Notes under the pieces: model-generated
Seen by the model: only the letters and a program-made list of their open reading frames with translations
Database searches by the model: none
Told to the model about the DNA's origin: nothing
NCBI GenBank assembly: GCA_965243395.1
Contig: CBDEUS010000002.1
Location: forward strand, 192,001 to 256,000
Length of the DNA stretch: 64,000 nt
Origin: Gammaproteobacteria bacterium
GTDB taxonomy: Bacteria; Pseudomonadota; Gammaproteobacteria; UBA4575
Direction: 5' to 3'
Shown here: piece after piece, positions 1-64,000 of the stretch
How positions within the stretch are numbered: position 1 is the first letter of the stretch
Layout of the letters: each line of letters starts with the position of its first letter
Position numbers and translations under genes: made by a program

Positions 1-429
1 TTTGACTGAAATTTTCTTAGGCAATGCCTTTTCTTTTTTGGGTATATGCAACTTCAATACACCGTGTTCCGTTTTTGCTGATATGTTCTCCGCATCGGCA
101 GTATCTGGCAGCGTAAAGCGTCGATAAAAACTGCCGTAACTACGTTCAGTGCGGGTATAGCCTTCACCCTCATCTTTAGATTCGGTCTTGCGCTCTCCCT
201 TAACAGTGAGTACGCCATCTTCTAATGAAACATCAATATCTTTCGGCTCCACACCGGGAACATCTGCAGCGACTTCATAGGCATCCTTACCTTCTTTGAT
301 GTCGACACTCGGCACCCAATCGGTTGCCGTATCGATATATCCTGCAGCATTGTTATTAAAAAAACGATCTAACTCTCCGCGAAACTCACGAAAAGTATCC
401 ATAGGGTCTCGATAAACTCTTGTAAGCAT
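1..429 (-). CDS. Small heat-shock protein Hsp20/alpha-crystallin family (C-terminus runs off the window edge)
   Basis: Not in the ORF track. My translation is MLTRVYRDPMDTFREFRGELDRFF...WVPSVDIKE...ADVPGVEPKDIDVSLEDGVLTVKGER...ERSYGSFYRRFTLP...HGVLKLHIPK. GGAGG RBS upstream. Confidence 0.93.
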   Translation of the reverse strand, partial: MLTRVYRDPMDTFREFRGELDRFFNNNAAGYIDTATDWVPSVDIKEGKDAYEVAADVPGVEPKDIDVSLEDGVLTVKGERKTESKDEGEGYTRTERSYGSFYRRFTLPDTADAENISAKTEHGVLKLHIPKKEKALPKKISVK

Positions 430-474
430 AATTTGCCTCCATAGAAATAAACAATTAACTTTTATGTTTATTGA

Positions 475-500
475 ATATGGGCGGTTTTTGCTATTTCAAG
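475..500 (-). promoter_or_regulatory. Sigma32 (RpoH) heat-shock promoter for the Hsp20 gene
   Basis: Minus strand reads CTTGAAA-tagcaaaaacc-GCCCATAT, close to the CTTGAAA...CCCCATNT consensus, directly upstream of a sHSP gene. Confidence 0.75.
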
Positions 501-550
501 GGCAATATTTAATAAATTTTGTCTTTAGAAAGATAGAAAAACGACCACTA

Positions 551-1057
551 CTAAGTGGCTTCAAACTGTGCGGCCGCACGGTTTTTCTGCACCGAATCGG
601 GGGTAAAAATCTGTCCGTTCATGGCCAAATATACGCCATGAGGAAGATGCTGGGCTGCAGCTATTGCGTAACCGATATTAAAGATCGCATCCGTATTGCG
701 AAACCGAGCCGGCTGCATAGCGCCTGTTAAAACAATTGTTTTATCTTTTATTTCTTCTAAGCGCTGTGCGGTATTAATCATGGTGTCTGTACCATGAGTA
801 ATGAGTATATTTTCACAGGACTCCGCAGCGACATGCTGAAAGATTTGTTCTCGATCTTCATCAGTGATTTCCAAGCTGTCTTTTTTCAATATAGAGTCCA
901 CTGCAAAAGAAAACTTCGCCAAACCTTCATTTAAAATATTCTCTACAACAGGATTACCAATTTGATAATCGCTCAAAGCATCAAAATACACTTTATCAAT
1001 TGTACCTCCGGTACAAAAGATTTTAACTTGATGTTTTTGTACATGTTCTTCAGACAT
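551..1057 (-). CDS. Asparaginase N-terminal-domain protein (single-domain form)
   Basis: TGGTIDK and THGTDTM asparaginase motifs; 168 aa. Confidence 0.85.
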   Translation of the reverse strand: MSEEHVQKHQVKIFCTGGTIDKVYFDALSDYQIGNPVVENILNEGLAKFSFAVDSILKKDSLEITDEDREQIFQHVAAESCENILITHGTDTMINTAQRLEEIKDKTIVLTGAMQPARFRNTDAIFNIGYAIAAAQHLPHGVYLAMNGQIFTPDSVQKNRAAAQFEAT

Positions 1058-1072
1058 ATTTATACCTGTTAT

Positions 1073-1939
1073 TTACTCAATATTTTGTACTTGTTCGCGC
1101 ATCTGCTCAATTAGTACTTTTAAATCCACAGCGGCTTGTGTCGTTTCAATATCTGCAGACTTTGAAGCTAAGGTGTTCGCTTCACGATTAAATTCTTGCA
1201 TTAAAAAATCTAAACGTCTGCCTATTGGATCTTTACGCTCGAAAACAGATTGCATTTCTGCAAGATGACTCTCTAATCGATCAAGTTCTTCCGCAATATC
1301 CAGTTTTTGCGATACGTAGACCAGCTCTTGCTCAAAACGTTGTTGGTCAAATTCAATTTTCAACTCATCAATACGTTGTTGTTGTTTTTGCTTTAACTCC
1401 TCCAGTACCTTTGGATAACGCTTACGCACTTGTATCACAATACTGCTAATTTGTTCGCAACGCTCTTGCAACATTGTTTTTAACCTTGCTCCTTCAGTAC
1501 GGCGCATCTCTAACAATTGCTGTGTTGCTGAATTGAATAATTCTAAACATTTCGCATCAAAATTTTGCATATCTGTTTCTGCAGTAGACACAACTCCCGG
1601 CCAAGCAAGAAGGTCAATTGCTTTAGCAGGCGTTGCTTGAGGGAGTTTCTCATTAACATAGTGAACCTGCTTTAACAGACTTTCTAACAGTGACTCATTC
1701 AGCTCTAGTGCAGCAGCTTGTGACTCAGAAAGTTGATAGCGAAAGGTGCAATCCACTTTTCCACGTGCCAAATGTTTTTGTAGGTATTGCCGCAATTGAG
1801 GTTCAAGTCGCCGCACTTCTTCAGGAAGACGGAAATTAATCTCTAAATAACGATGATTGACCGAGCGCAGTTCCCAACTGATGTTCCCTTGATCACAAAC
1901 ATCTTCCATTCTTGCAAATCCCGTCATACTGCAAAGCAT
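1073..1939 (-). CDS. yicC: YicC/YloC family endoribonuclease
   Basis: SMTGF start, RSVNHRYLE, GRRLDFLMQEFNREANT and EQMREQVQNIE end; divergent from rph as usual. Confidence 0.95.
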   Translation of the reverse strand: MLCSMTGFARMEDVCDQGNISWELRSVNHRYLEINFRLPEEVRRLEPQLRQYLQKHLARGKVDCTFRYQLSESQAAALELNESLLESLLKQVHYVNEKLPQATPAKAIDLLAWPGVVSTAETDMQNFDAKCLELFNSATQQLLEMRRTEGARLKTMLQERCEQISSIVIQVRKRYPKVLEELKQKQQQRIDELKIEFDQQRFEQELVYVSQKLDIAEELDRLESHLAEMQSVFERKDPIGRRLDFLMQEFNREANTLASKSADIETTQAAVDLKVLIEQMREQVQNIE

Positions 1940-2074
1940 CGTATTAGTCCTTATTTATCTTTTATTTGATTATTCTCTACTTTGAAAACTATCTAAGCAT
2001 ACCGTTACAGTGAAATGTAATGAAATTTTTTGCGTATAATGCGCGACTCTTAATCATTGCACCAGGTAGATTTT

Positions 2075-2803
2075 ATGAGTTCTTATAACCGTCCTAGTGG
2101 GCGTAATGCAGATCAATTGCGTAATGTTCAGTTTACCCGCAACTATACCAAGCATGCCGAAGGTTCAGTATTAGCCGAATTCGGTGATACAAAAGTCTTG
2201 TGCACGGCTAGTGTAACGGATCAGGTGCCCAAATTTCTCAAGGGCCAGAATCAGGGCTGGGTGACAGCAGAATATGGAATGCTACCCCGCTCTACCAACA
2301 GTCGCATGTCTCGAGAAGCAGCACGCGGCAAACAAGGAGGGCGTACTCTTGAAATCCAACGTTTAATTGGTCGCTCATTACGTGCCGCAATCGATCTTAA
2401 ACAATTGGGTGAATATTCCATTACGATTGACTGTGACGTAATCCAAGCAGATGGCGGAACACGCACGACCTCTATTTCTGGTGGATTTATTGCATTAAGT
2501 GATGCCATACAGGGTATGTTGACAAAAGGTGAACTCGATACTAATCCCATTACCCATAATGTGGCTGCTATTTCAGTTGGGATTCTCGAAAATACACCTG
2601 TGTTGGATTTAGATTATGCAGAAGACTGCACAGCAGAAACGGACATGAATATTGTTATGAATGACCAACTCGCCTTTATCGAAATACAAGGTACTGCCGA
2701 ACAAGAAGCTTTCTCGAAAGATGAATTATCCAGTTTATTAGCACTCGGCAATAAAGGTATTCAGGAAATTATTCAACATCAGAAAACTTGTTTACAGATG
2801 TAG
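2075..2803 (+). CDS. rph: Ribonuclease PH
   Basis: [27 protein letters not shown] and [14 protein letters not shown] at 2075 is preferred over TTG at 2057. Confidence 0.97.
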
Positions 2804-2806
2804 AAC

Positions 2807-3412
2807 ATGTCGAACAAGAATGCACCGGAAAAAATCGTCTTAGCCAGCAGTAACTCTGGAAAATTAAGAGAAATCCAGGCAGTTTTAAATCAGCAACGCT
2901 ATCAATTAATTAAACAATCTGAATTCAATGTGCCGGATGTTGCTGAAACCGGTACTACCTTCGTTGAAAATGCCATTATCAAAGCACGTCATGCCGCTCA
3001 ATTAACAGGGCTACCTGCACTAGCCGATGACTCAGGAATTGAAGTAGATGCTCTAAACGGCGCGCCTGGAGTTTATAGCGCCCGTTATGCCGGCCAGCAT
3101 GGAGAAAACGATGCGAATAACGCCAAACTACTGCAGGAGTTAAAAGGTGTAGACGATGATCAGCGCACCGCTCGCTTCCAATGTGTGATTATTTATATGC
3201 GCCATGCACAAGACCCTATGCCACTGATATGCGAAGGCACTTGGGATGGAAGAATTTTACACAAACCTAGTGGCGTGAACGGATTCGGTTATGACCCTTT
3301 ATTCTTTGTTCCCACACATGGCTGCTCTTCTGCTGATTTAGATCCAGCGGAAAAAAATAAGATCAGTCATCGTGCTCAAGCCTTACAAAAATTGATTGTC
3401 GCACTGAACTAA
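2807..3412 (+). CDS. rdgB: dITP/XTP pyrophosphatase (HAM1 family)
   Basis: ADDSG, GAPGVYSARYA, GFGYDPLF and KNKISHR. Confidence 0.96.
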   Translation: MSNKNAPEKIVLASSNSGKLREIQAVLNQQRYQLIKQSEFNVPDVAETGTTFVENAIIKARHAAQLTGLPALADDSGIEVDALNGAPGVYSARYAGQHGENDANNAKLLQELKGVDDDQRTARFQCVIIYMRHAQDPMPLICEGTWDGRILHKPSGVNGFGYDPLFFVPTHGCSSADLDPAEKNKISHRAQALQKLIVALN

Positions 3413-3416
3413 CATT

Positions 3417-4607
3417 TTGCGGTTTATCGTGTCTGAAACAAACCAATCAATTCCTCTTTCACTTTATATTCATCTACCTTGGTGTATCAAAAAATGTCCT
3501 TATTGTGATTTTAATTCGCACGAAATAAAAAATAATGTTCCTGAGGAACAATATATCAATGCATTGATAGCAGATTTGAAACGTTACATTAAATATGTAC
3601 AAGACCGAAAAATAGTCAGTATATTTATAGGTGGCGGGACTCCAAGTATATTTTCAGCGCAAAGCGTTCAAAGGTTATTGAACTCAATCAAAGAACTAAT
3701 TTCTTTTAAGGAAAATATTGAAATCACTATTGAAGCCAATCCAGGCACAATGGATCAAGAAAACTTTATAGGTTTTCGTGAAGCAGGAGTGAATCGCATT
3801 TCAATCGGGGCCCAAAGTTTTGCTAATCAACAACTGCAAAAATTAGGGCGTATTCATAATTCACAAGATGCAATTAACAGTGTGCAAGCCGCAAGGCAAG
3901 CAGGCTTTGAAAATATAAACATCGATTTAATGTATGCGCTACCTAAACAGACTCTGCAAGCTGCAATGGAAGATCTGGAAATAGCAATTTCACTATCACC
4001 TAGCCACATTTCTTATTATCAACTCACATTAGAACCGAATACGCATTTTTATCGCCAACCCCCTCAGCTCCCTGATTCACAAACCAGTTGGGATATTCAG
4101 CAAGCCGGAATGAATTTACTATCACAAAACGATTACATTCAATATGAAGTTTCAGCTTATGCTAAAGAAAAAAAAGAATGTGTGCACAATAAAAACTATT
4201 GGCAATTTGGCGATTATCTAGGAATCGGCGCAGGTGCACATCAAAAAATAAGTTTAAGTGTACCTAATACAATCGTTCGCTGTGAAAAACCCAAACATCC
4301 GCAACAATATATTCATACCATCGAGGATGAATACAAAATAATCCAAATAAATACGTTAAACAAACAAGATATTGTTTTTGAATTTTTGCTGAACACCTTA
4401 CGTTTAAAACATGGCTTTACTGAGCGACTGTTCAACTTACATACGGGTTTAGCAATACAGACTGTTCATAAAAAATTACAGACCCAAGCAGAAGAAGGTT
4501 TACTGATAATAGACAATAACGGGATTCGTTGTAGTGAACGCGGATATCGCTTTCTAGACAATATTTTGCAAAATTGGCTACCTGAAGCCCAAGATTATGC
4601 AGCTTAG
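3417..4607 (+). CDS. hemW: Radical SAM heme chaperone HemW
   Basis: LYIHLPWCIKKCPYCDFNS, GGGTPS and HNKNYW; follows rdgB. The start may be GTG at 3429. Confidence 0.93.
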   Translation: MRFIVSETNQSIPLSLYIHLPWCIKKCPYCDFNSHEIKNNVPEEQYINALIADLKRYIKYVQDRKIVSIFIGGGTPSIFSAQSVQRLLNSIKELISFKENIEITIEANPGTMDQENFIGFREAGVNRISIGAQSFANQQLQKLGRIHNSQDAINSVQAARQAGFENINIDLMYALPKQTLQAAMEDLEIAISLSPSHISYYQLTLEPNTHFYRQPPQLPDSQTSWDIQQAGMNLLSQNDYIQYEVSAYAKEKKECVHNKNYWQFGDYLGIGAGAHQKISLSVPNTIVRCEKPKHPQQYIHTIEDEYKIIQINTLNKQDIVFEFLLNTLRLKHGFTERLFNLHTGLAIQTVHKKLQTQAEEGLLIIDNNGIRCSERGYRFLDNILQNWLPEAQDYAA

Positions 4608-4688
4608 CGGTAAATCACCTAGATCTTGCCATATCTAAAACATAATTTAGCTATATACTTATCCTATATTGATTAGTAGGAGTGCCTT

Positions 4689-6557
4689 ATGCCAAAACAA
4701 CCTCTACTATTGATCTCGTTATTGCTAATCGTTGTTGGAACTGCGGGCTATGGTTTGGGCCATTATATTGCTCGTCACGACAGCAGTGATGTATTTACCC
4801 AAAAGCCCACCTCACCAACGATTGCCTCGGGGACTATGACTATTGAAGCTGCTCAATTACAGCGTCAAGATCATTACCAAAACGTAAACAGCATTCCAGA
4901 AATATTATCTTTACCTTCTTTATTCGCACAAAATGAAGCTTTGTATGCGGTTGCTGGGCGGGCAAATAAATTACTACTACTAAAGTTGCTAAAAGAAACT
5001 GCAGGTGTCGGTAATACACAGCAACGAAATAGCTTTATGCAAATTTTAGTTGCACGCTTAACAGAAGTTGATCCCCAAAGTGCAGCGAACATCGCAATTG
5101 ATGCATACAAGAACAATAATTATTCACTGGTACATGATGTATTTAAAAACTGGGCAAAACTTGATGCAGATGCAGCTGTGAAACGGGCAAACCGTATTGA
5201 AGAACAAAATTTAAAAGCATCTGCGTCACAAGGTATTTTATCTGCAATCGATGTAAATAATGTGGCACTCAGAATCGAATTGTCAGAAAGTTTGGGCATG
5301 CAAACTAGTGAACAACAATATGTAAGTGATGCGTTAATTGAAAAAGGTGTACAAGATCCCGAGTCTGCAATACAAGAAGCATTACTTATGCCACGTGGAT
5401 ATGAACGTGAAAATGCAATGCTGGGTATCATCGATTCTTGGGCCGCAGAAAACCCTGAATTGGCATTTGAATTTACGCAACGTGTTAATGACAAATTAAT
5501 ACAACAGCGCTTGCAAGAAGCCGTTCTTTATCGTTGGGCGGAATCCGATCCACAAACTGCATATGAAGTGATGCAATCACTACCGCATGGAAATATTTCT
5601 AATATTAGTTATAGCGTATTTACAAACATAGCTAATCAAGATCCGAGAGATGCTTTAGCATTTATTGAAAATATTCATTCTTCTCGTAGCCGAAGTGATG
5701 CATATAGTGCGACAGTAACAGCATGGGCTGCAAAAGATGCAGAAGCCGCTGCAAGTTATGTTGCTCAGCTTGATAATAAACAGCTTAAGCAAAAATTAGC
5801 GCCCACTGTTGTGCAATATTTAAGTGAGCAATCTCCTGAAGACGCGTTGATTTGGGCAAGAGAAATGGATCCCGGTGGACAGCTTTATTTACAAGATACC
5901 GTAATAGGGCAAATTGCGGCACAAAACCCAGATCGTGCTTTCCAAATTGCACAAACAGCACAACAGACTACTATGCGTCAGCAACTAAGCCTTGCAGTCA
6001 TCAACACACTTGCATATTCCGACCCTGTGAGGGCTGCTGAATTAATTGATCAATTGCCTAGTAATGAAGTAAATAGTGAACTGGTTAATTCTGTGATCTA
6101 TGGTTGGGGTAACAGTGATCCTGAATCTGCAATGGCGTGGTTGAATAGCAAAAGCGGCTCATTGCGTGAGGATGGTTTAATCAGCTTGGGCAGCCAACTT
6201 GCAAGCGTAGACCCAGACATGGCTGCGAGTTATCTGCCACAACTCAATGGTGAAGTGAGAAACAGTTGGGCAGAAAATATTACTTACTACTATGCATCTT
6301 ATGATTTAAATGAAGCCGCTACATGGGTAGAGAATTTTCGAGGTGAATCTGTTTATGCTGATTTACTCACCGCCGTTGTAAGCAGTGCCGCTAATACAGA
6401 CGTCGATTATGCAATAGAGCTTGCGCAAAATATGCCAAGTGTAGAAAAACGCAATGCTTTAATCCGGCAAATTGCGGACCAAATTTCTTACAGCTACCCG
6501 CAACGTGCCGAACAACTTTATGCGCGCTTACCTCCTGATGAAGCTCCTGAAGGCTGA
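4689..6557 (+). CDS. Membrane-anchored helical-repeat hypothetical protein
   Basis: N-terminal hydrophobic segment, then about 15 repeats of ~31-32 aa with a W/h-A-x-x-D-P-x-x-A core. AGGAG RBS. Confidence 0.8.
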   Translation: MPKQPLLLISLLLIVVGTAGYGLGHYIARHDSSDVFTQKPTSPTIASGTMTIEAAQLQRQDHYQNVNSIPEILSLPSLFAQNEALYAVAGRANKLLLLKLLKETAGVGNTQQRNSFMQILVARLTEVDPQSAANIAIDAYKNNNYSLVHDVFKNWAKLDADAAVKRANRIEEQNLKASASQGILSAIDVNNVALRIELSESLGMQTSEQQYVSDALIEKGVQDPESAIQEALLMPRGYERENAMLGIIDSWAAENPELAFEFTQRVNDKLIQQRLQEAVLYRWAESDPQTAYEVMQSLPHGNISNISYSVFTNIANQDPRDALAFIENIHSSRSRSDAYSATVTAWAAKDAEAAASYVAQLDNKQLKQKLAPTVVQYLSEQSPEDALIWAREMDPGGQLYLQDTVIGQIAAQNPDRAFQIAQTAQQTTMRQQLSLAVINTLAYSDPVRAAELIDQLPSNEVNSELVNSVIYGWGNSDPESAMAWLNSKSGSLREDGLISLGSQLASVDPDMAASYLPQLNGEVRNSWAENITYYYASYDLNEAATWVENFRGESVYADLLTAVVSSAANTDVDYAIELAQNMPSVEKRNALIRQIADQISYSYPQRAEQLYARLPPDEAPEG

Positions 6558-6562
6558 TTTCA

Positions 6563-6763
6563 TTGATAAGCAATGTTCTCAGTAGCTCATTTATATCCTG
6601 CCCATACTGTGGTGAAACTTTGGAAATTTTGGTAGACGGTAGTGCCGGAAGCCAAAGCTATATTGAAGACTGCCAGGTTTGTTGTGCGCCTATTGAAATT
6701 ACGATAACCATGAGTGAAACGGGTGAAATTGTTGAAATCCTGGCCCAATCCGACTCTGACTGA
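6563..6763 (+). CDS. CPXCG-motif cysteine-rich small protein
   Basis: CPYCGE...YIEDCQVCC, the signature of the family. Confidence 0.85.
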   Translation: MISNVLSSSFISCPYCGETLEILVDGSAGSQSYIEDCQVCCAPIEITITMSETGEIVEILAQSDSD

Positions 6764-6817
6764 CATCCAGGTAAAAAATCCCCTGTACAACCCTATATTT
6801 CGTACTTTGTAGCGAGG

Positions 6818-7028
6818 TTATGCACAAGCGTTGTAAAAACGTCACTGACAACGGCTTTGTTTGGTCATTAATTCAACAATTTATAGACTCTGGACATAAC
6901 TCTAATAAAAACAACAATTTAAATTCTTGTATATTTTTTGGGCGATTTAACAAAAATGCAAAATTTCCCGAGTTTTGCCGCTAGACTTTAAAAATGTACA
7001 CAGTTTTATCCACAGATTTTGTGGATAA
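6818..7028. promoter_or_regulatory. DnaA-box cluster with DARS-like core
   Basis: TTATGCACA 6818-6826, ATGTACACA 6994-7002, TTATCCACA 7006-7014 and TGTGGATAA 7020-7028. IHF-like ATTCAACAATTTA near 6871. Confidence 0.75.
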
Positions 7029-7187
7029 CTGATAAACCCCTACTTGGACAAAGACTTAAGCACACATCATCAAGAACCCTATTAAAAAATGAGACAAACT
7101 GACTGCCCATCTCGCATACTTGAGTTGCGGTAGCGGGTTGCGTATGATCCGCGAGCTCTTATGAGAAACATCTAGATTTAGGCAATT

Positions 7188-7397
7188 ATGAAACCTGATA
7201 TTCATCCGAAATACCAAGAAGTGAACGTAACCTGTAGCTGTGGGAATACCTTCACTACTCGCTCTACGTACGGTAATGAGTCAATGAGTATAGATGTTTG
7301 TTCCCAGTGTCATCCTTTCTTCACAGGTAAACAAAAAATCGTTGATACTGCTGGGCAAGTCGATAAATTCCGCAAACGCTACGGCAAGAAAAGTTAG
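7188..7397 (+). CDS. rpmE: 50S ribosomal protein L31 (zinc-binding C+ form)
   Basis: MKPDIHPKY...CSCG...[15 protein letters not shown]. Confidence 0.98.
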
Positions 7398-7549
7398 CCT
7401 CCAAATTCTCTTCCATCTCAAGTCGAGCATAAATCCGGCCTCAAACAATCTCTACTAAACACCCACTTGTATAGGGTTATAGCGCTATTGGAAGTTGGCT
7501 TAATGGCTAATCAAGGCTAGCATGTACATATATGTTAGAAGAAATATTC

Positions 7550-7578
7550 GAAACTTTAGGTCTCCATTCTACGTCAAA
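7550..7578 (+). promoter_or_regulatory. Putative sigmaE-type promoter for the M48 protease
   Basis: GAAACTT-N17-TCAAA. Confidence 0.4.
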
Positions 7579-7629
7579 CTGATGTAAGACTCTTCGCCTA
7601 AAGAATGATGAAATCATGATGAGGAAAAC

Positions 7630-9120
7630 ATGATGGCAAAACAATTCAAACTCTTCATACCTGGCTTAATACTAGCAATAAGTTTCCTATTTAGTGGTTG
7701 TGCCACCAACCCTGTAACGGGTAAGCAAGATTTTGCACTTATTTCAGAAGAAAAAGAAATCAAAATAGGCCAACGCGAACACCAAAACATACTTAAACAA
7801 TTTAAAAAACTAGAAAACCCCGGTTTACAAAATTATGTGGAAGGACTTGTCCAAGAACTTGCAAGTAAAAGCCATCGCAGTAATCTAGATTTTCATGTGA
7901 CAGTTCTTGATAGCCCAGATATCAATGCGTTTGCGTTACCCGGAGGTTATATATATATCACTAGGGGCATCATGGCCTATATGAATTCGGAAGCAGAATT
8001 AGCAGGTGTGCTTGGGCATGAGATCGGTCATGTAACAGCAAGACATGGAGTTAGACAACAAAGTGCAGGTCAAGCTGCTGGTGCAGCTGTAACAATTTTA
8101 GGAGCTGCTACCGCATGGATCACTAGGGACGGAAGAATAGCTAACGAAGTAGCTAATCAAGCCGGTAGAGGTAGCTTAGCTCTTATTAGAGGTTATGGTC
8201 GTAAACACGAACTTGAAGCAGATCGCCTCGGCGCTGAGTATTTAGCGAATGTGGGATATGACCCAGAAGAAATGATTAACGTTGTCGAGATTCTTAAGGA
8301 TCAGGAAGATTTTGATAAACAGTTAGCAAAAGAAGAAGGTCGTGAGCCACGTGCCTATCATGGCACTTTTTCAACTCACCCATCTAATGACTTACGTCTT
8401 CAAGAAGTTGTACGAGCAGCAAATAAGATTACAACTGCTTCAACAAGAGATGCCAACCGTGAAGAATTCTTGAAATACATGGACGGCATAGTGTTAGGTC
8501 ACAATGAGGCAGACGGAATACTTCATGCAAATAAGTTTTACCATAAAGACTTAGATTTATTTATTGAATTTCCCGAAAATTGGAGCATAAGAAATTTGCC
8601 CGATCGTTTAATTGCTCAGAATAAATCGGGCGATGCCCAATTACAAATTACACTACAACAGCTTAAATCTGGTCAATCGCCTAAACAATATTTAGAGGAA
8701 TTAACGAAGGGAAATATAAAAAATGGAGAAGCATTTAAAACCACCAGCTTCAATGGATACACAGGCCTTACTACTGTAAAAATTCAAGGTGGTTCTGTTC
8801 CTGCTCGCGTCGCAGCAATAGCAAGCGATCAAAAAGTTTACCAGGTAACAATAATAGCAAAGGATTCAAACGCTCTTAAAAGAAATGACGGTGCGACTTA
8901 TGCAATGTTAAGGAGTTTTCGAAATTTGAAGCGTAGTGATTTGAAGTTTGCTAGTGCAAAACGTTTAAAACTCGTACGTGTAAAAAAAGGCGATACATTT
9001 TCCTCTTTAGCAAAAAAATCGAATCTGTCACACCACCCTGTTGAACAACTACAATTACTAAATGGCATGTATCCTGACGGAGTGCTAAAAGAAGGCCAGC
9101 TTGTCAAAATTGTCCAATAA
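7630..9120 (+). CDS. M48 family metalloprotease lipoprotein with C-terminal LysM-like segment
   Basis: Lipobox FSGC, INAFALPGG, GHEIGH (HExxH), ELEAD and STHP; C-terminal VKKGDTFSSLA...LKEGQLVKI. Confidence 0.9.
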   Translation: MMAKQFKLFIPGLILAISFLFSGCATNPVTGKQDFALISEEKEIKIGQREHQNILKQFKKLENPGLQNYVEGLVQELASKSHRSNLDFHVTVLDSPDINAFALPGGYIYITRGIMAYMNSEAELAGVLGHEIGHVTARHGVRQQSAGQAAGAAVTILGAATAWITRDGRIANEVANQAGRGSLALIRGYGRKHELEADRLGAEYLANVGYDPEEMINVVEILKDQEDFDKQLAKEEGREPRAYHGTFSTHPSNDLRLQEVVRAANKITTASTRDANREEFLKYMDGIVLGHNEADGILHANKFYHKDLDLFIEFPENWSIRNLPDRLIAQNKSGDAQLQITLQQLKSGQSPKQYLEELTKGNIKNGEAFKTTSFNGYTGLTTVKIQGGSVPARVAAIASDQKVYQVTIIAKDSNALKRNDGATYAMLRSFRNLKRSDLKFASAKRLKLVRVKKGDTFSSLAKKSNLSHHPVEQLQLLNGMYPDGVLKEGQLVKIVQ

Positions 9121-9153
9121 ATTAGTTTCTTTTCTAACCAATTAAATGACAGC

Positions 9154-9183
9154 AAAGCGACTCTTTAGTAGAGTCGCTTTTTT
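9154..9183 (+). terminator. Rho-independent terminator
   Basis: AAAGCGACTCT-ttagt-AGAGTCGCTTT followed by a T run. Confidence 0.85.
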
Positions 9184-9202
9184 ATTTCCATAAGATAAAT
9201 CT

Positions 9203-10093
9203 GTGACTGATAACGTCTACCTTGTAGATTCAAGCATCTATGTGTTTCGTGCTTGGTTTACCGTTCCTGATCATGTTGTCAATAAGAATAATGAACCTGT
9301 AAATGCGGTATATGGTTTTGCTGATTTTGTATTTCAATTTTTACAGCAGGCTAAACCAAATTATGTAAGTTTTGCGTTTGATGAAAGCCTGCAATCCTCT
9401 TTTCGTAATGAAATTTATCCTGACTACAAAGCGAATCGTGATCCAGCTCCCGAAGAATTAAAACGTCAATTTAAGTATTGTCGCGAATTCATAGAAGCTT
9501 TGGGCATTTGCCAGATTGGAAGCCCTCATTATGAAGCGGATGACTTAATTGGCACTTTAGCAACTCGCATGCGCGACAAAGGCCATAAAATTACTATTAT
9601 TTCTTCGGATAAAGATCTGGCACAACTGATTACAGAAAATGACACATTTTGGAATTTTGCCAAAGGCCAACGGCATTCCATTCCACAAATAAAAAAGCAA
9701 TTTGGTGTGTATCCGTATCAAATTGCAGATCAGTTAGCGATTGCAGGAGATAGTGTAGACAACATTCCTGGGGTGCCTGGAATTGGCATGGCTACGGCAG
9801 CCAAATTATTAAATAAGTTTTCCAGTTTAGATGAATTGTTAGAAAACATTCAAAAAATAAGCGATATGAAAATTCGTGGTGCTAAACGCATTCAAAATTT
9901 AATCGACGAGCATCAGAAAGAGTTACTACTATATAGAAAGCTCACAGGCATAGAATGCAAAGCAAAACTGTCAGAAAATGTAAAATTAAAAAGAAAAAAA
10001 CCAGACTTCACGATGTTAAATGACCTGTTTGAGCAACTTGATTTTGGCGAGTTTCGTAAAGAAAAATGGATGAGGTTTTTGAAAGCTGCCTAA
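9203..10093 (+). CDS. Standalone 5'-3' exonuclease / flap endonuclease (Xni-like)
   Basis: YLVDSS, YKANR, EADDLIGT, SSDKDL and GDSVDNIPGVPGIG (H3TH); no polymerase domain. Confidence 0.9.
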   Translation: MTDNVYLVDSSIYVFRAWFTVPDHVVNKNNEPVNAVYGFADFVFQFLQQAKPNYVSFAFDESLQSSFRNEIYPDYKANRDPAPEELKRQFKYCREFIEALGICQIGSPHYEADDLIGTLATRMRDKGHKITIISSDKDLAQLITENDTFWNFAKGQRHSIPQIKKQFGVYPYQIADQLAIAGDSVDNIPGVPGIGMATAAKLLNKFSSLDELLENIQKISDMKIRGAKRIQNLIDEHQKELLLYRKLTGIECKAKLSENVKLKRKKPDFTMLNDLFEQLDFGEFRKEKWMRFLKAA

Positions 10094-10094
10094 A

Positions 10095-10676
10095 ATGGCT
10101 AAGCTTATCCTTTTCAACAAACCCTATGGTGTTCTCAGCCAGTTTACGGATACCAACAAAGATAAAAGCTCAAATAGGCAAACTCTCAAAGACTTTATTG
10201 ATATTCCGAATGTCTATGCTGCGGGCCGCTTAGATAAAGATAGCGAGGGTTTATTACTCCTTACTGATGACGGGAAATTACAAGAACGTATTGCCGACCC
10301 TCGATTCAAATGGGCCAAATATTATTGGGTGCAAGTCGAAAGAGAGTTGAGCGACGAGTCTATACAAAAGCTCCGCCAAGGGCTAAAGCTCAAAGACGGG
10401 ATGACATCACCCGCAGAGGTCCATTGTATTGCTGAACCTGATCATCTTTGGGAAAGAGACCCACCTATACGCTTTCGCAAATCAGTGCCTACGCAGTGGT
10501 TAGAAATCGTAATTAAAGAAGGCCGTAATCGCCAAGTTCGCCGTATGACGGCAGCTATCAATCACCCCACTTTAAGACTTATTCGTCACCGCATTGGCCC
10601 TGTGAACTTGGGCTCGCTAGAACTGGGTAAATATAAATGTATTGCTGCCGATAAGATAGTGAATGAATATGTCTAG
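10095..10676 (+). CDS. rluE: 23S rRNA pseudouridine synthase RluE-like
   Basis: FNKPYGVLSQF, AAGRLDKDSEG, PPIRFRK and EGRNRQVRRMTA. Confidence 0.88.
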   Translation: MAKLILFNKPYGVLSQFTDTNKDKSSNRQTLKDFIDIPNVYAAGRLDKDSEGLLLLTDDGKLQERIADPRFKWAKYYWVQVERELSDESIQKLRQGLKLKDGMTSPAEVHCIAEPDHLWERDPPIRFRKSVPTQWLEIVIKEGRNRQVRRMTAAINHPTLRLIRHRIGPVNLGSLELGKYKCIAADKIVNEYV

Positions 10677-10892
10677 CTATAAACATTCTGAATAGAAAAT
10701 ATTGGAAAAATTTTTATATCTAATTAGTGCTTGTTAGTAGTACTTTTACATGTTAAAAACCGCAAAAATTAACTTTATCCTGTTAGAAACGCCATTTAAG
10801 CTAATTCAAATTGTCGTATAATTATTTTGCGATCTTAATTACATCTTTCTTAAGATTGTAAAGCAATTACGCTTGTTCATAGGAGCTGAGCC

Positions 10893-11570
10893 TTGCGTAT
10901 CATCATACTTGGTGGGCCTGGAGCCGGGAAAGGCACTCAGGCTAACTACATTGCAGAAAAATATAATATTCCGCAAATTTCAACCGGAAACATGCTACGT
11001 GCGGCCATCGCACAAGGATCTCCACTTGGTCTGCAAGCTAAAGAAGTCATGGAATCGGGTGGCTTGGTCTCAGATGAAATTATATTAGGCTTAGTTACCG
11101 ATCGAATCGCTCAGGGTGATTGCAAAAATGGTTATTTATTCGATGGATTCCCACGTACCATTGCTCAAGCTGAAAGTTTGAAGAGCCAAAACTTACATAT
11201 AGATTATGTTATTGAAATATATGTAGATGATGATGAAATTATCAAACGTATAAGCGGTAGACGCTACCACCCTGCATCAGGACGCACTTACCACGTTGTT
11301 TTTAACCCTCCCAAAAATGAAAATCATGATGACATCACTGACGATACGCTTATACAACGCCAGGATGATAAAGAAGAAACTGTCCGTGCAAGGTTAAATG
11401 TTTATCACACTCAGACCCAACCTTTGATTGAGTATTATTCGAATTGGGCTGCCACTGGGGATGTAAAAGCACCGAGGTTTATTCAAGTAGACGGCAGTGG
11501 AAGCATCACTGAAGTTCGCGATCAAATTTTTCATTCGCTAAGCGATATCAAAGCTGCAGCACATATCTAA
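10893..11570 (+). CDS. adk: Adenylate kinase
   Basis: [18 protein letters not shown] and [15 protein letters not shown]; TTG start with AGGAG upstream. Confidence 0.97.
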
Positions 11571-11579
11571 ATTTTTTAA

Positions 11580-12071
11580 TTAACAGTCATTTTTTTTTGA
11601 CTTTGTTGACGCACTTGAATCTACGATTAAGTGTTCCAATCCATGTCGCAAATTTTTTGTAGAAATATGTACTTCCACGAGCAATAGGAGTAATGAAAAA
11701 ATAATTAACATCATTGCCGCTACAAATAAGTAAGCAATGACTGCGTCTAACCTAAAAGCTGTAATATCACCAAGAAATAAACTCATCACAACCAGACAAA
11801 CTGCCAGAGCCGAACCCACGGCTAGGCGAATGGCCCAATTAATGATTTTTGTCCGTTGCTCTAGAACGCCTGCTTCTCGCCATAGTAATTCCTGATGTTC
11901 GCTTAATTGAGCGACATGAATACTTCTATCGACACTGCGAGTACGATCAACAACTCGGCTTAGTCGGTGAGATAACACTGTTAAAAACCCGGCAATACCG
12001 GCTAGTAAAAAAACTGGCGCAACGGCTAACTGAATAACCTGTGAAATTTCGTGAATGAATACAGTATCCAT
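11580..12071 (-). CDS. DUF2721-like membrane protein
   Basis: IQLAVAPVFLL...RLSRVVDR motif and three hydrophobic segments. Confidence 0.8.
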   Translation of the reverse strand: MDTVFIHEISQVIQLAVAPVFLLAGIAGFLTVLSHRLSRVVDRTRSVDRSIHVAQLSEHQELLWREAGVLEQRTKIINWAIRLAVGSALAVCLVVMSLFLGDITAFRLDAVIAYLFVAAMMLIIFSLLLLLVEVHISTKNLRHGLEHLIVDSSASTKSKKNDC

Positions 12072-12125
12072 AGCATTTGGTAAACGTATAAAGCTTATTA
12101 AAAATTCACTGTTGTGTTTACTGAA

Positions 12126-13226
12126 TTAATGTTTGGCACCCAACTTTAGCGCACGTTGTTTGACCGCTTCTTTGTCCGGCACTTGATAATTAGTTGAGCT
12201 TTCTGGCCAACCTTGGCTATGTTGCATAATAATATTACTTAGAGCATCAATATGAACTTTCTCTGCATTCAATGCAGGAATGTAATTGAATGATTCCCCA
12301 CCGGCATCTAGAAATACGCCTCGATTTTCCATATTGATCTCTTCCAGCGTTTCAATACAGTCTGCGGAAAAGCCAGGACAAAAAACATCTATAGACTTAA
12401 CGCTTTGTTGAGGCAGTTCTTCCATTGTTTTAATAGTATAGGGTTGCAGCCATTCTGCTTTTCCAAAACGTGATTGAAAAGTTAATTGCCACTGCGATTC
12501 ATTGAGATTTAATTTTTCTGCAATTAAACGCGCCGTTTCATGACACTCACAATGGTATGGGTCCCCGAGTTCTAAATTACGTTTGGGTAAACCATGAAAA
12601 GAAAAGATTAATTTCTGGCTTTGCGAATGTTCATTCCAATAATTTTGAATTTGAGTTGCACAGGCACTTATATAATCTTTATCTGAGCCGTAATTATTCA
12701 CCATTCTCAATTCAGGCATCCAACGTTGTTGCATGAGCTCTGCTGCAACGGCATCAAATGTGGATGCCGTCGTACTCGCAGAATATTGAGGATACAAAGG
12801 CAGCACCAGAATACGTTTTGCATTATTTTGCTTTAACTCTTCAAGACCAGACTGAATGGAAGGTTCGCCATAACGCATCGCCAGTACAACTTTGACTGGA
12901 CCAGGAAATTTGTCATCGAGCTGCTTTTGTAATTCATCGCGCTGTTGCTTGCCAATCACCAACAAGGGTGAACCTTCATCTGTCCATATTTTTTGGTAGT
13001 CCACTGCTTTGGCTCTAGGTCGCGTATTTAAAATAATACCGTTTAAAATGAACCACCAGATCGGCCTTGGGATTTCAACTACTCGTGGGTCCCAAAGAAA
13101 TTCTGCAAGATATTTTCGAATTGCTTTTGGTGTAGGTGCAGCAGGTGTCCCCAAATTTGTAATGAGTACGCCTAAGCAAGCATCGCTTCCATGGACATAG
13201 CTTTCTTTGCCTTTGAATTTCGGCAT
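12126..13226 (-). CDS. hemH: Ferrochelatase
   Basis: NLGTP, LPLYPQYS, FSFHGLP, FQSRFG and CIETLEEI. Confidence 0.97.
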   Translation of the reverse strand: MPKFKGKESYVHGSDACLGVLITNLGTPAAPTPKAIRKYLAEFLWDPRVVEIPRPIWWFILNGIILNTRPRAKAVDYQKIWTDEGSPLLVIGKQQRDELQKQLDDKFPGPVKVVLAMRYGEPSIQSGLEELKQNNAKRILVLPLYPQYSASTTASTFDAVAAELMQQRWMPELRMVNNYGSDKDYISACATQIQNYWNEHSQSQKLIFSFHGLPKRNLELGDPYHCECHETARLIAEKLNLNESQWQLTFQSRFGKAEWLQPYTIKTMEELPQQSVKSIDVFCPGFSADCIETLEEINMENRGVFLDAGGESFNYIPALNAEKVHIDALSNIIMQHSQGWPESSTNYQVPDKEAVKQRALKLGAKH

Positions 13227-13361
13227 TAGTTACTTCTTATGTGCTCGTATTATGCTTTTGTGAAGCACAGACTACTGAAAAAGGTGGTCAATTAGCAACA
13301 CTATAGACCAAGACGTAAATAAGAAAATTTATAGCTATTGATAATGGAAAAGCTTATCAGC

Positions 13362-13946
13362 CTACATACTTAGGCGTTTGTGCAGTGGGCTGGTTCGAGG
13401 AAAATGCGCCAATAAAAATTTCATTTGGTCCGCGAGTACTCTGCGACCTTGTAAATAAATATATTCAGCATGTGTTGGAATGAAGGGGATCGCTAATAAT
13501 TGCATATTAGCCTGTTCAGGCGTCTGCCCTGCTTTATGGTTATTACAACGCTTGCATGCCGTGACAACATTATTCCATTCATCCGATCCACCCTGACTAA
13601 TTGGACGAACATGATCACGGGATAATTCTCTGCGATCAAATCTTTCACCGCAATAGAGACATAAATTTGCGTCGCGTTTAAAAAGAGTGCGATTGTTCAA
13701 CGGTGGAATATAACTCTCATGTAGGGATTTATTATTGCCATGTGTGGCAATGATTGAATGAACTTCGATCTCGCTACGAATTCCGCTGCGGGCATTCACA
13801 CCGCCATGAATGATATATAAGCGCTCACCACAGGTATAAGCAACCTGCTCTCCATGATAAAGGCGAGCGGCATCCTGGTAATTGATCCATTCCATTGGCA
13901 TACCGGATACATCCGTGCGTAGTACTTGAAGACCGAGATCAATCAC
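13362..13946 (-). CDS. HNH endonuclease (McrA-like)
   Basis: LFKRD..CLYCG...DHVRP..GG..W.NVVTACKRCNNHK. Confidence 0.9.
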   Translation of the reverse strand: MIDLGLQVLRTDVSGMPMEWINYQDAARLYHGEQVAYTCGERLYIIHGGVNARSGIRSEIEVHSIIATHGNNKSLHESYIPPLNNRTLFKRDANLCLYCGERFDRRELSRDHVRPISQGGSDEWNNVVTACKRCNNHKAGQTPEQANMQLLAIPFIPTHAEYIYLQGRRVLADQMKFLLAHFPRTSPLHKRLSM

Positions 13947-14082
13947 TATCGTTACTCCAACGAATCATTGGTTGCAAACTTTATAGGTAAACCACAAACC
14001 ATTGCAATCAAAGATTTGACCATATAAATACTACAAAATTCTTAAAACCCTGAAATTAGTGTGAGATTGAGGACGTTATTCT

Positions 14083-15036
14083 TTAATGAGACGTTTGATT
14101 ACCACCATCGTTGACAGCACGGTCCAGTGCTGCCTGGCTGCGTGCGATTAAAAGATCCGCATAATCCTCTTCCGCCATCTCCGCAACACCAATAGAGATT
14201 GTAAATGTTTCATTCAATTTTTGGTCCCCAAGAACCAAATGATTCACCACATGATGCAAGCGTTTAGCTACATTTTCCGCTTGTATTTCGTCTGTACCTA
14301 TTAAAATTAATGCCAAACAACCATCATCGTATTTTACTACCAAATCCATGCCACGCAGTTCTATTTGTATTGCATTTGCAACGGCTTCAAAAATTTTGTC
14401 CGCTGTATATACTCCATAAGATTGGATAAAATTATTATATCGATCAATTTTCAACATCATCACAGATAACGCACGGTTACGCATATCGCAACGCGTCATT
14501 TCATATGGAAGCGTTTCTTTCATCCATTCTTTTTTGTATAAACCTGTTATCTGATCTTTTTCATTTTTGATCTTACTTCTAGCTTCTTCATGTAGCTGTT
14601 GATAGAGCATTCGATTTAGGTCAAGCATACGTTTGACAAACAGCTTCATTAAATTTTTAGCAAAATTTAAATCACTAGAAACAAATTCCCACAAAAGATT
14701 TTCAGGAATTTCCAACACCTTACATTTGGACTGCGCTATTACAAATGCACTGGTGGGTTGTCCACCTATAACTGACATCTCACCAACCGTATCACCTGGA
14801 TTTAATATTACGACAGCCGATGCATCTTCCTGTAAATGCATACCCAAATGCCCGCCAACAATGACAAACATGGAATTATTGGTCTGGTCTTTATAGAGAA
14901 GCATCTCACCAGGATTTAAGGTTTTACTTGAACATTTTGTGAGTAGACCAGCGCACTGCTCTAAATCTACAGAGCCAAATAGACCAAGACGCGATAACGT
15001 AGAGAGCTCACGGGTATCACCAGGCGCTATGGTCAT
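14083..15036 (-). CDS. cNMP-binding domain plus degenerate GGDEF protein
   Basis: PGDTVGEMS cNMP fold; DQITGLY...LSVMMLKID...TISIGVA GGDEF fold, with KYDDGC at the active site. Confidence 0.85.
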   Translation of the reverse strand: MTIAPGDTRELSTLSRLGLFGSVDLEQCAGLLTKCSSKTLNPGEMLLYKDQTNNSMFVIVGGHLGMHLQEDASAVVILNPGDTVGEMSVIGGQPTSAFVIAQSKCKVLEIPENLLWEFVSSDLNFAKNLMKLFVKRMLDLNRMLYQQLHEEARSKIKNEKDQITGLYKKEWMKETLPYEMTRCDMRNRALSVMMLKIDRYNNFIQSYGVYTADKIFEAVANAIQIELRGMDLVVKYDDGCLALILIGTDEIQAENVAKRLHHVVNHLVLGDQKLNETFTISIGVAEMAEEDYADLLIARSQAALDRAVNDGGNQTSH

Positions 15037-15211
15037 GAAACAAATCGCATTGGTTAAAAAATATACTTTATCCCAATCGCAATTAATTTAAAACTCAAGA
15101 ACCAAAACGTCTTAATTCAATCAGATAATTGACCGGACAGGTAAATGCGAAATCAAGGATTTTATTAGGGATTACAAGTCAATTGTTGCCGTTCTGGAAA
15201 TATTTCTTTTA

Positions 15212-15682
15212 CTACCTTTGTTTATTTTTTTGTTTATGTTTTTTACGAAACGCTTTACGTTCTTCTGGAGACATACTTTGCCACTTTTTGCGCAATCTTT
15301 GTCGTTTTTCTGGCGGCAAATCTTTAAACCATTTATAACGCTCACGAATTTTTTGTTGTTGCTCAGGTGGTAATTGCTCAAACCTTTGAAATCGTTCACG
15401 TACTTTTTGCTTCTTATCAGCATCAAATGACTGCCATTTTTCTAAACGATATTTAGCTTTATCGCGTTGTTCGGGCGACATGTTTTGCCAGCGTTCAGCA
15501 CCACGTGATAATTTTTTTTGCTTTTGTGGTGATAGCTCTTGCCAACGATCTTCATATCCTTTCAATAGTCGCTTTTGCTCGGCATTTAGTTCATTCCACT
15601 CAATTGCATCTTGAGCTTGTACAGATACACAAAGCATAAGTAAAACTAAAATAGTGGTGAATCTATTCATATTCGACATCAA
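15212..15682 (-). CDS. DUF3106-like exported protein with W-x-x-(L/M)-S-P-E repeats
   Basis: Signal peptide; repeats WQELSPQ, WQNMSPE, FEQLPPE, FKDLPPE and WQSMSPE. Confidence 0.8.
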   Translation of the reverse strand: MMSNMNRFTTILVLLMLCVSVQAQDAIEWNELNAEQKRLLKGYEDRWQELSPQKQKKLSRGAERWQNMSPEQRDKAKYRLEKWQSFDADKKQKVRERFQRFEQLPPEQQQKIRERYKWFKDLPPEKRQRLRKKWQSMSPEERKAFRKKHKQKNKQR

Positions 15683-15896
15683 CTGTAATCTCTTCGCCTA
15701 TCTCAGCTTCATCTATAATTGATAAAAATATTTCAAACCATTCATCTCCATCAGCTTCAACAGACCCTAATACTTCTAAAAACTCTTCATCCAACTCTTC
15801 ATCTGTATTTGCCTGAGTTGCATCATAAGTTTCAGCTAAACCTTGCTGTAACATAAAAATTAAACATAAACTTGTAGTGCACTTAACCAGTGACAT
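15663..15896 (-). CDS. Small, very acidic exported hypothetical protein in the ECF operon
   Basis: Overlaps both neighbours; signal-like N-terminus; ELDEEFLEVLG motif. Confidence 0.6.
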   Translation of the reverse strand: MSLVKCTTSLCLIFMLQQGLAETYDATQANTDEELDEEFLEVLGSVEADGDEWFEIFLSIIDEAEIGEEITVDVEYE

Positions 15897-16233
15897 CTTC
15901 TTCAGCTAACCAAGTGTAAAACTCCAGTTCTTCGTATAACTCGAATGTATCTTGTGATGCAATTAATTCAATGGCTTCTACACCTTCGCCTTGTAAAGGC
16001 TGATTAAGTTGCGTGTTTACAATGATCACAGCAAGTAATATTGAAAACGCGGTTGCAGTAACAGCAAAAAACTTTGCAGTACCAAATTTTCTTGGCGAGC
16101 TTTCAAGCGCTTGCTGTCTGGCAGCAACAAGGCGTTGACTGGTTTCGGCATTAATGCGACTTACAGAATCATCTAAAGCTTCACATACTTGCGAAACTAA
16201 TTTTTCATCATTTAAATTTTGGTCTTCTTTCAT
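15883..16233 (-). CDS. Putative anti-sigma factor (DUF3619-like)
   Basis: RLVAARQQAL, one TM helix and ELEFYTWL; overlaps the sigma-factor stop codon. Confidence 0.75.
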   Translation of the reverse strand: MKEDQNLNDEKLVSQVCEALDDSVSRINAETSQRLVAARQQALESSPRKFGTAKFFAVTATAFSILLAVIIVNTQLNQPLQGEGVEAIELIASQDTFELYEELEFYTWLAEEDVTG

Positions 16234-16772
16234 ATGTTTTCCTGTAACTGTTCACGCAAAAAATGTATAGCGCGTGAATAATGAGTTTTCACACTACCCT
16301 GTGAACAATTCATAACTTTTGCTGTTTCAGCAACATCCATTCCTTCCCAGGCACGTAATAAAAAAGCCTGTCTTTGTCGGGGTGATAACTGTTGAATGAA
16401 GTGATTTGTCCGTTCAACAGAATCCTGTAAATCAGCTTTGGCATTAGGGCTCATCTCGTTACTACTCGCCTGCTGAACGGGATCATAAAAATCATCCTCA
16501 TCTTCATTGCTAGTAAACCAAACTCGCCAACGACTTTGAGTAGAATTTTTACGATGAAAATCCATAATGCGATTATTTAAGATACGATAAAACAACGGCG
16601 CCCATTGCTCTGCTGGTTTATGTGCATACTTACTTGCTAATTGCATCATGGCATCCTGCACTATGTCCAAAGCATCGTCCCGATTTCTTGTAGATAATTC
16701 GGCCATACGAAAAGCACGGCGTTCCACCTTAATCAGAAAATCTTCAAGCTGCTGGTGTTGTGTTGAATTCAA
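16230..16772 (-). CDS. ECF RNA polymerase sigma factor
   Basis: DALDIVQDAM, LFYRILNN and LSPRQRQAFLLR..EG...ETA..M.CS.GSVKTHYSRA. Confidence 0.93.
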   Translation of the reverse strand: MNSTQHQQLEDFLIKVERRAFRMAELSTRNRDDALDIVQDAMMQLASKYAHKPAEQWAPLFYRILNNRIMDFHRKNSTQSRWRVWFTSNEDEDDFYDPVQQASSNEMSPNAKADLQDSVERTNHFIQQLSPRQRQAFLLRAWEGMDVAETAKVMNCSQGSVKTHYSRAIHFLREQLQENI

Positions 16773-16834
16773 ACTTCCCTCTACTGTTCAGCAACTTTTC
16801 ATTAACCCACGGCCATAAAGCCCTTACAATATTA

Positions 16835-16863
16835 GTAACGCATCAGCGTCTATTTGGTTGACA
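16835..16863 (-). promoter_or_regulatory. Putative autoregulatory ECF promoter
   Basis: Minus strand reads TGTCAACC-N13-TGCGTTAC (AAC...CGT ECF pattern), about 65 nt upstream of the sigma gene. Confidence 0.55.
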
Positions 16864-17074
16864 CTTTATAAAAGGGATTAGTGCCAGATATTCCACAATG
16901 TTAATGTAATTTATTCACATTATCGGTTAATTTATAAATCTCTGGCGATAGGATTTCTGGAAAGTAAACTGTACAAATTATAGCCATATATATCAGTGAC
17001 TTAAATAAATCTCGTTTGAATATAACGGTTTCAAGGGCTAAGCGAACTAACAATTTAAACCATTTAATGCCATC

Positions 17075-17095
17075 TTATCCACAGAGTTATCCACA
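17075..17095 (+). promoter_or_regulatory. Tandem perfect DnaA boxes abutting the priA start
   Basis: TTATCCACA-gag-TTATCCACA. Also TTATTCACA at 16911-16919 and IHF-like TATCAGTGACTTA at 16991. Confidence 0.75.
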
Positions 17096-17098
17096 GTT

Positions 17099-19300
17099 AT
17101 GAGTGGCGCTACCGTATTGGCAGTGGCTTTACCTGTACCGCTGTATCAGCAATTTGATTACTTAGCCACCGATGCTCAAGCCCCCAACCATTACCAGGTG
17201 GGCATGCGAGTACGCGTCCAATTTGGTCAACGGAAACTCATTGGAATCATTGTTGCTCACAAAAAAAATAGTACGCTCCCAAGATCCAAACTCAAACACA
17301 TACTTGAAGTACTGGATGAACAACCTGTATTTGACCAAACATTACTCGAATTATTGTTTTGGGCAGCAGATTATTATCAACAGCCCATAGGAGAAGTGAT
17401 TTTCACTGCACTCCCTTCGGTACTGCGCAAGGGCAAATACATAACACCCATTAGCAATACTTTATACCGCTTAACTACGCATCAGAATATTGATAAAAAA
17501 CTAAAGCGTGCGCCAAAACAACAGCAGATTGTTGAGTTATTAAGAGCCAACCCTCAAGGACTGAATGGTGAGGAAATTAAACAATCTGTATCTTCATCGC
17601 GCAGCGCAATAAAGGCACTTATCGATAAAGATTTAGTGCATAAAACGCAGCAAGAATATCAAAATGAAGATGATTTTCCCCCAGTTGAATCTTTACAACT
17701 TAATTCTGAACAACAAAACGCATATGACAAGCTGAAAAACCAACTAAACGATTTTCATTGTTGTCTACTTGATGGCGTAACAGGTAGCGGAAAAACTGAA
17801 GTGTATTTATCACTTGCCGAAGATATATTAAAAAACAAAAAACAAGTTTTATTCCTTGTACCCGAGATTGGATTGACTCCGCAATTAGTAGAACGCATAG
17901 AGCAACGTTTAGGCAAAAAAGTTCACGTTATGCACTCGGGTTTAAATGACTCACAACGCGCTCAATCTTGGCTATCTGCTAAAACAGCTCAAGCAAAAAT
18001 TATAGTAGGAACACGCTCAGCTGTATTTTTACCTTTTGCTGATCTTGGGTTAATCGTAATTGATGAAGAGCATGACTTATCATTTAAACAACACGAAGGC
18101 TTCCTTTACAACGCACGAGATATTGCTGTTTATCGTGCTAAACAACTCTCCATACCTGTTCTGTTAGGTAGCGCAACACCATCTTTCGAAACGCAATTTA
18201 ATGTTTTGCGAAAACGTTATCAAAAACTGGCCCTTACAAAAAGAGCAAAGCAATCAAGCATCCCTGATGTTAAGTTAATTGACATGCGCTCTAAAACATC
18301 TGAAGAGGGACTATCAAATGAACTGATTCAGGCCATAAAAAGTGAAGTTGATAATAATAACCAAGTATTACTATTTTTAAATCGACGTGGTTACGCGCCC
18401 ACTATACTTTGTCAAGATTGTGGATGGGTAGCAGAATGTTCACGTTGTGATGCGCGCATGACTTTCTATAAACAAACAAATATTCTTAAATGTCATCACT
18501 GCATGAAAGAAGAAGTTGTTCCTCATCAATGCCCTTCATGTAACTCTACTAATTTATTATGGCTTGGTGAAGGTACACAACGTATAGAAAATAAGTTACG
18601 CGAGATTTTTTCTGACATAGCTATTATAAGAATAGATCGAGACAGCACGCGCAAAAAAGATGCCTTAACCGATAAATTAGCTGAAATTCATCAAGGCAAA
18701 TATCAAATTATTATTGGGACGCAAATGCTTTCTAAAGGACATGATTTCCCAAATGTCACATTAGTTGGAATCTTAAACGTTGATCATGGTTTATTTAGTA
18801 CAGATTTCCGAGCCACTGAACGATTAGCACAACTTTTAGTTCAAGTGATAGGGAGGGCTGGGCGCAGCAATAAAAAAGGAAAAGTTTTACTACAAACCCA
18901 TTTACCTGAACACCCCTTACTCAATAGCTTGTTATCACAGGGCTATAACTCTTTTAGCCAAGAAGCGTTAAAAATTCGCCAAGAATGTTCTTTACCGCCT
19001 TATACTTCTATGCTGTTAATACGAGCACGTGCTACCAAACAGACGATGACAGAAAATTTTTTACAAAAAACAAAATCCATCATGACTGGTAAAGCAATCG
19101 ATGGCTTAACCATATACGGTCCTATACCTGCAATGATGGGACGCAAAGCCGGCATGTACCAGAGTCAATTGATTGTATTTGCTAACTATAGAAAGACTTT
19201 ACAAGAAAATTTGAAATATTGGACAGATAAAATCAGCATACAGCCACTAGCAAAACGTGTCAGGTGGGATATTGAAGTTGATCCATTGGAAATTAGCTAA
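17099..19300 (+). CDS. priA: Primosomal protein N'
   Basis: GVTGSGKTEVY, DEEHD, LNRRGY, CxxC zinc pairs and DIEVDP end. Confidence 0.97.
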   Translation: MSGATVLAVALPVPLYQQFDYLATDAQAPNHYQVGMRVRVQFGQRKLIGIIVAHKKNSTLPRSKLKHILEVLDEQPVFDQTLLELLFWAADYYQQPIGEVIFTALPSVLRKGKYITPISNTLYRLTTHQNIDKKLKRAPKQQQIVELLRANPQGLNGEEIKQSVSSSRSAIKALIDKDLVHKTQQEYQNEDDFPPVESLQLNSEQQNAYDKLKNQLNDFHCCLLDGVTGSGKTEVYLSLAEDILKNKKQVLFLVPEIGLTPQLVERIEQRLGKKVHVMHSGLNDSQRAQSWLSAKTAQAKIIVGTRSAVFLPFADLGLIVIDEEHDLSFKQHEGFLYNARDIAVYRAKQLSIPVLLGSATPSFETQFNVLRKRYQKLALTKRAKQSSIPDVKLIDMRSKTSEEGLSNELIQAIKSEVDNNNQVLLFLNRRGYAPTILCQDCGWVAECSRCDARMTFYKQTNILKCHHCMKEEVVPHQCPSCNSTNLLWLGEGTQRIENKLREIFSDIAIIRIDRDSTRKKDALTDKLAEIHQGKYQIIIGTQMLSKGHDFPNVTLVGILNVDHGLFSTDFRATERLAQLLVQVIGRAGRSNKKGKVLLQTHLPEHPLLNSLLSQGYNSFSQEALKIRQECSLPPYTSMLLIRARATKQTMTENFLQKTKSIMTGKAIDGLTIYGPIPAMMGRKAGMYQSQLIVFANYRKTLQENLKYWTDKISIQPLAKRVRWDIEVDPLEIS

Positions 19301-19339
19301 ATTTGAGTACAATGCAACGCCTTTTTAAGCTAAAAATAT

Positions 19340-21103
19340 TTGATGCAAACAAAAATAGCTAAAGCGGTAAGTGCTGCAATCAGTAGTCTACAAGCTACAG
19401 AAAAACTGCCTCAAGACTTAAATATAAATATTCAAGTCTCGCGCAGCAAAGATAAAGCTCATGGTGACTTTGCTTGTAATATAGCTATGCAGCTAGCGAA
19501 GCAAGCCAAGATGCCACCCCGCCAGCTTGCAGAAATATTAGTGTCGAACCTTCCTGATGATGGAAATATTACGAAAGTAGATATTGCTGGCCCTGGTTTT
19601 TTAAATTTTTATGTAAATGAAAATCTACATGGTGAAATACTCGATAGTATTTTGCAGCAAAATGAAAATTTCGGTTTATCAAAAAAATATTTGAACAAAA
19701 AAGTACAAATAGAATTTGTTTCTGCAAATCCAACAGGCCCTTTACATGTTGGTCATGGTCGAGGAGCCGCTTATGGCGCTACGATAGCAAATCTTTTAGC
19801 TGCTGTCGGATACCAAGTACAGCGTGAATATTATGTGAATGATGCCGGACGTCAAATAGATATTTTAACCACCTCTGTTTGGCTGCGTTATTTAGAACTT
19901 TGTGATGAAAAATTTAACTTTCCTGTAAATGCTTATCAGGGTGATTACATTTGGGATATTGCGGCAACTTTACATCGCGAATATTCAGATAAATTTCTGC
20001 ATCACGCTCAACAATGGATGGTTGATTTACCTGCTGATGAACCACAAGGAGGTGATAAAGAGGTATATATAGATTCAATTATCACTAAAGCAAAGTCATT
20101 ACTTGGTGAAGATAACTATGAGATTTTTGTGAAATGCGCCTTAGAGGCCATTACCAATGACATTAAAGATGACTTAGCACTTTTTGGAGTAGAGTATGAC
20201 AATTGGTATTCAGAAAAATCTCTGGTTACAAATCATAAAGTTCAAGAAGCGCTAAACACGCTGGAAAATAATGGCCATACCTATGAAAAAGACGGTGCGA
20301 CTTGGTTTAGAAGCATACAGTTTGGTGATGAAAAAGACCGAGTCTTAGTTCGTGAAAATGGCACTCATACGTACTTCGCATCAGATATTGCCTATCATTT
20401 AGATAAATATAACCGTGGATTCGATCGCTTGATCAATATTTGGGGAGCTGACCACCACGGATACATAACAAGGATTAAAGCAGCAGTTGAGGCGCTTGGT
20501 AAAGATGCAAAATCATTAGACATACCGCTTGTGCAATTTGCAAATTTATATAAAGGTGGCAAAAAACTTGCAATGTCTACTCGCTCGGGTGAGTTTGTAA
20601 CATTACGCGAACTGCGTAAACAAGTTGGCAAGGATGCCGCACGATTTTTCTATGTTATGCGCAAGCATGAGCAGCATTTAGACTTTGATCTAGATCTTGC
20701 GACTTCACAGTCCAAAGACAATCCTGTGTATTATGTTCAGTATGCCCATGCGAGAATATGCAGTATTTTTCAACAGGCTAATGTAGAACTGCAAGACCCC
20801 TCTGTTTTAAGTGCTGATAATTCACAATTATCTAATCAACACGAAATAAATCTATTAAGACTACTAGCTCAATTTCCGGAGCACGTTTTATCCTCGGCAG
20901 AAAAACTTTCGCCTCACATTGTGGTTAATTATTTGCGTGACCTGGCGAATGCGTTTCATAGTTTTTATAATGAAAAAGAAAATCAAGTATTAAGTGATAA
21001 TCTTGCAATCCGCGACGCAAGGTTGAAACTTATTAATGCTACAAAAATAGTACTTAACAATGGGTTAAGTCTACTTGATGTAAGTGCTCCAGAGAAAATG
21101 TAA
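19340..21103 (+). CDS. argS: Arginine--tRNA ligase
   Basis: EFVSANPTGPLHVGH, MSTRSG and YVQYAHAR. Confidence 0.97.
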   Translation: MMQTKIAKAVSAAISSLQATEKLPQDLNINIQVSRSKDKAHGDFACNIAMQLAKQAKMPPRQLAEILVSNLPDDGNITKVDIAGPGFLNFYVNENLHGEILDSILQQNENFGLSKKYLNKKVQIEFVSANPTGPLHVGHGRGAAYGATIANLLAAVGYQVQREYYVNDAGRQIDILTTSVWLRYLELCDEKFNFPVNAYQGDYIWDIAATLHREYSDKFLHHAQQWMVDLPADEPQGGDKEVYIDSIITKAKSLLGEDNYEIFVKCALEAITNDIKDDLALFGVEYDNWYSEKSLVTNHKVQEALNTLENNGHTYEKDGATWFRSIQFGDEKDRVLVRENGTHTYFASDIAYHLDKYNRGFDRLINIWGADHHGYITRIKAAVEALGKDAKSLDIPLVQFANLYKGGKKLAMSTRSGEFVTLRELRKQVGKDAARFFYVMRKHEQHLDFDLDLATSQSKDNPVYYVQYAHARICSIFQQANVELQDPSVLSADNSQLSNQHEINLLRLLAQFPEHVLSSAEKLSPHIVVNYLRDLANAFHSFYNEKENQVLSDNLAIRDARLKLINATKIVLNNGLSLLDVSAPEKM

Positions 21104-21127
21104 ATAATTTCGACAGGTTTAAATTTA

Positions 21128-21661
21128 ATGGCACGAAGAAAAAAACGTTCAACTGCAAAATCATCTAGCATTATCCCAGCTTGGATTTGGCTGACACTTG
21201 GAATTTTAATTGGTCTTGGGATCGCAATGTTCACACGATCTAATGGGCGCTATGTTAATGATTCTCAAATAGTAAGTCCTTCCCAATCCCCTATTACCAC
21301 TGAACCGACTACAAAACGAAAATTCGATTTCTACACATTACTTCCTGAACTGGAAATTGTTATCCCTCATGAAGAAACATTACCTCCAAAACAAAATTCT
21401 AATACCACGACTCAAACCGAATACAAAGGCGGATACTTACTTCAAGCCGGTTCATTCCAGCAATTTAATGAAGCAGACAGTTTAAAAGCGCGTTTGGCCT
21501 TAATCGGTGTGGAAGCCAATATTCAATCTGTTGAGGTGAATAAAAAAAAGTGGCACCGCGTGCAAATTGGCCCGTCAAATGATCGCAGCGCCTTGGAAAC
21601 CTTGCGCAAGCGCTTAAAAGCAAGTCAAATTGATACCATCTTGTTACAGGCCAAAAATTAA
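21128..21661 (+). CDS. SPOR-domain cell-division protein (FtsN-like)
   Basis: One TM helix, FDFYTLLP and LQAGSF...WHRVQIGP; follows argS. Confidence 0.85.
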   Translation: MARRKKRSTAKSSSIIPAWIWLTLGILIGLGIAMFTRSNGRYVNDSQIVSPSQSPITTEPTTKRKFDFYTLLPELEIVIPHEETLPPKQNSNTTTQTEYKGGYLLQAGSFQQFNEADSLKARLALIGVEANIQSVEVNKKKWHRVQIGPSNDRSALETLRKRLKASQIDTILLQAKN

Positions 21662-21664
21662 ATT

Positions 21665-22159
21665 TTATTGGTTTTTTTGGTGCTCTAAAATTTGAAACGC
21701 AATTTCCGTTTCCTCTTTATTAGGTAAATGCGGACCCTCTACACCTAATATTTCAAAACTGTTGTAATTTTCTGTTTTAACGACTACACGCCCAAAAAGC
21801 TCGTTTGCTGCCAAACGCAATTCACTAATTTGGTTATATTTAGAGCTAAATACGGGTGTATATTGCTTTGCGCTCCATTCTGAAAAATAAACGCCTTGGT
21901 CTGTACAAACAATTACGCCTTTCCTTGATTTTTTTCCAGCTGGTAAGAATTTAAAACCATTTTTGTTCGGATACCATATCGCCCTACTATAAAAAATTAC
22001 TTCTTGTTTATTATTAGTAATACTATCTAGAAAAACATTTTGAAAATTTTTATCTTGTACAGGTCCATAGGTCAAGTTTTTAGTATTTGCACAGGAACAT
22101 AAAAATAGAACCAGCGCTAAAATGAATAACTTTTTATAAATAAGTTTATTATTTGTCAT
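21665..22159 (-). CDS. Hypothetical lipoprotein
   Basis: Lipobox-like LFLCSC; no family recognised. Confidence 0.65.
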   Translation of the reverse strand: MTNNKLIYKKLFILALVLFLCSCANTKNLTYGPVQDKNFQNVFLDSITNNKQEVIFYSRAIWYPNKNGFKFLPAGKKSRKGVIVCTDQGVYFSEWSAKQYTPVFSSKYNQISELRLAANELFGRVVVKTENYNSFEILGVEGPHLPNKEETEIAFQILEHQKNQ

Positions 22160-22173
22160 TTTTCAATATTTTC

Positions 22174-23985
22174 TTAAGCAAGAGACTCATACATAGCTTC
22201 AATATCAGCTGCATAAGTCTTGAGTAGTTGTGGACGTTTAGTTTTAAGCGTAGGAGTAAGTAGTCCGTTTTCTATACTCCAGGGCTCTAAGTATAAACTG
22301 ACTCTGCGCACTTGTGCATATCCCGGAAATTCATTTAAGCATTTTGAAATACGCTTGATTACATACTTTTGCACAGATGATTCTTTCAAACTTTCAGGAT
22401 TTTTTCGGTCAAGATTAAATTTCTCCGCTAAAGCCTTCCACTCCTCTTCGCTTAAAACAATCAATGCGGATAAAAAAGGCCTCGCTTCGCCGACAATCAT
22501 GGCTTGATCAAATAACGGATCAGCGCAAATTGCAGTTTCCATATCTTGTGGAGGTACCTTTTCTGCGCTGGCAAGCACAATAATGTCTTTGATTCGCCCG
22601 GTGATATACAAATATCCCTCGTCACTGACGGATGCCAGATCCCCAGTATGAAGCCAGCCTTCTTTATCGATTACTTCATCAGTCGCCTGTTGGTTATTAA
22701 AGTACCCAAGCATCACACAATCACTTTTAGTGCATAACTCACCTTCTTCAGTAATTTTGACTTCGATACCGGGAAGCGGTTTACCAATACTAAATGGGTC
22801 GTTATCTTCTTGTCGACCAACACTGATAGTTGGGCTGCTCTCGGTCATTCCATAGCCCTGGTACACTGGGATACCTAAACTGATAAAAAATTGTGCAATC
22901 GATTTATTTAACGCTGCTCCACCTGCAATGGCATATCTTAATCGCCCGCCCAAACGTTCTTTAATTTTCTTTGCCACTAAAAAATTGAACACAGGCCAAA
23001 ACAATAAACTCCAATGCCAGCCTTTGGCTTTAGTTTGGTATTGAAAATTCCTCCAACCAATTTTTAGTGCTAAAGAAAATATTTTTTTCTTTATAGGAGA
23101 TTCTTTTTCTAGTGAAGCCTGCACTTTCGCATAAATCATTTCATAAATTCTAGGTACAGATATAAAAGTGGTAGGTCGTACGATTTTAATATCGTCTGCA
23201 AGTGTTTGTATAGAACGTGCAAAACACACTTTCGAGCCTGCCATCATGGGTAAATAGCAACCTCCGGTACGCTCTAATGTATGCGATAAAGGTAAAAAAG
23301 ATAAAAATACGTCATGTGGGAAAAAATCACCGCATTGCAAAGCGGCATAAGCATTAGAAAGAATATTTTTATGACTCAACATTACACCTTTAGGTTTTCC
23401 AGTAGTGCCTGATGTATAAACAATAGTTGCTAAATCAGTAGCATCAATATTTTCTAGGGTAATTTTTGTAGAATCTTCAGCAGATATTGACCATTCAGAT
23501 AAATGAATTAACTGGGGATCGTCTTTTTCATCCGTTTCATTTTGATCCACATGTATCACCCGTTGAATCGAATTAAAAATAGATTGTGTTTTTACCAACT
23601 CTCGCCATTGGCGTTGATTTTGCAACAATAAAATTTTTACGCCTGCATCTTGGACAACATAAGCGACATTTTCAGCTCGGTCATTTGTATATAAAGGTAC
23701 CGTAACCAGGCCATATGCCATGGCAGCTATATCAAACATGATCCATTCCGGGCAATTCCTTAGCATGATGGCAACACGATCACCCTTATTCAGTGATTCT
23801 TTTTTTAAAGCTGTTTGAATTTCAGCAACTTTATTGGCTACTTCTTGCCAAGTTAAATCACTCCAGCCCTGTGCTTCATCAAAGTACCCATATGCATGTA
23901 AAGTACTTGAACGTGCCAAACGTTGTTGCAATAAACCTGGTAACGTCTTTGCAAGCTCTGGGGGGATATAGTCTGTTTCTGACAT
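22174..23985 (-). CDS. Long-chain fatty-acid--CoA ligase (AMP-dependent synthetase)
   Basis: YTSGTTGKPKG, YGMTE, WLHTGD and LTPTLK. Confidence 0.92.
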   Translation of the reverse strand: MSETDYIPPELAKTLPGLLQQRLARSSTLHAYGYFDEAQGWSDLTWQEVANKVAEIQTALKKESLNKGDRVAIMLRNCPEWIMFDIAAMAYGLVTVPLYTNDRAENVAYVVQDAGVKILLLQNQRQWRELVKTQSIFNSIQRVIHVDQNETDEKDDPQLIHLSEWSISAEDSTKITLENIDATDLATIVYTSGTTGKPKGVMLSHKNILSNAYAALQCGDFFPHDVFLSFLPLSHTLERTGGCYLPMMAGSKVCFARSIQTLADDIKIVRPTTFISVPRIYEMIYAKVQASLEKESPIKKKIFSLALKIGWRNFQYQTKAKGWHWSLLFWPVFNFLVAKKIKERLGGRLRYAIAGGAALNKSIAQFFISLGIPVYQGYGMTESSPTISVGRQEDNDPFSIGKPLPGIEVKITEEGELCTKSDCVMLGYFNNQQATDEVIDKEGWLHTGDLASVSDEGYLYITGRIKDIIVLASAEKVPPQDMETAICADPLFDQAMIVGEARPFLSALIVLSEEEWKALAEKFNLDRKNPESLKESSVQKYVIKRISKCLNEFPGYAQVRRVSLYLEPWSIENGLLTPTLKTKRPQLLKTYAADIEAMYESLA

Positions 23986-24137
23986 ATTGGTAGTCTTCGT
24001 TACATATAAGTACTAATTTGAACTAAATACACAACAATTTCTATTATTACTGGATAAATACCCTTATGGTTATAGGTTGAATTTAAGTCTTATCGCCCTT
24101 ATATACTAAATAATACCGATAGCCGTGGTTTTGCAAC

Positions 24138-25211
24138 ATGCCTGAAAATTCCCCAGAACAATCAACTGAGTTCGCTGTGCCATTAAAAGGCATTCCGGAA
24201 ACAGCTGTGATTCAGTCTAATTTGCCTGTTTACTCAGCTAAAGAACGTGAGGAGAAAATTGCCAATATTAAGCGTTTGCTAAAACGTGAAAATGCAGTTT
24301 TGGTTGCACACTATTATACAAACGAAGATTTACAAATGATCGCAGAGGAGACAGGTGGCTTTGTATCAGACTCGTTGGAAATGGCACGATTTGGTAACCG
24401 ACATCCTGCAACTACTTTAATAGTTGCTGGTGTTCGATTTATGGGTGAAACCGCAAAAATTTTAAATCCTGAAAAACGCGTGTTAATGCCAACTTTAGAA
24501 GCAACCTGTTCACTTGATTTAGGTTGCCCTGCAAAAGAGTTTGGAGAATTCTGTGATCAATATCCCGATCACGAAGTTGTTGTATATGCCAACACAAGTG
24601 CTGAAGTAAAAGCGCGTGCCGATTGGGTTGTAACTTCCAGTATTGCATTGAAAGTTGTTTCACATCTAATGGATCAAGATAAAAAAGTTTTGTGGGCACC
24701 TGACAAACATCTTGGCCACTATATTGAAAAAGTAACCGGTGCCGATATGGTACTGTGGCAAGGTGCTTGTATCGTGCATGAAGAATTTAAAGCGCGCGGT
24801 CTAGGTGAACTTATTGAAAAACATCCTGATGCAGGAATACTTGTGCATCCTGAATCTCCCGCTGCAGTTATTGATGTTGCGGATGTCGTGGGGTCGACAA
24901 CTGCATTGATCAAGGCGGCTAAGGAACTCCCGCATAAAAAATTTATTGTTGCTACGGATAATCGAATTTTTTATAAAATGAAACAAGCAGCACCCGGGAA
25001 AACTTTTATTGAAGCACCTACAGCCGGTGAAGGCGCTACTTGTAAAAGTTGTGCGCATTGTCCATGGATGGCCATGAACGGCTTACATAACCTTGAAACT
25101 GTGCTGGAATCAGGTATGAAAAGTGGTGAAAATGAGATATTTGTTGATGAAGATATCCGCCAAAAAGCCTATCGTTCTACAAGTAGAATGCTTGAATTTG
25201 TGGCTCATTAG
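24138..25211 (+). CDS. nadA: Quinolinate synthase A
   Basis: [29 protein letters not shown] and CPWMAMN. Confidence 0.97.
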
Positions 25212-25370
25212 TAAGCCAAAAAATACCCTCCGTACCTTATAGCCACCTAATAATCGTGTTCGTCGCCCTTTATAGCCTTTTGTGCACTAGACCCTAAACA
25301 TTTAGCTGAAATTCACGCAATATCAGTCACTAATCGCTAGCGAGGGTCTTTTAGACCCAACTTATTATTA

Positions 25371-26567
25371 ATGACTGCTCAAGCATCAACAGACATTCAA
25401 AACCCGCTATCACTTCAGCAATTTATCAAGTTGCTGCAGAAGCTGCCGCCTGCGCGCATTGCAGAGCTACCAATAGAAAAATTACCGAATAATATTCCTG
25501 CAGATATCAGTGAAAAGATCCCAATGGCATCTAGAAGTGCAGTTGACGATCTGATCATGACGGCAAATTCATTTCACCTTAAACGACGCATGCGCGATCA
25601 AGAAGCGTATGGTCAACAGGTAGTCGCCGCTTTGGACAAAGCAAAAACCGCTTCGGGCTCTGCAAATTTACGAGTTTTTAAAAATAAGATCCTCTTATTG
25701 GTTGAAATTCTACAATCTGCTCAGAAGGGAACAAAAAAGATAGGCAATGATACTTTTGTTAAACATATAACATCGATAAACAATTTATTAATTGATGTGC
25801 GAAGCGAAACTATCCACTTACATGAGAATTTGGAAGTACTGAAAAAAACTAAACCTGTTAACGATGATGATAAAAAAAGGTTTGAAGCATCAATTCATAC
25901 TTTAAACAAAGAAACTATATCAGTTGGTAAGATTTTAGCTGAGTATTACATTTTACGATTGAAAGTTCTGGCACGTGCCATTCATCAAAAACGTAAACTG
26001 ATCGAAACGCGCGAGGAAACCATACAACTTAAACAGCAAGAACTTGAACAATTGCAAGCTGATCTTCGTGAAGCGCAGACATTATGGAAGCGCACCATGA
26101 AGCGTAAAAAGACTATTGATGAAACCAAAGAAGTACAACAACGTATTTACGATTTAGTCAATGAAATAAAAGCCAGCGAAGTCGTTATAGCAGAAAGTGA
26201 TTTAATACTATGGTTGGATGCTATAGTAGAAGCCAGTCTTAATGAGCATTCAAAACAGCGTGTAACCAAATCTCTACGCCAAGCAAGAATTTCTTTATTT
26301 TATTTATTAAATAAATTCTGCGCTTCACAGGAAGCATCAGCTATTCAAATTGCTAAAAACCCTTTTATACAAGTAGATCCAGAAAAAGCCATCAAGTTTG
26401 TGTTGATGTCTGAGCAATTTATACTTAATTATTTTACCAAGAAGAAAAATACTGCTACAGCATGGTTAAGTGGTGCGGCAGAAAACAAAATCGCAGAACT
26501 CGATCAATTACAAAAAGATATTCTTACTGAGCTAAGACGCGCAAGTAAGAGCATGTTCAAGCTTTAA
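25371..26567 (+). CDS. Hypothetical all-alpha/coiled-coil protein
   Basis: 398-aa open frame with a heptad-rich central region and no TM segment or recognised motif. Confidence 0.8.
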   Translation: MTAQASTDIQNPLSLQQFIKLLQKLPPARIAELPIEKLPNNIPADISEKIPMASRSAVDDLIMTANSFHLKRRMRDQEAYGQQVVAALDKAKTASGSANLRVFKNKILLLVEILQSAQKGTKKIGNDTFVKHITSINNLLIDVRSETIHLHENLEVLKKTKPVNDDDKKRFEASIHTLNKETISVGKILAEYYILRLKVLARAIHQKRKLIETREETIQLKQQELEQLQADLREAQTLWKRTMKRKKTIDETKEVQQRIYDLVNEIKASEVVIAESDLILWLDAIVEASLNEHSKQRVTKSLRQARISLFYLLNKFCASQEASAIQIAKNPFIQVDPEKAIKFVLMSEQFILNYFTKKKNTATAWLSGAAENKIAELDQLQKDILTELRRASKSMFKL

Positions 26568-26601
26568 CAAATCATCTCGCAACTTTCTGTTTGAAAATTA
26601 T

Positions 26602-26680
26602 TACGTCCGCTTTGGGTCGACAGAAATTTGCTCCTACAATTTCTGCACTTCCACCATCCATGGTGGTCGTAGCGTACACA
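26602..26680. repeat. 30-bp 12-6-12 inverted-repeat site interrupted by a ~49-bp mini-element
   Basis: TACGTCCGCTTT-GGGTCG-A[insert 26621-26669]TAGCGTACACA. Confidence 0.6.
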
Positions 26681-26741
26681 AATTAGTAATCTGTATTGAC
26701 ACGTTCTTAAATTGTCTTAGGAATTCTTCATCAAATTCAGA

Positions 26742-27290
26742 TTAGATTTTTCCGTCCAATCCCATTTGATAATACTTGTGAGTAATCTCTTCTTGGTTTT
26801 CTAATAACCATTCAATATCAGGTTCATTATTCATTGCCTTATGAATTGCACTGGCCATGGCTTTACGATGGATATCAAATAAAATTTTATGATCCAGATC
26901 TTCTGCTTTTGACACCATAGGGTTCAACCAAACCGAAACAATGATGCCAATATCATTTACTTTATCTTTCGGAATGTCACCATTGCGTACTGCATCCAGA
27001 ACGCCATTTGCAATTGCACCTTGTACGGTACCCATTAAAATGTTGGTATAGCGGTCATCCTTTACGGTTACTTTGCTGACCATTAAAGTTGATGGTCTGA
27101 CTTGAATATCGGTGTTCATTATTGCAAGTACACGAGAATGTCCTTTTACTTGATCTCCAAGCAAGGTTGCAAATGCGGTGCCCACAGGCCCATCTAATTC
27201 ACCAATAACCACTTCTGGTTCAGCTGCGGTTCCAGGTGGACCACCTGCAACCAATGACTCACCTACACGCATTACTATTCTTTCAGACAT
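26742..27290 (-). CDS. fae: Formaldehyde-activating enzyme family, non-canonical (Fae2-like) paralogue
   Basis: VGESLV, GPVGTAF, RPSTLMVSKVT, QGAIANGVLDAV..G.IP and AM.NEP. AEPE replaces canonical AHID. Confidence 0.88.
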   Translation of the reverse strand: MSERIVMRVGESLVAGGPPGTAAEPEVVIGELDGPVGTAFATLLGDQVKGHSRVLAIMNTDIQVRPSTLMVSKVTVKDDRYTNILMGTVQGAIANGVLDAVRNGDIPKDKVNDIGIIVSVWLNPMVSKAEDLDHKILFDIHRKAMASAIHKAMNNEPDIEWLLENQEEITHKYYQMGLDGKI

Positions 27291-27353
27291 TCTATTTCTC
27301 CTGTTAAATGTATATATAGGACCAAATGATGCGAGGTCAGTTGGTCTTTTCTG

Positions 27354-27383
27354 AATGTTCGCTATGTATCGATAGCAGACATT
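27354..27383. repeat. 30-bp 12-6-12 inverted-repeat site
   Basis: AATGTTCGCTAT-GTATCG-ATAGCAGACATT; arms are 10/12 complementary. Confidence 0.7.
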
Positions 27384-27484
27384 TTTAAGATTTGATTTGA
27401 ATAACCCAACATATTTATTATTTTAGTTTACCTATCCTTATTCTGATACAACATCCATGTTGTTACTCTTTTTCGTGAATCCAT

Positions 27485-27889
27485 TCACTCTCCTAAATTT
27501 AAAGTTTCTATTTGATTGTTAGATTCAGATTGTTGAGATTGATCTGTTTTTGATTCTGACTCGTATGCTTGTTCTTGCTCCAGCCGTGCAGATTCTTCTT
27601 CTAGTTTTTTTTGATTTTCCCGCGATATATATAACAATGATATCGTCGAGATCATCGCAATGGTTAAAGCGACTAAAAATGCAATCATCCATGCAGTGGA
27701 ACTAAGCCTATGAACAAACCAATAAAATAACCAGCTGAAGAAAATAAAAACAAGTGCTGCAAACCAGTAGGTAGCAACGATTATTGAGTTGAAACTTGAG
27801 TTATTTCCAACTAATTGCATGTATAACCACCAACCAATAGCAAGCAATAATAAAGTAAGAATGATATGAAGGATAAACCGAGGTGGCAT
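27485..27889 (-). CDS. Hypothetical membrane protein
   Basis: Three TM segments and a polar tail. Confidence 0.7.
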   Translation of the reverse strand: MPPRFILHIILTLLLLAIGWWLYMQLVGNNSSFNSIIVATYWFAALVFIFFSWLFYWFVHRLSSTAWMIAFLVALTIAMISTISLLYISRENQKKLEEESARLEQEQAYESESKTDQSQQSESNNQIETLNLGE

Positions 27890-27906
27890 AATATTTATTA
27901 ATTTTG

Positions 27907-28152
27907 TTATATAAGCAGATTATTTTTAGGAGGCATTTGTAAATAATATCCTTGTTCTTTAATACTTTGCATTACTTGTGTTGCGTCTGCCAAAGCAAGC
28001 TTGCGATCTTCTGTAAGATCAAATTCTAGTGTGAACTGTGGGGTTCCAAATAACAATAATAATTTCTCTGGAATATTAGAGAAATTATCTTTTTGATCAA
28101 GAAATATATAGCTATCCGCTTTTTTTACACTTTTATAAACATAGCATTTCAT
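27907..28152 (-). CDS. ycgL: YcgL domain protein
   Basis: MKCYVYKS...P..L...FG.P...KLA.AD...GYYLQMPP. Confidence 0.9.
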   Translation of the reverse strand: MKCYVYKSVKKADSYIFLDQKDNFSNIPEKLLLLFGTPQFTLEFDLTEDRKLALADATQVMQSIKEQGYYLQMPPKNNLLI

Positions 28153-28282
28153 AGCTACATAAAAGCTTAGGGATGAAACAAAGTCAATACGGGCCTGGCC
28201 TAAATTATAGATATCTAATTGGAGATTATTAGAAAAGAATTAGCATACTTCTCTAGTAAATTGGTGAGTTGAATGTTTACCT

Positions 28283-28993
28283 TTACTCTACTATCGGAGC
28301 AGTCGGTGTTTGCTTAGGTCTTGTATATCTGACAATAGATTGGATATTGTTGAAAGGATATTCGAACGAAACCGTGCCGCCTCCAGCCTGCTGTTCAATA
28401 GTGACGGAATCTTCAGATGTTTTAACTAAAGTTCCTGCAGATTTTTCACCATCATTAAATGTGACTTCTACATTTGCACCGATTGCAGAATTAGCATTTT
28501 CAATGGGGACATTTATTGCACGAGGCTTACTTTTACCAATGTTTTTAACCGTCTCATCTTCCTTAGGTGCAAGCGGTTCTATCTCGCTAGATGTGAATCG
28601 ATCTTTATCAGTACTCAATATCGGATCATAAGCTTCGTCATCTTCCAGCTCAACTTGTGCAGCTTCATCTTCATTAGGTAATGGTTCATCGGGGGGCACA
28701 GCCGTAGGAATACTACTAACAATTTCATGTTCACTTATTATGGGCATAGTTTTTAAACCACCACCATAAATGCCAATTGCTGCTATGACTAAACCAACCA
28801 AAGACATGGCAAAACCATTGCGCGCCTGGCTGTTTGTCCATTTTACAAAACTATATACTGGTACAAAAACCGGAGGCAAAATCATTACCAATAAACCCCA
28901 AATAAAACTTTCTTTAAAAGCGTCCAGCAATACCATGATCATTCCTACAAGAAGCAGTAGTAACGCTAGAATTAAAACTATTTGAGCGAGCAT
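28283..28993 (-). CDS. Hypothetical membrane protein with acidic linker and small C-terminal beta domain
   Basis: AFKES..WG three-TM N-terminus. Confidence 0.75.
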   Translation of the reverse strand: MLAQIVLILALLLLLVGMIMVLLDAFKESFIWGLLVMILPPVFVPVYSFVKWTNSQARNGFAMSLVGLVIAAIGIYGGGLKTMPIISEHEIVSSIPTAVPPDEPLPNEDEAAQVELEDDEAYDPILSTDKDRFTSSEIEPLAPKEDETVKNIGKSKPRAINVPIENANSAIGANVEVTFNDGEKSAGTLVKTSEDSVTIEQQAGGGTVSFEYPFNNIQSIVRYTRPKQTPTAPIVE

Positions 28994-29027
28994 ATTTTTT
29001 TAAATAATTTCCTAAACCAGTTTGTGA

Positions 29028-30938
29028 CTACTCTGCAAGATAACTGTTTGCATGTAGCGAAGATTCAAGCTCTCTTAGAACTAGCTCTTTAGCTTCGCCT
29101 GTTACATTATGGCGGCTAATCCGCTCCAACCAAAGTTGTTGCATACGGTCAGTATCAATATGCAGATAAGATAGTATTTCTGCTACGGTATCGCCAGGCT
29201 CTTCATCACAAATTTGATGAGATCCATCCTCGTTCATCACTATATTTACCGCGTTGGTATCTCCAAACAAATTATGCATATCTCCCAGTATTTCCTGATA
29301 TGCGCCAACCAAGAATATCCCTAGTATATAATCTTGTTGTTCTTTGAATTCGTGCAAGGACAAATATGACTGTAGCCCCTCGCCCTGAACATAACAATCA
29401 ATACGTCCATCTGAATCACATGTTAAGTCATAAATTCTTGAATGAATCGCAGGGTACTCATTCAATTTATGCAAGGGCATAATCGGAAAGATTTGCCGCA
29501 AACCCCAAATGTCAGGTGTGGATTGAAATAAAGAAAAATTACAAAAATATTTTGCTACTAGTTTATCTTCAAGCGCCAAGCGATGTTCCTCATTTAAAAT
29601 ATTCTCTGAATTTAGCAGCTCCCGATAACAGTAACTCGAAAGTTTTTCTGATAATGCTTTATCGAACAAGGGTAATTTTCCTTTTGAAAATTCTCTCTCG
29701 ATTTCTTCAATAATTTTTTCCAGTTCAAGATAATGTTTAAGAATAGTTTTTGATACTTCAACATTATTCAGACTAGCCTTGATAGTTTTAATTTGCTCAA
29801 TAAATTGTTTCAAGTGAACATTTTCCGCTTGTTCTTTTAATAGTTCCTGACACTCATTTTTAGAATCGATGTGCGAGAATTCTGCATCAATAACATTCGT
29901 AAACAAAACCGCATGATAAGCTGTCATAGCGCGGCCATTTTCGCTGATAATGATAGGTGCTTTTAAAGAATGTTCGTCACAATTTGTTTTGACCACGTTG
30001 ACTATCGTATTAGCATAGTCTTGTAATGAATAATCCATAGAAAAGTATTGTCCCGATAAACTACCTTCATAATCTACCGCTAATCCTCCTCCAATATTTA
30101 ATTCCTGAAACTCAATGCCATGTTGAGATAATTGAACAAAGTAATGCATGGCTTCTGTAATTCCGGATTGAATATCATGTAAACACGGAATTTGTGACCC
30201 CATATGAAAATGTAGCATTTTCATCCATTCAAGCGCATTGTTAGCTTGCAGCTCTTTTACTAAATTAATCACCTCATTTGAAGTTAAGCCAAACTTTGAA
30301 TGCTCACCTCCGGTATTTTGCCAATTTCCTTTTGCGATAGAAGACAAACGTACTCGCATACCTAAATGTGCTTGCACATTAAGTTGTGAACATTGCTCTA
30401 TTACATGTTTATATTCAGCTAAACTTTCTAATACGATAATTACTTTATGTCCCAACAAGCCCCCTAACAATGCCAAACGAATATATGACTGGTCCTTGTA
30501 ACCGTTGCAAATAATAGTGAGTGCTTTATCTGTTATTCCGTAACAAGCCATGAGCTCAGCTTTACTACCTATTTCAAAAACAATTGACCATTCAGCTTGT
30601 TGCTGAAAGTGTTGAATAACAGAGGCTTGCTGGTTAACTTTAATTGGATAAGCTGCAACATACTTACCATCGTAACGGTAATCATGTATCGCTTGCTCAA
30701 ATGCTACACATAATGTCCTTAAAGACTGTTGTAGTATTTGTGGAAATCGCACTAAAGCAGGTAACGCGACACCTTGTTTTCTGATCGACTTACTTAATTC
30801 GTATAGGTCCAGCTCAGAATTGTCAGCTTTTACGATTACATTACCCTCATGATTGACATCAAAATGTCCTGCACTCCAACGATCAACACGATAATGATGC
30901 TTTGCCTTGGCGGCATTCCATGTTTTTCGATCGTTCAT
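29028..30938 (-). CDS. speA: Biosynthetic arginine decarboxylase
   Basis: YPIKVNQ, CNGYKD, HFHMGSQ, NFSLFQS, TCDSDG and GAYQEILGDMHNLFG. Confidence 0.96.
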   Translation of the reverse strand: MNDRKTWNAAKAKHHYRVDRWSAGHFDVNHEGNVIVKADNSELDLYELSKSIRKQGVALPALVRFPQILQQSLRTLCVAFEQAIHDYRYDGKYVAAYPIKVNQQASVIQHFQQQAEWSIVFEIGSKAELMACYGITDKALTIICNGYKDQSYIRLALLGGLLGHKVIIVLESLAEYKHVIEQCSQLNVQAHLGMRVRLSSIAKGNWQNTGGEHSKFGLTSNEVINLVKELQANNALEWMKMLHFHMGSQIPCLHDIQSGITEAMHYFVQLSQHGIEFQELNIGGGLAVDYEGSLSGQYFSMDYSLQDYANTIVNVVKTNCDEHSLKAPIIISENGRAMTAYHAVLFTNVIDAEFSHIDSKNECQELLKEQAENVHLKQFIEQIKTIKASLNNVEVSKTILKHYLELEKIIEEIEREFSKGKLPLFDKALSEKLSSYCYRELLNSENILNEEHRLALEDKLVAKYFCNFSLFQSTPDIWGLRQIFPIMPLHKLNEYPAIHSRIYDLTCDSDGRIDCYVQGEGLQSYLSLHEFKEQQDYILGIFLVGAYQEILGDMHNLFGDTNAVNIVMNEDGSHQICDEEPGDTVAEILSYLHIDTDRMQQLWLERISRHNVTGEAKELVLRELESSLHANSYLAE

Positions 30939-31013
30939 AAATATGATGACTTTTCTATATATTTTTATTTACAGTAGGCAGTCAAATAATAAAGTTTACT
31001 TGGACAATTTAGT

Positions 31014-31868
31014 ATGCAGGATAATAACTGGTTCACCGAAAAATGTAGCGAATGTAGCACCGCATTTTCATTAGAAACTGAGAGCAAGCTGCATGAAGAA
31101 CAAACCCCATTCCAGAATATTGAAATTTATGCAACCAAAGCGTTTGGTAATCTCATGGTCATTGATGGCTTTATCATGTTAACGGAACGTGACAACTTTA
31201 TATACCATGAGATGATCTCGCATCCTGCACTATTTAGTCATTCCAAACCTGCCGATGTGCTGATCGTAGGTGGAGGTGACTGCGGTACACTTCGCGAAGT
31301 AGTAAAACACCAATGCGTGAAAAATATTACTCAAGTAGAAATCGATCAGCGTGTAACGGAGTTATCAAAACAATATTTTCCTAAACTTTGTGATTCAAAC
31401 CATGACCCACGTGTAGATTTAATTTTCGATGACGCCATCGAATGGGTGAAAAATGCGGCTACAGAATCATTGGATGTAATTATTGTTGACAGCACAGACC
31501 CTATTGGGCCAGCCAAAGGTTTGTTTTCTACTCCTTTTTACCAGGATTGCGCACGCATACTTAAAGAAGACGGCTTAATTATTCAGCAAAGTGAATCACC
31601 ACTCGCTCATCTTGAGAGCATTATTCTACCCATGCAAAAGTGCATGCAGACTGCAGGTTTTAATGACATTCAACTAATAAATTTCCCAATAGCTACTTAT
31701 CCTACAGGTTGGTGGACAGCAACCATGGCAAGTAAAAAATCGACAATTGATTTCTCACGTGAAACAGAGTCACGCAATGTTGAATTTTCTACGCATTATT
31801 ACAATCATGCTATGCATAATGCCTGTTTTGCCACACCTGAATTTGTGAAGCGTAAATTAAACGAATAA
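31014..31868 (+). CDS. speE: Polyamine aminopropyltransferase (spermidine synthase)
   Basis: YHEMISH, VGGGDCG, VEID and DSTDP. Confidence 0.95.
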   Translation: MQDNNWFTEKCSECSTAFSLETESKLHEEQTPFQNIEIYATKAFGNLMVIDGFIMLTERDNFIYHEMISHPALFSHSKPADVLIVGGGDCGTLREVVKHQCVKNITQVEIDQRVTELSKQYFPKLCDSNHDPRVDLIFDDAIEWVKNAATESLDVIIVDSTDPIGPAKGLFSTPFYQDCARILKEDGLIIQQSESPLAHLESIILPMQKCMQTAGFNDIQLINFPIATYPTGWWTATMASKKSTIDFSRETESRNVEFSTHYYNHAMHNACFATPEFVKRKLNE

Positions 31869-31873
31869 GAACT

Positions 31874-31952
31874 GATCCTGCGTTACAAGCATACAGTACA
31901 TCCCTGGCAGAAAATTGCTCCTGCGTTGTCAGCATTCAGTATATCCATGTAC
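31874..31952. repeat. Two decayed tandem copies of the CATCCMTG mini-repeat
   Basis: 31874-31906 and 31917-31949 match at 26 of 33 positions. CAGAAAATTGCTCCT resembles 26621-26635. Confidence 0.6.
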
Positions 31953-31954
31953 AT

Positions 31955-31982
31955 AAAAAAAGCGCCTCATATAGAGGCGCTT
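31955..31982 (-). terminator. Terminator between convergent speE and amtB
   Basis: AAGCGCCTC-atata-GAGGCGCTT preceded by an A run (T run on the minus strand). Confidence 0.8.
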
Positions 31983-32063
31983 AAAGGTTGTGCCTTAAGT
32001 ATAAAACTTACTTTGAATACCAACTATTAAAAATATCCATCGTAAGTATTTTAGGAGGAGTAT

Positions 32064-33296
32064 CTACTTAGTCACAAATTCTGGATAGGCTTCCATACCA
32101 CACTCAGAAAGATCTACACCGTCATATTCATCTTCATCACTTACACGAATGCCTATGATCATCTTAATGATCAACCATGTAATGAAACTAGCTACGAATA
32201 CCCAAATAAAGATGGTAGCTGCACCAATCAATTGGCCAGAGAATGAAGACCCGTCATTGGTTATTGGTACGAGTAATAAACCTAATAGACCTACTACGCC
32301 GTGAACCGATATTGCACCAACAGGATCATCAATTTTCATTTTATCTAGTGTGATAATACTAAATACAACGAGTATTCCACCCAGACCGCCAAATATTGTG
32401 GCCATTAATGGCGTTGGTGTTGAAGGTTCAGCCGTGATTGCAACCAAACCCGCTAACGCGCCATTCAATGCCATGGTTAAATCTGCTTTTCCAAACATTA
32501 TGCGTGCAAGTACTAATGCGGCTATGAGACCACCCGCAGCTGCAGCATTGGTATTCATGAATACAACGGCAACTGAATTTGCACTTTCAACACTGGCTGT
32601 TGCTAACACTGAACCTCCGTTAAACCCAAACCAACCCAACCAGAGGACAAATGTACCTAGAGTAGCCAGCGGTAAATTCGCACCCGGCATGGCAACGACT
32701 TTACCCTCACTGTCATATTTACCTTTACGTGCCCCGAGTAATATGACACCTGCTAACGCTGCGGAAGCACCCGCCATATGAACAATGCCGGAACCAGCAA
32801 AGTCTGAGAACCCTAAATCACCCAATGTGTACATACCAAAGACAGATACACCGCCCCAAGTCCAACTACCTTCCATTGGATAAATAAAGCCTGTCATTAC
32901 AACCGCAAATATTAAAAATGCCCATAACTTCATACGTTCCGCTACGGCACCTGAAACGATTGACATTGCAGTTGCTACGAATACCACTTGGAAAAAGAAA
33001 TCTGCAGAAGGAGCATAGGTTGCAGGTTCTTCTGCACCAGCAACACCATCACCCATAATGCCGCTTAAGAAAGTTCCACCATCATACATAATCATGTATC
33101 CACAAATCATGTACATGGTGCAAGCCACTGCATAAAGAGCAATATTTTTTGTAAGAATTTCTGTTGTGTTCTTTGCGCGAACTAAACCAGCTTCCAACAT
33201 TGCGAAGCCAGCTGCCATCCACATAACTAATGCGCCACACACCAAAAAGTAAAAGGTGTCTAGTGCATATTGCAATTCAAATATACTGTTTTCCAC
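32064..33296 (-). CDS. amtB: Ammonium transporter
   Basis: GFAMLEAG, SGAVAER, DFAGSGIVH, LWLGWFGFN and DDPVGAISVHG. Confidence 0.96.
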   Translation of the reverse strand: MENSIFELQYALDTFYFLVCGALVMWMAAGFAMLEAGLVRAKNTTEILTKNIALYAVACTMYMICGYMIMYDGGTFLSGIMGDGVAGAEEPATYAPSADFFFQVVFVATAMSIVSGAVAERMKLWAFLIFAVVMTGFIYPMEGSWTWGGVSVFGMYTLGDLGFSDFAGSGIVHMAGASAALAGVILLGARKGKYDSEGKVVAMPGANLPLATLGTFVLWLGWFGFNGGSVLATASVESANSVAVVFMNTNAAAAGGLIAALVLARIMFGKADLTMALNGALAGLVAITAEPSTPTPLMATIFGGLGGILVVFSIITLDKMKIDDPVGAISVHGVVGLLGLLLVPITNDGSSFSGQLIGAATIFIWVFVASFITWLIIKMIIGIRVSDEDEYDGVDLSECGMEAYPEFVTK

Positions 33297-33346
33297 AATT
33301 CCCTCCTAATTTAGGAATTTAATTATTTATTTATATCCAAAATTTT

Positions 33347-33752
<406 letters not shown>

Positions 33753-33764
33753 AGATTCTTTTGA

Positions 33765-34454
33765 TTAACTACCCCAGCTCATGATGTCGAAGCTACGGTG
33801 AATACCTACATAGGCTTCCGTCTCGTCATCGTCATCTGTTCCTAGGATTTCAGCATCTTCGGTATGAACAATTGCTGCGGTCATATCAAAGCCAGCAACT
33901 TCAAATCCATAACCAAACTCAAAGTAGTTGCCTAAATCATCGTCAGCATCATCATCAAATTTGCCGTATGTTAAATAAACACCGTTCCATCCAACTGTTG
34001 CTGCAAAAAAATCATATTCGTCACCATCAGAAAATTCTCCGTTGTATTCTCCAGTGGTGTATTCAAGATCTAGTGACCACATTTCGCCTGAGGTACCCGC
34101 ATAGAAATTAATTTCGTTGTATTCGCTATCGAAATCATCAGAGTATTGATATGACGTACCACCCGCACCAAGATAAAAACCACTCTCAAACTCGTGGACA
34201 TATCCTGCATACAGGTCATATTCAATTCCGTCCTCTACATCAGCAACCCATGTCCCAAGATAAAATCCACCAATCTCTAAATCTAATCCACCATTACCAG
34301 TGCCCGAAGATTGTGGAATTCCGCGGAAGATGTAATCGGATAAAATTCCTGCATTGCCCGAAAGTGTCGCTTCGGCAGATGCAGTAGTAGTAAGCATGGT
34401 TGTGCTTGTTGCTAAAACAGCCGCCAATGACAGATGTTGTAGTTTCTTATTCAT
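33765..34454 (-). CDS. TorF/TIGR02001-family putative outer-membrane porin
   Basis: Signal peptide, SDYIFRG and EYDLYAGY; typical position upstream of glnK-amtB. Confidence 0.85.
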   Translation of the reverse strand: MNKKLQHLSLAAVLATSTTMLTTTASAEATLSGNAGILSDYIFRGIPQSSGTGNGGLDLEIGGFYLGTWVADVEDGIEYDLYAGYVHEFESGFYLGAGGTSYQYSDDFDSEYNEINFYAGTSGEMWSLDLEYTTGEYNGEFSDGDEYDFFAATVGWNGVYLTYGKFDDDADDDLGNYFEFGYGFEVAGFDMTAAIVHTEDAEILGTDDDDETEAYVGIHRSFDIMSWGS

Positions 34455-34504
34455 TTAATTTTCCTCCCTTGAAAAAGGCATAGTTTGTATTTCAGTGTTG
34501 TTAT

Positions 34505-34619
34505 TGCAGAACACATGCCAACTTTTTATCCCAATCAAAACAGTGGGTTATAATTTTTTTTAGCAACGTGCACCAAAATAATGCTCTGCTATATTGCGTA
34601 TATGCACCTAAATGGTGCG
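34505..34619 (-). promoter_or_regulatory. Sigma54 promoter with two NtrC-type enhancer sites
   Basis: Minus strand TGGCATG-TGTT-CTGCA (34505-34520). TGCACCAAAATAATGCT at 34569-34585 and TGCACCTAAATGGTGCG at 34603-34619. Confidence 0.8.
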
Positions 34620-34671
34620 CGGAATTTAATAGTGATTCCGTTACACTATTAAGCTGCTTTTAAGGAGAAAT

Positions 34672-34944
34672 GTGATGAAATTAGATACCGAAGCTTTGGA
34701 TCAGACAGTGAATGAAATTGTGCGTAAAATCAGTGCTGCAATTCCTGAAGATTTGAAAAGTGCAAAGCAGGGACTTGAAAAAAATGCACGTGCAACGGTT
34801 GAGGGGGCATTCCAACGATTAGATCTTGTGACTCGCGAAGAATTTGATGTGCAAGTGATGTTGCTATCAAAAAGTCAACAACGAGTTAAAGAATTAGAAC
34901 AACGTCTCAGCCAACTTGAAGAAAAACTAAAAAACACCTCATAA
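34672..34944 (+). CDS. ubiK: Ubiquinone biosynthesis accessory factor UbiK (BMFP)
   Basis: LDLVTREEFDVQ motif. Confidence 0.9.
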   Translation: MMKLDTEALDQTVNEIVRKISAAIPEDLKSAKQGLEKNARATVEGAFQRLDLVTREEFDVQVMLLSKSQQRVKELEQRLSQLEEKLKNTS

Positions 34945-34956
34945 GACAACACAACA

Positions 34957-36471
34957 ATGAGTCTTGCTACGGTCTATTCCCGAGCGCAAACGGGAATGGA
35001 AGCGCTACTAGTTACCGTGGAGGTAGACCTTTCCAACGGTTTGCCTGGCTTATCGATTGTGGGTTTACCTGAAGCCGCAGTTAAAGAAAGTAAAGATCGC
35101 GTACGCGCCGCTTTACTGAATTCCGGTTTCGAATTTCCCAGCAGGCGTATTACTGTAAATCTGGCACCGGCAGACTTACCAAAAGAAGGTGGCCGATTTG
35201 ATTTGCCAATAGCACTCGGCATTCTTGCAGCATCAAAGCAGCTCCAAAATGGCTCTTTAGCATCCAATGAATATATAGGTGAACTAAGTTTAAGTGGTGA
35301 CTTACGTCCAGTGCACGGCGTGTTACCTGCAGCAGTTGCCAGCCATAAACAACAACGTTCTATTGTTGTGCCATTTGAAAATGCTAATGAAGCGCACCTA
35401 GCAAAACAAACCACTGTCTACGCTACAAAAAGTTTATTAGAACTGTGTGCACATCTTTCCGCACAAGAATTCATTTTGCCCTTTAAAGAAAATTTTCAAA
35501 CCAATACTCAAAGAGAAACATTAGACCTTCGTGATGTGCGAGGGCAGCATCATGCCAAACGTGCTTTAGAAGTGGCCGCTGCAGGGTTTCATAATATGTT
35601 GATGGTAGGCTCACCAGGAAGTGGTAAAACCATGCTTGCGAGTCGACTACCTGGCATTTTGCCTGCACTCACGGAGGAAGAGGCTGTTGAATCTGCAACG
35701 ATCTATTCAATAAGCCATGGTGGTTTTTCACATGAACAGTGGGGTTTACGTCCGTTTCGCACCCCTCACCATACTGCATCCGCTGTCGCACTTGTTGGAG
35801 GTGGCTCATACCCCAAGCCGGGTGAAATATCTTTAGCACACCATGGGGTATTGTTTTTAGATGAATTAACAGAGTTTGATCGACATGTATTAGAAGTGTT
35901 ACGTGAACCACTCGAAACTGGCAACATTGCAATCTCACGTGCTGCGAGACAAGTGCAATTCCCGGCACGTTTTCAATTAGTTGCAGCAATGAATCCGTGC
36001 CCGCAAGGATGCGACATCGATATCAACGGCAACTGTGCATGCACCCCTGAACAAATTCGTCGTTATCGTGGGCGTATTTCAGCACCCTTGCTTGATCGAA
36101 TCGATATTCATGTAGATGTACCACGTGTTGCTAAAGAACAACTGTTACAAAAAACAGCAAATGAAAGTGAATCGAGTGCAGAGGTACAACAGCGAGTAAG
36201 TGCTACACGTGAAGTTCAGTTACAAAGACAACAAAAACCCAACGCTTATATGAGCAATAAGGAAATCGAAAAATATTGTGCACTTGAAAAAGAAAGCGAA
36301 AAACTTATCTATACCGCGTTTGAAAAATTAGGTTTATCTGCGCGCGGCTATCACCGCACACTGAAACTGGCACGCACCATTGCCGATTTAGAAAATTCTG
36401 AACAGATAGAAGCCACTCACTTAAGTGAAGCTATTGGCTATAGACAATATGATCGCTTATTGAATAAATAG
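34957..36471 (+). CDS. comM: YifB/ComM Mg-chelatase-like AAA+ ATPase
   Basis: VGLPEAAVKES, GSPGSGKTM, PHHTAS and GVLFLDE. Confidence 0.93.
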   Translation: MSLATVYSRAQTGMEALLVTVEVDLSNGLPGLSIVGLPEAAVKESKDRVRAALLNSGFEFPSRRITVNLAPADLPKEGGRFDLPIALGILAASKQLQNGSLASNEYIGELSLSGDLRPVHGVLPAAVASHKQQRSIVVPFENANEAHLAKQTTVYATKSLLELCAHLSAQEFILPFKENFQTNTQRETLDLRDVRGQHHAKRALEVAAAGFHNMLMVGSPGSGKTMLASRLPGILPALTEEEAVESATIYSISHGGFSHEQWGLRPFRTPHHTASAVALVGGGSYPKPGEISLAHHGVLFLDELTEFDRHVLEVLREPLETGNIAISRAARQVQFPARFQLVAAMNPCPQGCDIDINGNCACTPEQIRRYRGRISAPLLDRIDIHVDVPRVAKEQLLQKTANESESSAEVQQRVSATREVQLQRQQKPNAYMSNKEIEKYCALEKESEKLIYTAFEKLGLSARGYHRTLKLARTIADLENSEQIEATHLSEAIGYRQYDRLLNK

Positions 36472-36486
36472 GCGCCCACTAATCGA

Positions 36487-36972
36487 TTACTGAACAGACT
36501 CCAGCATAAAGTCAACCGCTAACTTAATATCGTCATCTGATAAATCTACACGACCGCCTTTCGGTGGCATGCCACCAATGCCATTAATCGCATTAGCGTA
36601 CAAAGTATCTTTACCTTTCCCTAGTCGATCACCCCAACCTGCCTTGTCACCTAATTTAGGTGCATTGAGTACCCCCGCATCATGACAAGCCGCACATGCG
36701 GTATAGAGCTCTTCACCAGTTTTGGCTGCACCTGCATCATTTGAAGCGACTACAGTCTCTTCTCCTTCACTGGCATTCGCTGGGCTAACCCCATTAATTG
36801 CCAACATACCGACAGGCTTGATTCTTTGCTGTAGATTGCCTTGTATTAAGTCATCTTCCGAATAATTGGTATCAGGAAGTAGCACGTTAGCAATAATCAT
36901 GATTACTACCGTTGAAGCCACTAAGACGCCAATTATTATCATCAATGTCGTTGCAAACTGATCGTCGTTCAC
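36487..36972 (-). CDS. Cytochrome c5 family
   Basis: RIKPVG, CAACH and MPPKGG. Confidence 0.9.
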   Translation of the reverse strand: MNDDQFATTLMIIIGVLVASTVVIMIIANVLLPDTNYSEDDLIQGNLQQRIKPVGMLAINGVSPANASEGEETVVASNDAGAAKTGEELYTACAACHDAGVLNAPKLGDKAGWGDRLGKGKDTLYANAINGIGGMPPKGGRVDLSDDDIKLAVDFMLESVQ

Positions 36973-37136
36973 ACAAACTCCTAGTTTCTTGTTGATTCGA
37001 TTATTGAACGTGGCGGATTATAGTGAATGAGCGTTACGAAACCAATTACCTATAACAGTAGTCTGTGGGTAAATAATTAGGTAGAGACGCTATTTAGATT
37101 GAAATAAGTCTATAAACCACATAATTTTCATACCTC

Positions 37137-38966
37137 ATGCCGTTTCCTGCAGCCCCCGATCCACACGCGATAGGAATTTTGATACTTACGGTAATTGCTT
37201 TAATTTTATTCACACGCGAGAACATCCCACTAGAGACTTCTAGCCTGCTTGTAATTGCGATTTTAGCCGTTGGTTTTGAAGTTTTCCCCTACCAACTAGA
37301 TGGGAATAAATTTCATTCAATCGGCCTATTTTCTGGCTTTGGGCATGAGGCCCTGATTGCTGTATGTGCACTGATGATCGCCGGGCAAGCATTAGTGCGT
37401 ACCGGTGCGCTCGAACCTATAGGCCGTTCTTTGGCAAAACTTTGGCGTATCAGTCCATTGATTTCATTATTACTGACATTGGTTATTGGGGCAGTGTTGA
37501 GTGCCTTCATCAACAACACTCCTGTAGTGGTGTTATTGCTACCGATATTAATCAGTGTTTCATTACGCACCAATCGTTCACCTTCCAGTGTCTTAATGCC
37601 CATGGGCTTTGCAACATTAGTGGGTGGAATGTGTACCACAATTGGCACTTCTACTAACTTACTTGTGGTCTCCGTCGCTTCCGACATGGGTGTAGAAAAA
37701 TTTTCCATGTTTGATTTTCTTTTACCCGCCAGTATTGCTTCTATACTTGGGGTTGCATATCTATGGTTGATTGCACCATTACTAGTATCAGAACGTGAAA
37801 CACCTTTAACTGATGCTTCACCACGTGTTTTTCTTGCGCAGCTTCATATTCCTGAAGACAGCCGCTCCGTTGGCAATACTCTTGCACAACTCATTAAGAA
37901 AACCAGCAATGCGATGAAAGTAGAAAAGATTCAACGCGGCGAAAATACTTTTCTTTCATTATTACCTGACGTAGAAATTAAAGCGGGTGATCGATTGTTC
38001 GTGCGCGATACTCCAAAAGAACTAAAAGAGTATGAAGAAGTACTTGGTGCTACCTTGTACTCTGACAACGAACCTATTAAAGGTGATGACTTTGCCTCAA
38101 CTTCTCAGCAACAACTAGCGGAAATCGTAGTTTCTCAAGGCTCGCCGCTTGATAACACAACATTGTCTCGCTTACGATTTAATGATCGATACCAACTCTT
38201 GCCGCTAGCCTTACACCATGCGGGTAAAAAGATAGAAAATCTTTATTCAGGTGTGCACGAAGTCTGGTTGCGCACTGGAGATATCATCTTAGTTCAAGGT
38301 AAAGCTGATACTTTAAAAAAACTGAAGCAAAGTGGTGAATTGTTAGTTTTAGATTCCACAGAGGATCTTCCACACTCTGAGAAAGCAACATTAGCTTTGA
38401 CCATAATGATTGGTATCGTGCTTTTAGCGGCTTTAGGAATATTACCTATTGCAATCAGTGCAGTATGTGGAGTGTTATTGCTTGTTGTCACTGGGTGTTT
38501 AAATTGGCGTGAAGCGACACAAGCTTTAAGTACACCAATAGTACTTATTGTCGTTGCAAGTTTAGCCATGGGTTCTGCACTACTTATCACTGGGGGCACA
38601 GAATATATGGCCAGTGTTTTTTTATACTTAACTGCAGGAGCAAGTGCGCCGATTGTGTTAAGTGGTTTAATGTTACTGATGGCTTTGCTTACAAATATTG
38701 TGTCAAATAATGCGGCTGCTGTAATCGGCACACCCGTTGCCGTAAGTATTGCACAACAAATTGATCAACCTGCAGCACCTTTTATTTTAGCGGTACTATT
38801 TGGTGCGAACATGAGCTACATCACCCCCATGGCATACAAAACAAACTTGTTAGTAATGAATGCGGGCGGTTATAAGTTTATGGATTTTGTAAAAGTAGGC
38901 ACTCCTCTTACCATTATCATGTGGTTGAGTTATTCCTTACTATTACCTTGGCTTTATAAATTGTAA
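37137..38966 (+). CDS. SLC13/CitMHS-family permease with TrkA-C domains
   Basis: SAFINNT, IGTSTNL and SNNAAA; central soluble region. Confidence 0.88.
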   Translation: MPFPAAPDPHAIGILILTVIALILFTRENIPLETSSLLVIAILAVGFEVFPYQLDGNKFHSIGLFSGFGHEALIAVCALMIAGQALVRTGALEPIGRSLAKLWRISPLISLLLTLVIGAVLSAFINNTPVVVLLLPILISVSLRTNRSPSSVLMPMGFATLVGGMCTTIGTSTNLLVVSVASDMGVEKFSMFDFLLPASIASILGVAYLWLIAPLLVSERETPLTDASPRVFLAQLHIPEDSRSVGNTLAQLIKKTSNAMKVEKIQRGENTFLSLLPDVEIKAGDRLFVRDTPKELKEYEEVLGATLYSDNEPIKGDDFASTSQQQLAEIVVSQGSPLDNTTLSRLRFNDRYQLLPLALHHAGKKIENLYSGVHEVWLRTGDIILVQGKADTLKKLKQSGELLVLDSTEDLPHSEKATLALTIMIGIVLLAALGILPIAISAVCGVLLLVVTGCLNWREATQALSTPIVLIVVASLAMGSALLITGGTEYMASVFLYLTAGASAPIVLSGLMLLMALLTNIVSNNAAAVIGTPVAVSIAQQIDQPAAPFILAVLFGANMSYITPMAYKTNLLVMNAGGYKFMDFVKVGTPLTIIMWLSYSLLLPWLYKL

Positions 38967-39102
38967 CAAGATCACGCACAAGTTAAGTTGTTAATGGTCA
39001 TTCATCCTGTTAAATATTTCTTTTATACAAGCCATTTTTTAGGACATGATTTATTACCGTACAATGACGCAGTAATTAGTATGGTATAAGGATTTACCCA
39101 TA

Positions 39103-39585
39103 ATGATTCAGACTCTACGAATTCTTTTTATTTCTGTTTTATGTTCCAGCATACTTTTTGGTTGCGGGCATACACCTGAACCTAAGACACCAACAAAACA
39201 AATCGTCAACCACACAAATGATGGACAGAAAATTGCGAACTTAGCCAAGTCTTTATTAGGTACGCCTTATAAATATGGAGGTGCATCTCCTAAAGGGTTT
39301 GATTGCAGTGGTTTGGTATATTACACACATGGACAATTTGGAATCCGTACTCCTCGCACTTCATCGCAACAATATAAATATGCAAAAAATATCGAGCTAA
39401 ACGAATTAAACTCTGGCGATTTAGTATTCTTCACACTCAACAATAAAAACGTTTCTCATGTCGGAATTTATATTGGTAAAGGAAAGTTTGTACATGCGCC
39501 TAAGAGCGGCAAACATGTAGCGGTCAACCATTTAAATGATGGCTATTGGCGACCGCGTATTGTAGCGGGCGGAAGACTTTACTAA
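39103..39585 (+). CDS. NlpC/P60 (C40) peptidase lipoprotein
   Basis: LFGC lipobox, GFDCSG, HVGIY and FVHA. Confidence 0.93.
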   Translation: MIQTLRILFISVLCSSILFGCGHTPEPKTPTKQIVNHTNDGQKIANLAKSLLGTPYKYGGASPKGFDCSGLVYYTHGQFGIRTPRTSSQQYKYAKNIELNELNSGDLVFFTLNNKNVSHVGIYIGKGKFVHAPKSGKHVAVNHLNDGYWRPRIVAGGRLY

Positions 39586-39891
39586 GCTACAAACGATTAA
39601 ATAATATTCTTGAATAGCTGTTATTGATCCATCCATCCAACCTGCGATTCCTCTTATCTTGAGTCAGATAAATTTTCGGCTAAATTGCCGTTATAGTTTT
39701 ATGAACCTTTTTCATGGATGTAACAAGGTAGCTTACATTGGATACGGAAGTTAGACATACAGTTCGTAGAATATTTGAACATCTTAGAAAGCAACAGCCT
39801 AAGATGCGTCCACGTAAAAATGATCGCATTAACGTTGATCAAATGCTTAAAGATCATCGCAAAAGCGACAATCATTCAGAATCATAAGTCT

Positions 39892-40590
39892 CTAGTTAAC
39901 ATCAGATGAAGCATTCATTGCGTTTGCTTCTTGCTCAGCTAGCATATTTACCAAGTGTAATAAATTTTCGTAACCACCTGCATCACTCGCTGAAGTTCGA
40001 TATTTACCATTGATCACTACCTGTGGCACTGAGCTTACGCCATATTGACGTACTATTTGCTCCGAGCGCTTAATCTTTGTTTCTACATACATGGAGTCAT
40101 AAGCGCTTTTGAATTTTTCTTCATCAATACCCTGCTGTAATAAAAATCTTGCCATAGATTCTTTATCTCTTAAGCGCCTTCCTTGTGAATGAATAGCTTC
40201 AAAAAAAAGTGGGTGTATTCTCTCTAATTCGCCCATTGTTTCTAATGCATAAAAAGCTCTTGCATGCGAAATCCAACCACGGTTTAACACAGCTGGCACA
40301 CGTTTAAAACTGATATGTTCAGGAATGTTTTCTTTCCAGCTTTCAATATGTGGTTCAAAGTCAAAACAATGCGGGCAACCGTACCAAAACAATTCCACCA
40401 CCTCGACTTTACCTTCTTCAACATCTGTTGGTACTTCTGGAGTGATTCTATGGTAATGCCGTCCCTCTTGAGGATTAGTCAGAGTAGCATGCTCATGGCC
40501 ATCTTCTGCATGAACAGAAAACATTAAAAATGTTGCTAGTAATAAAGTAATTAGAATTGAAAAAATAGTACGAGATGCAAGCATATTCAT
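39892..40590 (-). CDS. dsbA: Thiol:disulfide interchange protein DsbA
   Basis: FWYGCPHC and cis-Pro VP...INGKY; follows cytochrome c4. Confidence 0.92.
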   Translation of the reverse strand: MNMLASRTIFSILITLLLATFLMFSVHAEDGHEHATLTNPQEGRHYHRITPEVPTDVEEGKVEVVELFWYGCPHCFDFEPHIESWKENIPEHISFKRVPAVLNRGWISHARAFYALETMGELERIHPLFFEAIHSQGRRLRDKESMARFLLQQGIDEEKFKSAYDSMYVETKIKRSEQIVRQYGVSSVPQVVINGKYRTSASDAGGYENLLHLVNMLAEQEANAMNASSDVN

Positions 40591-40620
40591 ATTTTAATTG
40601 TGCAAAGTTTGATTACTTGT

Positions 40621-40647
40621 TTTGACACACCCAACAGCTACTAGTTC
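40621..40647 (-). promoter_or_regulatory. Putative sigmaE promoter for dsbA
   Basis: Minus strand GAACTA-N16-TCAAA. Confidence 0.55.
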
Positions 40648-40693
40648 TAAAGCTTATTAGCTTTTTTTACCGCTTATCCTATAAACAAACTAT

Positions 40694-41335
40694 TTAATGT
40701 AAGCCAGAAATATATTCCGAAACCGCATCAATCTCGGTATCACTTAGATAAATTGCTATCTCTTTCATCATGTTCAGATTGTCGTCAGGCTGATAGCGAG
40801 CGCCACTTCGATATGCCCTTAATTGAGCCGCAGTATATACCGCGTGTTGCCCTGCAAGATGCGGGAATTTTGCCGGTCCGTTCCCCACACCGTCGGGGGC
40901 ATGGCAAGACATACAGGCAGGCACACCTGTTTCGGGGTTACCTCCGCGATAAATTCTTTCACCGATGACATATAATTTTTCACCCTGAAATTCTTTATCA
41001 GGATCTGCGCTGCCCCGGCCCGCTTCCAGGCCAGAATAATATGCTGCAATATCTTCAATATCTTGCTCAGATAAATTTTCTGCTTGCGGATTCATCAAAG
41101 TATTTACACGGATCTTTTCTTTGAACAAATTCAGTTGGTCAATCATGTATTTTTCACCTTGCCCTGCAAGGTTGGGCCATGCGGGATTAACACTCACCCC
41201 TTCAACACCATGACATGCCACACAAGGTGCAGATTTTTGTTTGCCGGCTTCTGAGTCACCTGCTGCACATACCACGGTTGCATGTAGTGAAACAAAATAA
41301 AACGCTAAGATAAGCAAACAATATATTCTCTTCAT
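40694..41335 (-). CDS. Di-heme cytochrome c4
   Basis: CVACH and CMSCH, and PNLAGQ; divergent from yihA. Confidence 0.93.
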   Translation of the reverse strand: MKRIYCLLILAFYFVSLHATVVCAAGDSEAGKQKSAPCVACHGVEGVSVNPAWPNLAGQGEKYMIDQLNLFKEKIRVNTLMNPQAENLSEQDIEDIAAYYSGLEAGRGSADPDKEFQGEKLYVIGERIYRGGNPETGVPACMSCHAPDGVGNGPAKFPHLAGQHAVYTAAQLRAYRSGARYQPDDNLNMMKEIAIYLSDTEIDAVSEYISGLH

Positions 41336-41545
41336 GTATAGAACCCTTAATGCAAATTTTCCAGGTTAATAGTCGGTATCAAACAGATCTTGTCTGTTTG
41401 AAGCGCGCCATGATATAGCAAAAGTACTAATAGCCGCAAAATAGTTAGTCATTATATAGTGGCCCTAATTGTTCAGCTCAATGGCGTTAAAATCTATCTT
41501 ACTTACTGAGTAGCTATTCAAAAAATCTTTATAAAGCAAGCCAAT

Positions 41546-42154
41546 ATGAGTTCTCAACTGTCAAAAGCACGCTTTTTGCAAAGTGCTTCAGCCAAGCAAG
41601 ATTTCCCTAATGATATCAAGGCTGAAATCGCTTTTTGCGGCCGCTCCAATGCAGGTAAATCCAGTGCAATTAACACCCTATGCCGACAAAAAAATCTTGC
41701 TCGCACCAGCAAAACACCTGGCCGTACCCAATTAATCAATTTTTTCAAACTAGATGGCGATACTTGCCTGGTAGATCTACCAGGCTACGGCTATGCCAAA
41801 GCACCCGCAAAAGTACAGCAAAAATGGCATCGGTTAATGGAAGACTACCTGACGATGCGAGAACCCCTATGTGGTTTAGTGCTGCTTATGGATATTCGCC
41901 ATCCATTGACGGAAATTGACTGGACGATGATTCACTGGACAAACCATTACCAACTACCGCTTTATATCCTGCTTACCAAAGCGGATAAAGTGAATCGAAA
42001 CCATACTACGAAGACCATGACTTTAGTCACTTCAAAATTAGAACAAGAAGGGTTCGATTGTGGGGTCCAAACCTTCTCAGCCACTAAGCAAATTGGACTC
42101 CATCAGGCACAAAACAAGATTGTAGACTGGTTAAATTCAGCTATGACAAGATAA
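41546..42154 (+). CDS. yihA: Ribosome biogenesis GTPase YihA/EngB
   Basis: GRSNAGKSS, DLPGYG and TKAD. Confidence 0.96.
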   Translation: MSSQLSKARFLQSASAKQDFPNDIKAEIAFCGRSNAGKSSAINTLCRQKNLARTSKTPGRTQLINFFKLDGDTCLVDLPGYGYAKAPAKVQQKWHRLMEDYLTMREPLCGLVLLMDIRHPLTEIDWTMIHWTNHYQLPLYILLTKADKVNRNHTTKTMTLVTSKLEQEGFDCGVQTFSATKQIGLHQAQNKIVDWLNSAMTR

Positions 42155-42264
42155 AAAAAGCGCCCCGGTTAGCAAAAACCGGGGCCAAGAATGACTCGGT
42201 TGGGGAGCCCGAGCCTTATTTTAGCCCGCTAAGGGAGGGAAGCGGGTGACGCGAAAAGCGTCAC
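42153..42264 (-). ncRNA. Putative sRNA at the polA-yihA locus (ErsA/sX13/Spot42-like)
   Basis: Four GC-rich hairpins in an AT-rich genome. Two have C-rich loops on the minus strand and the last is followed by a T run. A sigmaE promoter lies immediately upstream. Confidence 0.75.
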
Positions 42265-42267
42265 TAG

Positions 42268-42294
42268 TTAGAGGATATTGAGCAGTAAAAGTTC
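42268..42294 (-). promoter_or_regulatory. SigmaE (RpoE/AlgU) promoter for the sRNA
   Basis: Minus strand GAACTT-N16-TCTAA. Confidence 0.75.
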
Positions 42295-42348
42295 GCAAAA
42301 AACGCTTAAAATATAAACAGTTCTTTGTGTGCGTTAAAATAATGTCGT

Positions 42349-42744
42349 TTAAAAACGCTGCTTTACAGACACGCCATACGCACTCTCATCTTCATCCGGA
42401 AGAGTAAGACCACCTTGATTAGGCTTGCTACGTAAATCATCTAAGCCATCGCCTTGATAGATTTCGAATGAAAATAGGCGATACTCGGGTGTTATGGAGC
42501 CTGAAAAACTACTGCCTTGATTGTTATTTGGCAGTATTAAACGTTGATATAAATTAATAATCCTTTGTTGCTGTGCCATGTCAGGCGTCCAAGCAAAGGG
42601 ATGATCAAATGTATCTGAGTTATCTTCTAATGACGGAAACTCTAGATTTAAATTGGGTTCTAGTGCACTTGCTATTTGTGCGATTGAAGCCATGGAAATA
42701 AACGCGGCAAGTAGAATTGCTGCAGTAATGATATTCCTTATCAT
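42349..42744 (-). CDS. Hypothetical exported protein
   Basis: Signal peptide and AGGA RBS; C-terminus YGVSVKQRF. Confidence 0.7.
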   Translation of the reverse strand: MIRNIITAAILLAAFISMASIAQIASALEPNLNLEFPSLEDNSDTFDHPFAWTPDMAQQQRIINLYQRLILPNNNQGSSFSGSITPEYRLFSFEIYQGDGLDDLRSKPNQGGLTLPDEDESAYGVSVKQRF

Positions 42745-42963
42745 TATCTGTCCTATAACAAGAAAAAAGGTTATTCACTTTGAAAGGTGTTCCAACTCCA
42801 AGTGAATTAAAAAGATTATATTTCTATAAAACAATGCTGCTCATGCAGCAAGATAAGAGGCGAGTGTGAAATGATAAATGGATTATGCAAACTGCAGGTT
42901 GTAACTAAAAGGATTGTAACTAACTGATATTAAATATAGTGCTGGGAATCACTAGAAAAATAT

Positions 42964-45705
42964 TTAATGGGCTTCATCCCAATTCGCACCAACTGCAGCA
43001 TCCACTACGAGTGGAACTGATAGCTTGCCCGCGACTTCCATCTGTTCAACAACATTCTTTTTAATTGAATCTATTGAATCTTCTTTAACTTCAAACACTA
43101 GCTCATCATGTACTTGCATTATCATTTTGCATTCTGTTTGCTTATCTTGCAGGTATTCGTCAATTATGATCATCGCGCGTTTAATAATATCGGCGGCCGT
43201 GCCTTGCATAGGTGCATTGATCGCTGTGCGTTCAGCATATTGTCGTCGCTGAACATTTTTATTATTAATGTCAGGCAAATAGAGTCTTCTGCCAAATAAA
43301 GTTTCTACATAGCCCTGTTCACGTGCTTGTTCCCGAATGTTATCCATATATTTTTTCACTCCTGGATAACGTTCAAAGTACAGACTGACATATTGTTGTG
43401 CATCAGTACGTGTAATACCAAGTTGTTTAGCTAAACCAAATGCCGACATACCATAAATGAGCCCAAAATTAATTGCTTTAGCTGCACGTCTTTGTTCGGC
43501 TTCAACTTCATCTAAATTCAAACCAAACACTTCTGCAGCCGTAGCGCGGTGAATGTCTTCGCCTTGTGCAAATGCTTCACACAATCTTTCATCATTTGAA
43601 AGATGCGCCATAATGCGCAATTCAATTTGTGAATAGTCTGCAGCCAATATTTGATTTCCTTTTTCAGCTACAAATGCCTGGCGCACACGCCTACCCTCTT
43701 CTGTACGTATAGGAATATTTTGTAAATTAGGATCAGAAGATGACAACCGACCGGTAATGGCTACCGCTTGATGGTAAGAAGTATGCACCCGATTTGTTTT
43801 AGAATTTATCAGGCTGGGCAATTTATCTACGTAAGTAGATTTAAGTTTACTCAGCATACGGTGTTCAAGGAGTAGCTTTGGTAAAGGATAGTTTTCTGCA
43901 AGCTCTTGTAACACATCCTCAGCTGTCGATGGCTGTCCTTTAGGTGTTTTGCGTATAACTGGGATGCCTTGTTTTTCAAATAAAATTTCTTGAATTTGCT
44001 TGGGGGAACTCAAGTTAAATTTTTGACCTGCTAATTCAAAAGCTTCTTCCTCGACTTCAATAATGCGTTTACTAAGTTGTTTGCCTTGTTTGTCCAGTTG
44101 CTTAGCATCTAAAAACACTCCGTTTCGCTCAACGTTTGAAAGCACCTTCAACATCGGTAATTCGATGGTTTCGTAAAGCTTCTTTTGTTTCGTTTTTTGT
44201 TGTAATTCTCTCCAAAACTCCTGGTGTAAACGTAACACCATGTCAGCATCTTCAGCTGCATAGTCCAAAGCAACATCAAGGCCAACTCGATCAAACGTAA
44301 TTTGTTTTGCCCCCTTGCCGGCAACATCTTCAAAATGAATATTGGTATGGTCTAAATACTTTTCACACAAAGTATCCAGGTCATGTCGACTGGCTACAGA
44401 ATTACAAACATAAGACTCCAGCATGGTGTCATGTTGTATGCCGTTTAATTCAATCCCATGATTGAGTAAAACGCTGCGATCATATTTCAAATTGTGGCCA
44501 ATTATTTTTGCCTGCTTGTCATTTAATACGGGTTCTAATTGCTTGAGTACTTCGTCACGATCCAACTGCTTAGGGGCACCGGTATAATTATGTGCAAAAG
44601 GCACATAAGCCGCTTCTCCTGGTTTCACTGCAAACGATATGCCGACTACATTGGCTTGCATGTAATCCAAGCTGTCTGTCTCCGTATCAAAAGCGATCAA
44701 ATCTGCTGCATTTAGCTTTTTCAACCAAGCATTGAAGTCTTTCTTTGTCAGAACTAATTGGTATTTCTTTTTAACTGATTTCGTCGTTTCTTCTATTTTT
44801 TCTTCTACAACACTTTCGGATGATTCGATTGATTCATCTTCTTCGCCCATCGCTTTTAACCAAGTTTTAAACTCAAATTCTTTATAGAGTTTTCTTAACG
44901 TAGTGGTTTCTTCAGGCTTTACGGTTAAATCATCAATGCTTGTATCAATTTTCAAATCACAACGAATGGTAGTAAGTTCTTTTGATAAGGGGATTTGATC
45001 TAGATGTGCGCGAAATTTCTCGCCTACTTTGCCTTTTATGGCTTCGGCATTCTCAATCAGTGCATCAAGTGTTTCATATTCATTAAGCCATTTGGCGGCT
45101 GTCTTCGGTCCAACACTTGGCACACCTGGTATATTGTCTGATTTGTCCCCCGTTAGCGCGAGATACTCAATGATTTGGTGCGGTGCTACACCAAATTTTT
45201 CCACGACACCCTCGGCATCCATTTTTACATTAGTCATAGTGTTAACAAGAGTTACATGATCGTTTACAAGCTGCGCCATATCTTTATCACCGGTTGAAAC
45301 TAATACTTCATGTCCTTGTTTAACTGCCTGATCTGCCAAGGTACCAATCACGTCATCGGCTTCAACACCTGCCTCAGAAATAAGAGGGAGTCCTAGCGCG
45401 CGCACCATGTTATGCAATGGTTCAATTTGTACTTGCAAATCATCCGGCATGGGTGGTCGATTTGCTTTGTATTCTTTATATAAATCGTGGCGGAATGTTT
45501 TGCCTTTAGCATCAAAAACAACCCCTATGTACTCTGGTTCTACACTTTTCATTAATCGCTTCAACATATTTACCACTCCATAGATCGCTCCAGTTGGCAT
45601 TCCATTAGAAGTAGAAAGATGCTGTAAATTTGGTACATGAAAAGCTCGATACAAATAAGAAGAGCCATCGACTAAAACCAGAGGCGGTGCAGTTTTTTTA
45701 GGCAT
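42964..45705 (-). CDS. polA: DNA polymerase I
   Basis: 5'-3' exonuclease, FDTET proofreading motif, DYSQIELR, KAINFGLIYG and QVHDE. Confidence 0.98.
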   Translation of the reverse strand: MPKKTAPPLVLVDGSSYLYRAFHVPNLQHLSTSNGMPTGAIYGVVNMLKRLMKSVEPEYIGVVFDAKGKTFRHDLYKEYKANRPPMPDDLQVQIEPLHNMVRALGLPLISEAGVEADDVIGTLADQAVKQGHEVLVSTGDKDMAQLVNDHVTLVNTMTNVKMDAEGVVEKFGVAPHQIIEYLALTGDKSDNIPGVPSVGPKTAAKWLNEYETLDALIENAEAIKGKVGEKFRAHLDQIPLSKELTTIRCDLKIDTSIDDLTVKPEETTTLRKLYKEFEFKTWLKAMGEEDESIESSESVVEEKIEETTKSVKKKYQLVLTKKDFNAWLKKLNAADLIAFDTETDSLDYMQANVVGISFAVKPGEAAYVPFAHNYTGAPKQLDRDEVLKQLEPVLNDKQAKIIGHNLKYDRSVLLNHGIELNGIQHDTMLESYVCNSVASRHDLDTLCEKYLDHTNIHFEDVAGKGAKQITFDRVGLDVALDYAAEDADMVLRLHQEFWRELQQKTKQKKLYETIELPMLKVLSNVERNGVFLDAKQLDKQGKQLSKRIIEVEEEAFELAGQKFNLSSPKQIQEILFEKQGIPVIRKTPKGQPSTAEDVLQELAENYPLPKLLLEHRMLSKLKSTYVDKLPSLINSKTNRVHTSYHQAVAITGRLSSSDPNLQNIPIRTEEGRRVRQAFVAEKGNQILAADYSQIELRIMAHLSNDERLCEAFAQGEDIHRATAAEVFGLNLDEVEAEQRRAAKAINFGLIYGMSAFGLAKQLGITRTDAQQYVSLYFERYPGVKKYMDNIREQAREQGYVETLFGRRLYLPDINNKNVQRRQYAERTAINAPMQGTAADIIKRAMIIIDEYLQDKQTECKMIMQVHDELVFEVKEDSIDSIKKNVVEQMEVAGKLSVPLVVDAAVGANWDEAH

Positions 45706-45922
45706 GTATAGAAGTTATCGCTAGTGATCAATCAAGTTGAACGTTATCATGTCGCAAAAATTGAAGCATGAAAGTGACTAAATATATTCCACAACTTAAG
45801 TCTGGTCTATTAAGTGTTGTGATCCACGTGATTGTTTAAATCTTGAACGAATTGATTAGGTTCGTTAACCAATAAACTTTTTAGTTAAACCTCAGCAATA
45901 ATAATTAAAAATCCACTTCAAT

Positions 45923-46861
45923 ATGTCGGTCTATACTCACATCAAACAACCCGAACTCGAAGTTTTTCTTGAAAATTATTCTCTAGGTTCACTCATAAAC
46001 TATGAAGGCATCAACGCGGGAATTGAGAATACAAATTATTTTGTAACTACTGAAAATGGAGAATTTGTTCTAACTATTTTTGAAGAAATTGGCTTTGATA
46101 TTTTGCCCTACTATTTAAATTTGATGGCACATTTATCCGACCATGGTATGCCTACTGCACACCCTATCGCGGATCTAGATAATAATTACCTGCGTACATT
46201 GAAAGAGAAACCAGCAGCTATCGTGCGCCGCTTAGAAGGTAAAAATGAACTCCGACCTAGCCATTCACATTGCGCAGCAGTGGGTCATGCACTTGCACAA
46301 ATGCATACGGTTGGACAGTCCTTTGAAGGCGTGCTTGAAAACCCGCGAGGGATTGCGTGGACAGAAAAAACTGCCGAGCGTGTTTTTAGTCATCTTCCCA
46401 GCGATGACCAATTCATCCTTGAACAAGAGATCAAGTTTCGCAAGCAAAGCTTGCCAGATGATTTACCGAGAGGTGTTATTCATGCGGATTTATTTCGTGA
46501 CAATGTCATGTTTAAGGACCATGCCCTTACAGGCATTATCGATTTTTACTACGCCTGTAATGATGTACTTCTGTATGACTTAGCGGTCACAATAAATGAC
46601 TGGTGTAGCGTTGAGAGCGGTGAACTAAACATGGAGTGCTATCAGGCTTTAATAAATGCCTATCAAGCAGAACGCGAATTCCATCCAACTGAAACCGATG
46701 TTTGGCAATATATGTTACGCGCAGCGGCATTACGTTTCTGGTTATCTCGTTTGCAAGATAAAATTTTTCCTAAGGACGGTGAAATAACTCATATCAAAGA
46801 TCCCGATGTATTTAAAAATATTTTATTAGCTCGTATCGGTGATGTCCCCAACCTAGCGTAA
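45923..46861 (+). CDS. thrB: Homoserine kinase type II
   Basis: MSVYT, GIENTNY, IHADLFRDN, IDFYYAC and ALRFWLSR. Confidence 0.92.
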   Translation: MSVYTHIKQPELEVFLENYSLGSLINYEGINAGIENTNYFVTTENGEFVLTIFEEIGFDILPYYLNLMAHLSDHGMPTAHPIADLDNNYLRTLKEKPAAIVRRLEGKNELRPSHSHCAAVGHALAQMHTVGQSFEGVLENPRGIAWTEKTAERVFSHLPSDDQFILEQEIKFRKQSLPDDLPRGVIHADLFRDNVMFKDHALTGIIDFYYACNDVLLYDLAVTINDWCSVESGELNMECYQALINAYQAEREFHPTETDVWQYMLRAAALRFWLSRLQDKIFPKDGEITHIKDPDVFKNILLARIGDVPNLA

Positions 46862-46870
46862 CTTTCTAAG

Positions 46871-47371
46871 TTGATGGAAAACCTATGCAATAAAATTGAT
46901 GCACTAAATGAACGCATAGGTAAAGTCATTGCATGGTTTATCCTGGCAATGGTTTGTGTAACTTTTTTGGTGGTAGTAATGCGTTATGGCTTCAACTTTG
47001 GTCGCATTGCCATGCAAGAATCCATTACCTATATGCATGCCTTAGTATTTATGTTGGCGGGTGCATACACTCTCAAACACAACGAGCATGTTCGCGTTGA
47101 TATTTTTTACCAGGGCATGTCTTCACGCAATAAAGCTAAAGTCGATTTATTTGGAACTTTATTTTTATTACTACCTTTTGCAATTTTCATTGTTTGGGTA
47201 AGTTTTAATTATGTAAGCAATTCTTGGAAATTGCTTGAGGGATCGCGCGAAGCAGGTGGTCTGCCTTTAGTTTATCTTTTAAAAACTTTGATTCCATCAA
47301 TGGCTATTTTGCTATTTCTGCAAGCCATATCATTAGCCGGACGTGCTTGGTTACAGCTAAGCAAGCCATAA
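46871..47371 (+). CDS. TRAP transporter small permease (DctQ)
   Basis: HVRVDIFY and EGSREAGGL; four TM segments. Confidence 0.9.
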   Translation: MMENLCNKIDALNERIGKVIAWFILAMVCVTFLVVVMRYGFNFGRIAMQESITYMHALVFMLAGAYTLKHNEHVRVDIFYQGMSSRNKAKVDLFGTLFLLLPFAIFIVWVSFNYVSNSWKLLEGSREAGGLPLVYLLKTLIPSMAILLFLQAISLAGRAWLQLSKP

Positions 47372-47382
47372 CGAACTAGCAA

Positions 47383-48756
47383 ATGGAAATTATTGCTTTT
47401 ATATTATTTTTAGCCGTTATCTGTGTACTGCTCTTTGGATTTCCTGTGGCGTTCACGCTCGCAGGAGTTTCATTACTGTTTGCGTTCGCAGGTGTTCTCA
47501 CTGGCCATTTTGATTCTGCGTTATTGCACGCATTCCCAAGTCGTTTATTCGGCATCATGACAAATGAAACCTTAATTGCGGTGCCTTTATTTGTGTTTAT
47601 GGGTGTGATGCTAGAACGCTCAAACATTGCCGAAGAACTTCTGGATTCCATGGCTTCATTATTTGGCAGTTTGCGAGGAGGCTTGGGGATATCTGTTGTT
47701 TTAGTCGGCATGTTGTTAGCAGCGAGTACTGGGATCGTCGGAGCAACTGTTGTCACTCTCGGGCTACTTTCGTTGCCGACGATGTTGAATCGCGGTTATC
47801 GAAGCGATATTTCAACCGGTTTAATTTGTGCATCAGGCACATTAGGACAAATCATCCCACCTTCTATAATTTTAGTACTGCTGGGAGATATTCTTTCTTC
47901 GGCTTATCAACAAGCACAACTCAAGCTTGGGATATTTTCTCCTGAAACAGTTTCTGTAGGTGATCTGTTTTTAGGAGCCGTATTTCCTGGCTTATTACTG
48001 GTTGGCTTATATTTGTTGTACTTAATTTTTATTGCCTGCACTAAACCTGATGCAATGCCTGCCGTAGCTCAGCAGCATGATATTGATTTTGCAGCATGGT
48101 TAAAACGCATCACGCGAGCACTTTTACCTCCAATAATTTTAATTGTTGCGGTACTCGGTTCCATTTTTAAAGGTATAGCCACACCTACTGAGGCAGCATC
48201 CGTTGGTGCAGTGGGTGCAATTTTATTAGCACTATTCAACCATCGCTTAGACATGCAGTGTTTAAAAGATGTCATGCAACGTTCTGTACGTGTTACATGT
48301 ATGGTGTTTATGATCTTTATTGGCGCTTCAATATTCTCGTTAGTATTTCGTGGCTATGGTGGTGACACTGCTGTACATGAGTTACTTACGCAATTACCTG
48401 GGGGTGTAATTTCAGCAGTCTTCATTGTTATGCTGTTAATGTTCTTACTTGGATTTATTCTTGACTTTATTGAAATAACTTTTGTAGTTGTTCCTATAGT
48501 AGGCCCTGTGTTATTAACTTTAGGTGTAGACCCAGTATGGTTAGGAGTGATGATTGCCATTAATTTGCAAACATCATTTTTAACTCCACCTTTTGGTTTT
48601 GCTTTATTTTACTTACGCGGTGTGGCACCAAAAGAAATTCAAACTAAACAAATATATAAAGGCGTTGCACCTTTTATTGCTATACAAGTAGTAGCATTGA
48701 TGCTAATTGCATACTTTCCTGAACTAGCAACTTGGTTGCCTCAAAAAATTTACTAA
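47383..48756 (+). CDS. TRAP transporter large permease (DctM)
   Basis: GFPVAF, SGTLGQIIPPS, TPTEA and TPPFG. Confidence 0.93.
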   Translation: MEIIAFILFLAVICVLLFGFPVAFTLAGVSLLFAFAGVLTGHFDSALLHAFPSRLFGIMTNETLIAVPLFVFMGVMLERSNIAEELLDSMASLFGSLRGGLGISVVLVGMLLAASTGIVGATVVTLGLLSLPTMLNRGYRSDISTGLICASGTLGQIIPPSIILVLLGDILSSAYQQAQLKLGIFSPETVSVGDLFLGAVFPGLLLVGLYLLYLIFIACTKPDAMPAVAQQHDIDFAAWLKRITRALLPPIILIVAVLGSIFKGIATPTEAASVGAVGAILLALFNHRLDMQCLKDVMQRSVRVTCMVFMIFIGASIFSLVFRGYGGDTAVHELLTQLPGGVISAVFIVMLLMFLLGFILDFIEITFVVVPIVGPVLLTLGVDPVWLGVMIAINLQTSFLTPPFGFALFYLRGVAPKEIQTKQIYKGVAPFIAIQVVALMLIAYFPELATWLPQKIY

Positions 48757-48778
48757 TTTAAAAATTCGTCAGACATAA

Positions 48779-48816
48779 AAAAACGGTGCACAAGATATTA
48801 CTTATGCACCGTTTTT
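48779..48816. terminator. Bidirectional terminator
   Basis: AAAAACGGTGCA...TGCACCGTTTTT between convergent genes. Confidence 0.8.
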
Positions 48817-48833
48817 ATAAACTATGTATTAAT

Positions 48834-49073
48834 CTAACCGTAAGGCGAGAACGTTGGTACCAATTGAAAATATGCAAATACAATTAAAATTGCATAACCA
48901 ATTCCGAAAACAAGCATAATCGCTTTGTTGGTAGTAGTTACGTCTTTCCCTGTAGATCGCATGGGTATGGATGCAATCCACATCGCTATTAATAAGTTAA
49001 CCAAAAAAAATGCTTGTGTGGTGTATTCCTTGGCATCCCACATTGTTTGCCATTTGGTCATTAAATCTTCCAC
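48834..49073 (-). CDS. Small two-TM hypothetical protein
   Basis: Strong AGGAAAGGAG RBS, two hydrophobic helices, followed by a terminator. Confidence 0.7.
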   Translation of the reverse strand: MEDLMTKWQTMWDAKEYTTQAFFLVNLLIAMWIASIPMRSTGKDVTTTNKAIMLVFGIGYAILIVFAYFQLVPTFSPYG

Positions 49074-49144
49074 GGGCAGTACTCCTTTCCTGTATTTTTA
49101 TTATGGTTATTATGTGGTAATTAAAATCTATGGTGTGTTGTAGT

Positions 49145-50260
49145 CTATCCGGTGCGTAAGTTCAAGTAGGCACGTTCTGAAATATCTAGCCATGCACGTG
49201 ATTTATTGAAGAAATTGCTATAAGAATCATAGATCTTGCGAGCTAATGGATCAGAATAACCCAATTCTGCTGTCACTTCTTTGGACAGCGTAGCGAGCTT
49301 AGAAATTACATCGTCCGGTAATCTCCTTACATCAACATTATGTTCATTTATCAATGTATCCAATGCATCATTATTACGGGCGATATATTCCAGCGCCATA
49401 TCTTGATTTGCCACTCTACAGGCTGTCATCACAATTTCTTGCAGATCCTTCGGTAACGCGTTAAATGCTTCTTCATTAATGAAACACTCAAGCGTAGTGC
49501 CAGGTTCATGCCAACCAGGATAGTAGTAATACTTGGCGATTTTATGAAACCCGAATGCAAGATCATTGTAAGGACCTACCCACTCTGTGGCGTCAATATT
49601 TCCAGATTGGAGTGAAGTAAATAATTCTCCTCCGGGTATATTTCTTGGTGTACCACCAGCACGTTTTAACACCTCGCCACCAAGTCCAGGAATGCGCATT
49701 ACTAAACCTTTCAAATCTTCTATTGAATTTATTTCTTTATTAAACCAACCGGCCATTTGTACATTCGTGTTGCCAGCCGCTGCGGGTACTAAACCAAATT
49801 GTTTATAGGCTTCTTGCCAAAGCTCCATGCCGCCACCATGATACAGCCATGCGTTCATCTCTATAGCCGTCATACCAAAAGGTGTGGTTGAAAAAAATTG
49901 CAGCGCTGGATTCTTACCTTTCCAATAGTATGCAGAACCATGACCCATTTGTGCCGAACCATTTGATACAGCATCGAAAATTTCAAATGCAGGCACAAGT
50001 TCACCTGCCCCATAAACCGTTACATGAATACGTCCATTAGACATTTCATTAATCTGCTTAGCTAAAAACTCCGCACCCGTGCCTAACCCTGGAAAATTTT
50101 TTGGCCAAGTCGTAACCATTTTCCATTCCAAAGTTTTATTTGCTTGGGTATTCGTTAGTTGAGAATTTGAATCTGTTTTCTCATCGCCTTTACAACTAGC
50201 TAAGCCAGCACCTGTAAACGCACTAATACCTGCGTACTGTAAAAATTTTCTTCTTTGCAT
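49145..50260 (-). CDS. TRAP substrate-binding protein (DctP/TakP-like), Tat signal
   Basis: RRKFL, WKMVTTWP, MRIPGLG, EWVGP and PGWHEP. Confidence 0.92.
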   Translation of the reverse strand: MQRRKFLQYAGISAFTGAGLASCKGDEKTDSNSQLTNTQANKTLEWKMVTTWPKNFPGLGTGAEFLAKQINEMSNGRIHVTVYGAGELVPAFEIFDAVSNGSAQMGHGSAYYWKGKNPALQFFSTTPFGMTAIEMNAWLYHGGGMELWQEAYKQFGLVPAAAGNTNVQMAGWFNKEINSIEDLKGLVMRIPGLGGEVLKRAGGTPRNIPGGELFTSLQSGNIDATEWVGPYNDLAFGFHKIAKYYYYPGWHEPGTTLECFINEEAFNALPKDLQEIVMTACRVANQDMALEYIARNNDALDTLINEHNVDVRRLPDDVISKLATLSKEVTAELGYSDPLARKIYDSYSNFFNKSRAWLDISERAYLNLRTG

Positions 50261-50292
50261 AATGATTTCTCTGAATTAATTTTAAATATGCG

Positions 50293-52482
50293 TTAAGCAA
50301 TGATGTTTAAATTAGCATAGGCCAACACTAGCCATTTACTTCCTGCATCTTCAAAATGAACTTGTACCCGAGCACTACTACCTTTTCCTTCACAATCCAA
50401 TACTACACCTTCACCAAACTTAGCATGCGATACTCGTCCACCAATTTTAATTCCGGTATCTGCAAGCGCATCAGCTTTAGCACTCGTGCCATTAACCATA
50501 GTTGCTGATTGACGCATAGGTTGCGTTACCATAGCTCGAGGACGCACTTCTGCAATCAAATCCGCTGGTATTTCTCCAATAAATCTTGATGGTGGATTGT
50601 AATTATCTGATCCATACTGACGTCTAGATTCGGCATAAGTCATTACTAATTGTTTTCGTGCACGCGTGATTCCCACATAACAGAGTCTTCGTTCTTCTTC
50701 TAATTTGCCAGACTCTTCCATCGACATATTGGATGGAAATAAACCATCTTCCATACCAACAATAAATACCAATGGAAATTCTAAACCTTTAGCCGCGTGT
50801 AAAGTCATTAGCTGCACACAATCATCCCACTGTGCGCCTTGCCCTTCACCCGCTTCAAGCGCGGCATGGGTAAGAAAAGCATCTAACGGTGTCATGTCTT
50901 CATATAATTCGTTATCCATATGAAAACCACGTGCAGCTACAACAAGCTCTTCTAGATTTTCAATGCGCGATTTGGCTTTTTCGCTTCCATCTTTACCGTG
51001 ATGCGTCATCAAACCAGATACTTGTACGACATGATCAACTTGCTCTTTAAGTTCTAGTTCAGCAATGTCTTCTGAGAGTTTTGTCATCAAGTTCATAAAC
51101 TGTGCCACAGCATTAGCAGCTCGTGCTGCCAATAAACTTGATTGCATTACTTTTTGAGCTGCTTGCCAAAGTGTAATTTGGTGTTGCTTAGCAAAGTCAC
51201 GAATTAGAGCAACTGTACGCTGACCTATACCGCGCGTGGGCACATTGATAATGCGCTCAAAGGACGGATCATCATCTGTATTTTTAGCCAAACGCAAATA
51301 AGCGAGTGCATCTTTTATTTCTGCACGTTCAAAGAAACGTAAACCGCCATATACACGATATGGAATACTTTGCGATATAAAAACTTCTTCAAAAATACGC
51401 GATTGCGCATTGGAGCGATACAAAATAGCTACTTCTTCACGTTTACCATGGCAGGTATCTGTCCAATGTTTAATTTTATCCGCAACAAAACGCGCTTCAT
51501 CTTGCTCATTAAATGATGCATATAAATAAATGGGGTCCCCATCGTCACCATCGGTCCATAATTTTTTCCCCATGCGGCCTTGATTGTTATCAATTAAAGA
51601 ATTCGCCGCAGATAAAATAGTATTCGTAGAGCGATAGTTTTGTTCTAAGCGAAAAATTTGCGAGTTCTTAAAATCTTTTTCAAAGCTCTGAATATTTTCA
51701 ATACGTGCACCTCGCCAACCATAGATGGACTGATCATCATCGCCTACTGCAAAAATTGGGTTCTGCTCCCCCGCTAATAGTTTTAACCACAAGTACTGAA
51801 TAGAATTTGTATCTTGAAATTCATCTACCAATATATGACGGAACTTGGTTTGATAATGTGCGAGCAATTCCGGATGTTGTTTTAATAACTCTAAACTGCG
51901 CAGGAGTAGCTCTGCAAAATCCACTAAACCGGTTTGTTCACAAGCTTCCTGGTAAGCAGTATAAATACGAATTAACTGGCGTTGGGTAATGTCTCCATTG
52001 TCTTGCAAGTCTTTTGGACGGTGGCCTTCTTCTTTTTGGGAGTTTATAAACCAGCATGCATGTTTATGTGGCCATTTATCTTCATCTAACCCCAAACCTT
52101 GGATAACACGTTTCACTAAACGCAGCTGATCGCCACTGTCTAAAATTTGAAAACTTTGTTTGAGCTTTGCTTCCTGCCAATGTGCACGCAACATTCGATG
52201 TGAAATTCCATGAAAGGTGCCCATCCACATGCCGGCTAAGTGATTATTAAGTAGCTCTTCCACTCTTGCGCGCATTTCAGCCGCCGCTTTATTAGTGAAC
52301 GTGACAGCGAGAATACTAAACGGTGATACACCTTCTACTTCACATAGCCATGCAATACGATGCACCAATACGCGTGTTTTGCCACTGCCTGCACCCGCAA
52401 TTACTAATGAAGGAACTGTTGCCGCACTCACTGCATCTCTTTGCGCCTCATTTAGAGGTTCTAATATCGGAGTAACGTCCAT
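50293..52482 (-). CDS. uvrD: DNA helicase II
   Basis: AGAGSGKT, VDEFQD, VGDDDQSIY and EEERRL. ATG at 52482 follows the ubiB stop. Confidence 0.96.
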   Translation of the reverse strand: MDVTPILEPLNEAQRDAVSAATVPSLVIAGAGSGKTRVLVHRIAWLCEVEGVSPFSILAVTFTNKAAAEMRARVEELLNNHLAGMWMGTFHGISHRMLRAHWQEAKLKQSFQILDSGDQLRLVKRVIQGLGLDEDKWPHKHACWFINSQKEEGHRPKDLQDNGDITQRQLIRIYTAYQEACEQTGLVDFAELLLRSLELLKQHPELLAHYQTKFRHILVDEFQDTNSIQYLWLKLLAGEQNPIFAVGDDDQSIYGWRGARIENIQSFEKDFKNSQIFRLEQNYRSTNTILSAANSLIDNNQGRMGKKLWTDGDDGDPIYLYASFNEQDEARFVADKIKHWTDTCHGKREEVAILYRSNAQSRIFEEVFISQSIPYRVYGGLRFFERAEIKDALAYLRLAKNTDDDPSFERIINVPTRGIGQRTVALIRDFAKQHQITLWQAAQKVMQSSLLAARAANAVAQFMNLMTKLSEDIAELELKEQVDHVVQVSGLMTHHGKDGSEKAKSRIENLEELVVAARGFHMDNELYEDMTPLDAFLTHAALEAGEGQGAQWDDCVQLMTLHAAKGLEFPLVFIVGMEDGLFPSNMSMEESGKLEEERRLCYVGITRARKQLVMTYAESRRQYGSDNYNPPSRFIGEIPADLIAEVRPRAMVTQPMRQSATMVNGTSAKADALADTGIKIGGRVSHAKFGEGVVLDCEGKGSSARVQVHFEDAGSKWLVLAYANLNIIA

Positions 52483-52484
52483 CC

Positions 52485-54047
52485 CTAAAAAAACCACAGT
52501 GCCGCTAATACACCCACAAAACCAAGCACCAATACATACAATAAATTTTGGTTGGATTTTTTAATTTCTTTGCGTATCTCAATTAGTTCTTGACTATGCA
52601 TTTCCAGTTTAGTTTGTCCTTGCTCAAAAGTTTTCATAGTGGAATACACTAAATCTGGAATTTCCGGTAAACGTTCTGCTAACCGAGGCAACTGTTTGCG
52701 TATTCCAGCAGCCAATGCACGCACGCCTACTTGTTCGCTCATCCAACGATCTAAAAATGGCTTGGCGGTTTTCCAAAGATCTAAATCGGGATCAAGCGTT
52801 CGCCCTAAACCTTCAATGTTTAACAAGGTTTTTTGCAACAACACAAGTTGTGGTTGCACCTCCATATCAAAACGTCTTGCAGTTTGAAATAAACGCAGCA
52901 ATAAACTTCCAAATGAAATTTCACTTAACGGTCGTTGAAAAATAGGTTCACAAACAGTTCGAATCGCGGATTCAAATTGGTCCACACGTGTATAAGATGG
53001 CACCCAACCGGATTCTAAGTGCAATTCTGCTACACGCCGATAATCACGATTAAGGAACGCAAGAAGATTTTCAGCAAGATAGCGTTGATCAGATGGTGAC
53101 AAAGTTCCCATGATGCCAAAGTCGACACCTACATATTTTGGATCTTCTGGGTTTTCATAAGAAACAAAAATATTCCCTGGATGCATGTCTGCATGAAAAA
53201 AATTATGGCTAAACACTTGTGTAAAAAAGATATGGCTGCCTCGGTCAGACAATTTCTTTAAGTTCACACCATGTTTGCGTAGTGCTTCAATATCATTTAC
53301 CGGTATACCGTGAATACGCTCTTGTACCATTACATTGCGCGTGCACAAATCAAAATACACTTCTGGTACATAAAGATCCGTTGAGTTTTCAAAATTTCTA
53401 CGCAACTGACTGGCATTGGATGCTTCGCGCATCAAATCCAATTCATCCATAATGATTTGTTCATATTCATCCACTACTTCTTTGGGGCGTAACCGTCGAC
53501 CGTCTTCCCAATAACGATGTGCGATGGATGCCAACGCATGCATGAGCTCTAAATCTTTACGCACTTGCTTATGCACATCCGGACGTAAAACTTTTACCAC
53601 CACATCTGTTCCATCATGTAATTTTGCGGTATGGACTTGAGCAATTGAGGCCGAAGCCAGCGGTTCTACACTGAACTCTGCGAAGGTTTTACTTACGGGT
53701 TCTTTAAAGGCTTTTTCGATGATCTCTTGCGCAACTTCACCTGAGAATGGTGGTACGCGGTCTTGTAATAACGCCAATTCATTAGCGATATCTTCGGGCA
53801 AAAGATCACGTCGTGTAGATAGGGCTTGTCCAAACTTTACAAAGATAGGGCCTAAATCTTCTAGTGCACGGCGAATGCGTGCCCCATGACTGGTTTCTAG
53901 TTTACGAAACCAGTGCCAAGGTAATAAATACAATAAAAAACGTATAGGGCGGAAAAAAGGCACTGCAAGCAGTACTTCTTCTAAGCCATGTCGAAACAAC
54001 ACTACGTTAATGTGCAGGATGCGGAAAAGTAAACGGATATAACGCAT
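52485..54047 (-). CDS. ubiB: Ubiquinone biosynthesis kinase UbiB
   Basis: LGPIFVKFGQ, ASASIAQVH, FFHADMHPGN and DFGI. Confidence 0.96.
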   Translation of the reverse strand: MRYIRLLFRILHINVVLFRHGLEEVLLAVPFFRPIRFLLYLLPWHWFRKLETSHGARIRRALEDLGPIFVKFGQALSTRRDLLPEDIANELALLQDRVPPFSGEVAQEIIEKAFKEPVSKTFAEFSVEPLASASIAQVHTAKLHDGTDVVVKVLRPDVHKQVRKDLELMHALASIAHRYWEDGRRLRPKEVVDEYEQIIMDELDLMREASNASQLRRNFENSTDLYVPEVYFDLCTRNVMVQERIHGIPVNDIEALRKHGVNLKKLSDRGSHIFFTQVFSHNFFHADMHPGNIFVSYENPEDPKYVGVDFGIMGTLSPSDQRYLAENLLAFLNRDYRRVAELHLESGWVPSYTRVDQFESAIRTVCEPIFQRPLSEISFGSLLLRLFQTARRFDMEVQPQLVLLQKTLLNIEGLGRTLDPDLDLWKTAKPFLDRWMSEQVGVRALAAGIRKQLPRLAERLPEIPDLVYSTMKTFEQGQTKLEMHSQELIEIRKEIKKSNQNLLYVLVLGFVGVLAALWFF

Positions 54048-54049
54048 AT

Positions 54050-54673
54050 TTAAGAATCTGATAGGTTTTCAATACGCTGAATACGCGCTTCTAAACGTTG
54101 CACATAAGCATCCAAATCATCTACATCACTCATGAAACGATTGATTTCAACTTTAGTGGGCAAAATGCGTGACTCTTCTTGTAAGTATTCACTTACATCC
54201 ATTTGAAAATTATCTATTGAGCGTTTGCCATAGCTCCCAAAGCGTTTTGCAAAGATCCCCAACTGATAGGCAACGGAATCCCCAACATATTTTGAAGCGA
54301 CTTCTTCCCAATCGATATCCACTTCTTTAAAAATTGAATGTAATTGGTTGGCAAACTCCACATCACCTTCAATTTTTAAAGAACCATTATTCAACATGGC
54401 TTGGTACTCTGCACCCAAACCCATTCTAACCAAACTGATAATATTAGAATGTATTGTTGTCGTAAATTCTTGTTGGCTTTCTTCTTGCTCTTCATTCACC
54501 AAATGCTCACTCACTGTAATACCGGATGACTCGGGTGTAGCAATAAAATTCTTGTCAATATCATTTAAGTGAACGAGTAATAGTTTACCTTCATACTGAT
54601 TTAACTTAGCCGCGACCTCAGGATCACTATCTAAATATTTCTGCACCGCATTATTGATAAGCTTGAGTAACAT
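54050..54673 (-). CDS. ubiJ: Ubiquinone biosynthesis accessory factor UbiJ (SCP2)
   Basis: Lies between ubiE and ubiB; IEGD, DWEE and EYLQEE. Confidence 0.9.
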   Translation of the reverse strand: MLLKLINNAVQKYLDSDPEVAAKLNQYEGKLLLVHLNDIDKNFIATPESSGITVSEHLVNEEQEESQQEFTTTIHSNIISLVRMGLGAEYQAMLNNGSLKIEGDVEFANQLHSIFKEVDIDWEEVASKYVGDSVAYQLGIFAKRFGSYGKRSIDNFQMDVSEYLQEESRILPTKVEINRFMSDVDDLDAYVQRLEARIQRIENLSDS

Positions 54674-54678
54674 ATTTT

Positions 54679-55428
54679 TTAAATAGATAGTTTGTAACCG
54701 CGATGAATGCTAACGATTCCGCCGTTTAAATTTAAATAATCGCATTTTTCAAAACCTGCGGTTTCAATCATCGACCTCAGGGTTTCTTGATCAGGGTGTT
54801 TACGAATGGATTCAGCTAGGTACTGATAACTATCTGCATCTTTAGCAATAATCTCACCCATCCTTGGTAAAAACTTAAATGAGTAAGCATCATATATATC
54901 TTGCATCCATTTTTGTGGTTTAGAAAATTCCAACACTAATAATTGACCGCCAGGTTTTAATAATTTAAATATTTCGCGTAATGCTTTGCTCTTGTCAGTA
55001 AAATTACGCAAACCGAATGCAATCATCACACGATCAAAATGATCATCAGGGAAAGGCAAGTTCTCGCCCATCGCTTGCACATAACGAACATTATTTAACA
55101 AACCTTTATCCACCATGCGTCTACGACCCTCTTCTAGCATCGCACCATTGGGATCACATAAAATTACTGAACCCTGCTTGTCTAACTTCGGCACAATTAA
55201 AGTAGAGATATCACCTGTGCCTGCTGCCAAATCCAGAATTTGAAAATGGGGGCGGATATTTGCCAAGTGGATAAATTGTCGCTTCCATAATCGATGCATC
55301 CCGAATGACATCACATCATTCATCACATCATATTTGCCGGCGACCGACTCAAAGACAGCCGTAACTTTTTCAGTTTTCTCCTCAGGACTTACATCCTGAT
55401 AGCCAAAATGTGTGGATTTATCAGACAT
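54679..55428 (-). CDS. ubiE: Ubiquinone/menaquinone C-methyltransferase
   Basis: THFGY, YDVMND, FGLRN and YLAESI. Confidence 0.96.
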
Positions 55429-55553
55429 ACATGCTTAATTCTTATAGATATTTTCTGGTTTTCTTCTGGGCACAGTTTAAACAAAATCAGCGCCCAATGG
55501 GGATTAGATTTTGCTAGAGTTAGCCTAAGGTTGGCCAGGGTACTGCTAAAGAA

Positions 55554-55730
55554 ATGTTTGACTTGTCAAAAATACCATCACTACTCATGCTGATATGTTT
55601 TATTGGCATCGTAGTATCCATCTGGATTGCACTAGATCCCATCCGACAAAAACAAAGAAAACCGAAATATTTTTTAGTTACATTGGTTTTCTTTGCAGGG
55701 TTTTTACTAGTTGCTTGGTGGGACATGTGA
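55554..55730 (+). CDS. Small two-TM hypothetical protein (58 aa, not in the ORF track)
   Basis: MFDLSKIPSLLMLICFIGIVVSIWIALDPIRQKQRKPKYFLVTLVFFAGFLLVAWWDM: TM helix, basic loop, TM helix. Confidence 0.55.
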   Translation: MFDLSKIPSLLMLICFIGIVVSIWIALDPIRQKQRKPKYFLVTLVFFAGFLLVAWWDM

Positions 55731-55733
55731 GTG

Positions 55734-55788
55734 AGCGCAGGGTAGTAAGCGCAGGGATGCGCGAATATGATATCCATCAGGGATGATG
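55734..55788 (+). repeat. Cluster of CAGGGATG-loop hairpins
   Basis: GCGCA-GGGA-TGCGC at 55749-55762 and CATCA-GGGA-TGATG at 55775-55788; AGCGCAGGG is duplicated at 55734 and 55748. Confidence 0.6.
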
Positions 55789-55853
55789 CAACCAAATAAA
55801 GTTTGGTAAACTAAAATAATGCACCGGTTGGAAAATTCAAAGTATAAATTCAA

Positions 55854-55883
55854 AATGACTGTTAACGACCCAAAGCTGACATT
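55854..55883. repeat. 30-bp 12-6-12 inverted-repeat site (left flank of the orphan gene)
   Basis: AATGACTGTTAA-CGACCC-AAAGCTGACATT. Confidence 0.65.
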
Positions 55884-55903
55884 CATACTGGATCGGGTTT
55901 TTT

Positions 55904-56470
55904 GTGATTAAGTTGATTTGCAGGTTTATATTCCTAATTGTGATCACAATTCCTTTTGTCTCAACAGGAATTTGTGACTCGTGGAGTTTTCCAAAAAAAG
56001 CTGATGAAACTGTATATAAATACGGTGAAACCAAAATAATTAAAACAATAGATGGAAGAAATAACGATCAATATCCAGATTACATCATAGATATATATAA
56101 CAAAGACAAACTTGTTGCTAAATATAGAGGAATTTCATTTCAGCATATAGCTGCTTCTAAAAATAATGATGTCTTTATTGGTATTTCAAATGATGGGCTT
56201 CCTGGTACGGCTTTTGTTGTGTTTGATTCAAAAGGTAATCTGAGGATTGAAGCTAAGCATTATATGTTTCCACTTCAATACTGTGATGAATCAGTGACAC
56301 GATTTAGAGTGTGGTATGACAATGAAAACCCTAATCTTCATTTCATATATTCAGACTCTGATGAGTTTGAAGATATAGTACTAAATGGTTGTGGCGGTAA
56401 AGAAATAAAGATCATTGAGCATTTGTTCAATAGCAGGACATATGAGAGCCTGCCTGAAAACGCAGATTAA
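55904..56470 (+). CDS. Hypothetical exported protein, AT-rich
   Basis: Signal-like N-terminus; frequent ATA/AGA codons compared with neighbouring core genes. Confidence 0.75.
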   Translation: MIKLICRFIFLIVITIPFVSTGICDSWSFPKKADETVYKYGETKIIKTIDGRNNDQYPDYIIDIYNKDKLVAKYRGISFQHIAASKNNDVFIGISNDGLPGTAFVVFDSKGNLRIEAKHYMFPLQYCDESVTRFRVWYDNENPNLHFIYSDSDEFEDIVLNGCGGKEIKIIEHLFNSRTYESLPENAD

Positions 56471-56473
56471 ATA

Positions 56474-56503
56474 AATGACCGCTATTGGCCTAAAGCAGAC
56501 AAA
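56474..56503. repeat. 30-bp 12-6-12 inverted-repeat site (right flank of the orphan gene)
   Basis: AATGACCGCTAT-TGGCCT-AAAGCAGACAAA; 21/30 identical to 55854-55883. Confidence 0.65.
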
Positions 56504-56551
56504 TTTAAATAAGAATAATTAACTTTAATAAGAAAGTTAGTTTATTGTCCT

Positions 56552-56917
56552 TTAACCACTGTTTTTCCGCTCATAGCCCGCTTCTTTTAAACGTTCTAAG
56601 TAACGTGACCAATTTGCCTCTTTGTTTGTACCTAAATTATGTAAATGGTCCCAGGAAAAAATACCTGAATCATGGTTATCATCAAACACCAGTTGCACTG
56701 CATAATTGCCAACTGGATTGATCGCAGTAATATTTACATCTTCCTTTCCGACTTGCAGTACTTCTTGACCCGGTCCATGACCCTGCACTTCTGCAGAAGG
56801 CGAGTGTGTGCGCAAATATTCGCAAGTCAGTTTAAAATGCTTACCATCATCAAATTCTATTTCTAAAATTCTGGACTTTTGATGTAACTCAATTTTTGTG
56901 GGAACTGCTATAGCCAT
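56552..56917 (-). CDS. DUF971 (GBBH-like N-terminal) protein
   Basis: EYLRTHSPSAEVQGHG, VGNYA and HDSGIFSW. ATG at 56917 avoids overlap with hslU. Confidence 0.9.
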   Translation of the reverse strand: MAIAVPTKIELHQKSRILEIEFDDGKHFKLTCEYLRTHSPSAEVQGHGPGQEVLQVGKEDVNITAINPVGNYAVQLVFDDNHDSGIFSWDHLHNLGTNKEANWSRYLERLKEAGYERKNSG

Positions 56918-56942
56918 AAATATAAAATCCTGGTGCTCTTGC

Positions 56943-58268
56943 TCATAAGATGTACTTAGATAAATCTTGATCTTTAACAAGCTCTCCAATATTTTCATCT
57001 ACATACCCAGCATCTACGGTAAACGATTTACCGCTTTCATCCGGTGCGCTGTAGGAAATATTTTCTAATAGCCTTTCCATTACGGTATGCAAGCGACGTG
57101 CTCCAATATTTTCGGTAGATTCATTCACATCATGTGCAACTTGAGCAATTTTTCGTACGCCATCTTGTGCAAAATCGAGCTTTACACCTTCAGTATCTAG
57201 CAGTGCGGTATATTGCTCTGTTAAAGATGCATCCGGCTCAGTAAGAATTCGAACAAAATCGTCAGTTGATAGCGCTTTTAGTTCTACACGTATGGGTAAA
57301 CGACCTTGTAGTTCTGGAATAAGATCAGATGGTTTGGAAACATGAAACGCACCTGAGGCTATAAATAAAATATGATCTGTTTTAACGATACCGTATTTCG
57401 TGTTGACAGTGCAGCCTTCTACCAAAGGTAACAAATCGCGCTGCACCCCTTCACGTGATACGTCCGCACCACTAGTTTGGCTATTTTTAGCAACTTTATC
57501 GATTTCATCTAAAAATACGATGCCATTTTGCTCTACATTTTCTAGTGCGTTCGCTTTGAGCTCTTCTTCATTTACCAGTTTATGCGCTTCTTCATCCGTT
57601 AATGCCTTCATCGCATCTTTGATACGCATTTTTCGTGTTTTCTTTTTTCCAGTATTTAAATTTTGAAACATACCGGTTAACTGACTCGCCATTTCCTCCA
57701 TACCCGGCGGTGTCATAATCTCAACGCCTACGGGTGTTGCAGCTAAATCGATTTCGATTTCAGTATCGTCTAAATCACCTTCACGTAATTTTTTGCGAAA
57801 CTTTTGACGTGTTTCTAGATTGTAGTCAGGCCTCTCTTCGGATGGATCTACACGTGAGGGTACGAGAATATCTAAGATACGATCTTCCGCAGCTTCTTCA
57901 GCACGAAAGCGGACTTTTTCCATTTCTGTTTCGCGCATCATTTTGACAGCGGTATCAACCAAATCGCGAATGATGGAATCAACCTCTTTACCCACATAAC
58001 CTACTTCGGTGAATTTTGTTGCTTCAACCTTTATAAAAGGCGCATTGGCTAGTTTTGCCAAACGACGTGCGATTTCAGTCTTACCCACACCGGTAGGGCC
58101 TATCATTAAAATATTTTTAGGTGTGACTTCTACACGCAACTCTTCAGGCAATTGTAGGCGACGCCAACGATTACGTAATGCAATCGCAACGGCACGTTTG
58201 GCTTCATCCTGACCAACAATATGCTTATCAAGTTCTTGTACGATTTCACGTGGTGTCATGTTTGACAT
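56943..58268 (-). CDS. hslU: ATP-dependent protease ATPase subunit HslU
   Basis: [29 protein letters not shown] and DLSKYIL. Confidence 0.98.
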
Positions 58269-58308
58269 ATAAAAAGGCTTTTCCTAAAAGTTTGTTATAG
58301 CTCTGCTT

Positions 58309-58842
58309 TTATAGTTCTTCGATAGAGATATTAGTATTGGTATAAATACAAATGTTGGCAGCAATATTTAAAGACTTTTCGACAATTTCTTTGGCACTTA
58401 ATTCTGTATTTTCTAACAACGCTCTAGCTGCGGCTTGAGCAAACGGCCCACCTGAGCCAATAGCAACCAGTGCGTCTTCAGGTTCAATCACATCGCCATT
58501 ACCCGAAATAATAAGCGAAGTTTCTTTATCCGCGACTGCAAGTAAGGCCTCTAATCTGCGAAGCATACGATCTGTACGCCAATCTTTTGCGAGTTCAACA
58601 GCAGCACGTGTAAGTTGACCGTTATGTTGCTCGAGCTTTGTTTCAAACCGTTCGAACAATGTGAACGCATCGGCCGTCCCGCCCGCAAAGCCTGCGATGA
58701 CTTTGTCGTTATACAAACGACGAATTTTACGCGCATTACCTTTCATGATGGTGTTACCAAGCGAGACCTGGCCATCGCCACCTAATGCCACGCTGCCATT
58801 GCGACGCAGTGAGACAATCGTTGTGCCTTTGAACTGTTCCAT
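58309..58842 (-). CDS. hslV: ATP-dependent protease peptidase subunit HslV
   Basis: [20 protein letters not shown] and IGSGG. Confidence 0.98.
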
Positions 58843-58894
58843 AGAGTGAATGTGTTGTTAAGTAAGAAGTAGAATATGCATTTTCAGTTATTCT

Positions 58895-58923
58895 ACATTG
58901 GGTTTCTATAACCCATTTTCAAG
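58895..58923 (-). promoter_or_regulatory. Sigma32 promoter for hslVU
   Basis: Minus strand CTTGAAA-atgggttatagaaa-CCCAATGT. Confidence 0.65.
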
Positions 58924-58960
58924 AGCTCAGATCGAACTATTAACGGGAAAAATGTGGGGT

Positions 58961-59932
58961 TTATTCGTCTTCGGTGAAGTCGTTATTTAAATTTCTTGGA
59001 TGTGTTTTTTTGGCACGAGGGTGGGCCTCGTCATACACCTGGGCAAGATGTTGAAAATCCAGATGTGTATACACTTGCGTAGTACTGATGTCAGCATGTC
59101 CGAGCATTTCTTGTACGGCACGCAAATCTCCGCTGGATTCTAATAAATGACTGGCAAATGAATGTCGCAACATATGTGGATGCACATGTTTATCAATGCC
59201 TTGTTCTCTTCCAAGTTGCGCCATACGTTGTTGCACCGCACGAGGAGATAATCGTTTACCACGATTATTCACGAATACGGCTAATTCATTTTCACTTGCA
59301 ATATTTGGGCGTGCTTCAAGCCAACGCTTTAATGCTTTACAGGCATTTGCGCCAATAGGTAAGTAGCGCATCTTGTTGCCTTTACCCATTACCTGAACTT
59401 GTGCTTGGTGGAGATCGATAGCATCTAAGTTTAGATTTACTAATTCTGCTAAACGTAAACCGGATGAGTACATCAATTCCATCATCGCTACATCACGTAG
59501 CTTAAGAGGATTTTGCGGCCCTTCATTAAGTAATCGATTAATTTCATCAACATCTAATAAATTAGGTAGTTTCTTCTGAATGCTGGGCCCGCTTACATCG
59601 GCTACAGGATTGTTCTCTACTAACTGCTCACGTTGTAAAAAGGTAAAAAAGCCACGGATAGCACTGAGTGAGCGATGCAGGCTCCTTGCGGAAACACCGC
59701 GTCTGCGTCGCGAACCGGCGAAATTGCGCACGTGCAGACTATCTACATCGCAACAATCATAAACATTTACGGCATTGATAAATTCGAAAAACTGTTGAAG
59801 GTCTCTTTGATAGCTATCTAATGTAGCGGGAGAGTAGCGGCGTTCATCCTGTAGATATCGCAGGTAACGCTGAAAAAGTTGTTGGGTAGTTTGTTGTCCT
59901 GTTTCAGGACTGGTTACTACTGCCATAGGCAA
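58961..59932 (-). CDS. xerC: Tyrosine recombinase XerC
   Basis: SSGLRLAEL, GKGNK, HPHMLRHSFASH, VQEMLGH and TTQVYTH; dapF-DUF484-xerC context. Confidence 0.95.
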   Translation of the reverse strand: MPMAVVTSPETGQQTTQQLFQRYLRYLQDERRYSPATLDSYQRDLQQFFEFINAVNVYDCCDVDSLHVRNFAGSRRRRGVSARSLHRSLSAIRGFFTFLQREQLVENNPVADVSGPSIQKKLPNLLDVDEINRLLNEGPQNPLKLRDVAMMELMYSSGLRLAELVNLNLDAIDLHQAQVQVMGKGNKMRYLPIGANACKALKRWLEARPNIASENELAVFVNNRGKRLSPRAVQQRMAQLGREQGIDKHVHPHMLRHSFASHLLESSGDLRAVQEMLGHADISTTQVYTHLDFQHLAQVYDEAHPRAKKTHPRNLNNDFTEDE

Positions 59933-60079
59933 ACCTAAATTTACGAAACTGTCTGCTAACTTAGCATTAATTCAGTGTATTTGTATAACTTTAAACTTTA
60001 TTTAACAGATAAAATTAATGTATTAAAGGTTTATCGGTAATTTTAATCGAAATTATTTGCCGAGCTAATATTTTCTGCT

Positions 60080-60829
60080 TTATTCGTCTATAGAAACAAA
60101 CTGCTGCAGTTTAGCTCCTACAATCTCACCTAAATTTCCTAAAAATAAAGTACCCATTCCACTTTGGAAACGATTAGCGTCTGTGCTGCCTAAAAACAAT
60201 ACACCCAGTTGATGTTTTTTCTTCAATGCTACCGCTGCTGCTGAGCGAATGGGTTTTTTGGCTTTTTCATTATCAAAAACATTATCAATTTGTCGCTTGG
60301 TAAGAAATGCCACACCACGACGCCGACTAGAGAATAAGTCCTGAATAAGTTTTGATTTTTGTAATGTCCGCTCCATTTCAGAGCAGTTTTTAACACTGGT
60401 ATCTGGCAACAATTCGAACAAACGCAACAGCACTTTTGTTCCTGGAAAATCTGTATGTAGTAGTTCGCATATACCCGCAAGCGATTCATCAAAGCCTTTG
60501 ATGGAAACTAGACCTAAAGTTAATGCATGTAGGCGACGACTTACCCGTTCATTTTCTTTAGCTACAGTGATGAGCTGATGAAGCTTGTGGTCAAGCTCTT
60601 TATTCTTATTTCGAAGTAGTTCTACCTGACGCTCAACCAGTGAAACGGCTTCTCCAGTCTCATGTGGAATAGCGAGTGTTTCAATTAACTCGCCATGGTG
60701 CATAAAAAAATCACTATGCGTTCTCAAATAACGTGCAACTTGCTCACGTGTTAATTTTACCTTCGGTCCGCTTGCAGGTTCACTCGTTGCTATCTTGGCG
60801 GATAATTTAGGCTTGCTCTGTGTCGTCAT
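60080..60829 (-). CDS. DUF484 (YigA) family protein
   Basis: VSLVERQ..LR and F..GMGTLFL. Confidence 0.9.
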   Translation of the reverse strand: MTTQSKPKLSAKIATSEPASGPKVKLTREQVARYLRTHSDFFMHHGELIETLAIPHETGEAVSLVERQVELLRNKNKELDHKLHQLITVAKENERVSRRLHALTLGLVSIKGFDESLAGICELLHTDFPGTKVLLRLFELLPDTSVKNCSEMERTLQKSKLIQDLFSSRRRGVAFLTKRQIDNVFDNEKAKKPIRSAAAVALKKKHQLGVLFLGSTDANRFQSGMGTLFLGNLGEIVGAKLQQFVSIDE

Positions 60830-61656
60830 AAGTTAAGACTCCCCTCAAAACTATATTGCGCAGGCCCCGTCATCATCACGGGTGCTGCGTGGTTATCACA
60901 CTCAATCTGCAAACTTCCGCCAAGCAGGTCTACAGTTACACTCTTATCTAACAGGCCGCGGGCCTGTCCGATTGCAACGGCTGCACATGCTCCTGTGCCA
61001 CAAGCACTTGTTTCACCCACGTGTCTTTCAAAAACACGCAATGCGATGTGCTCAGGACTTAACACTTGCATAAACCCTACGTTAGCTTTGTTTGGAAACA
61101 TCGAGTGTTTCTCTAGTTTGGGGCCTAAAATACCTACGGGTGCTTTATTTATATCTTCTACCTGCAATACTGCATGGGGGTTGCCCATTGAAACTGCGCC
61201 TATTTCCACTTGTTCACCCTCAACATCAAGCTGATAACTTAATGCTTGGGCTTCTGCTGAAAACGGAATTTCTCCAGGCTCAAAAATGGGTACTCCCATA
61301 TTTACAGTTACCATATCGCCTTCGTGCAGGTAAATTTGATATACACCACTAATTGTTTTGATGTTTATAGAAGTTTGGTTTGTTAATCCATTTAATGCTA
61401 GAAACTTGCCAATACATCGTGCGCCGTTTCCACATTGTTCAACTTCTTCTCCATTGCTGTTGTAGATTTGATAGTTGAAATCAATTTCCGCATCTGTCGC
61501 AGGACGAATGACTAAAACTTGATCACAACCTACACCTAATTTTCGATCTGCAATCCAACGAATTTTTTCGCTAGTAAGTTGCACATCTTGATTCACAGCA
61601 TCGAAGACGACGAAATCATTACCTAATCCGTGCATTTTTGCAAATCGAACTTGCAT
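60826..61656 (-). CDS. dapF: Diaminopimelate epimerase
   Basis: KMHGLGNDF, CGNG, GNPH and ETSACGTG. Confidence 0.97.
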   Translation of the reverse strand: MQVRFAKMHGLGNDFVVFDAVNQDVQLTSEKIRWIADRKLGVGCDQVLVIRPATDAEIDFNYQIYNSNGEEVEQCGNGARCIGKFLALNGLTNQTSINIKTISGVYQIYLHEGDMVTVNMGVPIFEPGEIPFSAEAQALSYQLDVEGEQVEIGAVSMGNPHAVLQVEDINKAPVGILGPKLEKHSMFPNKANVGFMQVLSPEHIALRVFERHVGETSACGTGACAAVAIGQARGLLDKSVTVDLLGGSLQIECDNHAAPVMMTGPAQYSFEGSLNL

Positions 61657-61736
61657 AACTAACTAGTATTTTATGGTAGTAAAAAAAATTTAATTAATCC
61701 TATTCATTAAGAATATTCTTTAGAGTATTACAAATA

Positions 61737-62159
61737 CTACTTCATTAAACGAACATACTCTTTGTAAATGCACTTATCCATTACCGTGAAAATGTTTTCT
61801 TGATGGGCACGGTTTGCACTTTCTACATCCACAACACCTTCTTGTAACCATAATGCACTGATTTTTTTGTTTATGCATTGCTCAGTTATTTCCGCTACAT
61901 ACTTTGGAGCACGAAACACATCCACTAAATCTACTGTAAATGGTATTTCTTGCAATGAAGCATATGCTTTGATGCCTAGAACTTCAGTGACTGCTGGTCG
62001 AACCGGGATAACTTCGTATCCAAACTCTAGCAAGTGCTTAGCAACGCGATAACTAGGCCTGTTTTCTTTGGGTGATAATCCAATCACCGCAATTGTTCTA
62101 ACACGTTTAAAAAGGTCAATCAGTGCTTCATCACTTGGCAGTACATAGGTATCTTGCAT
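61737..62159 (-). CDS. CoA-binding protein (YccU-like)
   Basis: IAVIGLS...RPS, VDVFR and WLQEG. Confidence 0.9.
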   Translation of the reverse strand: MQDTYVLPSDEALIDLFKRVRTIAVIGLSPKENRPSYRVAKHLLEFGYEVIPVRPAVTEVLGIKAYASLQEIPFTVDLVDVFRAPKYVAEITEQCINKKISALWLQEGVVDVESANRAHQENIFTVMDKCIYKEYVRLMK

Positions 62160-62167
62160 ACATTAAC

Positions 62168-62848
62168 TCATTGTAAGTAACCATAAATAAGCACATGTCG
62201 ATCGCTTACTTTGTCTATATGTAAACCATCTAATCCTGCATTAGTAATTTGTAGACGTAATTCATCAGGCGTAAATGCTGCTAATAACGAGTTGTAAAAG
62301 TCTCTGCGTAAAATTTCAGGTTCATCGCTTGCATATTGATCAACTAATTGTTGCGCATCGTGTATAGACTCAGGTCGATATAAATCACAAACATATATTG
62401 CTGTATCGTCTGTAGCGAATTGTTTAATCGTTGACCACATATGCTGTGGATCATGTAAATGATGCAACAAACTATTTGAAATAATAGCCTGATAGGTTTT
62501 ATTTTTAATGGAGCAATTTGGCAATTGTTGCAAATGCAATGTAATTCGATTAGTTAATGAATGGCTAGATATTAATATTTCAGCTTGCGTAAGCATCTCT
62601 TCTGCTCCATCAATTGCATCGATGTGGCATTCCTCATAACGCTGTGCAAAACGTACCGTAACATCTCCCGACCCGCATCCTAGGTCCAGCACTTCATGTA
62701 ATGGTTCAATAGCTGGAAAGATTTGTGAAAAATTATCAATTATCGATTGGTGTGCTTCTTCAAAATCTGCATTGGAATAGGCCAAAACCTGCTCTGGATC
62801 GTTCATAAGTTCCGGTTCAACTATTCTTTCCATTTTTGGGCTAGCCAT
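62168..62848 (-). CDS. Class I SAM-dependent methyltransferase
   Basis: EPELM, LDLGCGSG and SNSLLHH. Confidence 0.88.
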   Translation of the reverse strand: MASPKMERIVEPELMNDPEQVLAYSNADFEEAHQSIIDNFSQIFPAIEPLHEVLDLGCGSGDVTVRFAQRYEECHIDAIDGAEEMLTQAEILISSHSLTNRITLHLQQLPNCSIKNKTYQAIISNSLLHHLHDPQHMWSTIKQFATDDTAIYVCDLYRPESIHDAQQLVDQYASDEPEILRRDFYNSLLAAFTPDELRLQITNAGLDGLHIDKVSDRHVLIYGYLQ

Positions 62849-64000
62849 CCGGAATGATTTCGTTTGCCATCAGCTGGTCAAATGTTTCGCGTAAACGTAT
62901 TAAGTGAACCTGATCTCCATCCACTAGTATTTCTGCAGCACGTAAGCGAGTATTGTAATTACTCGCCATTACCGAGCCATACGCCCCGGCAGCATGCACT
63001 GCAAGTAAAGTGCCTTCTTGTATAGCAAGCGTACGCTGCTTACCAAGGAAATCACCTGTCTCGCACACCGGACCTACTACATCATAGGTTGCAGAAGATT
63101 CCGTTGTTTGCTCGATAGTTGTAATGTCGTGCCAGGCCGAATACAGAGATGGACGCATAAAATCATTCATGGCGGCATCCACTAAAGCAAAATTTTTATC
63201 GCGGGTTTCTTTTATATGCTCTACACGAGTAAGTAATATTCCAGCATCACCTACTATCGAGCGACCAGGTTCAATGAAAATCTCAATGTCTCGTCCCTCC
63301 ATAAAAGGCGCGAGCGTTTCAGCATATTGCGCTGCACTGGGGGGATGATCATCATCTTGATAACGAATGCCTAAACCGCCTCCAACATCTACATGTTGTA
63401 GCACAATGCCAATACCGGCTAATTCATCGACAAGAGCAAAAACTTTTTCAAAACTCATTTGGAATGGACTTAAATCCAGTAATTGTGAACCGATATGACA
63501 ATCCACACCCACGGCTTTTAAATGACTACACTGTTCTATTTGTTGGTAGATATCCAAAGCTAAATTGATATCCACACCAAACTTATTTTCTTTTAAACCT
63601 GTGGCTATATATGGATGCGTGTTCGCATCTACGTCTGGATTTACACGTAATGAAACATTGGTCTGTATATCCATCTCACGTGTAATCGCATCTAGTCGTG
63701 CAAGCTCCGCTATCGATTCTATATTGAAACAATCCACGCCCATGACTAGAGCTCGACGAATTTCATCAGATCGCTTTGCGACACCAGAAAAAACAACTTT
63801 GTTGACATCGCCACCTGCGCGAATAACGCGTTCCAACTCACCTATGGAGACGATATCAAAGCCCGAACCAAGCTTTGCAAGTAAGTTCAAAACAGCAAGG
63901 TTCGAATTAGCCTTCACGGCATAACAAATACGCGAAGGCCATTTACTCAAGGCATTTTCAAAAGCGCGATAATTCTTTTCAATTGTGGCTTTAGAGTACA
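62841..64000 (-). CDS. lysA: Diaminopimelate decarboxylase (5' part outside the window)
   Basis: YAVKAN, HIGSQ, EPGR and GPVCETGD; the frame stays open to the window edge. Confidence 0.96.
   Translation of the reverse strand, partial: YSKATIEKNYRAFENALSKWPSRICYAVKANSNLAVLNLLAKLGSGFDIVSIGELERVIRAGGDVNKVVFSGVAKRSDEIRRALVMGVDCFNIESIAELARLDAITREMDIQTNVSLRVNPDVDANTHPYIATGLKENKFGVDINLALDIYQQIEQCSHLKAVGVDCHIGSQLLDLSPFQMSFEKVFALVDELAGIGIVLQHVDVGGGLGIRYQDDDHPPSAAQYAETLAPFMEGRDIEIFIEPGRSIVGDAGILLTRVEHIKETRDKNFALVDAAMNDFMRPSLYSAWHDITTIEQTTESSATYDVVGPVCETGDFLGKQRTLAIQEGTLLAVHAAGAYGSVMASNYNTRLRAAEILVDGDQVHLIRLRETFDQLMANEIIPDG

Follow-up and report, generated by a model that had tools for sequence, protein, structure and literature searches.

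The orphan gene between ubiE and the DUF971 gene in a 64,000-nucleotide stretch of a UBA4575 gammaproteobacterial genome (the window) is, at odds slightly better than even (roughly 0.55), a single-gene cassette of a system that is integron-like but not an integron. The unit consists, in this order, of a U leader, a linker, a t1 site, the ORF and a t2 site, and it is inserted between tm58, a small ORF next to ubiE, and DUF971 (Table 1). Integrons are the textbook route by which bacteria stockpile and shuffle single genes, and to our knowledge only the dif modules of Acinetobacter are comparable beyond them. If this is a third system, the known routes of accessory-gene flow would be widened. It is chromosomal, occurs in many free-living Proteobacteria and beyond, and is tagged by one nearly invariant 30-base site. 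If true, our reading would explain many orphan genes wedged in conserved intervals, provide a simple sequence tag to mine cassette metagenomes and point to a recombinase with a defined, short and directional target, possibly of use as a tool.

A sequence-only reading of this DNA had placed two 30-mers around the orphan gene. Both are present at the positions it gave and are tightly packed against the gene, site A ending 20 nt before the GTG start codon and site B beginning 3 nt past the stop codon, and their identity of 21/30 (9 substitutions) was also correct. A degenerate pattern derived from the two sites gave 2 matches in the window, compared with 0 in 100 dinucleotide shuffles. Other points had to be revised. 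The 12-bp inverted arms around a 6-bp spacer hold for the family consensus (12-6-12) but are weak in sites A and B (7/12 each); indeed, the palindrome is a property of the consensus and not of these two worn copies, and as single-stranded DNA they folded no better than shuffled sequences (z -0.27 and +0.94, plus strand). The two sites do belong to one family, but they are not copies of a single site, their centre classes being t1 upstream and t2 downstream. Finally, a unit made of a gene and two sites overlooked the U leader repeat and the conserved linker, which are its upstream boundary. The wear of sites A and B suggests that the orphan cassette is now fixed.

Table 1. Features of the two cassette modules and their surroundings (positions in the window)
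Feature	Position	Strand	Evidence or remark
ubiE methyltransferase gene, conserved left flank	54679..55428	-	Pfam Ubie_methyltran, 6.8e-87
tm58, 58-aa membrane ORF, conserved backbone	55554..55730	+	ORF list; stop codon TGA overlaps the start of U
U element (core 55745-55803), two hairpins with loops CA-KGGA-TG	55728..55826	+	BLAST, covariation
Linker (GGTTGGAAAATTC...)	55827..55853	+	Comparison with arrays: equals the segment before t1 in t2-43 bp-t1 composites
Site A, t1 class, centre AACGACCCAA, both arms worn	55854..55883	+	nhmmer, 30.5 bits, E 8e-7
Orphan cassette gene, 188 aa from GTG	55904..56470	+	Predicted exported all-beta protein
Site B, t2 class, centre ATTGGCCTAA, right arm worn	56474..56503	+	nhmmer, 32.2 bits, E 2.4e-7
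Right junction, decayed linker start (AAATTTAAATAAG...)	56504..56551	.	Common to the closest relative (G012), whose insert differs
DUF971 / GBBH-like_N gene, conserved right flank	56552..56998	-	Pfam PF06155, 3.8e-32
xerC, 2.5 kb from the orphan cassette	58961..59932	-	NCBIfam TIGR02224, 370 bits (cut-off 335)
U copy (27396-27462), then full t1 site (27354-27383)	27354..27462	-	
Cassette gene, formaldehyde-activating enzyme family	26742..27290	-	Pfam Fae, 1.1e-58
Right-half t1 site (centre and right arm only), closes the second module	26602..26631	-	

Judged by their sequence, sites A and B belong, in decayed form, to a family with about 90 copies in the source genome (G000; 2.58 Mb, with contigs C1 and C2), whose consensus is AATGWCCGCT-N10-AGCGGACATT. 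A search of this genome with nhmmer gave 116 matches, of which 91 scored at least 15 bits; 85 of these 91 sites fall into 17 multi-site clusters that span 46 kb, or 1.8% of the genome, and within 16 of the 17 clusters the strand is uniform. As the sequence-only reading had envisaged, the sites thus form arrays and pair around accessory genes. The arms (AATGWCCGCTWW and AAAGCGGACATT) are common to two asymmetric centres, CGACCC in t1 and TGGCCG in t2. A tyrosine-recombinase core site consists of two inverted 11-13-bp arms around an asymmetric 6-8-bp centre, and the t-site consensus, with its 12-6-12 layout and asymmetric centre, has this generic geometry, binding and cleavage being putative. 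Among the arm pairs, 77.9% of the cells were paired, compared with 78.2% in shuffles (356/500 shuffles as high). This lack of covariation in the stems argues for recognition of the t-sites as duplex DNA rather than as a hairpin. Rfam gave no relevant match at E≤10. The motif that had been noticed at 27354 and, in interrupted form, at 26602 is real in both places, as a full t1 site and a right-half site on the minus strand, the latter matching the consensus at 4/10 positions of the left arm, 8/10 of the centre and 8/10 of the right arm. The source genome contains 8 left-half and 8 right-half sites; these half sites would agree with breakage at either edge of the centre, but also with decay. A replication-strand bias of the arrays was considered and rejected, the pattern being mixed.

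In 56 of the 58 intervals of 150-3500 bp, the longest ORF lies on the strand of the sites (binomial p 1e-14), and the median ORF-to-gap ratio is 0.91. Of the 56 co-oriented ORFs, 37 are tight at both ends, and the stop codon falls within the site in 21. The order t1-ORF-t2 (n=25) is more frequent than t2-ORF-t1 (n=8; p 0.0046); the orders t1-t1 (n=13) and t2-t2 (10 co-oriented and 2 opposite) are seen as well. Because these like-centre orders occur and many array boundaries are single sites, the two-centre rule is not strict. Comparison of 59 cassettes with one another gave no match, and 2 had weak matches elsewhere in the source genome. Their cargo covers 43 Pfam families, among those listed GNAT, glyoxalase, SDR, SNase and CDF, and each of the 25 listed came from one cassette protein only. 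The GC content of the cassettes is 33.3%, compared with 38.6% for the genome; that of the orphan gene is 32.8%.

The U leader is a structured motif, probably RNA. In U, 87.8% of the cells were paired, compared with 76.9% in shuffles (0/500 shuffles as high), and the element is made of two covarying hairpins presenting KGGA loops. RNAs bound by CsrA/RsmA carry GGA in hairpin loops, at least two per RNA. U had no Rfam match at E≤10, and BLAST gave 19 matches in the source genome, this copy counted; the copies abut stop codons of genes, and those at the start of an array are in direct orientation, those at the end inverted. In the copy next to tm58, part of the first hairpin is repeated in tandem (55730-55756). 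The contrast between t-sites without covariation and a strongly covarying U makes the mode of recognition directly testable. The presence of a structured, probably RNA, motif beside the sites, their exact position at gene boundaries and the 21/56 stop codons inside them would be compatible with a regulatory role, the palindromes being either RNA hairpins (terminators or processing signals) travelling with genes or operators to which a conserved transcription factor binds. However, the sites are not followed by a T-tract, a scan of 55400-56700 gave no terminator-like site, and the lack of covariation means that there is no RNA-structure signal in the sites. Since arrays of unrelated foreign genes, empty alleles and relocation would also be left unexplained, we consider a regulatory element the least probable explanation of all.

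We compared the locus with its counterparts in relatives. Orthologues of ubiE were present in 27 of the 31 genomes searched, the source genome counted. The ubiE-DUF971 interval is normally short, as had been supposed, measuring about 140-210 bp in three other genera (G015, G016 and G017), and an allele lacking the insert, sought on the basis of the sequence-only reading, was found in a congener (G006), where 75 bp separate DUF971 from the 58-aa ORF beside ubiE. By tblastn, tm58 was matched in 9 of 11 congener loci, the empty allele (L005) among them. Other genomes carry different cargo in the interval: G011 has a single cassette, which differs from the orphan, G001 has two and G008 at least one. 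Furthermore, the closest relative has, next to tRNA-Met, an array 16.3 kb long with at least 40 sites, where the source genome has 57 bp and no site, and a 7.3-kb array of the source genome has only 3 cassette-sized matches in common with 14 congeners. One cassette (C2:539k) is 73% identical to a cassette of G004, whose array flank is syntenic to C2:830k; sequence comparison places this cassette at non-syntenic loci in two species. Between the closest relative and the source genome, the crossover point at t2 is ambiguous, the left arm of the former still matching at 5-6/10.

Neither empty allele (the ubiE-DUF971 interval of G006 and the tRNA-Met position of the source genome) contained a site or a U copy, so that a pre-existing target for insertion is not evident. 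Circles with hybrid sites, which had been expected, were not found, nor were deletion alleles, in assembled contigs, which cannot show rare forms. The contigs of one sequencing run (X1) contained four joints with 25-34 matching letters on the shorter side, one of them with the linker of another array. On account of these short matches and the foreign linker, the joints were read as cross-mapping of other t-sites, and circles or deletions were rejected as their explanation.

Within the genus, site counts range from 13 to 81 in 13 congeners, compared with 0 in G014, and four genera (g3, g4, g5 and g22) have 0-1. The family nevertheless extends well beyond this genus. The exact 23-mer core was found in at least 118 stretches from Alpha-, Beta- and Gammaproteobacteria, Nitrospinaceae and Gemmatimonadales, identical across phyla and a GC range of 34-68%. 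Co-oriented arrays exist in high-GC genomes too, for instance in Caulobacter sp. 17J80-11 (10 sites in 8 kb), and at loci of other genomes the longest ORF was co-oriented in 92/118 intervals. Besides this strain, Noviluteimonas caseinilytica JCM32879 and Kiloniella spongiae are examples of cultured bacteria rich in sites. In Sphingomonadales, the sites also occur as REP-like tandem hairpins with no ORF between them. The composite plus flanks had no match in 72,556 plasmids, and in viral contigs the t1 core occurred in only 2 stretches and the t2 core in only 5. In the literature searched, the site strings matched only unrelated primers, the two longer ones having 0 occurrences, and a search for non-integron cassette systems returned only papers on integrons and dif modules.

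REP, BIME and REPIN elements are short palindromes, often inverted doublets with a linker, that lie at gene 3' ends in tens to hundreds of copies per genome. The t-sites resemble REP/REPIN-RAYT systems in being short palindromes, in their inverted doublets with a linker, in their position at gene 3' ends and in copy number. The 30-mers and their t2-43 bp-t1 doublets could therefore be REP/BIME- or MITE-like intergenic repeats, selfish or structural, that pile up in accessory islands and turn over by homologous recombination, for example after DNA uptake, without a dedicated enzyme. The doublet of inverted palindromes plus linker resembles REPIN/BIME and folds strongly (-17.2 kcal/mol, z -4.05). 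MITEs are non-coding, with terminal inverted repeats and a duplicated target site; the composite has inverted ends. The tandem hairpins of Sphingomonadales, the lack of a recombinase linked to the sites, the empty alleles without a target site and the presence of a second repeat family, U, in the same intergenic niches also agree with this explanation. Nevertheless, we consider it unlikely. None of the 6 site-bearing genomes had a RAYT (Y1_Tnp, PF01797) over the curated cut-off, and the system thus does not pass as REP/RAYT, a known repeat family that the sequence-only reading had kept in mind. The sites are not dispersed, 93% of them lying within 1.8% of the genome in arrays of foreign genes, and their orientation is tied to that of the ORF (56/58). 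In addition, the hairpin stems do not covary, and a 23-base core shared by distant phyla is unexpected for species-specific REPs.

We then turned to the enzymes. The source genome has five tyrosine recombinases only, namely, XerC, XerD and three P4-like integrases; the latter are paralogues (59% and 29% identity), at distances of 6-19 kb from arrays. Searches of this genome gave no IntI, RAYT, serine recombinase, IS110, rve, DDE_Tnp_1 or TnpB. Among 3100 ORFs at 118 loci of other genomes, no protein family was recurrent beside the sites, the top neighbour clusters being TIR-TPR (7 loci), acetyl-CoA synthetase (6) and other housekeeping genes. The idea of single-gene modules mobilised in trans by a recombinase was thus borne out in part: arrays, unique cargo, empty alleles and relocation agree with a cassette-type system, but no enzyme co-occurring with the sites emerged as a candidate. 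Since no dedicated enzyme turned up among the recombinase and transposase families searched, the arrays would be the counterpart of CALIN clusters, which have no integrase.

Simple tyrosine recombinases are represented in the source genome by XerC and XerD alone, and both are universal in site-bearing taxa; the 12-6-12 geometry also comes near to that of dif (11-6-11). Each of the two genes has a cassette module nearby (within 3.5 kb): the orphan cassette is 2.5 kb from xerC, and a module at C1:422916 is 3 kb from xerD. In a congener-like MAG, about 1 kb separates t-sites from xerD. The host XerC/XerD might therefore recombine the sites, as in pdif/dif modules or IMEX. The pdif/dif modules of Acinetobacter plasmids (PMC6449649, PMC13141974) are likewise small accessory modules with arm-spacer-arm sites of about 28-30 bp, and further likenesses would be mobilisation in trans, here putative, by an enzyme encoded elsewhere and the shuffling of modules between replicons. 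However, the dif site of the source genome is canonical (ACTTCGCATAA-TATATA-TTATGTTAAAT, at C1:959290 near the GC-skew maximum), and its arms match those of the t-sites at only 4-6/11. Moreover, the t-sites are co-oriented in arrays and do not alternate as dif sites do (PMC13141974, PMC6449649), although the polarity of t1 relative to t2 is deduced from the centres, with some uncertainty. With chromosomal sites in several phyla and no match in plasmids, Xer-dependent modules appear highly improbable.

Sites of the attC type, 57-141 bp long, are imperfect palindromes whose two ends are the R'' (RYYYAAC) and R' (GTTRRRY) boxes. The t-site arrays share much with integrons, above all sedentary chromosomal ones, and CALINs: single co-oriented ORFs bounded by recombination-type sites, cargo that is unique, foreign and mixed and of types typical of integron cassettes, near-complete replacement of cassettes from one close relative to another, no integrase beside the arrays and no promoter-like site in the one leader scanned. 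We thus weighed whether the t-sites are divergent duplex attC/attI boxes and the arrays CALINs served in trans by an IntI from another replicon or cell. The t1 site reads CGCTAAC-GACCC-AAAGCGGAC, an arrangement like that of an R''-spacer-L'' half. In the complement of t1 stands GTTAGCG, a 7-mer that also ends two real attC sites in the integron of a congener (G014); furthermore, GGCCGTTAGGA is found in some t2 copies. According to Cury et al. 2016 (PMC4889954), it is common for CALINs to lack IntI.

Several results nevertheless make an integron origin improbable. The best IntI score in the source genome was 135 bits (TIGR02249 cut-off, 265), and 0/5 further site-bearing genomes had an IntI at E≤1e-30, while the same model detected 4 true IntI genes among the 31 genomes searched. 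Within 18-20 kb of these 4 genes there was no t-site at E≤1, save one 7-bit match at chance level. The two systems are also set apart within genomes: G014, whose attC sites end in ...AAC and GTTA... and served as a positive control, has IntI and canonical attC but 0 t1 cores, whereas G015 carries both systems with its 45 t1 cores away from IntI. By inspection, the 103-bp composite ends in AATGWCC...GGACATT and not in ...AAC/GTT..., the AAC box being at the wrong end. Unlike attC, which is conserved in structure, the t-sites are 30 bp long, conserved in sequence across phyla and paired without covariation; they have two centre classes, and the array leader is a structured U and not intI-attI-Pc. 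The statement of the sequence-only reading that the sites are distinct from attC and pdif is therefore upheld, since the system did not pass the tests for attC/IntI and for Xer/dif.

In the cassette system that we favour, the site centre sets the orientation, always matching that of the cargo ORF. A candidate tyrosine-type site-specific recombinase would bind the arms as a dimer and exchange strands at the edges of the centre, and only like centres would recombine (t1 x t1, t2 x t2). Excision of a t1-ORF-t2 unit, its stacking into arrays via t2-43 bp-t1 composites or its exchange for another unit would then be possible, and such events would lead to the observed strain-to-strain turnover. Recombinase-mediated cassette exchange (RMCE) in the laboratory uses heterospecific lox or FRT sites with the same arms and different, mutually incompatible spacers. 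The orphan unit is alike in that a gene lies between two co-oriented sites with shared arms and different spacers, and it differs in being natural and in that the incompatibility of the t1 and t2 centres is putative. More tentatively, we suggest as a possibility, and a rather doubtful one as a whole, that this is a second cross-phylum cassette system parallel to integrons. It would have duplex 12-6-12 sites from Caulobacter to Nitrospinaceae, heterospecific centres (t1 upstream, t2 downstream) that form natural RMCE-like units, a leader with CsrA-type GGA loops capping the arrays, and a recombinase that either belongs to an unrecognised family or is a recruited conserved host enzyme.

The orphan protein itself belongs to no Pfam family, and its gene was absent from the 60 relatives searched; a library of 5.8 billion proteins contained 5 homologues at 44-72% identity. 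Its AlphaFold model (pLDDT 69.8) had no PDB match at E≤0.001, and Foldseek returned beta-propeller-like rows, all at E≥0.011. The Atlas search gave clusters without a name (0.94-0.96), and its lead to Tsi1 scored only 0.86. Three further metagenome runs, which come from two other studies, contain contigs that span parts of the orphan gene and differ from it at 0-8 positions. This indicates that the cassette occurs in these runs as well, and they showed no alternative allele at the orphan locus.

Two 30-bp sites had been read on either side of the orphan gene (188 aa) between ubiE and the DUF971 gene, and both were confirmed at their positions and spacings (see the table). The two 30-mers differ at 9 of 30 positions, and a degenerate pattern covering both matched these two places only in the window and nothing in 100 shuffles. 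The 12-bp imperfect inverted arms ascribed to them were present but poor, with 7/12 in each site by our count, and neither site folded better than shuffled sequence. The sequence-only reading had also taken the unit to be one gene plus two sites; the sites stood, but the unit is larger, with a linker and a leader repeat (U) upstream of site A that had been overlooked. No Pfam family and no relative among 60 related genomes were found for the orphan. A large protein library held five homologues at 44 to 72% identity, and we therefore consider the orphan a real gene. Its GC content is 32.8%, and its predicted model (pLDDT 69.8) suggests an exported all-beta protein, with no significant match in the PDB.

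Features of the orphan locus and of related modules (window positions, except for xerD, given on contig C1)
Feature	Position	Strand	Sequence or remark
Fae gene	26742-27290	minus	formaldehyde-activating enzyme
U, second copy	27396-27462		
ubiE	54679-55428	minus	left neighbour of orphan
58-aa ORF	55554-55730		between ubiE and cassette
U	55728-55826		upstream of linker
Linker	55827-55853		upstream of site A
Site A (t1 class)	55854-55883		AATGACTGTTAACGACCCAAAGCTGACATT; 20 nt upstream of GTG at 55904
Orphan gene	55904-56470		
Site B (t2 class)	56474-56503		AATGACCGCTATTGGCCTAAAGCAGACAAA; 3 nt past orphan stop
DUF971/GBBH-like_N gene	56552-56998	minus	right neighbour; hslUV and xerC beyond
xerC	58961-59932		
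xerD	C1:426417-427335		

A fuzzy-matching search of the whole genome under study (G000; 2.58 Mb, two contigs, 38.6% GC), followed by one with two profile HMMs, gave 116 matches to this site family (t-sites), of which 91 scored at least 15 bits. The 114 matches scored over all 30 positions (two with an indel were left out) included 90 complete sites, 8 left halves, and 8 right halves. The consensus is AATGWCCGCT-N10-AGCGGACATT, with two classes of centre, t1 (AACGACCCAA) and t2 (ATTGGCCGAA). Clustering was pronounced: 85 of the 91 sites lay in 17 clusters of 2 to 14 sites, spanning 46 kb in total (1.8% of the genome), and 16 of the 17 clusters were uniform in strand.

The t-sites form a site family with cassette geometry. 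Among 58 intervals of 150 to 3,500 bp between neighbouring co-oriented sites of G000, the longest ORF ran in the direction given by the asymmetric centre in 56, filling a median of 91% of the gap. Thirty-seven ORFs were tight at both ends, and 21 ended with the TGA within the AATGA of the downstream site. The order t1-ORF-t2 occurred 25 times versus 8 times for t2-ORF-t1 (P = 0.0046); like centres flanked the remainder of the orders recorded, t1-t1 13 times and t2-t2 12 times (ORF co-oriented in 10 of the 12). In regular arrays, such as that at C1:232.7-236.1 kb, the ORFs are parted by a 103-bp composite, t2-43 bp-t1, whose linker carries a conserved GGTTGGAA; the folding energy of the composite is -17.2 kcal/mol (z = -4.05). 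A variant of this composite also borders a homologue of the orphan found in metagenomic DNA of 53% GC.

The cargo is foreign and unique. Comparison of 59 cassette sequences gave no cassette-to-cassette match, and two of the 59 had weak matches elsewhere in G000. The 66 cassette proteins gave hits to 43 Pfam families, and the 25 families listed were hit by one protein each, including GNAT, glyoxalase, short-chain dehydrogenase, SNase, cation efflux, SnoaL, GFA, and several DUFs. Cassette GC is 33.3%, compared to 38.6% for the genome. The cassette with the Fae gene has the order U-t1-ORF-half-site.

U was found by BLAST at 19 places in G000; it is in direct orientation where an array begins and inverted where the array ends. 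Its start falls at the stop codon of the neighbouring gene, and its motif of about 60 nt contains two hairpins. In 21 copies from several genomes, the hairpins covaried strongly (87.8% of cells paired versus 76.9% in shuffles), with seven pairs changed on both sides, and the observed values were reached by 0 of 500 shuffles. In contrast, the same test on 73 t-sites was flat (77.9% versus 78.2%; 356 of 500 shuffles as high). This difference marks U as a folded element. The t-sites have the appearance of duplex sites in which each arm decays on its own. Both U loops read CA-KGGA-TG, which we take to resemble the CsrA/RsmA binding consensus. Given its start at a stop codon and the absence of a match in Rfam, U may itself be a new RNA motif.

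We then compared the ubiE-DUF971 interval, which is 140 to 210 bp long in three other genera. A search for an empty allele among close relatives had been proposed, and one is present in G006, where the 58-aa ORF and DUF971 lie 75 bp apart and neither U nor a site occurs. Occupied alleles were diverse: U-t1-ORF-t2 in G008, two such units in G001, and t1, 460 bp, t2, and an inverted U in G011. The closest relative, G012, carries U, a 1.55-kb insert without t1, a worn t2, and then the same right junction as G000; the inserts of G002 and G014 are without sites. The 58-aa ORF, a two-helix membrane protein with no Pfam family over threshold, is kept in 9 of 11 congener loci, the empty allele included.

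G012 harbors beside tRNA-Met a 16.3-kb array of at least 40 sites, the flanks of which are 88 to 89% identical to G000 DNA and lie only 57 bp apart in G000, a gap devoid of U and of sites. A second copy of the tRNA-Met 3' end lies about 160 bp downstream (L175:8700-9100, L163, G012:C1); it is the scar left at this hotspot by an integrase-type island. A 7.3-kb G000 array gave only three cassette-sized matches in 14 congeners. One of these cassettes is 73% identical between G000 and G004, from the ribosome-binding site through the 3' t1, and occupies non-syntenic loci in the two species: C2:539 kb in G000, and in G004 an array next to DNA syntenic to G000 C2:830 kb, where the cassette has different neighbours. 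For the G000 cassette at C2:541.4-542.1 kb, G011 carries a copy of 76% identity (L160, G011:C1:715857-716506) with no t-site within 2 kb; this copy may be a gene outside cassette context and a possible source gene. Across the genus, 13 of 14 members have 13 to 81 t1 cores and G014 alone has none; one sister-genus genome has 113, and four other genera have 0 or 1.

The site sequence is conserved across phyla, where its commonest variant is a perfect 12-6-12, AATGTCCGCTTT-CGACCC-AAAGCGGACATT. The exact 23-mer GCTWWCGACCCAAAGCGGACATT occurred in at least 118 stretches of a species-genome collection, in taxa including Sphingomicrobium, Sphingomonas, Caulobacter, Phenylobacterium, and Kiloniella, in Lysobacter, Noviluteimonas, Dyella, Woeseiaceae, Thiotrichales, Chromatiales, and Burkholderiales, and also in Nitrospinaceae and Gemmatimonadales. 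Among the 118 loci listed, 74 had at least two sites and 27 at least four, and the longest ORF was co-oriented in 92 of 118 intervals (52/62 at low, 3/3 at middle, and 37/53 at high GC). Co-oriented arrays were present even at 60 to 68% GC (e.g., Caulobacter sp. 17J80-11, 10 sites in 8 kb). No description of the site was found in the literature, supplementary files being outside the search. A TIR-TPR protein of about 600 aa, possibly cargo with a role in defence, recurs in 7 of the 118 listed loci, in different taxa (L030, L043, L076, L081, L092, L117, and one more).

The recombinase expected to co-occur with the sites did not emerge: among 3,100 ORFs of the 118 listed loci, no family recurred beside sites, only 6 were tyrosine recombinases, and none was an integron integrase (IntI). 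G000 encodes five tyrosine recombinases (XerC, XerD, and three P4-like integrases) but no IntI, RAYT, serine recombinase, IS110, rve, DDE_Tnp_1, or TnpB, and five further site-bearing genomes had no IntI or RAYT over cut-off. The proposed distinctness from attC and dif was supported. The G000 dif is canonical and unlike t-sites, and no t-site lies within 18 to 20 kb of the true IntI genes of G014, G015, G019, and G029; the attC sites of the G014 integron are ordinary, ending in ...AAC and GTTAGCG. The genus and family of G000 also contain genuine integrons (L143, G014:C20:30000-48005; L144, G015:C29:1-19999; IntI at 387 and 484 bits). Since t1 (CGCTAAC-GACCC-AAAGCGGAC) has the R''-spacer-L'' layout of an attC half, descent from integron sites is possible.

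The missing enzyme suits the main rival explanation, a REP/BIME-like repeat exchanged through homologous recombination, as do empty alleles without any target site and tandem hairpins without cargo in Sphingomonadales. Tests of membership placed the t-site system outside REP/RAYT, as well as outside integrons and pdif. In the cassette reading, a tyrosine-type recombinase would bind the arms, with strand exchange where the 6-bp centre meets them. A t1 centre would not be compatible with a t2 centre, which would make t1-ORF-t2 an exchangeable unit. By analogy with CALINs, which are integrase-less clusters, the G000 arrays would be enzyme-less relics.

xerC and xerD each have a cassette module within 3.5 kb (roughly estimated chance for one given gene, about 8%), and an orthologous xerD in L032 has t-sites at a distance of about 1 kb. 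ARAGORN predicted a tRNA-like gene whose anticodon has four bases, cagc (L155:5037-5111, equal to G000:C2:160036-160110), with a P4-like integrase on one side of it and a cassette array on the other.
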